Below the pieces are notes generated by a model, which worked only from the letters and a program-made list of their open reading frames with translations, ran no database searches and was not told where the DNA came from. The translations under genes and the position numbers were made by a program. DNA of 63,264 nt, filler included, from Reticulomyxa filosa (lineage: Eukaryota > Protista > Foraminifera): NCBI GenBank assembly GCA_000512085.1. It is 15 parts of 15 records of this genome, joined end to end, with 100 filler letters (N's around TTAATTAATTAA, not from the genome) between each part and the next. Parts side by side here need not be neighbours in the genome. Positions count along the whole stretch, not along the records: positions 1 to 11,949 come from ASPP01033883.1; 14 more parts are not named here. One strand, given 5' to 3'. Shown here piece by piece: positions 1-63,264 of the stretch; position 1 is the first letter of the stretch; every line of letters starts with the position of its first letter.

Positions 1-420
1 ATATATATGCATAATGCGATAATATGGCAATATCATCACAAACAGGTAGTTGATAAAATTAAAAAAGTTATTATCTTCATCATATTCAATTGATAATCCT
101 GTCTTTTCACAGAATAACAACTCATTAATTTTGTTTATTTTATCATTTCTTGCACAAAGCAATGATATTGTGCCTAAAATTAATTGGTAAAATATTATAT
201 TTAATAAATTGAAATCAAATAACTAGTAGTATTTGGATAATAGGTGATAAATAATAAATCTTTGTTGCTTCCACCAATTAATGCACGTGCTCCACGATAA
301 TCATAACATCTTCCAATGATAATTGGATGATTATGATTGTTTGTGAAAGGAATCCATTGATTGCAATTGTTTGCTTGATTTATAGTTACTGCAAACACTC
401 ACATATTTCATCATCAATGT
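1..420 (-). pseudogene. Kelch-like repeat family fragment
   Basis: NQWIPFTNNHNHPIIIG...ALIGGSNKDLLFITYYP matches NEWIPLTDNDNKPVII...AIIGGSNNNLLFIFYYP of the 3226-4326 exon. Truncated and interrupted. Confidence 0.65.
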
Positions 421-628
421 ATGTACAGTGTTCAAATAATGTAATATTCAATGGATACTCACAGATAAAATTTGAATTCATTTTTGAAGACAATTTAAAA
501 CTCCAAAGGAAAAGCTGTAAAGCGACATTGTAAAGCAATTTTAATTTCAAGTAGTCTGACAAACCCCTTTATGGATACAAAAAATCTAAGTACTTATCGT
601 CATCATCTAGGCGAAGATCAAGAGAAAA

Positions 629-1444
629 ATGGGAAATACTATCAGTAAAAAAGAGTTCTCAACACAGCAACTAGTAGTACGTTCATTTCAATACAGTCTT
701 CAGAAAAGTTGTCTTTTAAGGTTTAATTGCATTTGCTTTGAGATAAATCTTTCAGAAAAAGAAAAAATTAAAGTAATTATCCAATATTTGATTCGAATAT
801 TAAAGATTAAATTAGGATGGATCAATGATTTTGACAAAATTATTATTGATTATGTTATGTTATTTTAATGTAAAAAAAAAGTTCAAATATTTATTTGATA
901 TAATTTTGTCATTATTAAAACACAGGTGGTAATGGATATACAATTTGTTCAGGATCATATGATAAAACCATTTGTATATGGGATATTGAAACAAGTGAAC
1001 AATTGACTGTATTTAAAGGACATAAGTATTGGATTAATAGTGTAAAATATGGATCGAATGGATTATTAAATACAATATTGTCTGGGTCAGATGATTACAG
1101 TATTCGTTTGTGGGATATTCGATCTAGTCAACAAATTCAAATGTTTAATGGACATACAGATTATGTACGTGCTGTTGAATATTCACCGTTTGTAGTGGAT
1201 AATACTGAAGTTAGTGGTAATTCAAATGTGATATGTTCTAGATCATATGATAATACAATTCGTTTTTTGGGATATTCGATCAAATAAGAAGGAATTGTAC
1301 ATGATTTATGGAGCTGATGAAGATGGTGGAATTAGATCACTTAAATTGTTTGAATTGAAAAACAAAAATAGCAATGGAAAATCAAATAATTATTGTGGTA
1401 TTAATATATGTTACGGTTCAGTCAAAGGTAGCATTCGTGTTTAG
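629..1444 (+). pseudogene. WD40-repeat gene, shortened and frameshifted
   Basis: Short first exon, conserved 'GWINDFDKII' exon (743-853), then WD repeats (SGSYDKTICIWD, GH...SGSDDYSIRLWD). Frameshift in the T-run near 1263-1268. Confidence 0.75.
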
Positions 1445-2078
1445 GGAGAGACATCTTAACAATGAAGTTAAGATGTTAAATATTTTTTTGAAATTTATTT
1501 GTAAATAGTTGATTCTATTTGAATTGAATAATTAATAATCTTAACACAATATCATTGTTCAGTGAACACATAAGACGTAGCGACTAATCGATTATTTTTA
1601 ACTTTTTTTTATTTGATATACCACAGAGACAAATTAAGTATTTTCTCTTTGTGGAGTGAAAGCAAACGCTAAACACGCATCAGTAGAAAATTGTGGTATG
1701 GTGCAACTTTCAACCAAAAAACCTTTCAAAAATATTTTTTTCAGAGCCACTCCAGTTTCAGTAATAAAAAACTCTACTTGTTATCCTGAACTCTTCCAAA
1801 AATTTTTTCAAATTGTCCCAAACCGTTACAACTAAAACAAGTCAATGTATCACTTTCAACTCAGAACAAATTATTTTATAAAATTAAAACAAAAGCTGTT
1901 CTTATCTTATTACTTATAGTAAATGATAGTATCTAATTGCATTGGGGATTGAAATTTGATTTGATAATTGAATTGTTAATTTATCTAGCTTTTCTGCTTT
2001 GTTCCTTGAGGGAAAGAAACACGCTTCCATTTTTAACAAGTAAAATCAACGATTGTTGTCATATTGCAAATATTTTGT

Positions 2079-4326
2079 TTACAATACCTTCCATTTATGT
2101 ATTGTCCCGCTTTGAGAACAAAAAACAATAGTATTATTATCTGAAGAAATATCCATTCCAGTTATATTACCGGACTGTCCATCCATTTCCTGTATTATTA
2201 CTCCTAACCTTGTATCCCATAGCCGAACCATTGAATCTCTAAAACATGATATAATAATGTGTCTATCCGGAATATATTTTACATGATATCCTCCAGCATA
2301 ATTCGAATTCAATATCTTCACTTGTGTTCCTAGCTCCACGTCCCATATTCGAATTGTTCTATCGTCCGAAGATATAATATATTTGCCATCCGAAGAAAAT
2401 TGTGCCGTCATTACATAATCAGTATGTCCTCGCAATTTATATATTAATTCGCCTAATTCTATACTCCAAACGCTAATTGTGTCGTTCGTTAATACCCATA
2501 TAATTTGTCGACCATCCGGTGAAAATTGTACATCGTTTACATGATAATCTTCTCGAAAAATTTGGATTGTATGTCTAGATTGCACATCCCATAATCTTAT
2601 TGTTTTATCTTCTGAGCAAGATACAATAATCTTTCCATCTGGTGAAAATTGTGTTTTCATTACAGGTCTTTTATGTTGCGTTAATGTTGCTATTTCAGTA
2701 CCGGATTTTATGTCCCATAATCGAATGGTGTTATCATTAGAACAGGATACAATCATTGTTCCGTCTGGTGAAAATTGTGCATCTCTAACAAAACTTGAAT
2801 GTCCTCTTAATACTCGAATTTCTTTTCCAGATTCAACATCCCATATTTTAATTGTATGATCCTGTGAAGATGAAACAAGTGTAGCACCATCTGGTGAAAA
2901 CCGCACGCTATTTACAGCTCTAGTATGTCCTTGAAATACCATTGACGGCTTGTAAAATATTTGCTAACATTTGTGCAAGCATGTATGTTCTGTTATATCT
3001 GATTAAAAACAATGCACATTATATATATATGAACAAAAATATACCATAATATATCGTAAAATGATCACGTTAAAATCATCAATCCATCCTGTATTATTGA
3101 CTGATGACAAATGCATCCATTGTTCAATTATCATTTCAATTTCCTTTTTTTTCTTTTTTTTTTCAATTTGATGCAAATCCTTTAATAAAAAAAAATCATT
3201 GCCACATACAAAAAAATTACATAACTGTCAACTTTTTGACTTCCGGATTTTGTCTCATTTTTTTCCATTCCATTCTGCATTCTTCGATATCTCTCAGTTC
3301 TTTATCTTTCAACATCCATTGTTTCTCCATTTCTGTCTCTTTTTGTATCCATTCGCTCACCTGCGTTTTCATGTGGTATTCATTAGTTGTCCCAAAAATG
3401 TGTATAAAATGTTTGTCTTCGCTCATTATGGCAATGCAATCATCCAATGAAATTGGCAAACTCTTTTCATATTTCATCCATGTATTATCACTTAAATAAT
3501 ATCTGTAAATCTTTTTTAAAGTATCAGTGTCACTGCCCTCTTTGCCTCCAAAAAACAATATCAAGTCATTGAAGCGAACACATCCAGACGAACGGAATGA
3601 CTTAAAATTTTTATAAGTTCGTGCTTTATGATACTTAAAAATATTTTTGTCTTCATCATATCTAATTGACAGTCTTATATTTTGATCAAATACAATCATT
3701 TCATTAATTGATTCATTTGTCGCAAAACAACAACGTTCCATGGCATTGTCAATTGGCAATTTACTATTCTTTACATATTTAAATGTGTTCAAATTAAACA
3801 CACGAATTTTCTTTGGATAATAAAAGATAAACAACAAATTATTATTGCTGCCTCCAATAATTGCATTCATACCACAATCAATGATAACTGGCTTATTGTC
3901 GTTATCTGTCAAAGGTATCCATTCATTGTTTCGTTTTTTCGTGTTTTCATTCTCAACCTCCTTCTCATCGTCATCAGTATTCCAAACGCTCACATACTTC
4001 ATTGTCAATGTATATTTTTCATCAAATAAACCATATCCACCAAAAGATAACAATGTGATGTCATCTTTATCATTATTCTTGGTCACGCGCTTCACCACGC
4101 AGTGGTCATCAAATTTAGCCTTCTTCGGATAAGAACAAATAAATTTATACTGGTTTTTGAGGATATGATATGAATAACATGTGTAATATCTATAACTTCC
4201 ACAAATTATAATTTCATTTTTATGCACGACATATCGCATATCGTGAAGCGCAACAGGTAAAGGAGCCAACGTTTGAAAAGAGTCAGTCACATTCATTTGC
4301 TTTTCTTTCATGTCAGTTATCTCCAT
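2079..4326 (-). CDS. Kelch-like propeller plus WD40 propeller protein; 3 exons (4326-3226, ~3143-3045, 2963-2079), ~695 aa
   Basis: GT-AG phase-0 introns join the 369-aa ORF (GG-containing Kelch-like repeats) through the 'GWIDDFNVII' exon to seven WD40 repeats, with no stops. Confidence 0.8.
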
Positions 4327-4963
4327 CTTAATAAAAATGTGACAAGTGGATCTGTCCTTACTTTTATTTGTTCAAATAATTTAAAACGCTTAAAAATCTT
4401 TTTTCATTATGTTTGTCCCTGTACAAACGTTCAAGATTTGTACTTTTCATCGAGTTAAACTTTATACATTATTGCTTTTCCATAAAAAAAAATGAGTATG
4501 CATTGCGTTGAAATATTAAAAATGCATGATGGAATATTGCGTATTCTGTAATTTATTGTTTTGTTAGTTGTTTTTTCTTGCTGCCTTGCACAATAAATTT
4601 TACAAATTACTTATTCCAAACTTTGTTTTTTTGTCTCATAGCCCGTGGCGTTAGTTTTTTTCAAATATTAAATAAGTACATTGCATTTCCATGATTAACA
4701 CAAATACTATGAATGTGTATTTTTTGTTTTATTTCATTACAATTTGCACTTCTATTCCTCGGAACTTGTTTGTGGAGATTTTGTTCGAGTAAAAAGAATA
4801 ATTGATGAAAGAATAAGAATGGAAAAAGAATTGTTGCTAAAGCCTTGTTGTAGCATGTACAAGTTTCAAAGAATTCAAAATAAACTTGTAGTTGACAAAT
4901 CAACAAGGCTTTAATTTTGGTTTAAAAAAACAGAAATATTGTTACTTGTTTGTCTAAATGCTA

Positions 4964-6156
4964 TCATCGCCAGATTCGAATGGTGTTGTCATAAGAACAT
5001 GACGCAATTGTACTGCCGTCCGATGAGACATCAATTCCTGTTATCCAATGTGAATGGCCTTCCAATTTCTGTATTACATGTTGAGATTTTATATCCCACA
5101 GACAAATTTTATTATCATTTGAACACGATACAATAGTTTGACCATCTGGAAAATATTTCACATCATTCACAATATCGGAGCACTCTCCGAACTTTTTCAC
5201 TTCTTTTCCTGATTCTATATTCCATATTCGTATTGTTTTATCCCATGAACCGGACACAATAGATTGGCCATCCGGAGAAAACTTTGCACTCGTTACAAAG
5301 TGGTAATGCCCAAGTAATTGCTTTAATCTTTGACCTGATTTTGCATCCCATAAAGCAATAGTTTCATCATAAGATGACGATACAATCATTTGACCATCTG
5401 GTGAAAATTGAACATTCCGTATACTATCAGTGTGGCCTATCATTGTTTGAATCTCTTTGCCAGTATTCACATCCCATAGCCGTAGTGTCTTGTCGAGTGA
5501 ACATGACACAATATATTTACCATCTGGAGAAAAGTTTACATCCCACACTGAATCCACATGTCCTTCAAATTTCATTAATTTTTTTCCTGATTTTACCTCC
5601 CAAAGGAATATCATTTTGTCATCTGCACAAGATACAACAATATGTCCATCGGGGGAAAATCCTGCAGCGTCGGCGCAACTGGAATGTTCTTTGAAAATAT
5701 GAATTTGCTGTCCGGAAGAAACATCCCATATTCGTATCGTGTCATCGTTTGATGAAGAAACAATCTTGCGACCATCTGGGGAAAATCTAATAGAATTTAC
5801 TATGTTCTCGTGTCCTTCTAAAACTTTCAATAATTTAAAATATTTGGCCTGTTTTTAAATATTGATTGATTAACAATAACATAACGTTTTACTTCAACTA
5901 AAAAGATAAAATAAAGTAAAATGACGCAACATATTTGACAACAATTTTATCAAAATCATTAATCCACCCTAATTTAATATCCAAACTTCGAAGCCAATTT
6001 TGTATTATTACTTTTATCTCTTGTTCTGCCTATTTTTAGTTATTCGTAAAAAAAAAAAAAAAAAAACATGTTTTAATAACAAACACACTTGCGTGGACAC
6101 AGAAAGCTTACCAACTGTGGTGATACATTCTCCTTTTCGTTATTTTCAGTAGTCAT
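4964..6156 (-). CDS. WD40-repeat protein; 3 exons (6156-6112, 6029-5931, 5848-4964), ~342 aa
   Basis: Seven regular GH...FSPDG...D.TIR.WD repeats. Canonical phase-0 GT-AG introns. Confidence 0.9.
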
Positions 6157-6967
6157 TCTTTTCTCTATTTGGATTTGCTGCTAAAGGGCAAATCAATTCG
6201 GATGATTTAAAGTTGACGTTGAATTTGTTGAGCTTCATTGCTTTCCTTTTTTTTTTTGTGATAAACCTGTTTACATATTCCTTTATTCTGATCTCTCCTA
6301 ACTGTATTTAAATTAGCTCTCCTGCTACTCCATCTAAGTTGTTTTAAATTTTAAAAAATCTCGAGAAATTGCAAGTTAAAAAGAAATTTATCATAAAAAT
6401 AGTACTTTAAGAAGATATCACGTGCACTGGAGAAGAGCAAATTATAGCTTTCAAAGCAGTTAGAAAAGTCAAAAGATAAATATAGATCGTTTTTTTGTAG
6501 CATCATTATTTTCAACATCAAAACGATTGATATTACAATAAAAGAGGACGTGCTTCTCAAGTGTCTCCGAGATTATTTTTCACTATCAATTTAGTTTCTG
6601 TACAATTTTATAAGTCAAAAGTCATTCGTGTTAAGGACTACGTTATTGTGAAACAAATTTTTCACATTGCAAGTATGTGTTTAAAAAAAAACCTTAATCG
6701 CTGGGGGCATTTTTTCATTTGACACGTGTAGAGGCTCAGTCTAATTTATGAAACTTTTTGCGTGCTAGAATAGAAAGGCAAAACTTTTTCTGGAAGGTAA
6801 AACAAAAATGTTTGTTATTGTGTAAATAATGTCAGCCTTGGTTAACATATCGTCTGTCAAAAAAGAACGACAGACACCGAGATAATTTGTTATGTGTGGA
6901 ACATGTGCGCATGGTTGCGATATCATTTAGCTATTGAAATAAATCACAAGTTGTATATTCTTGTGAC

Positions 6968-8003
6968 TCACAATGATTTCCAAAGACGGATTGTTCGGTA
7001 GTGAGAATAAGATATGATTATATTACTATCTGCTGAAACATCAATTCCTATTACAAGGTCGGAGCGACCTTGCATTTTCTGTTTATCTACACCTAAGCGT
7101 ACATCCCATAATCGAACAGTATTATCTAATGAAGATGACACAATAGTTTGATGATCCGAAAGGAATTTTGCACTAGTTACCCTATCCGAATGTCCTTCAA
7201 ACTTTTTTACTTCCACAGCGGATTCCCAATCCCATATTCGAATAGTCCAGTCCAATGAGCTAGATATCACAAAGCGGCCATTTGAAGAGAACAGTGCAGT
7301 CATTGCATAACTCCGATGTCCTTCCAATACATTAATTTTTGTTCCAGAATTCCAATCTCAAATTGCAATTGTTGTATCTTCCGATGCCGATACAACCCGT
7401 CGACCATTGGGCGAAAATTGTACATCAAGCACCGCCCTTGAATGTCCCTCCATCTTTTGAATCTCTAATCCAGATTGTACGTCCCATATTCGAATTGTTT
7501 GATCATATGACCCAGATACAATACTTTTGCCATCTGGTGAAAACCGTGCATTTGTCACAGCACCTGAATGTCCCTCCAATTTTTTAATTTCTGTGTACGC
7601 TTTTGCGTCCCATAATCGAATAGTTTTGTCAATAGAGCATGATACAATCATAGTTTCATCTGTCGAAAATTGTACAATATTTACACAATCGGTATGTGCT
7701 CTCAGTACTTGCATCTGCTTTCCCGACATCACGTGAGCCCGAGATAACTTTGGCTCCATCTCGTGCAATTTGAGCATTACATATTTCGGCAGAATGTCCT
7801 TGAAGAGTTTTTAAAGGCTTGAAATATCTCATCTGTTTTATTGTAATTGCACTTTGCTTTTTTTTTTTTGCAAATTCAAAACAAATAAATTTGAATACCA
7901 GCATATATCGTGCAATGATATCATTAAAATCAGAAATCTATCCAAACTTGATAAATGACAATCGAATCCAATGATTGATTATTATTTCAATATCTATTCT
8001 TTT
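6968..8003 (-). pseudogene. WD40-repeat pseudogene
   Basis: Same exon layout as its neighbours, but two Trp positions are stops (~7939 and 7358) and there is a frameshift near 7730. The first exon is absent and the retroelement lies in its place. Confidence 0.85.
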
Positions 8004-8544
8004 CTTTGTTTGTTTTTTTTTTTGTAGTTGTTAAAATTGGCACACTTTATTTGCAAAAAAAAAAAAATATATAAACCCCTTTTGTCATCGATCAAGGGTA
8101 GACAGCGGAAGTGGCCAACAGATACCACAACTACTGACAAACGTTGTCAGTCTTACCACGAATCGCCACCATTCATTTAGTTCTCAGTCTGTCGAACCAA
8201 CTACATTTCTACACTGCAACATCCCAACATGCTTCAAACAACTAATTCACACAACAGTCAAGGCCTCGTATCGTAACTCGCGCATGACCACTGCGCAATG
8301 TGATATCTGCGATGTCGAGCTGCAAGATAGCGATCAGATCTTTCACTTCCCAATCAACGAAGACATCATCGGCCACAATCACGGGTATGATATGTGTAGC
8401 AACTGCGCCTCCAAGTCTGCTCCAAAACACTCACCGACACCACCACCATTCACCCAACAAAACCACCACACAACAAGTCCACCAAGGCAGAATACAATAC
8501 CAAACGATTCCCTCATCACCCCGCAACAACAAGCAAACCAAACC

Positions 8545-9527
8545 GTATACGTATACGCGCGGATTCGCCCAACTTTACCAACCAACAATCAATAACATTG
8601 CATCAAATGCACTAAAGAAACAATTACCACTTTGGGTCCACACAGCAAACACTATCCCTTTCGAGAAGTCTTCAACGAACATTCATCAAACTCCTTATGC
8701 AACACAGTAATCGATTCCATGCTACACAATGTCATGATGGGATTCAATGCCATGCTGTTCGTCTACGGCCAAACAGGAAGAGGAAAAACTTACTCGGTTA
8801 TTGTAGAACGACAGCCAGAAAACATTAGTATGCTTCCACACATGTTATTGTCAGCACTCAAGAAACCTTTCATCTCCTCAATATCATTAGCAGCAGTCGA
8901 AGTGTTCGGACATAGAACCCCACTAGTCGAATTTTTTGATCTACTTGACAACCGCAACCAAGACAACGATTGGACAAAGAAAATGTGTTCAACGTCAATC
9001 GATTCCGACCGGATCAGTAGGATTGCTATCGAAAACCCGAATGACGTATACGATCAAGTCAAACGCGCACGCCAAGCCTCACACATAGCACCAACAGGTA
9101 AAAATCCAGACTCATCTCGTGTGCATATCATCTACTTCGTTTCGATTACATCAAGTGATCCAAGCGAAAACACAGAATCAACTCGGTCATTCATAGTCGC
9201 TGACTGCGCAGGAAGCGAAGGAGAAAGCACGTTCAGCGAAGAATACATCCGCACAACCCAGGCCCAACACCGGAACGCTCGACAACGTGAGGCAGGCGTA
9301 ATTAACACTGGCCTATCCCAACTTCAAACAATGTTTGGCGAACTTCGAGAGCGCGGATGCCTGACTCAGACCAGAGGCAACGGCCTTCGTTGGATCATGC
9401 ACTCATTAGTTAATGTACGCACACAAATTACATAATCTTCACACTATCAGCAGCCGCCAGTAACTCAAAAGCAACTATCGCTACCTTAAACTTCGCCACG
9501 CAAGCCAAACTCGTCCGAGTACGGCCA
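8545..9527 (+). pseudogene. Divergent kinesin motor domain within the retroelement ORF
   Basis: VYVYARIRP (beta1), YPFREVF, GFNAMLFVYGQTGRGKTYS (P-loop, 8764-8793), NPDSSRVH (switch I, 9103-9126), ADCAGSE (switch II, ~9202-9219), REAGVINTGLSQL, and after a 1-nt frameshift IIFTLSAAASNSKATIATLNFATQAKLVRVRP (alpha6). One in-frame TAA at 8593. Confidence 0.9.
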
Positions 9528-9860
9528 GAACGAGTCGTTTCCTCCACGAAGAAACTCCACGCGATTGTACGCAATATCGAAACAACCAACGAAGCAAGGG
9601 AAAACAGCCGGTCTCCATCGACGGCAATCAAATCAATAATTAATTCATCAAACACAAACACAACTTACCCGCCTTCCAACGAATCACCAACACAAAATTA
9701 TACACTACAGCCCGACGAACAGCAACCCGACCCACATGCACATAAGCCTCCCATATTCGACAGTGACACCGATGACGACGCTGAACATCAAGCCCCATCC
9801 ACTCACCATCCAAATCATTCCAAGGCAAAACAGTATCACGACGTATACACTAAAGGAAAT

Positions 9861-11949
9861 TACTCGTGTACAGTCCCGTTCTGTTCGCAACAAGGAGTAA
9901 AGTGGGCATCGGACGTAAGCTTACACACACATGAACCTACACGCACAGGCAGGCGACATCACCAAATCCTACCTGCAGTTTTTCCGCCGGATCGTTTGTA
10001 TCCGTTGTCGCAGAACATGTGCCATGTCTCATTCACAGAATGGAATGCACAAGAAATGTCCAGTAGTCACAGAACGTGAACAGAATCAACATGATAATCA
10101 TCCACAACAGCGGCACGATCTAGCCATTGGCCAGGATGAAAAATGGGAAATCTCATCACCAGAAGCCATCGTTATACACAACGCAAGTCTACTACCACGA
10201 GCCCCGAAATGCATGATGGCAGAAATAGCCGCATGCGCATCAAAATGTCTACAAGACATAGTCAAACTCAATAGCAATACATCATGGAGTCGCTGGGCAA
10301 TGTTCATGCGAGTTATTATGTGGAAACCAAGTAACCGAGGTGGTACTCGCGAAACAAACCACACTATCGCAATTCTCCGCGAAATAATTCAGCGATGGAA
10401 ACAGAATGAACTGCAATCACTATGGACAGATTTTTGTAAACACTCGACAGTATTAACTAGAGCATCCCAACCCGCCAAATCCCCCACCAAAGCAAACAAC
10501 CAATACCTCTGCAAGCAGTTCGCTGCCCTTGGTGAATACCGTAAGGCGTGTAACGCATTGGCATTCGAAGGGAGATGCACGTATAACGAAGCCACAGTCC
10601 AAGCGCTAGTAGAAAAACACCCGCACGAAGAAGAACCCGACACAGAAACTGAAGCCTATTTGAAAGCCAAAAGAATCAAGTTAAGCCCCTTTACAGTCGA
10701 CGAATCTATATCTTATATCAAAGGCCTCAAACGCTCCTCTTCCGGAGGCCCAGATCTATTGGCAGCGCAACATCTCCTGGACTTCATCCCGTTCGAAATT
10801 GAATCATCCGTCCTTTCCAATTGGACCCAAGTCGCGCAACTCATCGGCGAAAACAAAATACACAAAGATGCCGCGGCCGTCGTTTACGGTGCACGACTAA
10901 TCGCAATCCCAAAACCTGACGGTTCCCCGAGACCAATCGCAATTGGTAACATGCTTCGACGAACAGCGGCCTCAATACTATTCGCACGCCACAAACCCGA
11001 AATCCAAAAAATCGTCGGCCCTCGTCAACTAGGAATCGAAGTCCCTTCCGGAATAGAAGCCTTCACCCATGGATTTAAGGCAGCAGTACGTTGGTCCAGT
11101 TCCCAAAACGAGAACATCGCAGTCAAAGTCGACTTTACAAACGCCTTCAACATCGTACGGCGTAAAAAATTATTGGAATTAATTCACACAAGATTACCGG
11201 AGCTCTTCCCATACGTAAGCGGATGCTACGGGCATCACTCACCACTATTTCTCATCACAGTAGAAATCGTCAAGTCAAGAACAGGCGTCCAACAAGGAGA
11301 TCCCCTCAGCTGCGCATTATTCGCAATCATTCTAGCCGACGCACTCGAGTCCGCTCTCAATGGACAGAATCACGTACTATACTGGGCAGCCTACCACGAC
11401 GATCTGACAATCGCTGGGAAGTACAACAACGTCTCTTCGGCATTGTCCTCATTACGTTCAATGGAATCATCCCATGGCCTGAAAGTCAATTTGGAAAAAA
11501 GTGTGTGGATCTCTCACTCGGCGCCGCCGTCAACTCACAGAGCAATTAAATTCAACTCTTCCTTCGAAACGACGTTAGCATGAATCGCCATTGGCACCCA
11601 GGCAATAACGGACAAGTTCATGGAAGAGCGTATCAAAGAAGTCGAAGCTTTATTCGACAAAATCCTGCAGCTGGACCATCTCCAAACATCACTACTGCTC
11701 ATCCGGTATTGTATGCAAATATCCAAAGTAAATTATTTTCTTCGCGTCAACTATACAACGGCTACATCCAAATGGGGCAAATCATTTGATAATGCACTTT
11801 ACAAAAGTATTGAACTACTCCTTTGCCGACCAATTACTGAAATTCAATAGAAGCAATGTCAATTACCTCTTAAGCAGGGTGGATTAAATCTGCGCACAAT
11901 CGAAGCTTATTCAAGCGCGACATTTCTTGCATCAGCTTCAGCGGCAACA
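9861..11949 (+). pseudogene. C2H2 zinc finger plus non-LTR reverse transcriptase (CRE-like), interrupted by a frameshift and two stops
   Basis: YSCTVPFC...SLHT(H)MNLH finger, then SSGGPD, RLIAIPKPDGSPRPIAIG, QLGI, VDFTNAFN, GVQQGDPL (QGDPL at 11293-11307), AYHDD (YHDD at 11392-11403), GLKVNLEKS, TLA*IAIG and Q*KQCQLPLKQGGLNL. Confidence 0.93.
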
Positions 11950-12049
11950 NNNNNNNNNNNNNNNNNNNNNNNNNNNNNNNNNNNNNNNNNNNNTTAATTA
12001 ATTAANNNNNNNNNNNNNNNNNNNNNNNNNNNNNNNNNNNNNNNNNNNN
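11950..12049. other. Artificial contig linker
   Basis: N44-TTAATTAATTAA-N44 (stops in all six frames). Confidence 0.97.
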
Positions 12050-12493
12050 GCAATAGCAATAGCAATAGCAATAGCAATGGCAATGATAATGGCAATGAGG
12101 ATGACAATAAAGAACAGAACGAAGACGAAGAGGACATGCCACGCCTTTGGAACACATTGTCATATTTGGATTTGAGCAGCAATCACAACATTGGCGATAA
12201 GGGCAGTTTGGAATTGGGTATCTTTTTGGAGCACAGTCAGGCCATTCACTGCGCGAAGCTATCCAACTGTAGTCTCTCGCCCGTGCAGTTGCACCACGTG
12301 ATGCGCGGAGTGTTGGCCAACAAGAGCGGCGTACCGGACAAGATAAAGAAGAGGAGCAAGAGCACAAACAAGCAATCGTCCAAGGAGCCAATACGAGTGG
12401 ATTCTGTGCAAGCCAATTCTTTTCATGAGACTGGCAGCAACATTCAAAGCATTGATAAGTCATATTTAATTGAATTTCATACGAACAATAATG

Positions 12494-12536
<43 letters not shown>

Positions 12537-12540
12537 TAAC

Positions 12541-12572
<32 letters not shown>

Positions 12573-13699
12573 TCAATCAGTGGTAATATTGGATGACAAG
12601 ACAACGGCATGGAGTGTATCAATACCCATTGCAATGAATCGTCTAACGCACACCGAGATTGTGTCGACGAGCGAGCTGCTATGCATATCGCTGGACATAA
12701 GTGAGAACAACCTGGGTAGCAAAGGCGCGCAGGTGTTGTTGGAGCAGCTGTTGGCGGTGAAAGAGAACTACACGGTGGTGAGTCTGAATCTAGCGAAGAA
12801 CAAGTTGAGTGCCACGCATCTGAGCAACATCTTGCGCGCGCTGACCAATTTGGTATGTCTAGAACGTCTGTGCGTCAGCGACAATATTAAGCGAAAGCGT
12901 CACAGCGACCCCAAAGGGAGCATTGGACATGCGCTCATTTTTTTTAGCTCGCAATGTGCCAACGTTGAATGAACTGGCCATTACCGGCAACAGCAAGCAA
13001 TCTCTGGCCGTCGATCAAGGACTGATGCCTTTCGTGGAGGCCTTGCCCAGTCTCACCAACATCGAATTCCTTGATTTGAGTGGTAATCAATTGGCCACAT
13101 GGAATCATGGCGCTTTGTGGAATATGTTGCTGGACTGTGTAGCAAGGACTCATAGTATACGTGTGCTCAAGCTGCTCGGCAATCGTATCAACGTCGAACA
13201 GCTCTATCACACCTTGCAGATGCTGGCTAGCCATCATCTGCTGTTTGAAAAGATGCCCACCACCGCCGACGAAATTGCGCACGCGCTGAAAAAAAATAAA
13301 GGTCTCATCGCCACGCTCGCCTCCAAGAAACAACAGCCTTGGACCAAAAGCGACGACATGGACCAACTGGTTGAGCGCGTCAAACAAAGGTTCAAGCAAA
13401 ATCGCATTCTGTATGAAATCGATTTGCAATTCATGCAGTCTCTGACGCATCCGCAGCGCATTGAACACGAACTGCAACAGCAAGTCGGATGTCAGTTTGG
13501 CATCCTCTTGGAACGCATTCGCGGCACCGTTCACTTTCCAGATTACTTGTGTCGCATCCCGTTGCTGCTCGTGCGTCTGCGTAATTATATGGCCTCGCAT
13601 GACGGATTCCAAGTCGATGGCATCTTCCGCATTCAGCCCGATGCTAAAAAGTTTGTTGTGGCTAAGCAGTTGTTAGATAGCTATTCTAGTTATTATGAC

Positions 13700-13737
<38 letters not shown>

Positions 13738-14137
13738 CAATGAATCCTTTTCATTGAATCTTGACTTGGATATTCATTGTGTTGCCAATGCCATCAAAGT
13801 TTGGTTCCGTGATTTGCCATTAAAAATTCTTCATACCGTCCCCGTGCAGGTGATTGAAAAGGCAGGTCGGATCGAAGAAATCTCCGATGTCATCTCGTCC
13901 ATCCCCGATCCTTACAAAAGTGTGTTCGAGTGGCTGTTGGACCTCGCCGTCCAAGTGTGCGAACACAAGGATGCCAATCGCATGGACGCCAGAAACGTCG
14001 CCGTAGTGCTGTGTCCCAACTTTTATGACACGTGCGGTATGACCGCCCCTCAGGCCTTGGCCTTCAGTCAGTCATTGCTCAAGTTCACCGAGAGTGCCAT
14101 CAAATGGAGAATTGAATATCGAAATAATCATCCCTTT

Positions 14138-14170
<33 letters not shown>

Positions 14171-15385
14171 CACTTTCCCTCCTCTCCTACCAACCTCTCG
14201 TCCCTTGTCACTCCTCAAATGGTATCCGAAATCAAGGCCAAGGCCATCACCATCGTCGACGAAGAGGAACAAGAGAAACACGAAAAACAAGACGAAGAAA
14301 GAAAAGAAAAAGAAGAAGAAGAAGGAAAACGAAATTATCGTCAATGACGAAGAGCTGAGCGATGCACTGCCAGACGAGGGACATGAGCCACCTCTCAATA
14401 GCGACGACGAAGAGGAGGAAAGATAATACAAAACAAATCAAAGTCAAAGAGGAGGACGAACACAACACAACCGACGACGCAAATCGCGGCTCTGTCGCCA
14501 GCGACAAGCACGACACTGGCATTGAAAAGAGTTTCAAAGATTTCATCAGATCTTCAAAACAAAGTTCAAGTCCTGCCGAAGAGCAAAAGAAACAAGATGA
14601 CAAGCCACTCACTGACTCCACTTTAAACATGCAAAAAGTATGATGTGTATACGTGCACGTACGTATATACCAATATAATAAACATATATGTATATATATA
14701 CATCAATAGACAAATGTCGAGAAAATGGAAAGCGAAGGCGGATTCGTTTCGCACTATAAAAAGGGTCGCTCGAGTTCGCGTGTGGAATTGTATTGGCTGA
14801 ACCGGAGCAGGAGCACATTTTACTCGGGCAAGTATAAAAAGACGCACGTCCAAACAATGTCCAGACGTGGCACTGGCGTGATGGACCTGGGAGTCATCCT
14901 CAGTGGCACGAGTCGGAGACTGCTCGACGAAGATTACAAAAGCAATGGCGGAGGCAGCGGCGAGGAGAACGACGCGTCCCAGCCTGTCTACGCGCCGCTT
15001 CCACCTCCCCCCGTCGAAGAAGACTCCATTTATCGCATGCATTCTCAAGTGCTCGACGAAGACGATGCGGACTCGGACGAGGAGTCACACAGCAGAAAGC
15101 CTACGCCACCAACTGGTATGTCTTATATACATATATACATATGCGTATCTTTATCTTTTTTTCATCGCAAAAAAAAAAGAGATCATTTATCCAAAGTGAC
15201 TGTCTCTCCCTCTATCAAATAGGAGTACGCTCTCGCGCCAGACCGAAACGAAAAAACATTAATGAGGTGTGTGTTTATGTTTTGTATCCTCCATTTCTCA
15301 TTCCCTCTCTCTCTTTCTCTATCTTTTTAATTGGAGTATGTGTGACAAATTTTAGTTGATCCCGGAAGACGAAGAAAAAGAATAA
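12050..15385 (+). CDS. Leucine-rich-repeat plus RhoGAP domain protein (5'-partial)
   Basis: RI-like LRRs (LDLSSNHNIG, LDISENNLG, LDLSGNQL), then RhoGAP motifs DGIFRI (arginine finger), VANAIKVWFRDLP and NRMDARNVAVVLCPN. Apparent frameshifts at the T-run ~12938 and near 14330. Acidic tail with introns; 3' end approximate. Confidence 0.8.
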
Positions 15386-15993
15386 AGTCTCAAATGCTGT
15401 TGATTTATTTCTATGAGCTTGGTTCAATGCCAAAATATGTGCACAGGGTTGAGTTCAAGAAGAACACATAACTTGTCTTGGTTTGGGGTTCTTACAACTT
15501 TTTTTTTTTTTTTCCCCTCTTTTTAGCTTTTTCTTCTCCTCGGGTTTTGTACTCACGCAAGAAACTGCGGAAAAGAGAAAGGGAAAAAAATTTCTTGCAT
15601 ACGTTTTCAAAAAAAAAAAAAGGCTAGACATATTTTAGGAAGGAGGCTTTTCACTATCATCTTTCAAATTATTGTTTTGTGTTGATGAGTTGTATCACTT
15701 GTTTTTGTCGTTGTTGTTGTTAATCTCTTTGTAATCGGCAAAAATATACACTTGCATTAGAAAATAATCTAATTTTTGTATCTTGTTTTCCAACTATGTA
15801 CAATTTGTCGCATAATTTTGCACTAGTAGATTGGACGTGTGGCCTTGGTCTTGAAGATATATTTCGTCGTTAAACAACGTGTTTTTTTTTTAAATGTCTT
15901 TTCCTTTCCCCCTTGAAATGAAAAAATTCGTCTTCATAGATTTTCGATCGATATCAAGTATTGTTTTTTTATCCTCTCCAGAAATTATAATTA

Positions 15994-17731
15994 ATGGATG
16001 GTGAAAACCCTCTGGTGAACTCAAGCCCAGAAACAGAGCCAGGGAAATTACCAGAAAAAGACAGAACAGAAGAAAAGACAGAAATGGAAAGAGAAGACGA
16101 AACAACGAATGTAAAGGAAGCCGAGGAAAGAAAAGGGGAAGAGGAAGGGGAAAAGAAGAACGAAAGCGAAAAAAAGAAGAGTACAGGGAAAGGCTGTATA
16201 ATACCGTTTGCAGATAGCTCGAGTCAGACACAAGAGAGAAGGAACGAAGGGAATGAAGAAGGAGCGTCATCACAGTTGGCACATGAATTGGTGCAAAAGC
16301 CAAGAGAGCTGGCGTATGAGGAGAAAGTGCAAGTGAACAAAATCAAAGAAGAAATGAGCAAAGAGAGGGGGCCCGACATGAAAAATCTGAGAATACTGGC
16401 AAAAAAGGGTTTCGTCACAAGCAAATGGCGAAGGCAAATATGGCCACTACTATTGGGGATTGGAACCAATTTCGACGATGGCAATAACAACAATCATAAT
16501 GACGATGATAATAATAATAATAATAATAATAATAATAGTAATGATAATCATAAAAACATTGTTAAAGCAAATGATACTAAATCCAATCCATTTCCAAGTG
16601 CAGATGATACTCACAAATATTATGAGCAAGTTATTTTATTTTATTTTATTTTATTTTGTTGTTGTTTTTGATACAGACGAATAAATGAATAATATTGTTA
16701 TTTATTTGTCTCTCCCCTTTTTTTTTTTAAAAAAAAAAAAAAAGGTGAAGAAAGATACACTTCGTAGTATGCATCATTTCGATGTAACGAAGCAATATGA
16801 CGAAGAGACACGAACAAAAGAACAAGAAACACTGGAAAAAATCTTACATGCAATATTTTGTCAAAACCCGGACTTACATTACACGCAGGGTTTCCATGAC
16901 ATTTGCAGTGTGTTTTATATAGTCTGTGGGGAGCGCTTGGGTCGGCAGTTGTCGGAGGCTTTGGCCAAGCGTCATATGAGAGACGCCGTCCGAGAGAACT
17001 TGACCGTGTATCAATATATCTTGCAACTGTTGTTTCCGTTGATCCATTTGGTCGATGCAGAAGTGTTTGATTTCATTCAAAACTCTCAAGTTTAGCATTT
17101 TTTTAAAATAATAATAATAATAAAAAAAATGCTAAACTATTTTAAACAAATTGTTTTATTTTTTTAAAAAAAAAAAATGCTAAAGGTAACACCTTTCTTT
17201 TCATTGTCTTGGATATTGACTTGGTTTTCTCATAACATTGAACGATTTGACGACATCGCTCGATTGTATGACTTCTTCTTAGCATCGCATCCACTGATGC
17301 CAATGTATTTCACCGTTGCGATGATTGTTGACCTCCGAAACAAGCTACTACACGAATGCGAATGCTCTCCTGGAGGCGTTCATGCGTTCTTTCAACTTAT
17401 TCAATGGAATGACTGGAGGAAAGAACGCTTTGACAAGGCCATTGAAGACAGCGCCAACATGTTTGAACTTTATCCACCTAAACGCTTATACACCGAATTT
17501 GCTTTTGAAGAACTCAAGCAAATTCCAGACGACTCGCCTTTCTTGGCCCAAACGGTCGATGAAGTCAAGGATATGAATAAACAATATTCTGGAGTCTTCT
17601 TGAGATTGCCTTTTTGGCATCGCAAAAATCCCGCTTTTTGGACGTACGTTGGGGTACCGGTTGTCGCTGTCGTTGTCACTGCCACTTTCACTGGATATTG
17701 CTTTAGTATTTGGAAAGAGGCCAACAAATAA
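15994..17731 (+). CDS. TBC1D20: TBC-domain RabGAP, TBC1D20/Gyp8-like; exons 15994-16629, 16745-17089, 17186-17731
   Basis: RRQIWPLLLG, QVKKDTLRS, HYTQGFHDI, FSLSWILTWFSH, RLYDFFLASHPLMP and a C-terminal transmembrane anchor. Confidence 0.88.
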
Positions 17732-17739
17732 TTATTTTT

Positions 17740-17776
<37 letters not shown>

Positions 17777-17876
17777 NNNNNNNNNNNNNNNNNNNNNNNN
17801 NNNNNNNNNNNNNNNNNNNNTTAATTAATTAANNNNNNNNNNNNNNNNNNNNNNNNNNNNNNNNNNNNNNNNNNNN
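17777..17876. other. Artificial contig linker
   Basis: N44-TTAATTAATTAA-N44. Confidence 0.97.
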
Positions 17877-17939
17877 GGGGGGGGGTAAGAAACAGAAGAG
17901 AAAGAAAAATAAATAAATAGTTTTTTTGTGTGCTTTAAA

Positions 17940-18349
17940 AAATTGACAAAAAATAGTGGCAACAAATTAAAAAAGCAACGGATACTTCAATGAACCGCCA
18001 CCAAAGACGAATAAAAATTGAAAATTCGAAAGGAAAGTTGCTAAATAATGCGACAACCACGAAAGCACAACTTTCGAGAGCTGATGAATTGACCAGTTTA
18101 CAAGCGTCACACGGCATTGTTGACTCGGCGTTGGAGGCATTGAGCAATGTCAAAAGTGATTTGTTTGACCAAAAGTCACTACTTAAACAAACACGTAAAA
18201 AAATTCTTGACCTCGGTAACTTAGTCGGGTTTAGCAATTCTTTGGTTGGAGTCATTATGAAACGAACTACAGAAGACCAATGGATTTTGTATGGAGGAAT
18301 GCTTTTCACTATCGTTGTCATCTTTTTATTGTGGTATTTTTTCATGTGA
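17940..18349 (+). CDS. GOSR2: Golgi Qb-SNARE, membrin/Bos1-like (3' part only)
   Basis: SNARE coil QKSLLKQTRKKILDLGNLVGFSNSLVGVIMKR..DQWILYGGM followed by a C-terminal TM helix. Confidence 0.75.
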
Positions 18350-18767
18350 TATCCCGAATTCCGTTTTTTCTTTTTGTTTTGTTTTTTTCCTTTGTCTTTT
18401 CAAATACGAGCCATTTTCAAATTTACCATTTTAACAAGCTTACATCCGACACTGTTCTGTTTTCATTTCTTTTTTTGCATGCCTTTCTGCAGCATTTATA
18501 TTAATTCTTCACACTCTTTTGTTTGTTACCAGGCCAATGCCACAAATAAAACGAGATAAGAAAAATAAAAACTTCTCTAATTATCTCTTTAAGAATTTAT
18601 ATTTACAAAAAGGATTTTATAAGTACACGTCATCCACATTGGAAATGATTTTTTGAAAGTGCGTCATTTAAGAATATCTTTTTAAAAAAATTGGAAATGA
18701 AACAATTGATTTTATTATATATAAAAAAAAATTAAGAATTGTTGCTATGAAGAAAAGAAACAATGTG

Positions 18768-20202
18768 TCAGACAACAACACCATCAACTTTCCACTCATA
18801 GATGGGTTGAATATCAACAGGAACACCTTTATGAAGTAGTGCATCTAATATTTTTTGAGTAGGTGGCGCATTTATAGCATATTTTTTTGCAAGGACTTCT
18901 GCTTTGTCACGATTGGCAGTGCCTTGAATAGTTAAAACTTCATTGGCTAAGCTTTGGACGCTCGATTCGATTTTGTCAAAATCAACTTTGAAAAATCCAG
19001 TTTCTTTGTCAACGACAAACCCACCTTTTTCGACGATCCAATTCAATTGCAAAGCAGTCCCTTTGCCATGGGCTTCTTTCAATCCAAATCGAATACTGCG
19101 GAACATGCTGGCCAAGTAGGTGATCAGCACACTCTTGTACTGGGTGTTGTCTTTGTCATTGGGGAAATCGCCATGTTTCATCAAATACAGCAGCGCCCAC
19201 AGTCCAACAATATCAGCTTTGGCTTCCTCAATGAAGGAATAGTTGGGTCCTAACGCAGCTCTTTGAACGGCAATACAAGTTTGTTTGTTTGTTTGTTTTT
19301 TAAATTTATGTATTTATTTTTGGCACACCGTTTTTCCAAATAATAATAATAAAAAAAATATATATATATATAAATGTATGTATGTATGTATATATGTATA
19401 CATTAATATATTATACCTTACAGTGGAAACACCATATTTGGTTTGATTCAGTTGGTGTGGACCCAAAGAGTGGCACATTTCATGACACAAAATGTGATTG
19501 AAGAAAGAGTCAAAGGAGACCAAAGTGCGCTGAGAGGGATCGAGGGACAGCTCGCAGATAGGTATGAGTACTTTGTTGAACTTTGCTTTTTGCACATTTC
19601 TGAGAATGACGAGTTTATTACCATACTTAGTAGTAACGCGTTCGTCATTGGGGAGATTGAAGGCCGCAGTTTGGGGCCCTCCTCTTTCTCCGCCAAACAT
19701 GACTTGGTCAACCACGACGATAGGCTTGCCTTCGACAATGTGAGGATTTTTCAGCTCATCAGCACAAGGCAGCGCATTTTCGAGCTCTTGCAGCTTGCTT
19801 GCAAACAGTTGCAACTTGCGACTGCTTTCGGCGTCTCGAATGCAAATGCACGACTTGAATGCTGCCTTTTGATTCAGCAGCTCGTCTTCGTATACTTCGT
19901 ACGGCCCAATCGTCGCGTCAATCAACGACTCTTCTTTGATATTCAACCAGTCGACGTCCGAGGCAATGTAGTCATTGCTCAAAAACGCCTTGCATCGGCT
20001 TTCCAAATACTTTACCAATGATTCGTACTTGTCTTTCTTATTTAACACTTCCGCTGCTTCTCCCAACAGGACACTGGCCGATTCCAACCATTTCTTGTAC
20101 ACTACACTGTAGGGGACATATTCCAATGCACCCTGACATACACACAACACCGTATATACATATACATATACGTATGTGTAAATAAACTTTTAAATAAATT
20201 CA

Positions 20203-20243
<41 letters not shown>

Positions 20244-20955
20244 GGGGGAAAAAAAATATTGATGTGCGATTTTGCGTGGTAGGCTAAAAAAAAAAAAACC
20301 ACACACACACACATAAAATTTATATTTTTTTTATTTTAAAAAATTATTTATAAAGGTGATGAAACTTGATCATTTCTTGTAATGATGGTGAAAAAAACCT
20401 TTGGCTTCGGCTTGCTCGTCTTCTTTTAGAGAGCTCACGTACTTGTCCCACTCTTCTATAGTCATGTCCTTCGGATAAAAGTTTGCACCTTTTGGCTTTG
20501 GAAAGTCAAGTCGATCGTGCTCGTGCTCACTTAGGTGGTCCCAAAACCCCATGTTTATGTCGAAGAAACGCAAATACTGCTCTCGTGTTACATTACTCTC
20601 CGCTTTCTTTTCCTCTTTCGAAATGTCCACGTCCGCACTAATTGTTTTTTCTGTTTGCATATATGTGCGCTGTAGCTTTGCTTTAATATGCTCTCTCTTT
20701 TGTATATGTCATACAATTCTACAAAATAATAACAATAGTGCAATCAAACTGACCGATGCACTCCTTCCACTCAGAGTACGTCTTCCCAGTCGTTTGCAAT
20801 AAAAACAATTCGTCCATTATACGTGACACTTCTCGCAATTTAAATAGAGCTTTCCTTTCGCTCAAAGAAAATGGAGTCAAGTCAAGCGGAAGGATAACCG
20901 GAGCATACTTTGACAGAGATGATAGATCAATTTTGGGCAATGATATTGTTGACAT
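18768..20955 (-). CDS. Peptidase M49 (dipeptidyl peptidase III-like), HEXXH type, multi-exon
   Basis: IGPYEVYEDEL, AAFNLPNDERV, KFNKVLIPI, HEMCHSLGP, EEAKADIVGL and FRSIRFGLKEAHGKG. Confidence 0.85.
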
Positions 20956-21512
20956 TGATCCAATAGTGATATTGGAAAAAGACAGTGGTTTTTATATATA
21001 ACTTTTTCCAAACATTCTTTGGAGTGTTGTCGCTCTTGCGTATTTCTTGATATGTGTTAACTCAAATAGGTTATTTATTTCCATGCTCACAATTTGTTCC
21101 TGTTTTTTGTGTAATCAATTATATAATTTAATTAAAATTTAAAAGATAGTAATTACTTTAAAACGATCGCTCTAATAGACAGTTTGAAATTATACGTGTA
21201 CTTTAATATTAATATAATTTGGTAAGAAGGCATTAAAATACAATGATTGATCTTGTTATTACATTATTAAGTGCAATGTTAAATGAAAAAATGATTTGCA
21301 AGAGTACCAAAACAAAAAAATTAATTTAGCCTTTTACTTAGAATAATCATTAAACAATTATCTAAGGACATTACACAACGTTTTCAAAAATGTTTACATA
21401 AAATAGCAAAAGTGAAAAGCATTTGTTGTTTGGAGGAAGTGTAGTAGTTCTGGGTTTTTTGAATTTTTGTCTACGGGTCTTTTTTAAAAAATCCTTCGAT
21501 AAATAATCAACG

Positions 21513-23078
21513 ATGGCATTCACAGCAACTGAGCTGACCAAACAAATTATCTCCTTAGCTGGGAAATATAGCCCTTGGAATGAGAGTTTTATCAATAATT
21601 TTGAATTTCAACTTCCTAACACAGCACTGTCGGCGTTGCACTATCCTGTTATTACGTTGGTTTTCTATTGCTTTTTTATTCCAAGCCTGGAAAAGGTTAG
21701 TAAATGGTGTGCTTAACAGAAAAAACAATAAAAGTTTTCGTAAGAGTTGCGCTATTCCTTTTTTATATTGTAACTCGCAGTAGCAAAGACTGTGAGAAAG
21801 GAGAGAGAAAGAGAAAGAAAAAAAGAAAGTATAGAAAAAACACGACAAAGTTCTTTCTTTGTACACAAACGAAAATCGAAACACAAATATATAAAAGTTT
21901 ATGAAAAATCGTCGCCCACCACCATTGAAATACATTTTAGTCGTTCATAATCTCTTATTAAGCGCGTTGTCATTTACTTTATTTGTGGTTTTGGCGTTGA
22001 AATTGATTTCTTTTCGAGAACGAGGCTATTCTTACTTTGCTGTTTAGTTAGCATAAAAAAAACAAATAAATAAATAAAATAAATAAACAAAACAAACGTA
22101 TAGATTTTCTGTGAGCTCAATTACAGTGACCAAAAGGGATTGTTGACATTTTCTTATTATTTGAACCATTTATTGAAATACTATGAAGTTAAATCCGCTT
22201 TTGCGAAACCTCAATTTTTTTGTCACTCTTTTGAAAAAAATATTTTATTTTATTTTTGGGTTTTATTGTTGTTAATAGTTACTCGATACGATATTCTTGG
22301 CACTGAAAAAGAAACCTATCAACTTTTTGCACGCTTATCATCACCCTGCAACACTTGTTTTGACATGGGGACAACTGGTTGATAACACAGGCATTCAATG
22401 GATTGTCATTTTGTTTCGTATCTCTTTTGTTTTGTGTTTGTGGGGAAAAAATATATTACACACGATTATCTTTTTCAAAAGCAAAAAAAAAAAAAAAAAA
22501 TGTGGACACCACATTGAAATACTGTTGTAACTTTTTATTCTTTTTTTCTCGTGTTCTCTCTTCTCGGAACTTTTTTTATACGTGTTGGAATGGGGGACTA
22601 CAGCCTGAACTTGTTGGTTCACGTTGTGATGTATTTCTACTATGCTTTGGCTGCGTTAAGTGTTGAAATGCCATTCAAGCAGCTGATTACCGTTTTGCAA
22701 ATATTGCAATTCATTTTGGATCTGTTTGCATGCTTTGGGGTATGTGCATATTGATGTGTGTAATTGTTTCTTGATCTTTGTATAACAAATGTGTTGCTTT
22801 GTTCTTTTTTTTTGAAATTAATAGGCCTATTTCGTGTTTGTTTTCCAAGACAGGTGTGTTCTCGGAAAAAATTTTTTTTTTCCTTTTTTGAAACGAATAT
22901 TCGCTTGGTTTGTCTATGCTTTTGTTATTAAAGTTGTTTCGGTCGAGAAAGAGCTGCTACCGTTGGATGCTTTATTCTGACATCATACCTGTATTTGTTT
23001 TTAGATTTCTATAACGAAACGTACGGAAAGAAACCTCAGCCAGCAAAAACAGTTCAAAAAGTTGAACCTGCAAAATAA
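21513..23078 (+). CDS. Fatty acid elongase (ELO/GNS1-SUR4 family), multi-exon
   Basis: KYYE...LKKKPINFLHAYHH histidine box, NLLVHVVMYFYY, ITVLQILQF and YLYLFLDFY. Stop at 23076-23078. Confidence 0.88.
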
Positions 23079-25702
23079 AAAGAAACTGCAGCATCTTTTT
23101 TGTTGTTGGAATGTGAAGTAAATAAATAATCATGATTTTATTATTTTTATCACTTTATTTTTGTTTTAAAACTTGAACGAAAGGGTGTGGTTCTGGCTAA
23201 CAGCTGTCTTTGCATTCATTTTAGGTAGTGAATTTTGAGTTCAATTGTTCAACGCATTTTTCGACATCATTATCAAATTTACCAACGTCGATTGTTTGAA
23301 TTTTTTGTATTAATGAAAAAAAAGTGAACGATATTTATGTTAAATCTAATGAATTTATATTGAAATAGTAAGCAAGAACTGTTACCTTTTCTTATCCGCA
23401 TTTGAACAACAATATATTATGACAATTATGTTTTCATATTACAATTATAAAAACAATTAAGGATATTATCCAGATTTGTAGTTTGTAGGATTCAGTATTA
23501 ATATGCTTAGAATAGAATTCGCAATTTCGTACATAAGGTTTATGTCATCACAACAAGTGTAAAGTATAATATAATTTTGTCATACAATAAATGGCAATGT
23601 CAATGCTGAAAAAGAAAAGTGTATTGTTTATGGTATCATGATAATATTAAATTTTTTAATAAATAAATCCAAAAGATAAGCAAAAACTTATTTTATGTTA
23701 ATAGCATATGATTTATTTTTAATAGTAAAACTAGCTTTAATACAACAATAGGCTTTTGCTGACTACTTTTTAGATTTATAAAAAAAATATCAAAAAAAGA
23801 AAACATACACTGATAATTAGCAATCAAAACGTGCATAAAATTCATTGACAGAAACAAACGTATATACTTTTCGGGTTTAAGTAAAAAAACTGTACAAAAC
23901 AAAACATTAGCAAATAAAAAAAATTTTCAGAATTAACGTGTAAAATGATTGCAATTTGTGTTCTGATTTTTCAATTGATGTATTTATTTAATGAACTAGA
24001 TTGTACCTTTCAAAACTCAAATTGATGGGATTATCGACATGACAAATACCTTGGGTAAAATTCGAACATTTTTTCCAATCTTTCATAACAAGATTTGTAT
24101 ATCTACGTACCACTTTCATTTTTTTGTTATAAAAATAAAAACACATCAATATGTCCACATTTTTTGGGATAAAAATAGATAAGTACAAGATTGTGCTGTA
24201 GTTATCACTGCAATCGATTTGTTTAAATTTTTTTATTCGTGCCGAATTTTTAAATTATATATGATTTGCCGAATATAAAATATATATCTTTGTGTGCATA
24301 TTTGGTGATTGACATCTTGTTTCTACGAAAGTGTCAATGCGTCAATTAATTTGTATATAAATATACATATTTTATTTTTTCTCTAGATTTTTTTCAGTTA
24401 AGTTTTCGACGACACAACAATAAGGTTGCACTTTTTCGGACAAAAAAAATTAATTATATTTGCGTTGACATTTCTTGTGCAATTAGAACGGCAAAAAAGC
24501 AACAATTTGATTAATCCAAGTTTTTTTGGAAAAGACATGACAGAAGGCTCAATTTTTTTATCTTTGAAAAACTCTACCATTTTTTTACAAATTGAACACT
24601 CATCATTCACAGCCATCTATTGAAATAAGGAAAACGGGAGAAAAACAATTGCTTGCACCAAACAAATGTTGCAATCTATATTGACAACATTAGCAATAAT
24701 TCACGATGTACTTGCGTTATGTTCATATTTTTCATTATGTGAAACTTTTTTTTAGTTTCAATTCAATTGACAATTGCAAAAGCAATTATATATTTTCAGT
24801 GTCACAATACAAATTTAGCGACATATAGAATATGAAACTAAAAAAAATGAAAAATTTGAATGTGTAGAATAGCTTATATATTAGTATCAGACAGTTATTT
24901 CGTAAATTGAAATTTCACAAAAAGAAACGAAAATATATTAAATAATATAAGGAACAAAACGATCAAAATGAATAACATAAAGAATAAATGAAGTAAATTT
25001 TTTTTATTGAGCGCGTATTTCTATTTTAACGTAAAATTTCACTTACAATTAATGCCATTTACATATAAATAGATTTTTTTTATGTTTGAGATGTTACTTA
25101 TTAGTCCATGAAAATTTACAAATAATATCTAAAATATCTTCTCTTAATGACATTATTCTTTTTCATTTAAATGACGAATTAACAAAAACTGGTCGCAATT
25201 CTTTTTTTTAACAAACTTTCTTTTATCGTCAATTAATGAACAGAAAACAGTAGTTTATATGATCAAATCAATAAAAAAATGAAACTTGAATCTAACCATT
25301 ACAAGTATCGTATTCTGACACGTTATCTATGTAACTAGTCATTCCAAAGACAACAATGAAGAAAAATGAAATAAAAATGAAAAAGGTCCAATTTCTTTTT
25401 TAAAAAATTTTTCGTCATCCATTTTTTTTTGTTAAAACGTCTAGTTAATATGATCAAACAGGATATCCATGTACAACTATGAACTGCTAATGCAAACAAA
25501 CTGCACGATTGTTTTATAAAAAGCTTTTTACTGTTGTGAAAAATTGAATATGAGAAAAAATTGGATGACAGCTGCTGCATACGAAGTTTGAAAGACACCA
25601 AATAAAAACGTGTCCCTTTCCCATTTGCCCTTTCAAAAAAGCCACAAAAAAACCCATCATTTTTTGCCTGTACAACATCAATAAAGTCAAATGTGATTTT
25701 GT

Positions 25703-27954
25703 TCAGCAAACTTTCAATGCTTCCGTCGCAAAAAAAACTACGTCTGGATCATCGTCTTGCTTCTAAATTGTGAATGTACATTTCATCATATATTAAAAAA
25801 AAAAGCAACAACAACAAAAAAAACCTAAAACAAAACTGCAAGCTTTTCCAGAGACGTCTTGAATTGTGAGACAGTCGACGAGTCAAGTCGAGGTAATACA
25901 TCTACCAAAACTCTGCAGGCATTAAAGCGAACATTAGAAATAGGGTCACTCAAGCCAGTGGTCAAAAGGTCAACAAATTCTCCCTTTAATTGTTGAACAG
26001 TGAGATCTTTGCACAACAACTGAACGGTTTTCAAGGGAACCATTCTGTGTAAATAATTTCCGCTATCTTTGTAAAGATTTTTCATGGGCGTGAACACTTG
26101 TTCTGCCATCCATTCGTAGCCAAAGGATTGATTCAAAGACTGGACCTGTCTGGACGCCGTTTCGCGAACAGTGGCAGCGGGATCCTTCAGTGATTGGATC
26201 AAAATATCTTTGAGACGCGACTTGGCAAATTTGTCTTTACCCATTTGAATTCCAATTTGAGCAATATTGACAACAATGGAATTGCGAACACGCCACCGTT
26301 GATCGACTGTCACTTCCTTCAGCAAAGGCAAAATGTCCGACTCAAACAACTCGAGGCCGAGTATTTTGCAAATGGTCGACAACTTCATGCAAAGGTTCAA
26401 TCTGGTTACAGGACTTTCATCAGCGGCGAGCTTCTTAAAGATCGGCAATAGCTTTTCTTTCACGCCTTCGCGGGTGAGATATTCGCCCAAGCACGCCACC
26501 TGTTCGGCCAAGGTTTCGCGAACGTCAGCGACGCTATCGGATAAGAGTGGTTGCAAAGACTCGGTCACTATTTTTTGAGCAAAGCCTTGGCCATCACTGT
26601 ATTTGATAATTGTTTCCAGCGCGCCAATGGCTGCCTTTCGAACCTGTGGTTCATTGTCGCTCAACAGCTTCACGTACAACGGCGCAATGTCTTCTGTCAC
26701 TTTTTGTCCTTTCAAATGCGAGCAAATATCGGCCAAGTTCTCTGCAATGTGCTTTCGGACTCGCCACGAGTCATCCTCTACAGCCAACTTCACAAAACCA
26801 GGGATGGCATCTTGCGATTTCTCCTCCGCCGATTTTTCTGCAATTTTTTTGGTTACGTCCACCAGACATTGTCGCATTGTCTCCATTAATTCGTTTTGTA
26901 ATGATTCCAACAAAGGACGGGCAAACGGCATTATCACTTGGATCGATTTCATTTCCTCGATCAATGGGACCAGGTTCTTGTATGCGTCGTTTTTCACCAT
27001 TGGCATTTCATCGCTGCAAAGACGTCTGTGGCATTCCAATAAATTCTTTCGATCCTCTTCCAATTGCAACACTTTGTATAGCCCTGCTGTCAATGCACTG
27101 GCGCTGCAACGGCTTGTGAACCAACTTGCTTCCACTAGTCGATTTAATATGGGATACGCATAGGTCTTCACGTGTTCCACTTTCATTTTGGCTATTAGTT
27201 TATTTATTGATGCTACAGCTGCCTGTCGGATTACTGTCTCTTCGACCATCGCCAGCTTTTCGAGCAATGGCAAAATATTTTTTGCTGCAGCTTCACTGCC
27301 TCCTGTATATTCTATCAGTTCGACGTTTCCTAACTCCTCCGCTTTATTTATTATTATTTTTTTTTTTTACAAGTGTTTTTATACGTATTTTACATCACAA
27401 CAATACATAGAAAAACTCCGTGTGGATATTGGGTTTTAAATTTTTTTTTTTTTTTATGTACTTATGTGTTGCGTTATTAAAAGTATAAGATAGATATGTT
27501 TTTTTTCCTACACCCCCTTTTTTTTACCCCCCTTTTCCTCTCTTCTCCAGCCTAAAGTAATAAATTGTCATTATGTGGTTAAAATACCTATCGCACATAA
27601 TACTTCCTCTTTTGCCGCCAACGCATTTGTATTTGAATATGCTTCTGGGGAAACTGATGCTTGGACCTCGACTGGAAAACAATACCGCTCTAACGCAACA
27701 TACAACTCCTTTGCGTTGCGCTCCGGACCCAACACTTTTGCTATTGTTTGCAAGGAATGTATTGCCTCCAGCTGGACTTGCACGCTTTCGTCCTACGTGA
27801 ACATAACATCCTTCTTATGTTCAGATTTTAATTGAGGGTAGATTGTTTTTCGCTTTTGTTGTTTTTGTTATAATTTTTTGAGAATTGATTTCATCAAGTT
27901 AACCTTTAAGTCATCTTGAAGAACTTCCAATGGATCGACGGAAAGAGTTGTCAT
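25703..27954 (-). CDS. PPP2R1A: Protein phosphatase 2A scaffold (A) subunit, HEAT repeats, multi-exon
   Basis: VEETVIRQAA, WFTSRCSA, DEMPMVK, DDSWRVR, QRWRVR, NYLHRM, DPISNVRFN and terminal DDDPDVVFFA. Confidence 0.92.
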
Positions 27955-28657
27955 CTTATTGTTGTTTGGAGGAGTCGATAAAATTAAAAAAAAATTTGAG
28001 TTTCTGAAAAAGAAATAAAACCCCCAACTGAACAAAATTTTTATGAGCAGGAAAACAAAACTTTTATTTTGAAAAATTTAACACTGCAAATTTTAGTGTA
28101 TTTTATCTAAACCGTTTCAAAGAATTTTGAAACAAAATAGATACGAAGCCAGTTGTTTGCGATTTTATTCAAAAATAATGATGCGAACGAGTTACAAATT
28201 CAAATTTAATATTCTCATAAATTAAATATTTCGTTAAAAATTAAGGCAGTGAACAATTTAAAAAATTTTACTGATAACAATTTTTGCACAATCTACACTG
28301 TGAGTAAAGAGGTGGCTTGTGCGCTTTTCCGGTGCAGTTAAATTTTCTATTTAACACAAAACAACTTTTTATTTGAGAATTTGACAACAAAAAAACAAAA
28401 AAAAAACAATTTTAAAAAAGATCAGTGTCAGGTGAATTTTCAACATGATGCTTCCTGCTTTGAATTTTCATCTTACAAATAAAAAATAAGTGCAGTCACT
28501 AACTGTTTTGAAAATTTTACGCACTAACGCACTTTGGAATCTCAAATACGTAACAAGCACCTTCATTGACCAAATATCAATGCGTCCATATTTTTAGGAG
28601 CACAAAACCTACACGAAAAATTGAAACAAGAAAACCTTCAGGCTTTTTGAAAAAGGT

Positions 28658-28687
28658 GCTTTCTTGAACTTTAAAGTTCAAGAAAGC
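28658..28687. repeat. Perfect 30-bp palindrome
   Basis: GCTTTCTTGAACTTTAAAGTTCAAGAAAGC equals its own reverse complement. Confidence 0.9.
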
Positions 28688-28984
28688 GTTTTGACAAAAA
28701 AATGTTTAACTTTTTACAACTGTTTAATTCTGCAGGAACTACAAAAATCAAAAATAATAATGCTACAAAAAAAGTCACAAATCTCCACGTTGGTCTAAAA
28801 AGATAATTCTAAAGAAAAAACTTGAAGAAGATGATAATAATGATGAATATTATGCAATTAAGTGTACCCAGAGCGATAAATAATGAAAAGTATAATATAT
28901 AACTATGAGCACGACATAAAAAAAAGAAGCTTATAATAATTAAATAACCTTTAAAAGAACGATTTTTGAAAACAGTCAATTGAT

Positions 28985-29961
28985 ATGGAAACAGCGTCTT
29001 TAGCTGTTCCAAGAGCTCCATTATTACAACCGCAGACACATCCGTTTCAATTGCATCATCCAAATGTCCGAACAAAAGCAGATATATGTTTAAGCAAAGA
29101 GGAGGAAAAAAGGAAAGAATTTGAGGAAGCATGCGAGATAGCAACAGCACCACAATCCTCGGCCGAGGAACGAAAAAAAGCGGAAGAGTGCATATTGAAA
29201 ATAAAAAACGGGTCGGAACCGTATAAATTTTGTATGGATGTATTACACCAAACGAAGAGCAGCAAAGCACAGCATGAGAGTGCGTTGTGTATGAAAGATG
29301 CGTTTTTACGAGAATGGGCGACGTTGGACAAGCGAATGGTAGTGATGATGCGAACAAAGGCATTGGAGTTTGTGTGTTCCAACTCACCGCAATTGCAGAG
29401 TTACGTGATGAAGCAATTGCTTCGACTAGTGGCAATAATGTATAAGCGCGTGTGGTTTGAAAGTGAAAAGACGAACAGTCGATTGATGATTTCGCAAATC
29501 AAGCAAATGTTACAAAACAAAAACCCATCCATTGTTATCGTTGGTAATAATAAATAAATATATACATATATATATATATATATATGTGTATATGTATACA
29601 TTTGATAGCATTAAATAAAAACAAATAATAATTAATAATTAATAATAATAAATAATAATAATAATAATAATAATAAATAATAATAAACAGGGTTAACCTA
29701 TTGCCAAGAGATAATGGAAGAGTTTAGTGTAAATGAAGGATCAACTCCATTGGGAATAACAATGGATTTTCACATGAGCTGCCATCGATCATTTGAACTG
29801 TTGATATTGCAGTCAATGTTTAATTTAGTGTGTCAGCTATTTTCCAAAGTGATGGAATACAATGAGAAGGAAAACAATAACAATAACAATAACAATAACA
29901 ATAACAATAACAATAACAATAACAATAGCAACAATGACATCATCAACAACAACAATAATGA

Positions 29962-29996
<35 letters not shown>

Positions 29997-30468
29997 TAAT
30001 GACAATTACACAAATGCCAAAATCATATCAATGTGTGCAATTGTAATGGAAAGTATTATATCGTTTGAGTACCATGAGAAGATGAACGACGACACACTGT
30101 TGCTACGTTTTGACAAGGGCAGCATGTTGTTTTTTGCCAATGACTGTTTGCGCCCGGGCCCCGCGTGGAAGATGTCACTATTGGAAAGTCCGTTTGTGCA
30201 AATGCTGGCCAGAGCGCATAATATTTTGTTGTTCAGTTCGGCCGGCAACGTCCTGCTGCAAAGCGCGGCGCCGCGTTTGCGACACGCATTTGCGAGGATG
30301 TGTTTGTTGCAAGGGCACATCTTCGACGCGTTCGAAGAAGGGGAAAAAGAGGAGAGGGACTATCGTAAGTTGTATTTACAGCGATTGTGCAAGTGCGTGG
30401 CATTGATGTTGGACCCATTGTTACAAAAATGTCAAAAGCGACAACAAGAGAAAGAAGAAGAAGAAGAA
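28985..30468 (+). CDS. XPO4: Exportin-4-like karyopherin (5' part, cut by linker)
   Basis: Importin-beta N-terminal region (ERKKAEE..., AFLREW, VAIMYKRVW) and EEFS...PLGITMDFHMSCHRSFE. Confidence 0.75.
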
Positions 30469-30568
30469 NNNNNNNNNNNNNNNNNNNNNNNNNNNNNNNN
30501 NNNNNNNNNNNNTTAATTAATTAANNNNNNNNNNNNNNNNNNNNNNNNNNNNNNNNNNNNNNNNNNNN
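30469..30568. other. Artificial contig linker
   Basis: N44-TTAATTAATTAA-N44. Confidence 0.97.
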
Positions 30569-30961
30569 AAAAAAACATTCTTACAAAAATACTTTCCTTT
30601 GAAATTTATTTTATTTTATTTTTGTTAATGAAGACCAAAATCACGTCAATGTTTTTAAAATTTTTCAAAATTTCGTCAAAGGTTCATGAATTGAAAGTGA
30701 CCAACTTAAAAAAATACGTATTGTTTGGTTTTCAATGCTACAACATTGACAAAACTAGGCCATTCATCGCAGAAGGAATTGAAATCGATAGGGACATAGG
30801 AGAAGCAGAATTGTAGAACACAAAGACACGATATTTGTCTTTTTTATTGATGAAGAAAAATTGGGATCGATTCTATTCGAATCATATAAATAAGTGCGTC
30901 TCTCTAAATAGAACATTCAAAAGCAAATGATTCAATATATTTCTTTCTTTTTCTGTTGTTT

Positions 30962-31600
30962 TCAACAAAATTGCAAACATGAAAAATTGGAAAACATCAC
31001 AATGACAAAACAAAGCTTTTTTTTTATTCCACAATCATATAATAAGCAAATAGCAGATTTTAAATATTTGTGATTGTATCCAAATGACTCAAACCAACAT
31101 TTAACCATTTGCAAACCGCAAGAATGTTCCAAATGATCATTCATCTGTTTCAATTTTCCTTTGAAATCACAACTAACAATTCCAGGTATTTCTCCTTCTT
31201 CATGTCTTTGTTGTGTTGATATTTGCTGCTTTTCTTGTTCTTGTTGAAATTGTCGTGGACATATCACATCCAATTCATTAATGTATCGTTTCGCCAATCA
31301 ATTTTGAGAATACGAACAATTGTCGTGAGGCTCGACTGGACAAGAATTTGGATTTTGACAAGGAATTGATTCAAGCAATTCTATTCAACGATCAATAATT
31401 CATCCATGTTTTTGTGTTGAATACAATTAATTTCCATTGGGCTGTCGGCGACTTGTTTGCAAATCAAACAAATAAAGTCGCGAATGGACCCCTGCTTGTT
31501 CAATTGTAAAATCCAATTTTTGTCAAAGCAAGCGTGTTGTTCAGTAATTGACTTCAAGTCCAGTTTCGCATTGCCTTTGCTTTTCTCTTATCCATCTTAC
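30962..31600 (-). pseudogene. RING/TRAF-type zinc-finger protein pseudogene
   Basis: FICLICKQVA...CPVEPH...INELDVICP...CDFKGKLKQMNDHLEHSC..VKCWF, with stops and frameshifts. Confidence 0.75.
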
Positions 31601-31634
31601 TCAGTTTCTTTCTTTTAGTTCTTGGTTTCTTAAT

Positions 31635-31734
31635 NNNNNNNNNNNNNNNNNNNNNNNNNNNNNNNNNNNNNNNNNNNNTTAATTAATTAANNNNNNNNNN
31701 NNNNNNNNNNNNNNNNNNNNNNNNNNNNNNNNNN
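31635..31734. other. Artificial contig linker
   Basis: N44-TTAATTAATTAA-N44. Confidence 0.97.
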
Positions 31735-31772
<38 letters not shown>

Positions 31773-32336
31773 AAAATAAGAAATAAAAAAGAGATTCAAA
31801 AGAACGTGCCAAATCCAACTGCTCACTTCGAGTTACAAACAGTTTCATGGATTGCAAAAAAAAAACCAAAACAAATCAAACGAGGACGAAGACCTGATAA
31901 TTCTTTTCCCTTGCAGAAAGGTGTTTTTTTTTTTGCCTCCAGATCGGAAAAAACTTTTGCAAAGGATTGACAAAAAGAAACCAACACAAACACAGTTTTT
32001 TTTTCTCTCGTACAAAAGAAAAAAATTTATGGTAAAAATAAGACAAGGAAAAACAAAAAATGAAAAAAAGGAAAAAACAAAGAGAGAGAAGTGATTGTGT
32101 TGGGGAGGATGAATTTGAGAGGAGGGAAGATTACAAACTTTACATACTTGATTTAATCATTTTTTTCCCCCTCCTCTCTTTCCTTATATTATCCTTTGTT
32201 TCGGTTTTTGGTTTCGGAGGAGAAAAGAGGGAAAAAGAGAAGAAATGGAGAGGGAAGAAAAAAATTGGATTATCACAGTTCCTTTTTTCTTTCCCCTCCA
32301 ATCCATCCTTTTCATGTATCGGTTCTTTTGAGCTAA

Positions 32337-35300
32337 TTACTCAAAAGAAAAACAAGCATCTTTGGAAGCACTCATAACGGACAGTGTGGTCGCCTTTTCA
32401 AAGTTAGATGAGTGATGGCAGTGGGCCGGCATTTTATGGCGTGTAGCTGCAAAATCGTTTAATTGATCTAACTTTGTTTTATCCCTCGGCTGACAGTTTC
32501 CGTCATTCATTTCATTCAGTCTGTTATCCATTCACAGTAGTGTGCGAAACATAAAGCAAAATTCGAACAACAAAGGTAAGTTGCACTAAACTTGAACAAA
32601 GGGTTTAGTTTTCTCATTGCCGGTATTTGGTCAAGAGAGTGTATCGGTCCATATGGAGCGCTGCGCGGTACTTTTTCATTTGTTGCCAATTGACTCACAC
32701 CGCCTTACATCATTTTATTTGATTTGTGTAACATATATTAACATTTTTTATGATAAAAAATACAAATGAGAAAAGAATAAACGGAGAATCAAACCTAAAT
32801 AAAAATCATAGTATAGATTGCCATCATCAGCGAACATAGTATCGTTGGCGTCGGCCAGTATGGTTTGACTGCCGAGACCATTGCAAAGGGGTTCTTGGTC
32901 ATTGTGTTTCATGGATCTGTGTTTGTATAACTCTGGATAGTTATAGTCGTCATGTCTCGTGGGAGCGTTACGATTGTCAGTGGTGATAAGCACAGGTAGC
33001 GGATGCGAACGGACATAGCTCGGCGCATGAACAGAAAGAGAGTTTCCCAAAGAAGAGTTTTCCATCAGCACGTTGGGACGAACGCTCCATGACCCGTTGG
33101 CCATGATTTGGGGGGTCGGAGGAATGTTTGGTCGAATTTGAGAGTTGCTTTTTCGATGCCATGAAAGCTCTGGTGTGATTGTTGCGGACGAGCGTTTGCC
33201 ATGTGCACTTTTTAAATTCAATTATCCCAATTAATCACATTACACACATTCGAAACCAGTCAACAAAACTGTCCAAACAACATAGAACAGAAGAATCCAA
33301 CTAAACTGATCGATCGAAGATGAAGACGTGGTCCAGGCCCTTGGATCCACCTGGATAGTTGGAACACGTGGTTTGTTTATACGTACTTGTGGCTTTCTGA
33401 AATTCTCTATTGATCGTGCACTTGCTGTCGACACGGAATTAGAATTAGAATTAGAATTGGAATTGGAATTGGAATTGGAATTAGAATTGGAATTGGAATT
33501 GGAATGTACATCGCCTTTCAATAAATGAATGACCTGTCTCGGTGCTATCGGCGTGAGGATGGAGACGTCACCAACGGCAGTCAGGTGTGGGATATTGCCA
33601 TTGCTCGGGGAATAATGGGCTTCATTGGTCACGCAGACGGTGCTGTCTTTGGACAACTGATGTGAAATGCCAGTGAGTATGGCGGAGGATGGTGCATGTG
33701 CATGCACATGAACAGAAGAAGAAGAGCGCGCATCTATTCCATGAATACAAGAGTCTTCCATGATTTGACAAGGTGTTGGTGTGTGTCCAACATGGCTTGG
33801 GCGTCTTGAAACTGACGGAGAAACAGAAACGGTTTCTCCTTTCATTTCGGCCGTTTTGTACTTCTTTACCAGTTTATTGTAGTCGTATTTGTGCATTGCA
33901 CGAATGCCATCCTCGCTTCGACTGCGGTCTTTGACACACTTCGTGGCCTGCGACTGCGAGGCAAACACCACAAAGCACGATGTCAAATGCGACATTTCCA
34001 AAGGATTGTTTGCATCAATGTGCGGATGAATGCTTTGTAATGCTTGATACAACGTCTCACGACAGAAATTCATATCTTTTTCCTTTTCTTTCTGCTCATT
34101 TGAATTCTTTTTCAATTCTTGTCCTTGTCCTTGTTCTTGTTCTTGTTCTGTTTGTCCTTCACTTTCACTCTTGTTTTCCAAACTTTCGTTACCTGACCTC
34201 TCCGAAACGCTTGGTGATTCATCGTCCCCTAGTCAATTGCATTTCAATACACAGTTCATTTGGATTGTGTTTTGAGCTAATATTTTTTTAAAAAAAGAAG
34301 AAGGAAAGTCAGTCTTTTTTGTTGCTGTTGTAACTGCTTTGAAGAGGTTCAGTTTGTTTGGCAATAATGGCAATATTTTTCATAAATAATTCAAATTGAT
34401 GAAGATCCAAAATGTCTTCAAAATATTCTTGATCGTTATCTTTTTGCAAAGATAACTTGTTATCGCCATGGCTATGAACACTCGTGTTGATAGTCGCGTG
34501 CATAGCCTCTCGAAGCCATTGCGAATGGTACCTTCGTAAAAATGGCAACAATAGTTTTTTTTTTGTTATAATCGCTGCTACGTATTTGTCAGGCGAATCA
34601 TCTTCTTCGCTCCAAGTGCCTTCCAAATGCACTCGTTTCACCTCACCATATTCTTCCATCAGCTTCCGGATTGCACTTTCATTGGACTGCAAAGGAGACA
34701 CACCATACAAAAACACTGTACGGCGTAAGTCTCGACATTTTCGAGGACTTGGCAGCATAAACCCAGGGCGGCGTACTCTTTTTTAAAAAAAGAAACAAAA
34801 CATAACAAGGGTGTCACGTTATTACAATAACAAAGGTTATTAACATTAAAAAAAAAAAAAAAGGAAATACTTTTCATTTATCCCTTAGCATCTTTATTTT
34901 TTTTTCTTCGTCTCTTCCTTCATAATTACAAAAATAAAAAATAAAAAAATTTTGAAAAAGTATTACTTGGTTTTATCAGGTGACAATTCCAGAAACACCG
35001 ACTTGGCCAATGCTGCAAGGATGCGTGATCGCAAACAGGTCAATGAGCGTATGCGAGGAGAACGACAAACCAAATCTAAAGGTACCCAATGACCCTCGCT
35101 TTCACTCATCCGTGAGAGCAAATAAGTGTCGTTGGTCAAGTTATAGTCTGACGTCCCGATGGATGTGTATTGTGTATTGTTTATGTCACGTATGATATAC
35201 ATATATACATTACATTGATGTACACATAAAATATATACGTGTGTTTCACATATATGGACTTATGAATATTATTTATGTGTGATCTTTTTTCACACCTGAA

Positions 35301-35503
35301 AAAAAATATTCAATTTGTGAACGAATCTATTGGTTGTCAAAAAAATACAATTCAAAGCTAAAACTTTTTTTAATGAAATAAATACGAAATTTTTGCCTTT
35401 TCCTAAACATAACTAGATTTTGTAACACTGTTTCATTATCAAATGGCACTTTTTGGCTTTTTTCATCAATTCCATTGGTATTGCTCTTGTTGTTCTGTAT
35501 CAT
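32337..35503 (-). CDS. La-related RNA-binding protein (La motif plus RRM-like), multi-exon; 3' end uncertain
   Basis: IRSQIEYFFS/DYNLTNDTYLLSRM...WVPLDLV...RIRSLT La motif across exons, then RTVFLYG...YGEVKRV and CFVVFAS. Confidence 0.75.
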
Positions 35504-35994
35504 TTTAGTTGTCCATTTTTATTGTTACGTGTTCATTTTGTATTTGTTTTTTTCAGACCCTTTTCTCTTCCTTTTTGTCCCCTTTGGTTCACAATGTGTC
35601 AATGTGACAAGACAAAAAGTACTATGTGATGAAGTTAGTGTTAAGGAGTAACCTGCATTAGCGCATTTGAAGATTCGTTATAGTTGGTCATACCAATGAA
35701 AGAGTGCCAAAAGAAGCACAGTGCCCTTCGAGAGTAAAATTGACACAGTAATTGCTTTGAAAAGCAAAAGTGAGTTTTTTATTGATTAAACTTTTGGAAA
35801 TCTTTCGTTCACTTAAAAAAACGTGGTTCCCTGTGTTGACCACAATATAAATTGAGCCTGGATATTGAATTTGTTTAATACATTCAAAACACAGCAATAA
35901 TTCCAAAAAAATTACCTAGAGAAAAACAAACTTCCAAAATGTTTCGAAACATTGTTGTGGGCCTAAAAAGGGTCAGAAAGAAAAGAAAGAAAAG

Positions 35995-36492
35995 ATGAAT
36001 GGCTCATGGTTTGAAATATCGTATAAGATAGTAACATGCCTCGCATTGATCAGTATCATTATAATTTTGTGCTTGTATAGCTGTCATCTTAGACAGTACT
36101 TGGACCTCAGTAACAAGGATCGCCAAACGTGTCTAGACGATGCACGCTGGCTGCCATTGTGTATAATTTTATGTATGGTTGGATACATACTCACCAATAT
36201 ATTTGTTTTAATAGAGATAAGCATTGGAAGTGAATATTGTCAAGCCCGAGTTAAAGGGTATTCAATAACTTTCTTGATTACTCGATTTTTTGTGTATAAT
36301 TCATTTGTGTTACGATTGGATTTGATCTTCAAGGAATCCGCGCACGGATACTCCCCCAAGTTTTTGGCAACATTGAGACTGATTATCCTAGTCTTAGTAC
36401 TTACTTTTGTTGTATTGGCCCTATTTTTTATAACCGGACGAAAAACAGAGTCCAGTTCTTGCACGTGGAGTGGATCTATTTTGTTTGTTGGA
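35995..36492 (+). CDS. Multi-pass membrane protein, 7TM receptor-like (5' part)
   Basis: Four hydrophobic helices with Cys ahead of TM3 and FVLRLDLIF after it. Cut by linker. Confidence 0.55.
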
Positions 36493-36592
36493 NNNNNNNN
36501 NNNNNNNNNNNNNNNNNNNNNNNNNNNNNNNNNNNNTTAATTAATTAANNNNNNNNNNNNNNNNNNNNNNNNNNNNNNNNNNNNNNNNNNNN
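36493..36592. other. Artificial contig linker
   Basis: N44-TTAATTAATTAA-N44. Confidence 0.97.
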
Positions 36593-37463
36593 GGCGCAAT
36601 ATCGTTGCCAAGTGTCGATACTTTTGTCGGGACCCCTCCAACATTTTCAAATTTTTCCATATCCATCAACAATTCATTCGTCGCAAATTCCTTGAACTTG
36701 TCTTCGCTTTCAATGATTAATTCCAACTTCAATATGTGTCCGACCACATCCATCCCATATTTGACGAAAGTTTTTCCAAGGCTTTAAATTGCCACTACAC
36801 TTGATATTGCCATAATCGTTTCAGCAGTTCTGTTGGAATGCACTATGTGAGTTCGTCCATATTAAAGAATACGCAAAATCGCCACTTGATTGCGTGAATA
36901 GTAATTCAATAACCAAACGCTGCAAAGCCTACAAACAGTTTTTTTTTAAAAAAAATAAAACAAATCAAATGCAGTAGAGCCCACCTGACTCTTAGGTCCA
37001 ATTTATTCTATTCTTTCTTTTTCTTTTTGCCAGTGATCTTGGCTTGAGTTTTGCACAATCCATCCACCAAATTGAGCTACTAACATAGAGCGATTCTTCG
37101 GACGTCATTATTTGCTCGGCCACCAGTGTTACCATCTAAACTTCGTCGCCGTCTTTTTCCTTGTGTTCCGCTTCGCTGTCGCCGTAACGTCGGCCAATAA
37201 TTTTTGAGCGCGTTTCAGTTGCGCTTTTGGGACATTCTCCCATTTTTTCTTTTTCAATTTTAATCCCCTCCCATTTCCTTTTTTTTCTATCTGTTTTTCT
37301 CTTTTTTTCTTTTTCTTTTTAATCTTTTTTTTCCTTTTTTTTCTATTGTTATCTTTTATTCTTTTTTTTCCAATTTGTCATCTTTTTTTTTATTTTCTCA
37401 CTCTAATTTTTTTCATTTTCTAATCCAATTTTTTTAATTATTCTTAAACAAAATTTTCCCCCC

Positions 37464-37539
37464 CTTTTCTTAATTAAAATTTTTCTCCACTTTTTCCCCC
37501 TCTTTTCTTAATTAAAATTTTTCTCCACTTTTTCCCCCT
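37464..37539. repeat. Tandem duplication of a ~38-bp unit in a pyrimidine-rich tract
   Basis: CTTTTCTTAATTAAAATTTTTCTCCACTTTTTCCCCCT occurs twice in tandem. Confidence 0.7.
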
Positions 37540-37703
37540 TTTCACCATACATTTTTCCATTTTTCTTTTCCCCATTTTCTCTCCTATTGATCTAAAAAAA
37601 AATAAAAAAAAACAAAAACTTTACAGTCTTTCCTCGACGAACTTCAATCCTATAAATACATTAACAAACTCAAATCATTTTTTCATTTTTGAAATAAAAA
37701 AAA

Positions 37704-37803
37704 NNNNNNNNNNNNNNNNNNNNNNNNNNNNNNNNNNNNNNNNNNNNTTAATTAATTAANNNNNNNNNNNNNNNNNNNNNNNNNNNNNNNNNNNNNNNNN
37801 NNN
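37704..37803. other. Artificial contig linker
   Basis: N44-TTAATTAATTAA-N44. Confidence 0.97.
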
Positions 37804-39310
37804 TCGGTCAAATATTAGTAACCCCTTTTGCATGTATTTATGATAATATGTATGTGACTCCAGATATTGACACATCAAAGATTCATGAAAGCATTTCCAA
37901 GGTACAATTGATATGACTTTCGTGTTGATTTGGTGGAAATATTATTGCAATTTGATTGGTGATTGGATTATTTTTTCGATGTAAAAAACTGTGGTTATCG
38001 TCAAGTAAGACTGGCAGGAAATGATTTGCTTTATCTATTCGAATACCTTTGAAAGAACATTAAAGTTAAAAGAAACATTGATTATTTTTTGTCTTTTTTT
38101 CTAAACAATTTGAATTAATTTATTGTTTATTGTTTTTACAAAAACTAAATACGATAAGTCCACAAGTGGTGCAGATGGTGGGACCGTGAATAGAGAAGAA
38201 GAGGATGCACAAAAATGCTGAAGAAAATATTGCTGTCTCGGTGAGAATAGAGGCATTACAAAAACTATCCAAAAAATTTGGCGCGCAAATGATACCCAGA
38301 AAAGAATATTGTACCCTTCAATGAAAATAAAATCAATAACAGCGAGTAGTGTCAATGCGAAAGACACATGAACTTGAGACAATACCAGTCCGTCTACAGT
38401 ATCAGGAGTACAATCTCCAACCAATCAAACGCAAATTGGTGAATCTTTCCAAGGCGGCATCTGAGTCAAGAAAGTAATAATCGTCTTTCACAATGCACAA
38501 AATCTCAATACTATATCTCGTCATTGTAGTAATACTTGCGTTTTCAAGAGCCACTCCACTTTACAATACGCGAACAGTCCTGTCATTATAAACATTAGCT
38601 CGACCCATTATTCCGCGTCGAAGCAATGCCGTTCCACTTGCGCTCATTCATGTTCACAGACAAGCGACAGCTCACCACATTATACAATGATCAAACCATT
38701 GTATTAAATGTGAATAGAGCAAGTCCATGAATACTGTCTTCCAATCGTCACGATTTCATCATGGGCACTTGAGATAGCGTTGATATTATGGTTTAATCTT
38801 AAGATCGTAATTGTGTCAATGTATCTCCTCTTTCTTCTTCGCTTACTGTATTGGCTGCTGCCACAGACGCTTTTGCTTGTATCATCATTGTTATCATTGA
38901 GATTCAATCTATATTGCAAAGCGTGCTGTTGCTACACCAGTAGAAGCAAAGCAAATAATTTACTATGGACTCGGAATGCATCACATGGAAAGAAAAATAG
39001 CACTATCACAACATTGGTTGTTCCTTATTTTGTTTTTTTCTTTTTGTGTAATTTTCATTGTGTGCTTTGTTGTTATCACTTTGACACAAATGATTGTATC
39101 CAATTGTTTTGCTGTTTTTCACATTTTGATATCTTCTTTAACTAGTCTTAATTCGCATCAATGTTCGATTGAAATAGGCAGTCCTTTATTGCATTCTTCT
39201 CTATTTCTGCAGTTGTCTCCAGTGTTTCCTCCTTGGAGAGTCGTTTGTGCATTTATTTTTCTATCTCACCAAATTTTTGTGATGAATAATGTTACTTGAG
39301 AAAAAAAGAC

Positions 39311-39410
39311 NNNNNNNNNNNNNNNNNNNNNNNNNNNNNNNNNNNNNNNNNNNNTTAATTAATTAANNNNNNNNNNNNNNNNNNNNNNNNNNNNNNNNNN
39401 NNNNNNNNNN
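39311..39410. other. Artificial contig linker
   Basis: N44-TTAATTAATTAA-N44. Confidence 0.97.
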
Positions 39411-39419
39411 GTTGAACAT

Positions 39420-40560
39420 GAAGTACAAATTAAGTATGATTTTGGTGTTCAACACTTGGATGCAATTGGTTAATATTATTTCTGTAATAATCCAAAAATG
39501 GGAAAATATTTATGCATTTTTCATTCAACTTTCTAATATTTGCATCCTTTAGGCAATTGCTTTTCATTAAAATTTGGCATTTTATTACATAGATAATGTC
39601 AGAGACCAAAGTGGAAAAAACAAATATATTTTTTTGAATCAACAAAATTGAAATATTTTCCATGTGAACAAACAATATTGTGTTGTAAAGATAATACCAT
39701 TCGGTTGTAGGACATAAATTAAGAATGGGAATACAGGAACTAGAAGAATATTCTGAGGAAGTAAAACAGCTAATCTAAAAAGAAAGGTACATCATATTGC
39801 AATTGCGACAAGACTATCACAATTTCAGTCCTTTTTACTTCGTTCTACTTTGAGTGTTCGATACTATGAAAAAACAATAGTAAATAGACATAAAAAAGCA
39901 ATCTAAAAAATTTTAAAAAATTAGTAGTGATTTGCAATGAAGAAAACAACATTTGAAATATCTCGTAATTTATGTTGCTATTTGAATACAATTTTCATTT
40001 ATGAGCAATAACACAAATTCAAATAATATGTAATATTCTTTGTCTTGTCTTTCTTTTTCAATCCAATAAATTTAAAACAAGTTATTCCATGATCCTCTTT
40101 ATCTCCTTTGATTATATACAATCATTCTTATTTGATCGAATATCCCAAAAACGAATTGTACACATTGAATTTTAAAGATAAGATTAGAGTTGATCGATGA
40201 TTCAATATTATCATGAAATAACTTGAGAAATGACCTTTTTCACATAAATGATTGGTAATTATGAATTTACCTTTTCAAATAGGTAAGAGGCTTTGGATTG
40301 TTAATAATTTTACAAAAACATAACAGCGCAGTGAACAGTATAACATTTTCTGCAGATGGTCGAAGATTGTTTTTGCAATTCATGACGGTTTTTTTAATTC
40401 AGTAGAAGTATTTACATTGAATAACAAACTACTGACTTCAAACACTGGTATTGTTTATTTGTATGTTTTGTCCAAAAAAACGGTAACATTTTCTTGAGTA
40501 TGGAATGTTAAATTGAAAAACTCACAACAAATTTTTTAAAAAATATTTCGAATCTTATTT
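39420..40560. pseudogene. Degraded WD40-family remnants
   Basis: Minus-strand TIRFWDIRSNK near 40130-40160 and plus-strand SAVNSITFSADGR near 40325-40365. No long ORF. Confidence 0.5.
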
Positions 40561-40594
40561 CATCCTTTTTATTCCAAAAAAGTTTAATTACTTG

Positions 40595-40694
40595 NNNNNN
40601 NNNNNNNNNNNNNNNNNNNNNNNNNNNNNNNNNNNNNNTTAATTAATTAANNNNNNNNNNNNNNNNNNNNNNNNNNNNNNNNNNNNNNNNNNNN
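40595..40694. other. Artificial contig linker
   Basis: N44-TTAATTAATTAA-N44. Confidence 0.97.
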
Positions 40695-41011
40695 CCCCAC
40701 ATAAATGAATATTATTGTCTCAAGAAAAATTAATAGATACGAAAATGCAATGATTGAATTGGGCTAATCACAACTTCAAATTAAATAAATCATATAAAAG
40801 CTAAAGAGTAGCTTTGGTGTACTCGGAAAAAAAATGACTATCATAAAACTAGTTATCAAAGTTGTTTGATTGTAAAGATTGAGAAGACACATAAAGAGTG
40901 TATTATATCTTTCTTTCGTTTCCGTTTTCTTAACAACAAGAGAAATTTTTTGTTTTTAAAGAGGTATAAACTTGTTCTTAAACACAAATCAACACTTATT
41001 TTTATTATTAT

Positions 41012-42047
41012 TCACAATAGCCCCCACAATCGAATTGTTTTATCATTAGAAGATGATACAATCATATTGCCATCTGGTGAAATATCTATTTCATTTATAG
41101 TATCCGAATGCCCTTCCAGTTTTTGTATTTCGACTTCCAAATTTATATCCCACAATCGAACTGTGCTACATATTAAACCAATAGTCTGTTCATCGGGAAA
41201 AAATCGCACATCGTTTGCAATGATATCGAATTTTTTTAATTGTATTCCCGACAGTGTATTCCATATTCGAACTGTCCTATCACTCGAACAAGATATAATA
41301 GATAAACCACTAGGAGAAAATCGCGCTTTCTTTACGTAATCAGTGTGTCCTTCCAACACGTGTATTGGTTCACCAGACTTCACATTCCAAATTACAACTG
41401 TGTTATCATTTGATGATGACACAATCATTTGGCAATCGGGTGAAAATTGTACGTCATTTATAATATCTGAATGCCCTTGCAATCTTTGGATCTCCTGTCC
41501 AGAATGTATGTCCCATATTCTTATTATATCATCATATGAAACAGACACAATACTTTTTCCATCTGATGCAAGCTGTACTTTTACTATGGTATTTGCATGT
41601 CCTTCCAGTTTTTTTATCTCGTTGTATGATCTTGTGTCCCATAAACGAATAGCGTCTCTAGAACATGATACAATCATATTCCCATCTGATGAAAATTCTG
41701 CGCTGTTAGCAATAGTTGAATGCCCTTTCAACTCTTTAATTTCAGTTCCTGACTCAACGTCCCATATTTTAACAGTTTGGTCCCAGGAACAAGAAATAAC
41801 TTTAGTGCAATCTGGTGACAATTTTGCAATGTTTACACAATCTAAATGACCTTCAAGCACTTTTAATGGCCTGAAATACTTTAGCTGTTAATTTGCAACA
41901 TAAAAACAAAAAATTGAAACGAATCATGCACATGAACAAAATTGTATACCAGAATATACCGTAAAATAATCACGTTAAAATCATCGATCCAGCCTGTCCT
42001 ACTGACTGATGATGTATGCACCCAATATTCGATTATCATTTCGATTT

Positions 42048-42048
<1 letters not shown>
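41012..42048 (-). CDS. WD40-repeat protein (5'-partial); exons 42048-41950, 41884-41012
   Basis: Seven WD repeats. The EIEMIIEYW...GWIDDFNVIILRY exon closely resembles that of the 2079-4326 gene. Confidence 0.88.
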
Positions 42049-42084
<36 letters not shown>

Positions 42085-42184
42085 NNNNNNNNNNNNNNNN
42101 NNNNNNNNNNNNNNNNNNNNNNNNNNNNTTAATTAATTAANNNNNNNNNNNNNNNNNNNNNNNNNNNNNNNNNNNNNNNNNNNN
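42085..42184. other. Artificial contig linker
   Basis: N44-TTAATTAATTAA-N44. Confidence 0.97.
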
Positions 42185-42554
42185 TACTTTTTTGTTGAAA
42201 ATATTATTTTGTGATTTATTTTTTAAGTTTTTTTTGATTTGATGTTTATTTTTTAAAATAGTTAAAATTGTCATTTTGTTCGATCAAAATTAGCAGAAAT
42301 AACAAAAAACAATTCGAATTAAAAATTGGAAATGATAAATTATTTCATCAATTAAAACGAACAACGATATCGTATTAAAAAAGAGTAACAAACAACCAAA
42401 AGTTTGATAAACGCTTTGCAAGATTTGCACTCAAGGAGCGACAAAACACAAAAACGACACATCAAATGACATGCCTCCATCGTTCTTTCGTTTGAATCGT
42501 GCCGGATATTTATAAGATATTGTGAAGGCTTTTGCTCTGCATTGCCACGAATGT

Positions 42555-43850
42555 TCACAATATGTTTGGCCTTGGCTTGGCCTTAGTCCTCTTGTTGTAC
42601 CCATGGGCGATGGGGAACGTATCCGACTCCTTCTTTGTGCCGGCGTAGGCCGTGGTAATTGGAGCTTCGTTACCGGAATGAGGACGAGATAGTGCTTTTT
42701 TATCCGAATGGTCCCCTGTGTCTTCATGTGCGTCCCTATCTTTGATATTGTAATAATCATCCCTAAACTTGCTGCTGCCACTGCTGTTCGTCTTTAATTT
42801 GTCTTGTTGGCTCGTGTTGTTATACTTGCTGTTCATGCTCGCCATTTCCATTGCTCCTTTTGAATGGCGATGATCCACGTCAGCATCGATATTGACATCA
42901 ACATCAACATCAACGTCCCTATCATCGTCATCGTTGGCGTTGGCGAGCGACGAGGGATTGGCCATGTCCGACCACTGATTCCATGTTTTCCCAATGTACA
43001 TACACAGCAAGATAAAAAAGATATGGAAAGATCCCCAAAAAAAATAAACGACAGCGATTGCGCGTTGTTCGCCAAACCACTCAATTCCACGCTCTCTGTG
43101 TTGTTGCTTCCAAATACGATGCACAATATGCTTCCTGCTATTATCGAAACCGAGACCAGCCATTCCAAGCGAGTCAACCGTTCTTTAAAATATCTTTATG
43201 TATGTATATGTTTATGATCAAGTTTGTATGAGTATGCGTAGGTGTATTACGACGCACACTTTTGCGCAATATTTTTTTTTTTTGAAATGAGATATTTTCA
43301 GAAAGGTATGTTATATACGTGTTATGTGTAATATGCAATTACTTGCTACTCATTCATGTTTGTATGTATATACGTATATGCATATATGTATAACACAAGA
43401 TAGAACTTAATATCCATGCCAACACAGCATTGATCAGAATGGACAATGATGCGGTAGGTGCTAATACTGTTAACAGGGCGTTGCTCACATAGAACAGCAA
43501 TCCAAGCCATTAGCGCTGTCTTTTGTACACTGGCCTTTCCACTTCACGCTTTGTTTCCTTTTTTTTTGTGTTGGTAATTTGTTGGCTTTGCGCAAAGAAC
43601 TAAGAACAGTAAGGAAGATAGGGAGTGGTAAAAAAAAAAAGGACCAATTGTTGCAAAAAGTTCAACTTTTCTGTGGGATAGGATAGCTTAATTTGGGTAT
43701 GTCCCATTGACACAAAAAATTCGGCGCATAGACCTAACGAAACGCCTTTTTGCAACCTGTTTTGTGTTTTGTTTGTTGTTGTAAAGATTTTCTTATTATG
43801 TTTCCAAGACCTTGCCACGAGTATGTATCTGCATGGAAAAGAGAGCCCTA
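42555..43850 (-). pseudogene. NIPA/DMT-family magnesium-transporter-like gene, apparently decayed
   Basis: WLGLLFYV...LAPTASLSILINAVLAW...ERLTRLEWL..SIIAGSILCIVFG pattern, with an in-frame stop and missing C-terminal helices. Confidence 0.55.
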
Positions 43851-44089
43851 TTTTGTCTGCAAAGACTAAACCTACCAATTCCTGTGCTTCCGTTCATCAT
43901 TTTTTTTTTTCTGAATTCCAACTCAAACAAAAACTTTTTCAGGTTCAGTTGGTTTTACTTGTGACACAATAAACAAAAAGTCTACCTTTTGAGCAACAAA
44001 CCTTGTCTAAATCCAAAAAAACAAAGCTTTCTGTTGATTAAATCTAAATGGGGCCAGACAAAGGAGAGAGGAGAGGGAAGGGAAAAGAA

Positions 44090-44830
44090 ATGGAAGAAAA
44101 ATTCAAAAAAAATTCATGGGAGCCAATCTTGACTATTAGTAAAGCAAGAAAATGAACACTCTTCAACGCAAGTCATTTTTGCAAAGTCATTGGCATAGTC
44201 TGTTGAGAAACTCACGAGGGAGTCATTTGCCTGCCATAGAAGCGGGCGTAGTTTTGCCTCGACACTGGCGAAGTACCAGGGGCCAACACCGACACCGACA
44301 CAAGCGCCAAAAAAAGGCGAGCAAGACATGGAAGACGTGAATTTCCAAAGGATATTAGAAAACCACAAAACAGCGCACGAAATGAAAGAGGTAGGAGCGT
44401 TTACGAAATTCTCGGAATTTTCCGAGAACTTAGCAAAAGACCTAAAAGACAACGCATTGCCATACAAACAGAAGATCGACAAATTGAGACGTCAAACGTA
44501 TCATTCAACGACTTGGACCGCATAATGAACAACAGTTCCAAGATATGCTATTGCAAATGCCGAACGCGAAGATTGCAAGAATATTTGGCCTCGTTATTGC
44601 GTCTGGACCCAATAAAAGACAAAGCATTGATAGAATTGAAGGAAAGAGTGCAATGGATCTTACGAAAGCATCGTTTGGACGCAGTGCCATTGACAGCATT
44701 TTTTCGCGCGAATGGATATTGGGACGTGTTGAAAAGTACGAAGAAATACGGCAAATTCGAAGACGTGATGTTATTGATTGGACTGAAGCTTGCCTTCGCG
44801 AAGGATGCTTTTGGCAAAGCGCAGGTATGA
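44090..44830 (+). pseudogene. Interrupted coding-like region, product unknown
   Basis: Protein-like composition broken by stops and a frameshift. No motif recognised. Confidence 0.3.
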
Positions 44831-44996
44831 TCTCGAAGTACGTATACAAAAGTTGGGTGGATACTCACACGCCAGTCAGCTGCTTGGCATCCCTCTTCAA
44901 ACACCTCCTTTACATACTTATCATTTCAATTTATTCAATGTAGCCAAAACACTTCAGGTTTTTTTTTAACAAAAAAAAAAAAGTTTAAGTTTTTAA

Positions 44997-45096
44997 NNNN
45001 NNNNNNNNNNNNNNNNNNNNNNNNNNNNNNNNNNNNNNNNTTAATTAATTAANNNNNNNNNNNNNNNNNNNNNNNNNNNNNNNNNNNNNNNNNNNN
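44997..45096. other. Artificial contig linker
   Basis: N44-TTAATTAATTAA-N44. Confidence 0.97.
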
Positions 45097-46121
45097 AACA
45101 ATGGACTTCTCGATGATCGCGCAAGGGACCCCGATTAGTTGAAAAAATAAAGTACTTGTATTTTACTTTTTTAGCAAAAGAGGGATTTCCAATGCTTTCT
45201 TCTTCCACAGTCTGAAGGAGCTAGTCACATAAATAATATATCAATGAATTTTTTTTACTCATATTTTTTTAAAACTTCAGTATTTGTATTTTATGGATCC
45301 TTTAATTCAAATGTGAACGCGTACTCTATAACTTCAAACAGAACTATACTTTAACCTTCTCTGTTATATCTGCAATACTATAAACTATTTAAAACACGCT
45401 TTAACACGTTCCAAAAAGAAATTTTATGGTGTGTTATTTTCATTTGGTTTATGTAGAAAATAATCAATTCAATAAAAACAAATTCAGAGTATATAGTAAT
45501 TGAATAAAATAGTATCATTTACGTGTTAGCATTAAAAACAAGTTTAATAGTATCTGATTATGTATAAGTGTAAATTTCATGTATTGTTTTCTAAAAATTT
45601 TTGCATTGTCAAAAGTCAAAAACAAATGTTTACATGCGATGAACAATAAAAAATTATTATAACCGTTTTTTTATGTTTTCTTGTATTTCAAAGTACTTCG
45701 ATGCCTTTTTTTAAAGAAAATTATATATTCAAAATCATACTAAACCGTAAAAAAAAATTATAAATTCCCATAATTTAATGTTTTTTTTCAAAAGTTTTGT
45801 AAAATTTTTTCTCGCATTCGAATCTTAAATACGTCAAATTTTCATTAACAACATTGCAAAACTCGTTCCATGACAATATCTACAATTTCTTTTGTGCTAA
45901 TGTGTCATTTTATTGCTTTTGCGCCGAGTATTGATTTTTGTGTAACGATGGGGATTTGTTGTATTTGTTTAAATTACTCTGTGTTGTTGGAGAAGTTTGA
46001 CTTTGAATAATACATTGGTTTTCATCGTACATTTCAGCAAATCAACACATTGCTGCAGACCAGCCCAATAGTTGATTGATACAATATTTCAAAAGCAGCC
46101 TCACTCAAATCAAAAATGAGC

Positions 46122-46221
46122 NNNNNNNNNNNNNNNNNNNNNNNNNNNNNNNNNNNNNNNNNNNNTTAATTAATTAANNNNNNNNNNNNNNNNNNNNNNN
46201 NNNNNNNNNNNNNNNNNNNNN
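46122..46221. other. Artificial contig linker
   Basis: N44-TTAATTAATTAA-N44. Confidence 0.97.
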
Positions 46222-46352
46222 TTTTTTTTTTTTGAAGCAAAGCCAAAACAACTAATGGATGACCCAATTCAATAATTTAAAAAAAAGTCAAAGCAAACAA
46301 ACCAAAAAGAATGCCTTTGTCGATTTGTGTTATTTGAACGGTGGGGAATTCC

Positions 46353-47650
46353 TCAAAACGGAAGGTCGAGGACTTGACGAGGAGAGGACCGAGGGACCTG
46401 TTTTTTGAACTTAACCCTATTAGAAGCAGACAGAAAAAGATGTGTGAAAAGAAGAAGAGCATGTAATGAATAGAGTATAGCACAAAGATAACATTTGTGT
46501 ATAATGAAGAGCGCAGTCAAAGCGACAACAACGCCGCCAATGACGCGAACCCCGTGATCGCTAATGAGTGGTTGTTCCGAGTGCCTTTGGACCGGCGCGG
46601 AGCCTTCAGGGATGTCAAGACCATTCATGCCTTGTCCAGAAGAGGACATGATGTTATTGGCAATTGCATAGCTACTTCCAGGTTCAGTCATAGGCACAGC
46701 GGCCATATAGGAAGAGGCCACGCCATTACCATTGATACCAACACCGCTGCCATTGTCCATCAAAAGAGACGAATCGTAATATCCGGGTGCATTATTATTG
46801 ACAATGCCCCGAATAAGATTTACGTTAACATTGGCATTGGGCTGAGACAGAGACTGTGTCAAGCTCACAGCACCCAGATGCGAGTGGTTCAAACTTTGTT
46901 GCAGCTGTTGTGGCTGTGACTGGACATTGGCCATTTGGTATTCGCGCATCAACATTGCTCTGGAATCCGGAGACAATGGATGAGCTGAGACATTTTGAGA
47001 GCCATGGAAATCCATACCCAAGCCATCCTTTTTTTTTTTTATATTTTGAAATTGTGTAAAATGTTGACTCCCCCCCCTTTTTTGTTATTCGATGGAAGGA
47101 AAGAAACTACTTTACACAAATCAAAGAAATGAATGCACGAATAAATACCAATTACCTGGCACATGCTCAAACATAGTGTTGGTATAAGACAAGGTGGACT
47201 CTCTTCGCGATATATCGAACATGGGCTGATTTGTGGCAGCAACGTGTCGTTCATTGACGACATTGCTATATCCCGGAGACGGTGTTCGAGTGCTGTTTGC
47301 TTTGTCTTTGGCAAATTGCCCATATTTCAGACTGCTGCGTCTTTGCGACTCTCTGTCGTCATCACTTCGATATTCTCGCTCTCTGTCTCGTCCATAGTTG
47401 TTTCCTCTTTCTCTTTCTCGTTCTTGTTCTTTTTCGCGTTTCTTTTCTTTAATCTTTTCTTGCTCTTCTTGTTCCTTCAGTTGACTCAGCTGCTGTTGCA
47501 AGTTTTCAATGCGATGTTGCGACTCGCTCAAGTGCTCCTCTTTCACCTTCACCTCTTTGTCCAACTTTTTCATTTTCGTTTCGTACGTTTGCAAGTCGTC
47601 AGTGGCGTCGTCAATGTGGTCTTGGACAAATGTCAGTGTCTCTTGCAATT
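46353..47650 (-). CDS. Hypothetical coiled-coil / low-complexity protein (partial, with introns)
   Basis: Two exon-like ORFs (E/K/Q-rich coil, then N/S/G-rich) flanked by GT-AG introns. Confidence 0.5.
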
Positions 47651-47672
47651 CCTATTGATTCAACATTCACCC

Positions 47673-47708
<36 letters not shown>

Positions 47709-47808
47709 NNNNNNNNNNNNNNNNNNNNNNNNNNNNNNNNNNNNNNNNNNNNTTAATTAATTAANNNNNNNNNNNNNNNNNNNNNNNNNNNNNNNNNNNN
47801 NNNNNNNN
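47709..47808. other. Artificial contig linker
   Basis: N44-TTAATTAATTAA-N44. Confidence 0.97.
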
Positions 47809-50800
47809 ATATATATATATATATGTATATATATTTAAACTCAACAGCTCTTGTTCTTGGATGGACCTTAAACAATAAATTCAAATATTTTAAATAAGAG
47901 TGACACAATTTGCTCACGTTCAAATCTTCAACAACGCTACCATTCAAAACGCATTCGTAAATGAATTTGCGGACAAACCATGGTTGAACGTGTGGGAAAT
48001 GAGCGACAGCCAAAGGGTAAATGAGGTCACCAACATTATTCTCACAAAACAATTGTAGATACTCTAATAGATACAAAGGTGATTGCAAAGTATCCAAAGC
48101 CTTAATCAAAGTATCCCATCTCTTTTGTGTATGCAATGCTTCCAATATATTTTTTCTTGTATTGGTATCGTAGTTTCGGAATGCGGAGACATCAAATGTT
48201 GATAAATCGCTGTTACTGCCTACCGCTGCTACATTGATAGTGGAAATGGATGTAGTCTTGATATCCATCTGCTCATAGTTAGATTGCAATTGATATTTCT
48301 CTTGCTCCGCTTGCAAATGGGATAATTGTCTCAAAAGATTATGCAAGCGATGAGTATTTCCCAATTGAATAAGCCATTTAAAATCGACAACACCCAAAAA
48401 TTTTTTTACTAATTCCAGTATATTTTTTTCCTAGTTCTTTTCAAACAAACCAAAAAAAAATTATTATTATTATTATATTAATTATTACTTTTTTTTTGAA
48501 GATATTGAAAAACTTCTCCCATTTCCAATCGAACAGAGATAAATACTGACAACATTCTTGTGACAACAGTGGCAAGTGATTCTCCGACGCTATTTCGCCA
48601 TTGGAAAAACATGCGATGATTCAATCCACCAGCGCCCGAGAACATTTCAAATTCTCCCATCAGCGAGGCCATACGTTGCATTAATTCGGGGTGTGTATTG
48701 TAGTTAATAGTGCACAGTGTGACATAGTTATGTGTGTGCATCCCCGTTGAAACGGTTGTATCCTTGCTGTGGTGTTGCTCTTCAAATTCGGGATCATTCC
48801 GCAGTGCTCGACGCAGCAAGTAGTCGATCTTTTGCGCCTCGTTTAGGACCTTGTGTACGGATGGCAAGGTATTGGTGACAGCTATCGTGATTTCTTTTTC
48901 AGCGCTTCGAGGGGTGACCGCTCGACTCGCAGTTGCACTGCTGGCGTCGGTGGCAAGGTCTGAGGAAGCCACGTCGACTTCGGTGATCCTTTTACATTTG
49001 TATTTGCATTTGCATTTGCATTTGCATTTGCATTTGCATTTGCATTTGCATTTGCATTTGCATTTGCATTTGCATTTGCATTTGCATTTGCATCCATTCC
49101 ACAAGGCAAGCAAAACAAAAACAAAATGAAATGAAATAAAAAGGAAATGAGACAATGAATGTAAATGTGAAACCTGGGCTTAACAATGTCCGAATCCGAG
49201 GCCAAGGAAAGCGACACGACAGTGGAGAGATTTGGCTTGGCGGTTTCGATATGGGCAAACTTGGACTTTTTTTTGGTCTTTTTGATCGGACCGCCGGCAC
49301 TTTTGGCGGTGTTAGTGGCGACGAGCGTGACAGTTTCGACTGACTCGTCTGCGTCTTTGAACTCATTGGACGCGGCGGTGACAGGCAGAGGCTTTGCAGG
49401 AGAAACGGGCGTGGTTGCAATGGTGTCGTTGTCAACAGTCAGTTTAGTGGTGTCAGTGTGAATCGAGAGGCGGTCTTCTTCGATTGCGCTTTGCGCGTCC
49501 AGCGCAGTGTTGTCTTTCTGCGCGCTGTCTTGTAATTTCTTACGTTCGGGTTTTTTGTTCACGTACGAGAAAAGAGCCGAATTTTTCACCGAATCAAACA
49601 TTTCTTTCGATTTCTGCAATATTGCCTCACTCGTTACCGACAATGTGTTGCTATCGCCTCGCGACATTTCCGAAGGTCCTATTTTTTTTTTTTCCCCAAT
49701 CCATAATCACCATCTCACTATCATAATTGTCTTTGTAATGTGTGTCACAAACAATGTTTTTCAAAAAATACCATTGACATTCTCTACACTAATGACATCT
49801 TGCAATTTTCGGACATTGGTAAACTCAGGCTTGTTCCATCCCTTTCCACTGGCTTCACTCTGTTCTTTTTCTTTTTCTCTCTCTCTTTCCTTTTCCTTTT
49901 CTCGCTCCCTCTCTTTATCCTTTTCCTCCTTTTCTTTCAGCAGTTTGTAGCCGTCGAAGCTTGTCTCGCCCTCGTGGTGTGTCGCGTCGACACTCTTCCA
50001 CTCCGCGTCCTTGGACTCCTGCGCGCCCACGGCCATCGACAACTGGTTGTCCGTGCTCTGTTTCGTCTGCTCCAAGTACAAATCGAAGCGATGCATCGTG
50101 GCGCGGTCGATGCGATGTGCATGTCCTTCTTCTGATTGCAGCAATTTGGCGCGCTGGAGCAGCTGCCAGTCACGCAGCTTGTATGTGCAAATTACATCCA
50201 TGGCGGTGGCAATTTTCTTTTCGCTATACAATAGAGAAATCAGACATTTTTTTTTTTTTAAAAAAAAAAAAAGGGGTGAAAAAAAAAAAAAAAGTTGAAC
50301 TTGAGCAAGACTTCAACAGCATCTCTTGGAGGCACCAATGACACTTTTCCCAAGGACACCACATCGCCCAACAAAGGGGCAGCGGCGGACGACGAGCTAG
50401 GGGCGTTTGCCGAGTACTTTTGAAACAAGAGGAAAAACGAGTGCTGCTGCTCGGTGACACAGCAATCGATGATGCGTCCGAGATAGGGATACCACTGCAC
50501 AATCTTGGGCTGAATGTTGTGGTCGATGTATAGCACTTTCAAGCCCCAATTGTTTAGTTTGCTGCTGCCGTCCAATGATGGATGCGTGTATGCCAAGATC
50601 CAATTGCCAAACGGCAGCAGGATGCCCAGCTGCTTCACTGTGTCAGACTTGCCTTTCACTTCGCCCTCATCTCCACCACCACCACCACCACCGCCGCTAC
50701 TGCTACTATGGACTTCCGTGGTAAACGGATTGAAGTCGTTCATATGTTGTGGTAGCTCAAATATTAGTGTCTTTGTTACTTTTCCAGAGTTGCTATCACC

Positions 50801-51939
50801 AATGGCTACTTGTCCGGATTTGCGTGCGGATAATACCTATTTATTTTTTAAATGTATTTATTTATTTGAAAAAAAAAAAAAATGAAACTTGTGCACAGCC
50901 TTGATCCGATCGACAATCAAAACAACCTCCGTAATAGCCATTTCTCAATTTGGTGCCTACGGGATAGATCTTCAACAACGACGCCGTGGTTTTGTTGGCT
51001 TTGGAGAACGAGACTGCGGACGACGTCGGAACCAAGGATGAAGACGAAGATGAGGGGTCCGCGTCGAATAGACGCTTCTCTCCGACAGCTGATTTGCCGT
51101 CGTCATTGGCGACGCTGTTGGAATCGGTGATGGTGGTGTTGCCTAACACGCCCTGGGCGTTGGGTCCCATGGTCGCCTGGATGAGCGGGGTAAAGTCCAG
51201 TACCAACGCCTGCTTGAAACACGACACCAATAGATAACACTTTTTGAACGACATTTGAATGATGACATCATTTGTGTGATACAACGGCAACACCAAGTCC
51301 ACGTCAAAGTTGTTCTTGTGCAGACTTACTATGCTGTGACTGAACGATATCAACACGAGCAGACCCGACTTCAATGCCACTACCAACTTTTGTCCCATTG
51401 GATTCACGCTCGTACTCTCCGGCAAGTTTGGCAATCCACACCATTCCATCCATCGCACACCTCCTATTGCACTCCCGTCTATTGCTATGTTCGTCACATT
51501 CAACGCCTTTGGCAAACTGCTTGCCAAGTCGATCCTGTGCATCACTCGGCTGGATCCATTTATTGTGTTCACTGATAACATGTATATATGGCTCGACTCC
51601 GTACCCACTGCCAACGTCGTTTCCGGTCTTTTTGGTATATTTTTGTCTTTTTTCTTTTTTCCTTTTTTTGCTTTGCTCTTGTTTTTCTCAAAACTGTGCT
51701 GCTTTGTCCAGAAAACATATGAAATTGATCAAGCCGAGCTTATGCTTGTCCAATGTCGGCGGTACCAGTGATATTACATCCCCTAAAAGGCGCAGCGTTT
51801 TGGATGAGTGTATGTAAACTGTGCCTATCGAAGTCGCTAGTGCCACCAGCTCTTGACAAGAATCTAAACAGGTAAACACATAGCGCTTCCCTTCGCGCTG
51901 GATTTCACGATGATCAAAATGGAATATGGGCTCTTCCAT
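47809..51939 (-). CDS. HPS5/TECPR2-like beta-propeller protein, multi-exon, 3'-partial
   Basis: FTCLDSCQELVALATSIGTVYI, IIQMSFKKCYLLVS, VGTKLRNGYYGGCF and SARKSG resemble the HPS5/TECPR2 N-terminal propeller as recalled; no search was run. Confidence 0.65.
48995..49093. repeat. (CATTTG)n hexanucleotide microsatellite, probably intronic
   Basis: Tandem repeat seen directly in the sequence. Confidence 0.9.
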
Positions 51940-52327
51940 TATTGTTTTATTATTATTATGGTTTTTTTTTAGTCGCAAATTTTGAAAAGGCCCCTTATAA
52001 CGAATGCTTTCGCTTTTGGAATTTGTTAGCAAACATAACTTTCTTTTAAAAAAAAAAGGAAAATGTGCCTCAGAAGCTGAAGATAAGCGTATCAAAAATA
52101 CACAGGTTTCCGACAGTGAGATATGCACTCTACATTGTGATTGAAATTGCTGAAAATTATCACAGCTAAAACAGAACGGCACAGCAATGAAGTAACAGTT
52201 AACATGTACCATGTTTGTAAAAGCTTTATCCTCAAAAAAGATACAGAAACAGATTTGTTTTGTTAACGACGGGATAGCAATGGAGTGAACGAACAGGAAG
52301 GCAAATAATTCAATAAAAAAATTAGTG

Positions 52328-54917
52328 ATGATAAGTGTAGATCTGTTTTCTCTAAAACCTTTGATATCATTTTCAGGGGTTACGTTAACATCAACAAGCG
52401 CACCATCAGAGACATCAGATTTCCAAATCTTGAGCTGGACAGCTGGAGGTCAATACGACGGGAGAGAGTTTGTAGTGGTTGGCTGCCGTTCGAACGGCAA
52501 TAATGGGCAGCAGTACTTGATTGTGCGTTCGATCCACGCAGTGTTGAATAGGCATCAGAAGTCGTCGAAGACAATGCGCGACTTGAATCAGAACCTGCGT
52601 GAGAAGGAGGTTTTGCACTACCTGTACGACAACGTGTTGGACACGGACGACGACAGCCCTGTGTTGGCAGAGAAAGGGAAGAGTGTGGAAGCAGCAAAGG
52701 CAAGCCCGCTGCAAGAGTACGTGGGAATGGTGGAAAATGGAACAGGCTCATCCAGCGACGATCCGCGTTTGCACAAGAAACAAACGTCAGAAAAAGTTTC
52801 TTTTTGAAAAAAAAATAGAAAAACTGATTATTGAATGATCAAAAAAAAAAAAAAAGGGGGGGGAAACAATATTATATATGTGTATATAATCAAAGATAAA
52901 GAGATATTAAAAATTGCAACCAATCAAAAAAAAATAGAAAATTTGAAAACCGAACAAACGACAAAAGTATGCAAATGGACGATGACACCTTTGACGTGGA
53001 AAGCGTGTCATCAGCCGAGTCGTGGGGCAAAGATGACAAGATGTTGACGGCGTCGTTGAACGCAAGGAAGGCGGAGCAAAGGATGGATCCCAAAGAACAA
53101 AGCCGAGATCATCACCACGCAGCAGGCCAGACACGAAGTCGTGGTCGTGGCCATGGCCGGTTGTCAACACATGGGGCCAAAGACAAAGCGGATGCGAGAC
53201 TGATTGACGAAAAGCCAGTGTTGCGGATAATTCCATGGCTAAGGAAGTGGAACGAGAACAGCGGATTAGGGGATAAGACCATCATTGGTCTGGACTTCAA
53301 CCCATCGGGCGCGTGGCTGTCTATCACGTGCAAAGACTGCAGTGTGTATCTGTTGCCACTGCGCAAGCTATTGGAAATGCCGACCGATCAGATCGAGCAG
53401 TCGATGAGCAACATGGAGACTAACAGCAAAGACAAAAGTAAGAACAACGATGGTAATAGTGGCAGTGGCGAGTCGTTGTCTGCATTACAGAACATGCCTC
53501 GAGGGAGCATAATCGCGTCCGATCAAGAGAGAATGAAGGCCAAACACAAATCGGCAATCTCCAAGATGGGCACAGGCAAGCTGTCGCATCTGGTGATTCA
53601 CCGGGGCAAGACCAACAAAACCTACGAACATCAACACCAAAACACGTCCAACTGGCTCAACAATCTGTCGCTGTTCACCCCCGCCAACGACTCCAAGACG
53701 CAAGCCCTCGCTGCGCGTATGCGTCTGTGGGCCACACGTCGAGGCGAGGATAGGACCGAAATGCTGGAGGAGGCTGTATGTGGAGTCAATAGCGAGTTTT
53801 ATGGCCCGCTCAATGACTTGACCGTGGTCACTATCGGCGTTAATTTGTCAAGTTCTCTTCGCGGACGACAGGACAAGGATAAAGACAGAGATAAAGATAA
53901 AGATAAAGATATATGTGCGACGTGTGCGTGCTGGTGGAAGACACGCAGTGGCACTGACATGATCATCTTCGGAACTAATGACGGACGTCTATGCTTTGTT
54001 GATGTGCGCACACATCGAAAGACGTGGATCGAAGTCGCGCATCATAAGTTCACTGTTGACAAGTTGGAGTTGATCATTGACATCCGCAGCAGCAGTCTCC
54101 TCGTACGCTGCTACGATCCCTCTGCCACCATATTCAAGTCCAAACCACCTCCTCCACCACCACCGTTCAAAGATGTGTCTGCAAGACGAGTGAATACAAA
54201 TATAAACATGAACATGAATATGAATATGAATATGAATATGAATATGAACAGGCCTGTTCAACATGAATATTACATGCTGCTGTTAGAACGTCCCAAGAAA
54301 AAAAAAACAACAGAGACCCTTTTGAGAAACTCGAAGGCATCACTCCAGAGATTCTCGCTCAATCCGGATTTGTCTTGAAAAACGGAGACGATGAGGTTGA
54401 TCCCTCCACCATTACCGATTGGGATTGCATCATTGACTGCTTCGATGTGCACAAACATCTGTTTTCCTCCGTTCCACTCCAATTGACAGATTCTAATTCG
54501 AATTCCAATTTCAATGCCAATTCCAACTCTTCCATTCAACTGTCCGTCTATCACAACACCGGCTCCGTCATCGCCGATCCCCATCAACACACTCCTACGC
54601 CCAGCGAGGCTGCCGCCGCCAAACTCGGACTCAAGTATCCCAACAGGAGGATCGTGGCGCAAAATGAAATCGAATATCGACATCTGAAAGAACAGCGCGA
54701 ACAAAAGAGCAACGAACAGTCGGGCGATCATACGCTCGACCTACACGACCATCATTCCAAACATGACTCGGTGTTCACAGAGCATGCACGCTCCTGCGTG
54801 CACTTTGGCGTTTTTAATCCCGGCGAGTGTCGGCTCGCCCTCCATGCCATTGATGAAATTCACCAATCACCACGCGCTTTTTTCAATATCAAGCCATCTT
54901 TAGCAAATGTTTGCATT

Positions 54918-54966
<49 letters not shown>

Positions 54967-57900
54967 CATATAGTATATCTTGTTAATTCATTTGTTTGTT
55001 TGTTTGTTTGTATTGTTCACTTATTTTATAGGTGTTTGCTCACAATTTCATCATTTCACTTGCTCCCAATAACGAATCGAACAAAATAGCCATCATTGCT
55101 CCCCCTTTGGCATCGCTGATGAATCCGCTGTTGGAAGAAGAAGAGGAGTATCTCGACAGCGAAGACTCGAACGAGCCCGCGGACAACGTTCAAGTAGCAC
55201 AGGATCCGATGCAAAAGAAAGAGGAAAAGCAAGAAGGAAGAGAAAAGGAAAAAGAAATAGTCTACTTTGACGAGAAAAGTGACAAGAACTCACAGCCCAG
55301 TGACAATAGCAATGATAGTGATAATGATAGTGATAATGGCTCTATTGATGCCAATGTACACAATTCGCCGAAAATGAATCCTATGGAAAAGCCACGGAAA
55401 TTATCCAGGTCGCCCAGAGCAAGTAAAAAAAGGGACACGGTCGCAGATGTGATGGCCGATTTGAACAATGGCATCGTGCAGACCTTGTGTTTAGACCCCG
55501 GCGAAGAAATTCTGGCAATTCTTGACCGAACGACCAGCGTGATAATGGGCAACACACGCATTGTGAATCGATTAGACCCCTTGGCCCTGGCGCAGTTGAA
55601 TCTAGAGTCCAAACATTTGTTTGACGTTTCCATAACTCCGCTTATGGCCAACCAATTTGAGTCGTACAATGCCACTCACTCCACGTGGTCGTCTTTGCGT
55701 TCGCCCAACTTGTTGCTGCTGACAAACAAAGGCGTGTATCAAATCCAAAAGCAATTCGATGGCTTTCAGACTGTATTGCAGGCGATTGAACAGCAGGCCA
55801 TGCAACTCCATCAAATCAAAGATGGTAACAAGCAACGTTTCCGTTACTCGACAGCGTTGATCCGAGGACTTTCCCAATGCTGTGAAGTCAGTTCTAAAAG
55901 CACTTATGAAATCGCCGCCGACCGTATTTTGGCAGATAGAACGGTTTGTTTGTCAGAAGTGTTTTTTAATACATATATCCATATATGTATATGTATATAT
56001 ATTCATATATAGATATATTCATATATAGATATATGTCTTGGTTGGGTATGATGAACAAATGTATAGCGGAGACTGAATGTAGACAACAACGTGAATGTCG
56101 AGAGTGCATTTGAGCTGTATAAACAATCGAGCGCGAGTGTGGCCAAATTGGTGAGACAGTTTGTTCGTCCAGAGTGGTCATACCACAGCAAACACGAGAT
56201 AATATTAAACAAGTTGATCGAAGTGCTGAAGATGCTGTTGACGACGAGCGACATTCCGTCCCGCGTAATGCTGTGTGATATCATCTTCAACATCATGCTT
56301 TTGGAGTTCACGAAGCACAAATCGTTTTTCGTATTGCAGTTTTTGTGCCAGTTTGCGCCGCATTTGAAAGACTACATGAATTCACTGACAGCCGAAATGG
56401 AGGCCTCAGTCAAGCGCAAGCATCTTTCGGACGACAAGGACAACAAGAAGGCAAACGAAGATTCCGCGACGAAGCCGCAGTCCATTGTCGCACAGTTGAC
56501 GCTATCGAATCTATCAAAGATGCAAGACGTCCCTTTGGCAAGATCGGCAAACGACAAAGAGGACGAAGAAGAGCGGAAAAAGAAGCTGATCAACTTTGTG
56601 GTGATGAATCCGGAATGCTCACTAAAAAACGTCATTCGAAAGCTATTGAATGCGTCTCAACAAAACATGGCCTTGCAGGTGTTGCGCGCGCACGACCAAC
56701 CGCCGTCCACGACCGACGAAAAACAGCTTTCATTCGCACCGGTCTACGGCAATCTCACGGATTTCTTTTTGTCAATGGTCGGCACCCTCGGTCTGGATAT
56801 GAAACAGGACAGTGCCGTGTTCATCATCACTCACTATCCGTTGCTGTTTTTGGAACGACGTATCGATTTGGAATGCATCCCCTCAAAACATTGGAGCGAT
56901 GTCATTTGCAACATGCTAGATCTGATCGTCCAGCTATGCACGAATAACCAGGAGGCGCTCCAGTTCTACAAGAAGCAGCAAATGTTCCGCAAAAGGCAAA
57001 AGGAGTTGTACGAGTCGTATTTGGACGAAAAAAAGTCATTGCATGATGTTGAGCAAGACCGATGGAAAAAGGGTCAAATGACCAAGTTGTGCTCCTCGAT
57101 CGATAGAGATGATATTGTACCATCGACGTCAGCAGCGGCAGCAAGCATAGATGAAGATGATCCAATGGAGAGTCGTGACTCCTATGTCGACGATAACTTT
57201 CCAAGGAATCGAAAGGCGCCCATGCGACATAGCACCATGACACCGATGCCAACGGCGTCGAGTGACAAGCCGAACTCGTATCAAGAGGAGATACGATTGC
57301 GACAGAAACAATTGGTTGCTTATTTGTCCGATAAATTGCCACTGTTTTCTTTGGATCAATTGATGGTGATGCACGCGTTCCTAAAAAAGCTGACAATGCA
57401 AATTTTGGATAGCTTGTCCGGCGTGTTTGCCGCAGATGACAAAAAGATTGCCAAAAATGAAAGCGATTCCGCGGCAGCGACGACCCCAACTTTTTTGGAT
57501 CGAATGAACAACGTTTCTTTGAAGATAACACGGGCAAATCCACGTATTCGCCACTGTTGTGGTCTACGCCTTGGTGGCTTGCTTTGCATTTGAAAATATT
57601 GTTGCGCATTCGACAGATGCTGAGAGAGAGTGGTGCTAACAAAAACGATTTGGAACTGCTTGGCGGAATTAATCGTAACAGTGTAAAAATTAATGCGCAA
57701 AAAAATGAACAAAATAAAAACTCAATCATTGTGAAAGAATTGGATATTTTCCTTGATAATCTTTTACACAAGTTTACCGGGATGATCAACACTTCGCATG
57801 TTTTGGATGAAATTCACAAATACAGTGACTTTGTTGTCGCCTGTATTCTCTATGGAAAACTCCAGCGTTACTATGATTATGTATTGACGCTGACAAAATA

Positions 57901-58372
57901 TATCCTTTCTGCTCATTCTCAAGAATTCAGTGCAAAAGCGGAATTTCGACAGTCTGTTTTGTACGATTTTCTTTTTGAAAAATTACTAATGTTAACACCT
58001 TTGAATTTGTACTTGGCCCAAACTAATAATCGCAAGACGTTGTACTCTTTGGAAGAATTGAAACGTTACATCGGTGGTAATAACCGCGACGGCATGACTC
58101 CGAAAATTGCAATGAACAGTGGATTAAGTGCTGGCCAAGGCAGGTGTTTGGCACATATTTTGCTGCTATGGGCAAAGCTCCAATGTCCAACGCATGAAAT
58201 CGAAAGGTTTTTCATAGAATACTTTGATTATCTCAAACTTGGGCTTGTTGATGTCTTATTCAAAAATTGGTCCAAATATCAAAATATCCTAACAAATGAG
58301 CAAATGCCTTCCTTTTCTCCAAAGCTAATGTTCAAATTGACTCGTTTTTCGATGCAATCCAACTTGACATAA
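52328..58372 (+). CDS. Large hypothetical protein with WD40-like N-terminal part and helical C-terminal part, multi-exon
   Basis: Consecutive long same-strand ORFs joined by introns or frameshifts. GLDFNPSGAWLSITCKDCSVYL and IIFGTNDGRLCFVD look like propeller blades. Confidence 0.6.
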
Positions 58373-58881
58373 ACCATATTTTGTTGGAGTTATTTGTTTC
58401 AACAGGAAGGAGGAAAAAGGCAATCTTGTTTCTCATTTTTATTGCGATAGCGTTGCAAAATCAACAATAAATAAAATACAATGTGTTAAAAAAAATTTGG
58501 CACAAAAGGAACATACGATATTTGTGATTCCCTGGTTGGTTGCTTGGTATTTGACCAAGAGAGAGATTACAGCACCCTATAGCAGTTTACTCGATAACGA
58601 ATAAGTTAAATTTCATTACTTTCTCTTAGTTAAAACTAACAGCAGAACGCTGTGATAGAACGCAATATTTTCTTTAATTGTAAAATCATTGCGTCAATGT
58701 CGGACACAGACGACAGAATATTTTTCGCAATTGCTTGCAAAATCAGGGACTAAGAAAGATTATCTTCACTAATTAATAAACAGTAACAAATGAATCATAA
58801 ATATTCATATTTTATTTTTTATTTCCAACTTTTATTGTCTTTATTAGGCTAATATATAATTAAAAAACCACATAAATAATT

Positions 58882-58981
58882 NNNNNNNNNNNNNNNNNNN
58901 NNNNNNNNNNNNNNNNNNNNNNNNNTTAATTAATTAANNNNNNNNNNNNNNNNNNNNNNNNNNNNNNNNNNNNNNNNNNNN
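58882..58981. other. Artificial contig linker
   Basis: N44-TTAATTAATTAA-N44. Confidence 0.97.
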
Positions 58982-59249
58982 GCAACTGATGTCAATATAC
59001 GCGGTAAGTTTTAAAGCACTTCCACCTCTCACAGTCACACGATGCTGACAAAAATGAACTGCAACAAAAAACGTTGCCAAAGGGTAACAAAATAGTTTAC
59101 AGTCACACTCCAGCCACAATTTCACAAAAACCATAAAAAAATTTATATCACTATAAAATTTTTTACTAGTTAAAAATTTTCTAGTTAGAATTCTTTTTTT
59201 CTTGGTCCGGAACTTTCTTGGACTAGACGACGTTTGAGATACTTTACTT

Positions 59250-60050
59250 TACTTTCAAAATCTCCTTCAAGAGACGTCGATGTATCTTGACACTTCCAAC
59301 CGCAATCTCTTCAAAATACAACTTTTTAATAAAAGTTAATATTAATGACGAAGGTGATATATTAATTTTTTTTTTTCTAAAGTGGAGGCTTAATGGATTG
59401 AGGCAATCTTTCCATTTGATTTGGTGTCTTGTTACCTTTGGTATTCCAACTCCAGCGCCATGAACATATATTGTCGACAATTTTCCACTCGAAGAAAATC
59501 TTTAATCTTCTTTGAATTTATGATTTTATTTCCATAATAAATAACCTTCTGGAAACTTGTTACTCCATTAACACATTCTAGAATAACTTCACTTCTTCTT
59601 GCTGTTTTCGTAATTCCAATGGAGGTAATTGTGAAATGACATTGATAGTGTCATATGCAGTGGAATTCATCACATTTCCTCTTTGAATTCGTTCTAATCT
59701 TTTCTTGTGATTCTGCCGCTCCATTCCAGAATTGTACAAGGATAAACTTGTACACCAACTTTAAATTTTTTTCACTGGAATTAATTCCATTCAATACCAC
59801 TTGCCCAACTCGATCTTTGAGGAAGCTGTCCAACCGTGCTGTGCTTTGGAATTGGCCCTTTTCCACAATCTGAAAATTTCCTCTTCTTTGCCTTGTTGTT
59901 GATTTGCATAGCCGATTGTCTTTGTGATAATCCAATTCCAGATTGATCAATACCAATACCAAAAATTACCAAATAATCCACTCAACATATTCACTTTCAT
60001 TCCAGATTTCAATTTCCTTTTTTTTAGCTGGAAGAATGTAATTTTGAATT
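59250..60050 (-). mobile_element. Highly degraded LINE-type (non-CRE) reverse transcriptase remnant
   Basis: Fragments LDSFLKDRVGQVVLNGINS (just upstream of the GVPQG motif in LINE RTs), LVYK...WNGA and LERIQR...STAYDTINVISQLPPLELR (thumb region), separated by deletions and stops. Confidence 0.6.
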
Positions 60051-60665
60051 GACAAAAATATCATTTCAAAATGATCTCAATTTAACTCACAAAAACTTTT
60101 TGATCATCACACAATAGCATTGCTCATCTCTGTGCAGCTCAGAGGGGTCCAAGGGTCTTCAGCAGACGATGACGTCATATGCTTCGAAGGTTAAATATCA
60201 ATCAAATTAAAATGAAAAAAATTCAACATTCTCAGTTATCACCTTACAAAATTAAACAAAACTATAGCAACCAAAAAACAAACATAAAAATTGTTAAAAC
60301 ATTTTATTTTTTTTAGTTTCGGGCCTTTGGGGACCTTTTCATTGGTTTCTGGACCTGACTCGGATCATTAGGCTTCTCGCCCGTTTTTGGCACAGAGTCC
60401 GAAAATATTTGTTAATGAGATGCCGAGCCGCGATTGAAGGATGTATTTTGGCATTTTTTCCACTCCCTTTCGCTTTGGTATTTGCCCCTGTTGGCCTTTT
60501 AGTTAGCCAATGATGATGCATAGATATGAATTTTTTATTATTTATTTCAATTTCCCACAATTGGCATCATTACAAGTTTGAGAATTTGCCGAAGACAGCA
60601 TCTTATTTTGAATTGCAAATAAAAGTTTTATTGTTCCTGTTTGCCTCTTTTTCAGTCACAAAATA

Positions 60666-60765
60666 NNNNNNNNNNNNNNNNNNNNNNNNNNNNNNNNNNN
60701 NNNNNNNNNTTAATTAATTAANNNNNNNNNNNNNNNNNNNNNNNNNNNNNNNNNNNNNNNNNNNN
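60666..60765. other. Artificial contig linker
   Basis: N44-TTAATTAATTAA-N44. Confidence 0.97.
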
Positions 60766-60776
60766 AAAAATTATAA

Positions 60777-60888
60777 AAAATTTGCTTGACAACAAAAGGT
60801 TTGAAAAAACAGGAATTAAAGCAAACCAATTCCGCCGGCACCATGTTAGTTCGGTTTTTTTCAAACCTTTTGTTGTCAAGAAAATTTT
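60777..60888. repeat. Inverted repeat (25-bp perfect arms, 46-bp spacer)
   Basis: CTTGACAACAAAAGGTTTGAAAAAA (60785-60809) is the exact reverse complement of 60856-60880. It extends to 33 bp with one mismatch. Confidence 0.9.
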
Positions 60889-61299
60889 GGTCCTGTTTCG
60901 TATATAAAAAAACCTAAAACTGCTTTGGACTAACTTTGCTTTCTGACCGCTTTTTCTCACGTTAAGTGTTTTTTACCAATTCGCTTCGTTTTTGGGTTCA
61001 CTTCGTCGTAACAAAAAAATGATAACCTTGTTAAACTTCACTAAGAGTGACTCTATCAAAACTACTAAACTTTTGTGTTGACTTCTATATTTTGATAATA
61101 AAAAAAAGTTCACGTATCATCTCACGTAGGGTGGAGGTAAATAGTTTCCCAAGTTTAAAAACGGAAAAGGAATATCAAAACTCAAAACTACCCAAAAATG
61201 AAAAAAATAATTTTAAATAAATTGGTATTTGCCCTATTTTGGGAAAAATGAACGAAAAAATTTGATTTAAGAAAATTTTATTTTTGTGAACGGTGTCTA

Positions 61300-62890
61300 T
61301 GGAAAAATAGGATCTTTAATCTGAACTCGAACTTTCATCATGGTGATCATGCCCATGTTCATTTATCTGTGCCCCTTGCTATGCGCAATGGGAGTTAAGT
61401 AATCGTCATTCCCTTTTTGAAGTTGAATGCTTAATGTATTGTATACTTGCTCCTTGATTTTGAATAGATCCTCACAATCTTTGTCGGAAATCACTTGGGC
61501 CAGTTTGCCGAAGAAATCTCTGGCATCTTGTTGCCATCCACCTGTGGCCTCCGCAATAAGTAGGGTGAACGACTTGTTCGCCTGCTCGCACCGAAGTCTG
61601 TGTTTCGAGATCTTTATACGTCGGTAACTCTAATGTCCAATTGTCTGTGTTGTTTCCTCTGTGTACTTGTTAATTGATAATGTTTTGATATGTGATACCA
61701 ATTCCAGGTATTTCTCTTCAAACTCATCTCCAAACCATCTCAGACAAATTTCACCAGGCCTGTGGTTTGTTTCGTGGTGGCACGAACTTCCTTCTAGTGT
61801 GGGATAGTTGCACGCTTCAATAGGTTGGCAATGCATGCGACTATTCCATCATGGCGGGCTACTCGGCCTTTTTCGAAGGGCAATATAACGCGTGGTTACC
61901 CATGGGTGTCAAGCAGGCGGGGTTCGCTTTGTGCTGAATGTTTGTTTTTGCACTAGCCGAAATCGGAGAAGGGCTCGAAGTTCCCAATTATCGAAGAGTG
62001 AGCGTTGGAGCTTATTGGGGCGCGCGTTGAGATATCCGGAAGCGTGTGGTTTTGAAACCGCCTTTACCAATGTGCGATGTTCCGGGACAATTTATCTCGG
62101 AACTAGCCTTGTATACGGGACATCACGTTTTTGCTAATCGGGCCTGGTTTGGAATGAAGGCACTATCGATAATGTTGTTGTGTGATTGTGTATTTGTGTT
62201 GTAGTGAGTTTCAGCACCTCAAATTCGTTATGTGGCAGACATTCGACATTTTGGATGTGGAGTTTATCATTGGCAATCGTTGGCTTGATGTTTGGGCCGA
62301 TGCATGTATGCTGTGCTGGATAGTGCATTTGCAGAGCTGAGGCCCAGACCTCATCTCTTGATGAGCATTTGGCATTGGAGTCATTGGTTATTGATTAGTG
62401 GGCATGCCAGTGTCGATTCCATGGTGTGTTTCACCTTTTGATCGAAACTATTGGTCCAATTATGTGGTGTCTTGATAAAATTGGCTCGCATATGAAATGT
62501 GGCTTTGGTGGCATTCAACGAATTCCTGAGAAGTAACAGCATAGTTTGCGCGTGTTTCAAGGATAGAAAATTCTCGAATTGGGTGTTACAGTCTTTTACA
62601 ATTACGTCTATTTCTTTTTGGATTTATTTTTTATCCCCAATCGGAACTCCAACGATTGTTGTGTTGAATGTTGTGTTGTGAGGGATTTGTTGTAGGTACG
62701 AAGGATGCGGTGTTTGAGAATTGGATATCCATTCGCATAAAGAAGGTTCCCCCAGTGGGTCCCCTTGATAGACTCCCGATTTGGAAAGAATAGTATAACT
62801 GGTAGGCAGGAAAAGCGGCGCGTGCGTGGCATAACAGCCTTTTGCATAACTATATAGTTCGGGGACCTGCATTCTCACGAGTTCCTTTTA
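61300..62890 (-). mobile_element. Decayed, 5'-truncated CRE-like non-LTR retrotransposon (RT C-terminus, zinc knuckle, restriction-like endonuclease)
   Basis: Minus-strand pieces in order: VPELYSYAKGCY...GVYQGDPL, IVGVPIG, Q*LQCQMLIKR*GLGL, HASGYLNARP...LRALLRFRL, GNHALYC..ARHD, RPGEI, KISKHRLRCEQANKSFTLLIAEATGGW, LSIQLQKGN, stop at 61363-61365. The YxDD region is deleted. Confidence 0.9.
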
Positions 62891-63264
62891 TATTGATTTT
62901 GCTAGTTTCGTTCTAATGTAAAAAACAATACTTTTTTTAGCGCAGTGAAAAAAGTAATACATAAGTTATTCGAAATGATTTAAAATCCCTAAGAATTCTC
63001 AAAAGTCACTAATAAAAACTCAATTTACATAAATCTTTGTTATAAGAAAACTTGTTGTTTAACGTAACACCGATTGCAGTCTAACTTTGTCAAAAATCAA
63101 AGTTATTTCACCGGAATTTCACCAATCGATTGGAAAATGTTTGTTCTAACGTTCTAACCTGGTTTGGAAGCTTCCATTTTATTTTTCATTTTTTATATTT
63201 TATAATACTAGTCATTTTTCGTAGATTTTCAAAGATACTTTTCATTCTCTTTCCAAGGTTAAAA

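What the first reader, a model, noticed from the sequence alone, without database searches (positions are those of the whole stretch)
8075..11949. Non-LTR retrotransposon that appears to encode a kinesin motor fused to its reverse transcriptase
Seen: the separate ORF calls (8284, 8632, 9931, 11620) are all in frame 1. An uncalled stop-free frame-3 stretch (9432-9930) bridges them and carries the kinesin's last helix (TLNFATQAK), a P/S/T/D-rich linker and the first half of a C2H2 finger. A 1-nt loss at ~9431 and a 2-nt loss in the (AC)n run at 9923-9930 compensate for each other. Repair gives one intronless ORF of >1200 codons: Zn module, kinesin motor, linker, C2H2, RT, all in one contig with uniform composition, whereas the recognised host genes here are intron-containing. 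Established: CRE-clade elements encode one ORF with N-terminal C2H2 finger(s), RT and a C-terminal RLE endonuclease, and non-LTR proteins bind their own RNA. I know of no described element with a kinesin domain. Inference: the element captured a motor that could attach its RNP to microtubules or move it along them, which would help it reach other nuclei in a giant multinucleate reticulopodial cell. This copy is dead.
Basis: partly seen in the sequence, partly recalled or inferred. Interest (0 to 1): 0.95.

Follow-up and report, generated by a model that had tools for sequence, protein, structure and literature searches.

The report
Retrotransposons that encode a kinesin motor
This is a dead copy of a jumping gene from the giant foraminifer Reticulomyxa filosa whose single protein joins a microtubule motor (kinesin) to its reverse transcriptase; many diverged copies, some intact, share this design, and I found no report of it in any other mobile element.

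Summary
Window 8068-11949 is one A-rich, ~45% GC, intronless block in ~30% GC host DNA. It reads: Zn module, kinesin motor (Pfam E 5e-27), low-complexity linker, C2H2, RT (E 6e-19).

The fusion is not a local accident. Kinesin-linker-C2H2-RT in this order recurs in at least six diverged families in this genome, and on an unrelated metagenome contig with three copies. Open frames of 1708 aa (C2760) and 1831 aa (C25516) span kinesin through RT to the C-terminal endonuclease-like domain.

Between families the kinesin is as constrained as the RT (pN 0.25 vs pS 0.74). Kinesin and RT trees share the same main groups. Copies end in poly(A), one is 5'-truncated, and A-runs precede the 5' ends.

The window copy is dead: three in-frame stops, two frameshifts, and a deletion that removed the start codon. 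The nearest cellular kinesins form a foraminiferal family.

That the domain ties or moves the element's RNP on microtubules is inference. Two families with intact ORFs have degraded or lost the ATPase motifs, which favours tethering over motility. CRE-clade membership was not tested. No paper describing this was found.

The parts
8055..8067 (+). A13 run directly upstream of the element's 5' end. It is either an A-tract target (or its duplication) or the poly(A) tail of a lost upstream copy.
   Evidence: Shared with sister copy L002. A-runs also precede the 5' ends of family B copies L028 (A20) and L029 (A11), which have unrelated flanks. Poly(A)-to-5'UTR junctions occur in L056.
8068..8185 (+). 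5' UTR, beginning TATATAAACCCC.
   Evidence: Collinear with L002 and L005. GC rises here.
8186..8186 (+). Site of a 12-nt deletion relative to C25431. The deleted stretch holds the likely start ATG.
   Evidence: Pairwise alignment. L002 reads ..FPMESVEPTT.. in the ORF frame.
8215..8406 (+). N-terminal Zn module (C-x4-C, TTVKA.Y, C-x2-C, .H., GYD.C-x2-C), ZZ-finger-like.
   Evidence: Aligns with families B, D and G. The only Pfam signal is a weak ZZ hit in family D (E 0.021, below cut-off).
8542..9527 (+). Kinesin motor domain. It runs in frame 1 to ~9431, then frame 3. Motifs: YARIRP, P-loop GQTGRGKT, switch I SSRVH, switch II DCAGSE, then ..TLNFATQAK LVRVRP.
   Evidence: Pfam PF00225 E 5.3e-27. 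PDB kinesin-1/-3 hits for family B, E 3e-18. Motif alignment.
8593..8595 (+). In-frame TAA stop early in the kinesin domain; copy-specific.
   Evidence: L002 has a sense codon here.
9429..9431 (+). 1-nt loss (frame 1 to frame 3).
   Evidence: Alignment with L002.
9528..9866 (+). Low-complexity P/S/T/D/N-rich linker with no coiled coil. It includes the acidic FDSDTDDDAE motif, which other families carry as DIDxDAVP.
   Evidence: It is unalignable between distant families.
9867..9942 (+). C2H2 zinc finger, split by the 2-nt loss.
9923..9930 (+). (AC)n run with a 2-nt loss (frame 3 back to frame 1).
   Evidence: Alignment with L002.
9997..10059 (+). Second zinc knuckle (C-x2-C-x3-C .. H-x5-H-x2-C).
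   Evidence: Conserved in all families, including the kinesin-less ones.
10060..10905 (+). Conserved pre-RT N-terminal extension.
   Evidence: Alignments A1 and A4.
10906..11514 (+). Reverse transcriptase core (..GARLIAIPKPDGSPRPIAIG.., ..QQGDPL.., ..YHDD..).
   Evidence: Pfam RVT_1 E 6e-19. Alignment A5.
11515..11949 (+). RT thumb region, cut by the contig end. It has in-frame stops at 11581-11583 (TGA) and 11848-11850 (TAG).
   Evidence: The family's continuation (thumb, CCHC, endonuclease-like domain, stop, short T-rich UTR, A-rich tail) is on C25221/L031.

Best explanation
SHOWN. Window 8068-11949 is a decayed copy, cut off at its 3' end by the contig edge, of a poly(A)-tailed non-LTR retrotransposon of Reticulomyxa filosa. 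Its single ORF encodes, in order: a ZZ-like Zn module, a kinesin motor domain, a disordered linker, C2H2 and CCHC-type fingers, a reverse transcriptase, and (seen in sister copies) a C-terminal CCHC plus PD..D..K-like endonuclease domain. The kinesin belongs to the element and is not a neighbour:
- The same architecture is found in at least six diverged families in this genome and on one unrelated metagenome contig.
- Uninterrupted ORFs of 1708 and 1831 aa cover all domains.
- Between families the kinesin is under purifying selection about as strong as that on the RT.
- The kinesin derives from a cellular kinesin family of foraminifera.

INFERRED.
- The protein binds its own mRNA in cis, which is established for non-LTR elements generally.
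- Its N-terminal kinesin head then attaches that RNP to microtubules. I put this at about 0.6.
- In families that keep the P-loop and switch I/II (A, B, C, G), it may also move the RNP along microtubules. I put this at about 0.35.
- This would help the RNP reach or stay with nuclei in a huge multinucleate cell whose traffic is microtubule-based.
- Integration is by target-primed reverse transcription at A-tracts. That would explain the poly(A) tails, the 5' truncation, the A-runs before the 5' ends and the head-to-tail arrays.

Families E and F have intact ORFs but degraded or lost ATPase motifs. The common denominator is therefore more likely binding (tethering) than motility.
For: Architecture recurs.

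Open frames across the junction:
- L051/C2760: 902 aa read directly; 1708 aa by the open-frame column.
- C25516: 1831 aa holds both the kinesin-like part (3769-4881) and RT-to-endonuclease (178-3189).
- C29371: 1379 aa.
- L056 copy 2: 662 aa.

GenBank proteins ETO34218.1 and RFI_29435 carry Kinesin plus RVT_1 by Pfam.

Selection:
- Family A vs B: kinesin pN 0.25, pS 0.74, omega ~0.09. RT pN 0.26, pS 0.73, omega ~0.11.
- Within families omega is 0.6-0.7, as expected for dead copies.
- ENA copies c2 vs c1: kinesin 0.29, RT 0.15, endonuclease domain 0.13.

Trees: the kinesin tree has A+B+G (97/92) and C+D+E+F (97/94). The RT tree has (A,B,G) 97 and (C,D) 94. The main splits are the same.

Motifs are kept in A, B, C and G. 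The AF2 model of a natural 461-aa frame has pLDDT >90 over the motor core, and Foldseek hits kinesin motors at E 1e-23, with TM by target 0.67-0.83.

Non-LTR hallmarks:
- A18 tail after a ~220-nt UTR in L026, and A14-20 tails in L056.
- Copy 2 of L056 is 5'-truncated inside the kinesin.
- No terminal repeats.

The best PDB hit of the RT is Bombyx R2.
Against: - No RNA or protein evidence: no sequencing run was listed.
- No microtubule binding or ATPase data.
- There is no coiled coil after the motor, so a processive dimer is not expected.
- The intact ORFs (C2760 family E, C25516 family F) have degraded or missing ATPase motifs. Families with canonical motifs (A, B, C) are seen in this assembly only as broken copies. 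D is intact but for one frameshift in the linker, with partly degraded motifs.
- dS between families is saturated, and the codon alignments were guided by protein alignments, which lowers pN somewhat.
- The 1708- and 1831-aa frames rest on the tool's open-frame column.
- The element kinesins form two clades in the tree, so there may have been two captures rather than one.
Confidence: 0.65

Rival explanations
1. The kinesin-derived domain is retained by selection but for a job unrelated to microtubules. Examples: an NTPase or chaperone for the RNP, a scaffold for host factors, or a decoy that interferes with a host kinesin of the same family.
For: Families E and F keep long intact ORFs although the P-loop and switch motifs are degraded or lost. 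The cellular parent family itself has an unusual L12/alpha5 region (..GNGLRRVLHP.. in place of the usual PYRDSKLT).
Against: The parts best kept across all families, including F, are the alpha4-L12-alpha5-alpha6 region, which in kinesins faces the microtubule (knowledge of kinesin structure). Families A, B, C and G keep the full ATPase set.
Confidence: 0.2
2. The kinesin is a neutral passenger: a host mRNA piece captured at the 5' end and then carried along without use.
For: Non-LTR elements can pick up foreign sequence. On L056 a unit with the element's UTRs carries an unrelated 511-aa ORF.
Against: The open frame and fold are kept across families whose kinesins are only 20-50% identical. pN is far below pS, at the level of the RT. 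The linker next to it has diverged beyond alignment while the domain has not.
Confidence: 0.08
3. These are cellular (domesticated) kinesin-RT genes, a host multigene family rather than mobile elements.
For: GenBank annotates them as ordinary genes. R. filosa is reported to have many kinesin genes (PMC13746701).
Against: They are multi-copy with many decayed copies, poly(A) tails, 5' truncation, head-to-tail arrays and an endonuclease-like domain. They have no introns, and their GC is 15 points above host DNA. Within-family omega is 0.6-0.7.
Confidence: 0.04
4. Chance juxtaposition or assembly chimera: a kinesin retrocopy happens to lie beside an RT element.
For: The assembly is highly fragmented: 50,809 contigs, N50 3.6 kb.
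Against: More than a dozen contigs and an independent metagenome assembly show the same junction, and open frames cross it.
Confidence: 0.01

Closest known systems
Non-LTR retrotransposons with a restriction-like endonuclease (R2, R4, CRE, NeSL, Hero group)
   Same: One ORF with N-terminal zinc finger(s), a central RT, and a C-terminal CCHC followed by a PD..D..K-like motif block. There is no APE domain (Pfam finds only RVT_1). The best solved-structure match of the RT is Bombyx R2 8gh6. Poly(A) tail as in CRE and NeSL (from my own knowledge of those clades).
   Different: A ~330-aa kinesin motor plus a ZZ-like module sits in front of the zinc fingers. Insertion appears to be next to A-runs rather than in rDNA or spliced-leader genes. 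Clade placement is untested, and the endonuclease fold is unconfirmed.
Cellular foraminiferal kinesin family (R. filosa RFI_19552; Ammonia sp. MMETSP1384 transcripts; intron-bearing gene on C7360)
   Same: 45-57% identical to the element kinesins of the A/B/G group over the motor. It shares family-specific motifs (DCAGSEGE, RRLEAGCINTGLSQL, GNGLRRVLHP, TLKFA.TAG.VKV.P). It is sister to A+B+G in the tree (96/83).
   Different: The cellular genes have introns, low GC, and a coiled-coil tail after the neck. They have no Zn module and no RT.
Accessory domains of other non-LTR elements (L1 ORF1p RNA chaperone, esterase or PHD in some ORF1s, RNase H); from my own knowledge
   Same: An extra protein module in the element's own coding capacity that serves the RNP stage.
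   Different: None of these is a cytoskeletal motor. Here the module is fused in the same polypeptide as the RT.
Selfish maize Ab10 haplotype encoding kinesin-14 motors (KINDR, TRKIN; PMC7462060, listed)
   Same: A selfish genetic element that carries its own kinesin to move its DNA or chromatin along microtubules.
   Different: That is a meiotic-drive haplotype with separate cellular-type genes acting on knob repeats. It is not a transposon protein fused to an RT.
Retroviruses and other viruses that recruit host kinesin or dynein through adaptors (from my own knowledge)
   Same: Microtubule-based movement of a replication complex toward or between nuclei.
   Different: Those recruit host motors. 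Here the motor domain is encoded by the element itself.

Membership tests
Non-LTR (LINE-like) retrotransposon | Reverse transcriptase of the non-LTR type in the element's ORF | tested here: met
   RVT_1 E 6e-19 in the window. Best PDB hit is R2 RT 8gh6, E 0.002.
Non-LTR (LINE-like) retrotransposon | No terminal repeats; 3' end with a poly(A) or A-rich tail; frequent 5' truncation | tested here: met
   No direct or inverted repeats in 7800-11949, nor between the ends of L056 copy 1. A18 in L026, A14-20 in L056, an A/TAAA-rich tail in L031. L056 copy 2 is truncated inside the kinesin. The window copy's own 3' end is off the contig.
RLE-bearing non-LTR group (R2-like architecture) | C-terminal CCHC motif followed by a PD-(D/E)XK restriction-like endonuclease | tested here: inconclusive
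   Invariant C-x5-C-x9-H-x3-C, GR.ARHDG, RPGDI, D.G.TH, K..K and E..GGW in four diverged copies. A sub-threshold stretch aligns the H..C / RH..IV / (R/K)PDI motifs with the R2 endonuclease. The profile and single-sequence PDB searches gave nothing. The structure prediction did not finish.
RLE-bearing non-LTR group (R2-like architecture) | N-terminal zinc finger(s); no APE endonuclease | tested here: met
   A C2H2 plus a second zinc knuckle in all families. Pfam finds no Exo_endo_phos/APE in full-length relatives.
CRE clade | Phylogenetic placement of the RT with CRE1/2, SLACS, CZAR | not testable with these tools
CRE clade | Site-specific insertion in spliced-leader RNA genes | tested here: not met
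   The flanks of the window, L026, L028 and L029 are unrelated to each other and share only an A-run. L056 shows insertion next to other copies' poly(A). No spliced-leader gene was looked for explicitly.
Kinesin superfamily motor domain | Sequence match to the kinesin motor profile above the curated cut-off | tested here: met
   PF00225: window 95 bits; L056 copy 1 142 bits; L054 90 bits; P0001 86 bits; family F 41 bits (cut-off 29.3).
Kinesin superfamily motor domain | P-loop GQTGSGKT, switch I SSRSH, switch II DLAGSE | tested here: met
   Window: GQTGRGKT, SSRVH, DCAGSE. Families B, C and G are near-canonical. D and E are partly degraded. F has lost them. So the feature is met for the window's family but not for all families.
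Kinesin superfamily motor domain | Kinesin fold | tested here: met
   AF2 model of L056 copy 1 (mean pLDDT 79, core >90). Foldseek top hits are KIF1A, KIF14, CENP-E, Eg5 and kinesin-1, E ~1e-23.
Kinesin superfamily motor domain | Microtubule-stimulated ATPase and motility | not testable with these tools
   Needs biochemistry.
ZZ-type zinc finger (N-terminal module) | Match to the ZZ profile | tested here: inconclusive
   Only family D gives PF00569 at E 0.021, below the cut-off. The window's module gives no Pfam hit. The resemblance is by cysteine/histidine pattern.

The most novel reading that the evidence does not exclude
A lineage of retrotransposons encodes its own working microtubule motor. 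The ORF protein, bound in cis to its RNA, walks or is carried in teams along the microtubule tracks of the reticulopodial syncytium and delivers the RNP to nuclei. In some sublineages the motor has decayed into an ATPase-dead microtubule tether. As far as I could find, this would be the first mobile element with a self-encoded cytoskeletal motor.
Probability: 0.3. Interest if true: 0.95.

Novelty: new variant of a known kind. Interest (0 to 1): 0.88.

Why it matters
Mobile elements and viruses are known to borrow host motors. As far as my literature searches reach, none is known to encode one. One limit applies: the R. filosa genome paper itself could not be read.

- A kinesin kept under selection inside a retrotransposon ORF points to intracellular transport or anchoring of the RNP as a limiting step. 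That is plausible in a centimetre-scale multinucleate cell with fast microtubule traffic.
- It gives a natural series, from canonical motor motifs to ATPase-dead domains, for asking what the element needs from the domain.
- It matters for annotation. At least nine of the contigs with kinesin Pfam hits in this genome are element copies, and GenBank calls one of them 'kinesin family member 4'. Part of the reported kinesin expansion in R. filosa is therefore transposon-borne.

Tried and rejected
- Sequencing runs: none was listed for 8075-11949. Read laying was therefore not used, and junction-spanning RNA or DNA reads could not be checked.
I did not fetch those contigs by another route. For C2760 beyond 2706, and for C25516, C29371 and C27115 below 6236, I rely on the match tables and the open-frame column.
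- JGI metagenome scan with the conserved RT motif: only four distant RTs (26-34% identity), none with a kinesin.
- Homologue search with the thumb plus endonuclease part: close relatives only in R. filosa and the same ENA contig; everything else is 24-31% identical.
- Kinesin remnant in the N-terminal ~800 aa of the kinesin-less relatives (C26421 and others): none by HMM or by profile-profile comparison (probability 0.1%).
- Endonuclease domain against PDB by profile and by single sequence: nothing significant. Its structure prediction (ticket) was still unfinished.
- All element kinesins as one clade: the best tree shows two clades. The AU test does not reject one clade (p 0.31), so one versus two captures is open.
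- dN/dS of L056 copy 1 against copy 3: discarded, because the copy 3 frames used include out-of-frame ends.
- Same-sample check for the ENA organism: two ENA kinesins came from other samples, so the source organism of L056 stays unknown.
- The window's 7960-8054 T-rich stretch as a 3' UTR remnant of an upstream copy: no significant match; left open.
- The host kinesin on C7360 was compared exon by exon only.
Full report
WHAT IS IN THE WINDOW. The piece is contig C33883 of Reticulomyxa filosa. The organism is named by GenBank accessions of identical proteins found in the searches. Positions 1-8000 are host-like DNA of 26-39% GC. They hold WD40-repeat ORFs and one Kelch-like ORF. From about 8000 to the contig end the composition changes to 42-50% GC with strong A-over-T and C-over-G skew on the + strand.

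In that block, frame 1 reads as follows:
- a cysteine/histidine module;
- the start of a kinesin (..YARIRP..);
- a TAA stop at 8593;
- most of a kinesin motor: GQTGRGKT, SSRVH, DCAGSE (Pfam Kinesin E 5.3e-27 for 8596-9432).

Frame 3, open from 9414 to 10076, then carries the end of the motor (..TLNFATQAK LVRVRP), a P/S/T/D-rich linker and the first half of a C2H2 finger. Frame 1 resumes at ~9919 with the rest of the finger, a second zinc knuckle, a conserved pre-RT region and the RT (RVT_1, E 6e-19). Two more in-frame stops follow (11581, 11848) before the contig ends at 11949 inside the thumb.

THE LESIONS ARE COPY-SPECIFIC. A search of the whole assembly found a 95% identical second copy on C25431, covering the first 2759 bases of the finding. 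It also lacks a 12-nt stretch at 8186 that in C25431 provides an in-frame ATG about 10 codons before the first C-x4-C of the Zn module. In C25431 the end of the motor, the linker, the whole C2H2 and the second knuckle lie in one 255-aa open frame. The window copy is therefore a dead member of its family: two frameshifts, three stops and a lost start.

THE FUSION IS A PROPERTY OF THE ELEMENT. The same search found copies only 65-73% identical in DNA that match both the kinesin part and the RT part, in the same order and spacing (C23056, C45651). Protein searches and direct reading of the fetched loci then showed the collinear series kinesin, linker, C2H2, pre-RT/RT in several deeply diverged groups. 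I label them A to G:
- A: the window, C25431, C44427, C25221.
- B: C35467, C45651, C23056, C4819, C18948 and others. Their kinesin is ~50% identical to A.
- C: C26273.
- D: C27115.
- E: C2760, C50145.
- F: C25516, C29371, C27610, C34136, C41850 and others.
- G: three copies on an ENA metagenome contig, L056.

Open frames cross the junction:
- I read 902 uninterrupted codons on C2760, from upstream of the kinesin to the pre-RT region. The tool's open-frame column gives 1708 aa for the matches to the RT and to the end of the endonuclease-like domain on the same contig.
- On C25516 one 1831-aa frame without stops holds the kinesin-like part (3769-4881) and the C2H2-to-C-terminus match (178-3189).
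- C29371 has a 1379-aa frame across both parts.
- C27115 has a 702-aa Zn-plus-kinesin frame that overlaps an 1108-aa RT/endonuclease frame. They are separated by one frameshift in the linker.
- L056 copy 2 has a 662-aa frame from kinesin to pre-RT.

Two GenBank proteins already combine the Pfam domains Kinesin and RVT_1. They are ETO34218.1, named 'kinesin family member 4, partial', and RFI_29435. The 1708- and 1831-aa frames therefore rest on the tool's tables, not on my own reading.

IT IS A NON-LTR RETROTRANSPOSON.
- Full-length relatives give only RVT_1 in Pfam and no APE domain.
- The best solved-structure match of the RT is Bombyx R2 (8gh6, E 0.002).
- The C-terminal ~200 aa keep invariant C-x5-C-x9-H-x3-C, GR.ARHDG, RPGDI, D.G.TH, K..K and E..GGW across four copies that are 33-67% identical. 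A sub-threshold stretch lines the H..C / RH..IV / PDI motifs up with the R2 endonuclease.
- Sequence searches of that domain alone found nothing, and the structure job did not finish. The restriction-like endonuclease is therefore likely but not shown.
- ORFs end with ..IC.HC(N/D)(F/L). They are followed by a T-rich UTR of 90-350 nt and a poly(A) tail: A18 on C23056, A14-20 on L056, an A/TAAA-rich tail on C25221.
- L056 copy 2 is 5'-truncated inside the kinesin.
- There are no terminal repeats.
- In all four R. filosa copies with a readable 5' end, an A-run lies directly upstream although the flanks beyond differ: the window and C25431 in family A, C35467 and C4819 in family B.
- On L056, poly(A) tails abut the 5' UTR of the next copy twice.
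I read this as insertion at A-tracts, including other copies' tails, giving head-to-tail arrays. This is inference.

THE KINESIN IS UNDER SELECTION AND CO-DIVERGES WITH THE RT. Selection was estimated by the Nei-Gojobori method.
- Between families A and B: kinesin pN 0.25, pS 0.74 (omega ~0.09, dS saturated). The RT gives pN 0.26, pS 0.73 (omega ~0.11). Third codon positions differ about twice as often as first or second.
- Within families omega is 0.6-0.7, as expected for copies decaying after insertion.
- Between the two L056 sublineages: kinesin 0.29, linker 0.34, RT 0.15, thumb 0.17, endonuclease domain 0.13.
- Caveats: the codon alignments follow protein alignments, and dS is saturated. 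The numbers are qualitative.

In a maximum-likelihood tree of 46 kinesins, all element kinesins fall inside one fully supported clade together with a cellular family:
- A+B+G form a clade (97/92). It is sister (96/83) to ~600-690-aa cellular kinesins known from R. filosa (RFI_19552), Ammonia sp. transcriptomes and many marine metatranscriptome contigs.
- C+D+E+F form a second, long-branched clade (97/94) at the base.
- An AU test does not reject all element kinesins being one clade (p 0.31). One capture or two remains open.

The RT/pre-RT tree has the same main split: (A,B,G) at 97, with (C,D) together at 94. A kinesin-less clade (C26421 type) nests among the C-F side. The N-terminal ~800 aa of that clade show no trace of kinesin. 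This implies either loss or replacement in that clade, or gain after it split off.

Its exons are 34-57% identical to the element kinesins and share their family-specific motifs.

STATE OF THE MOTOR.
- The P-loop, switch I and switch II are near-canonical in A (GQTGRGKT, SSRVH, DCAGSE), B, C and G.
- They are partly changed in D (GRTGTGKS, PSRGH, DLASFS) and E (GHSDSGKT, SSRGH, DCAWAG).
- They are gone in F, although F still scores above the Pfam cut-off and keeps the alpha4-to-alpha6 part.
- A short neck-like segment after alpha6 (..TAG.VKV.P..) is shared with the cellular family. The cellular coiled coil is replaced by a low-complexity linker.
- An AlphaFold model of the natural 461-aa frame of L056 copy 1 is confident over the motor (pLDDT mostly >90). 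It matches solved kinesin motors at Foldseek E ~1e-23.

HOW IT MOST LIKELY WORKS. Shown: the architecture, its recurrence, the selection on the kinesin, the origin from a foraminiferal kinesin family, and the non-LTR hallmarks. Inferred: the ORF protein binds its own RNA in cis, as in other non-LTR elements. The N-terminal head puts that RNP on microtubules (about 0.6) and perhaps moves it (about 0.35, for families with intact ATPase motifs). In a giant multinucleate cell with microtubule-based traffic (PMC2113829, PMC2288898, listed), this could raise the chance of reaching a nucleus. Two families with intact long ORFs (E and F) have degraded or lost the ATPase motifs, so a tether is the safer reading than a transporter.

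Rivals:
- a selected but non-microtubule role (0.2);
- a neutral passenger (0.08);
- a host gene family (0.04);
- chance or assembly chimera (0.01).

NOVELTY. Full-text searches found no paper describing a kinesin domain in a retrotransposon. The searches combined kinesin with retrotransposon, non-LTR, restriction-like endonuclease, and R. filosa with reverse transcriptase. A 2026 paper only repeats that R. filosa has many kinesin genes (PMC13746701). The 2014 genome paper is not held, so I cannot exclude a remark there. The nearest concept I found is the maize Ab10 drive haplotype with its own kinesin-14 genes (PMC7462060). I rate this a new variant of a known kind: an R2-like non-LTR element with an unprecedented accessory domain.

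LIMITS.
- No expression data; no run was listed.
- The source organism of the ENA contig is unknown. Its element DNA is 65-71% identical to R. filosa copies, and its one non-element ORF has no match in the assembly.
- The endonuclease fold is unconfirmed.
- The RT clade was not placed.
All analyses used natural open pieces.

Noticed in passing
L056:10638-12946: Between two kinesin-RT copies lies a 2.3-kb unit. It has the element's 5' UTR start (84% identical to copy 1) and its 3' UTR plus poly(A). Inside is an unrelated 511-aa acidic ORF with no Pfam hit and no match in the R. filosa assembly. It may be a non-autonomous derivative or a captured gene.
   Followed up: partly
window 8055-8067; L002:1-12; L028:~410-430; L029:~2760-2770: An A-run lies directly upstream of the 5' end in all four R. 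filosa copies with a readable 5' end, although the flanks are unrelated. On L056, poly(A) tails abut the next copy's 5' UTR. This suggests insertion at A-tracts and head-to-tail arrays.
   Followed up: partly
G000:C25516 (minus strand, 178-4881) and G000:C2760 (1-5124): Apparently intact full-length ORFs of 1831 and 1708 aa. Both belong to families whose kinesin ATPase motifs are lost or degraded.
   Followed up: partly
L049 (C5129), L052 (C21715), L053 (C9896): The N-terminal Zn module (C-x4-C, TTV.EAY, C-x2-C, YHC, GYDLC-x2-C) also occurs alone in low-GC DNA, 44-51% identical to family B's. No kinesin lies within ~1.5 kb. It could be a host source of the module or 5' fragments of another element.
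   Followed up: partly
G000, contigs listed: At least nine contigs with Pfam kinesin hits are element copies (C26273, C35467, C33883, C25431, C27115, C2760, C45651, C44427, C18948). GenBank names one element ORF 'kinesin family member 4'. Counts of R. filosa kinesin genes are inflated by transposon copies.
   Followed up: partly
L032 (C26421, minus strand) and C27314, C2783, C7617: Kinesin-less relatives have 1.8-kaa intact ORFs. Their ~800-aa N-terminal region is low-complexity with no recognisable domain, yet 46-91% conserved among copies.
   Followed up: partly
window 1003-7777: The host part holds five WD40-repeat ORFs or exons on both strands (1003-1444 +, 2079-2942 -, 4964-5830 -, 6968-7327 -, 7358-7777 -) and a Kelch-like 369-aa ORF (3217-4326 -). 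This is a cluster of beta-propeller genes.
   Followed up: no
L054 (C27115) 757-1072: The 702-aa Zn-plus-kinesin frame and the 1108-aa RT frame overlap by ~315 nt in the linker. A single indel in an otherwise intact copy, a sequencing error and a real two-frame arrangement cannot be told apart here.
   Followed up: no
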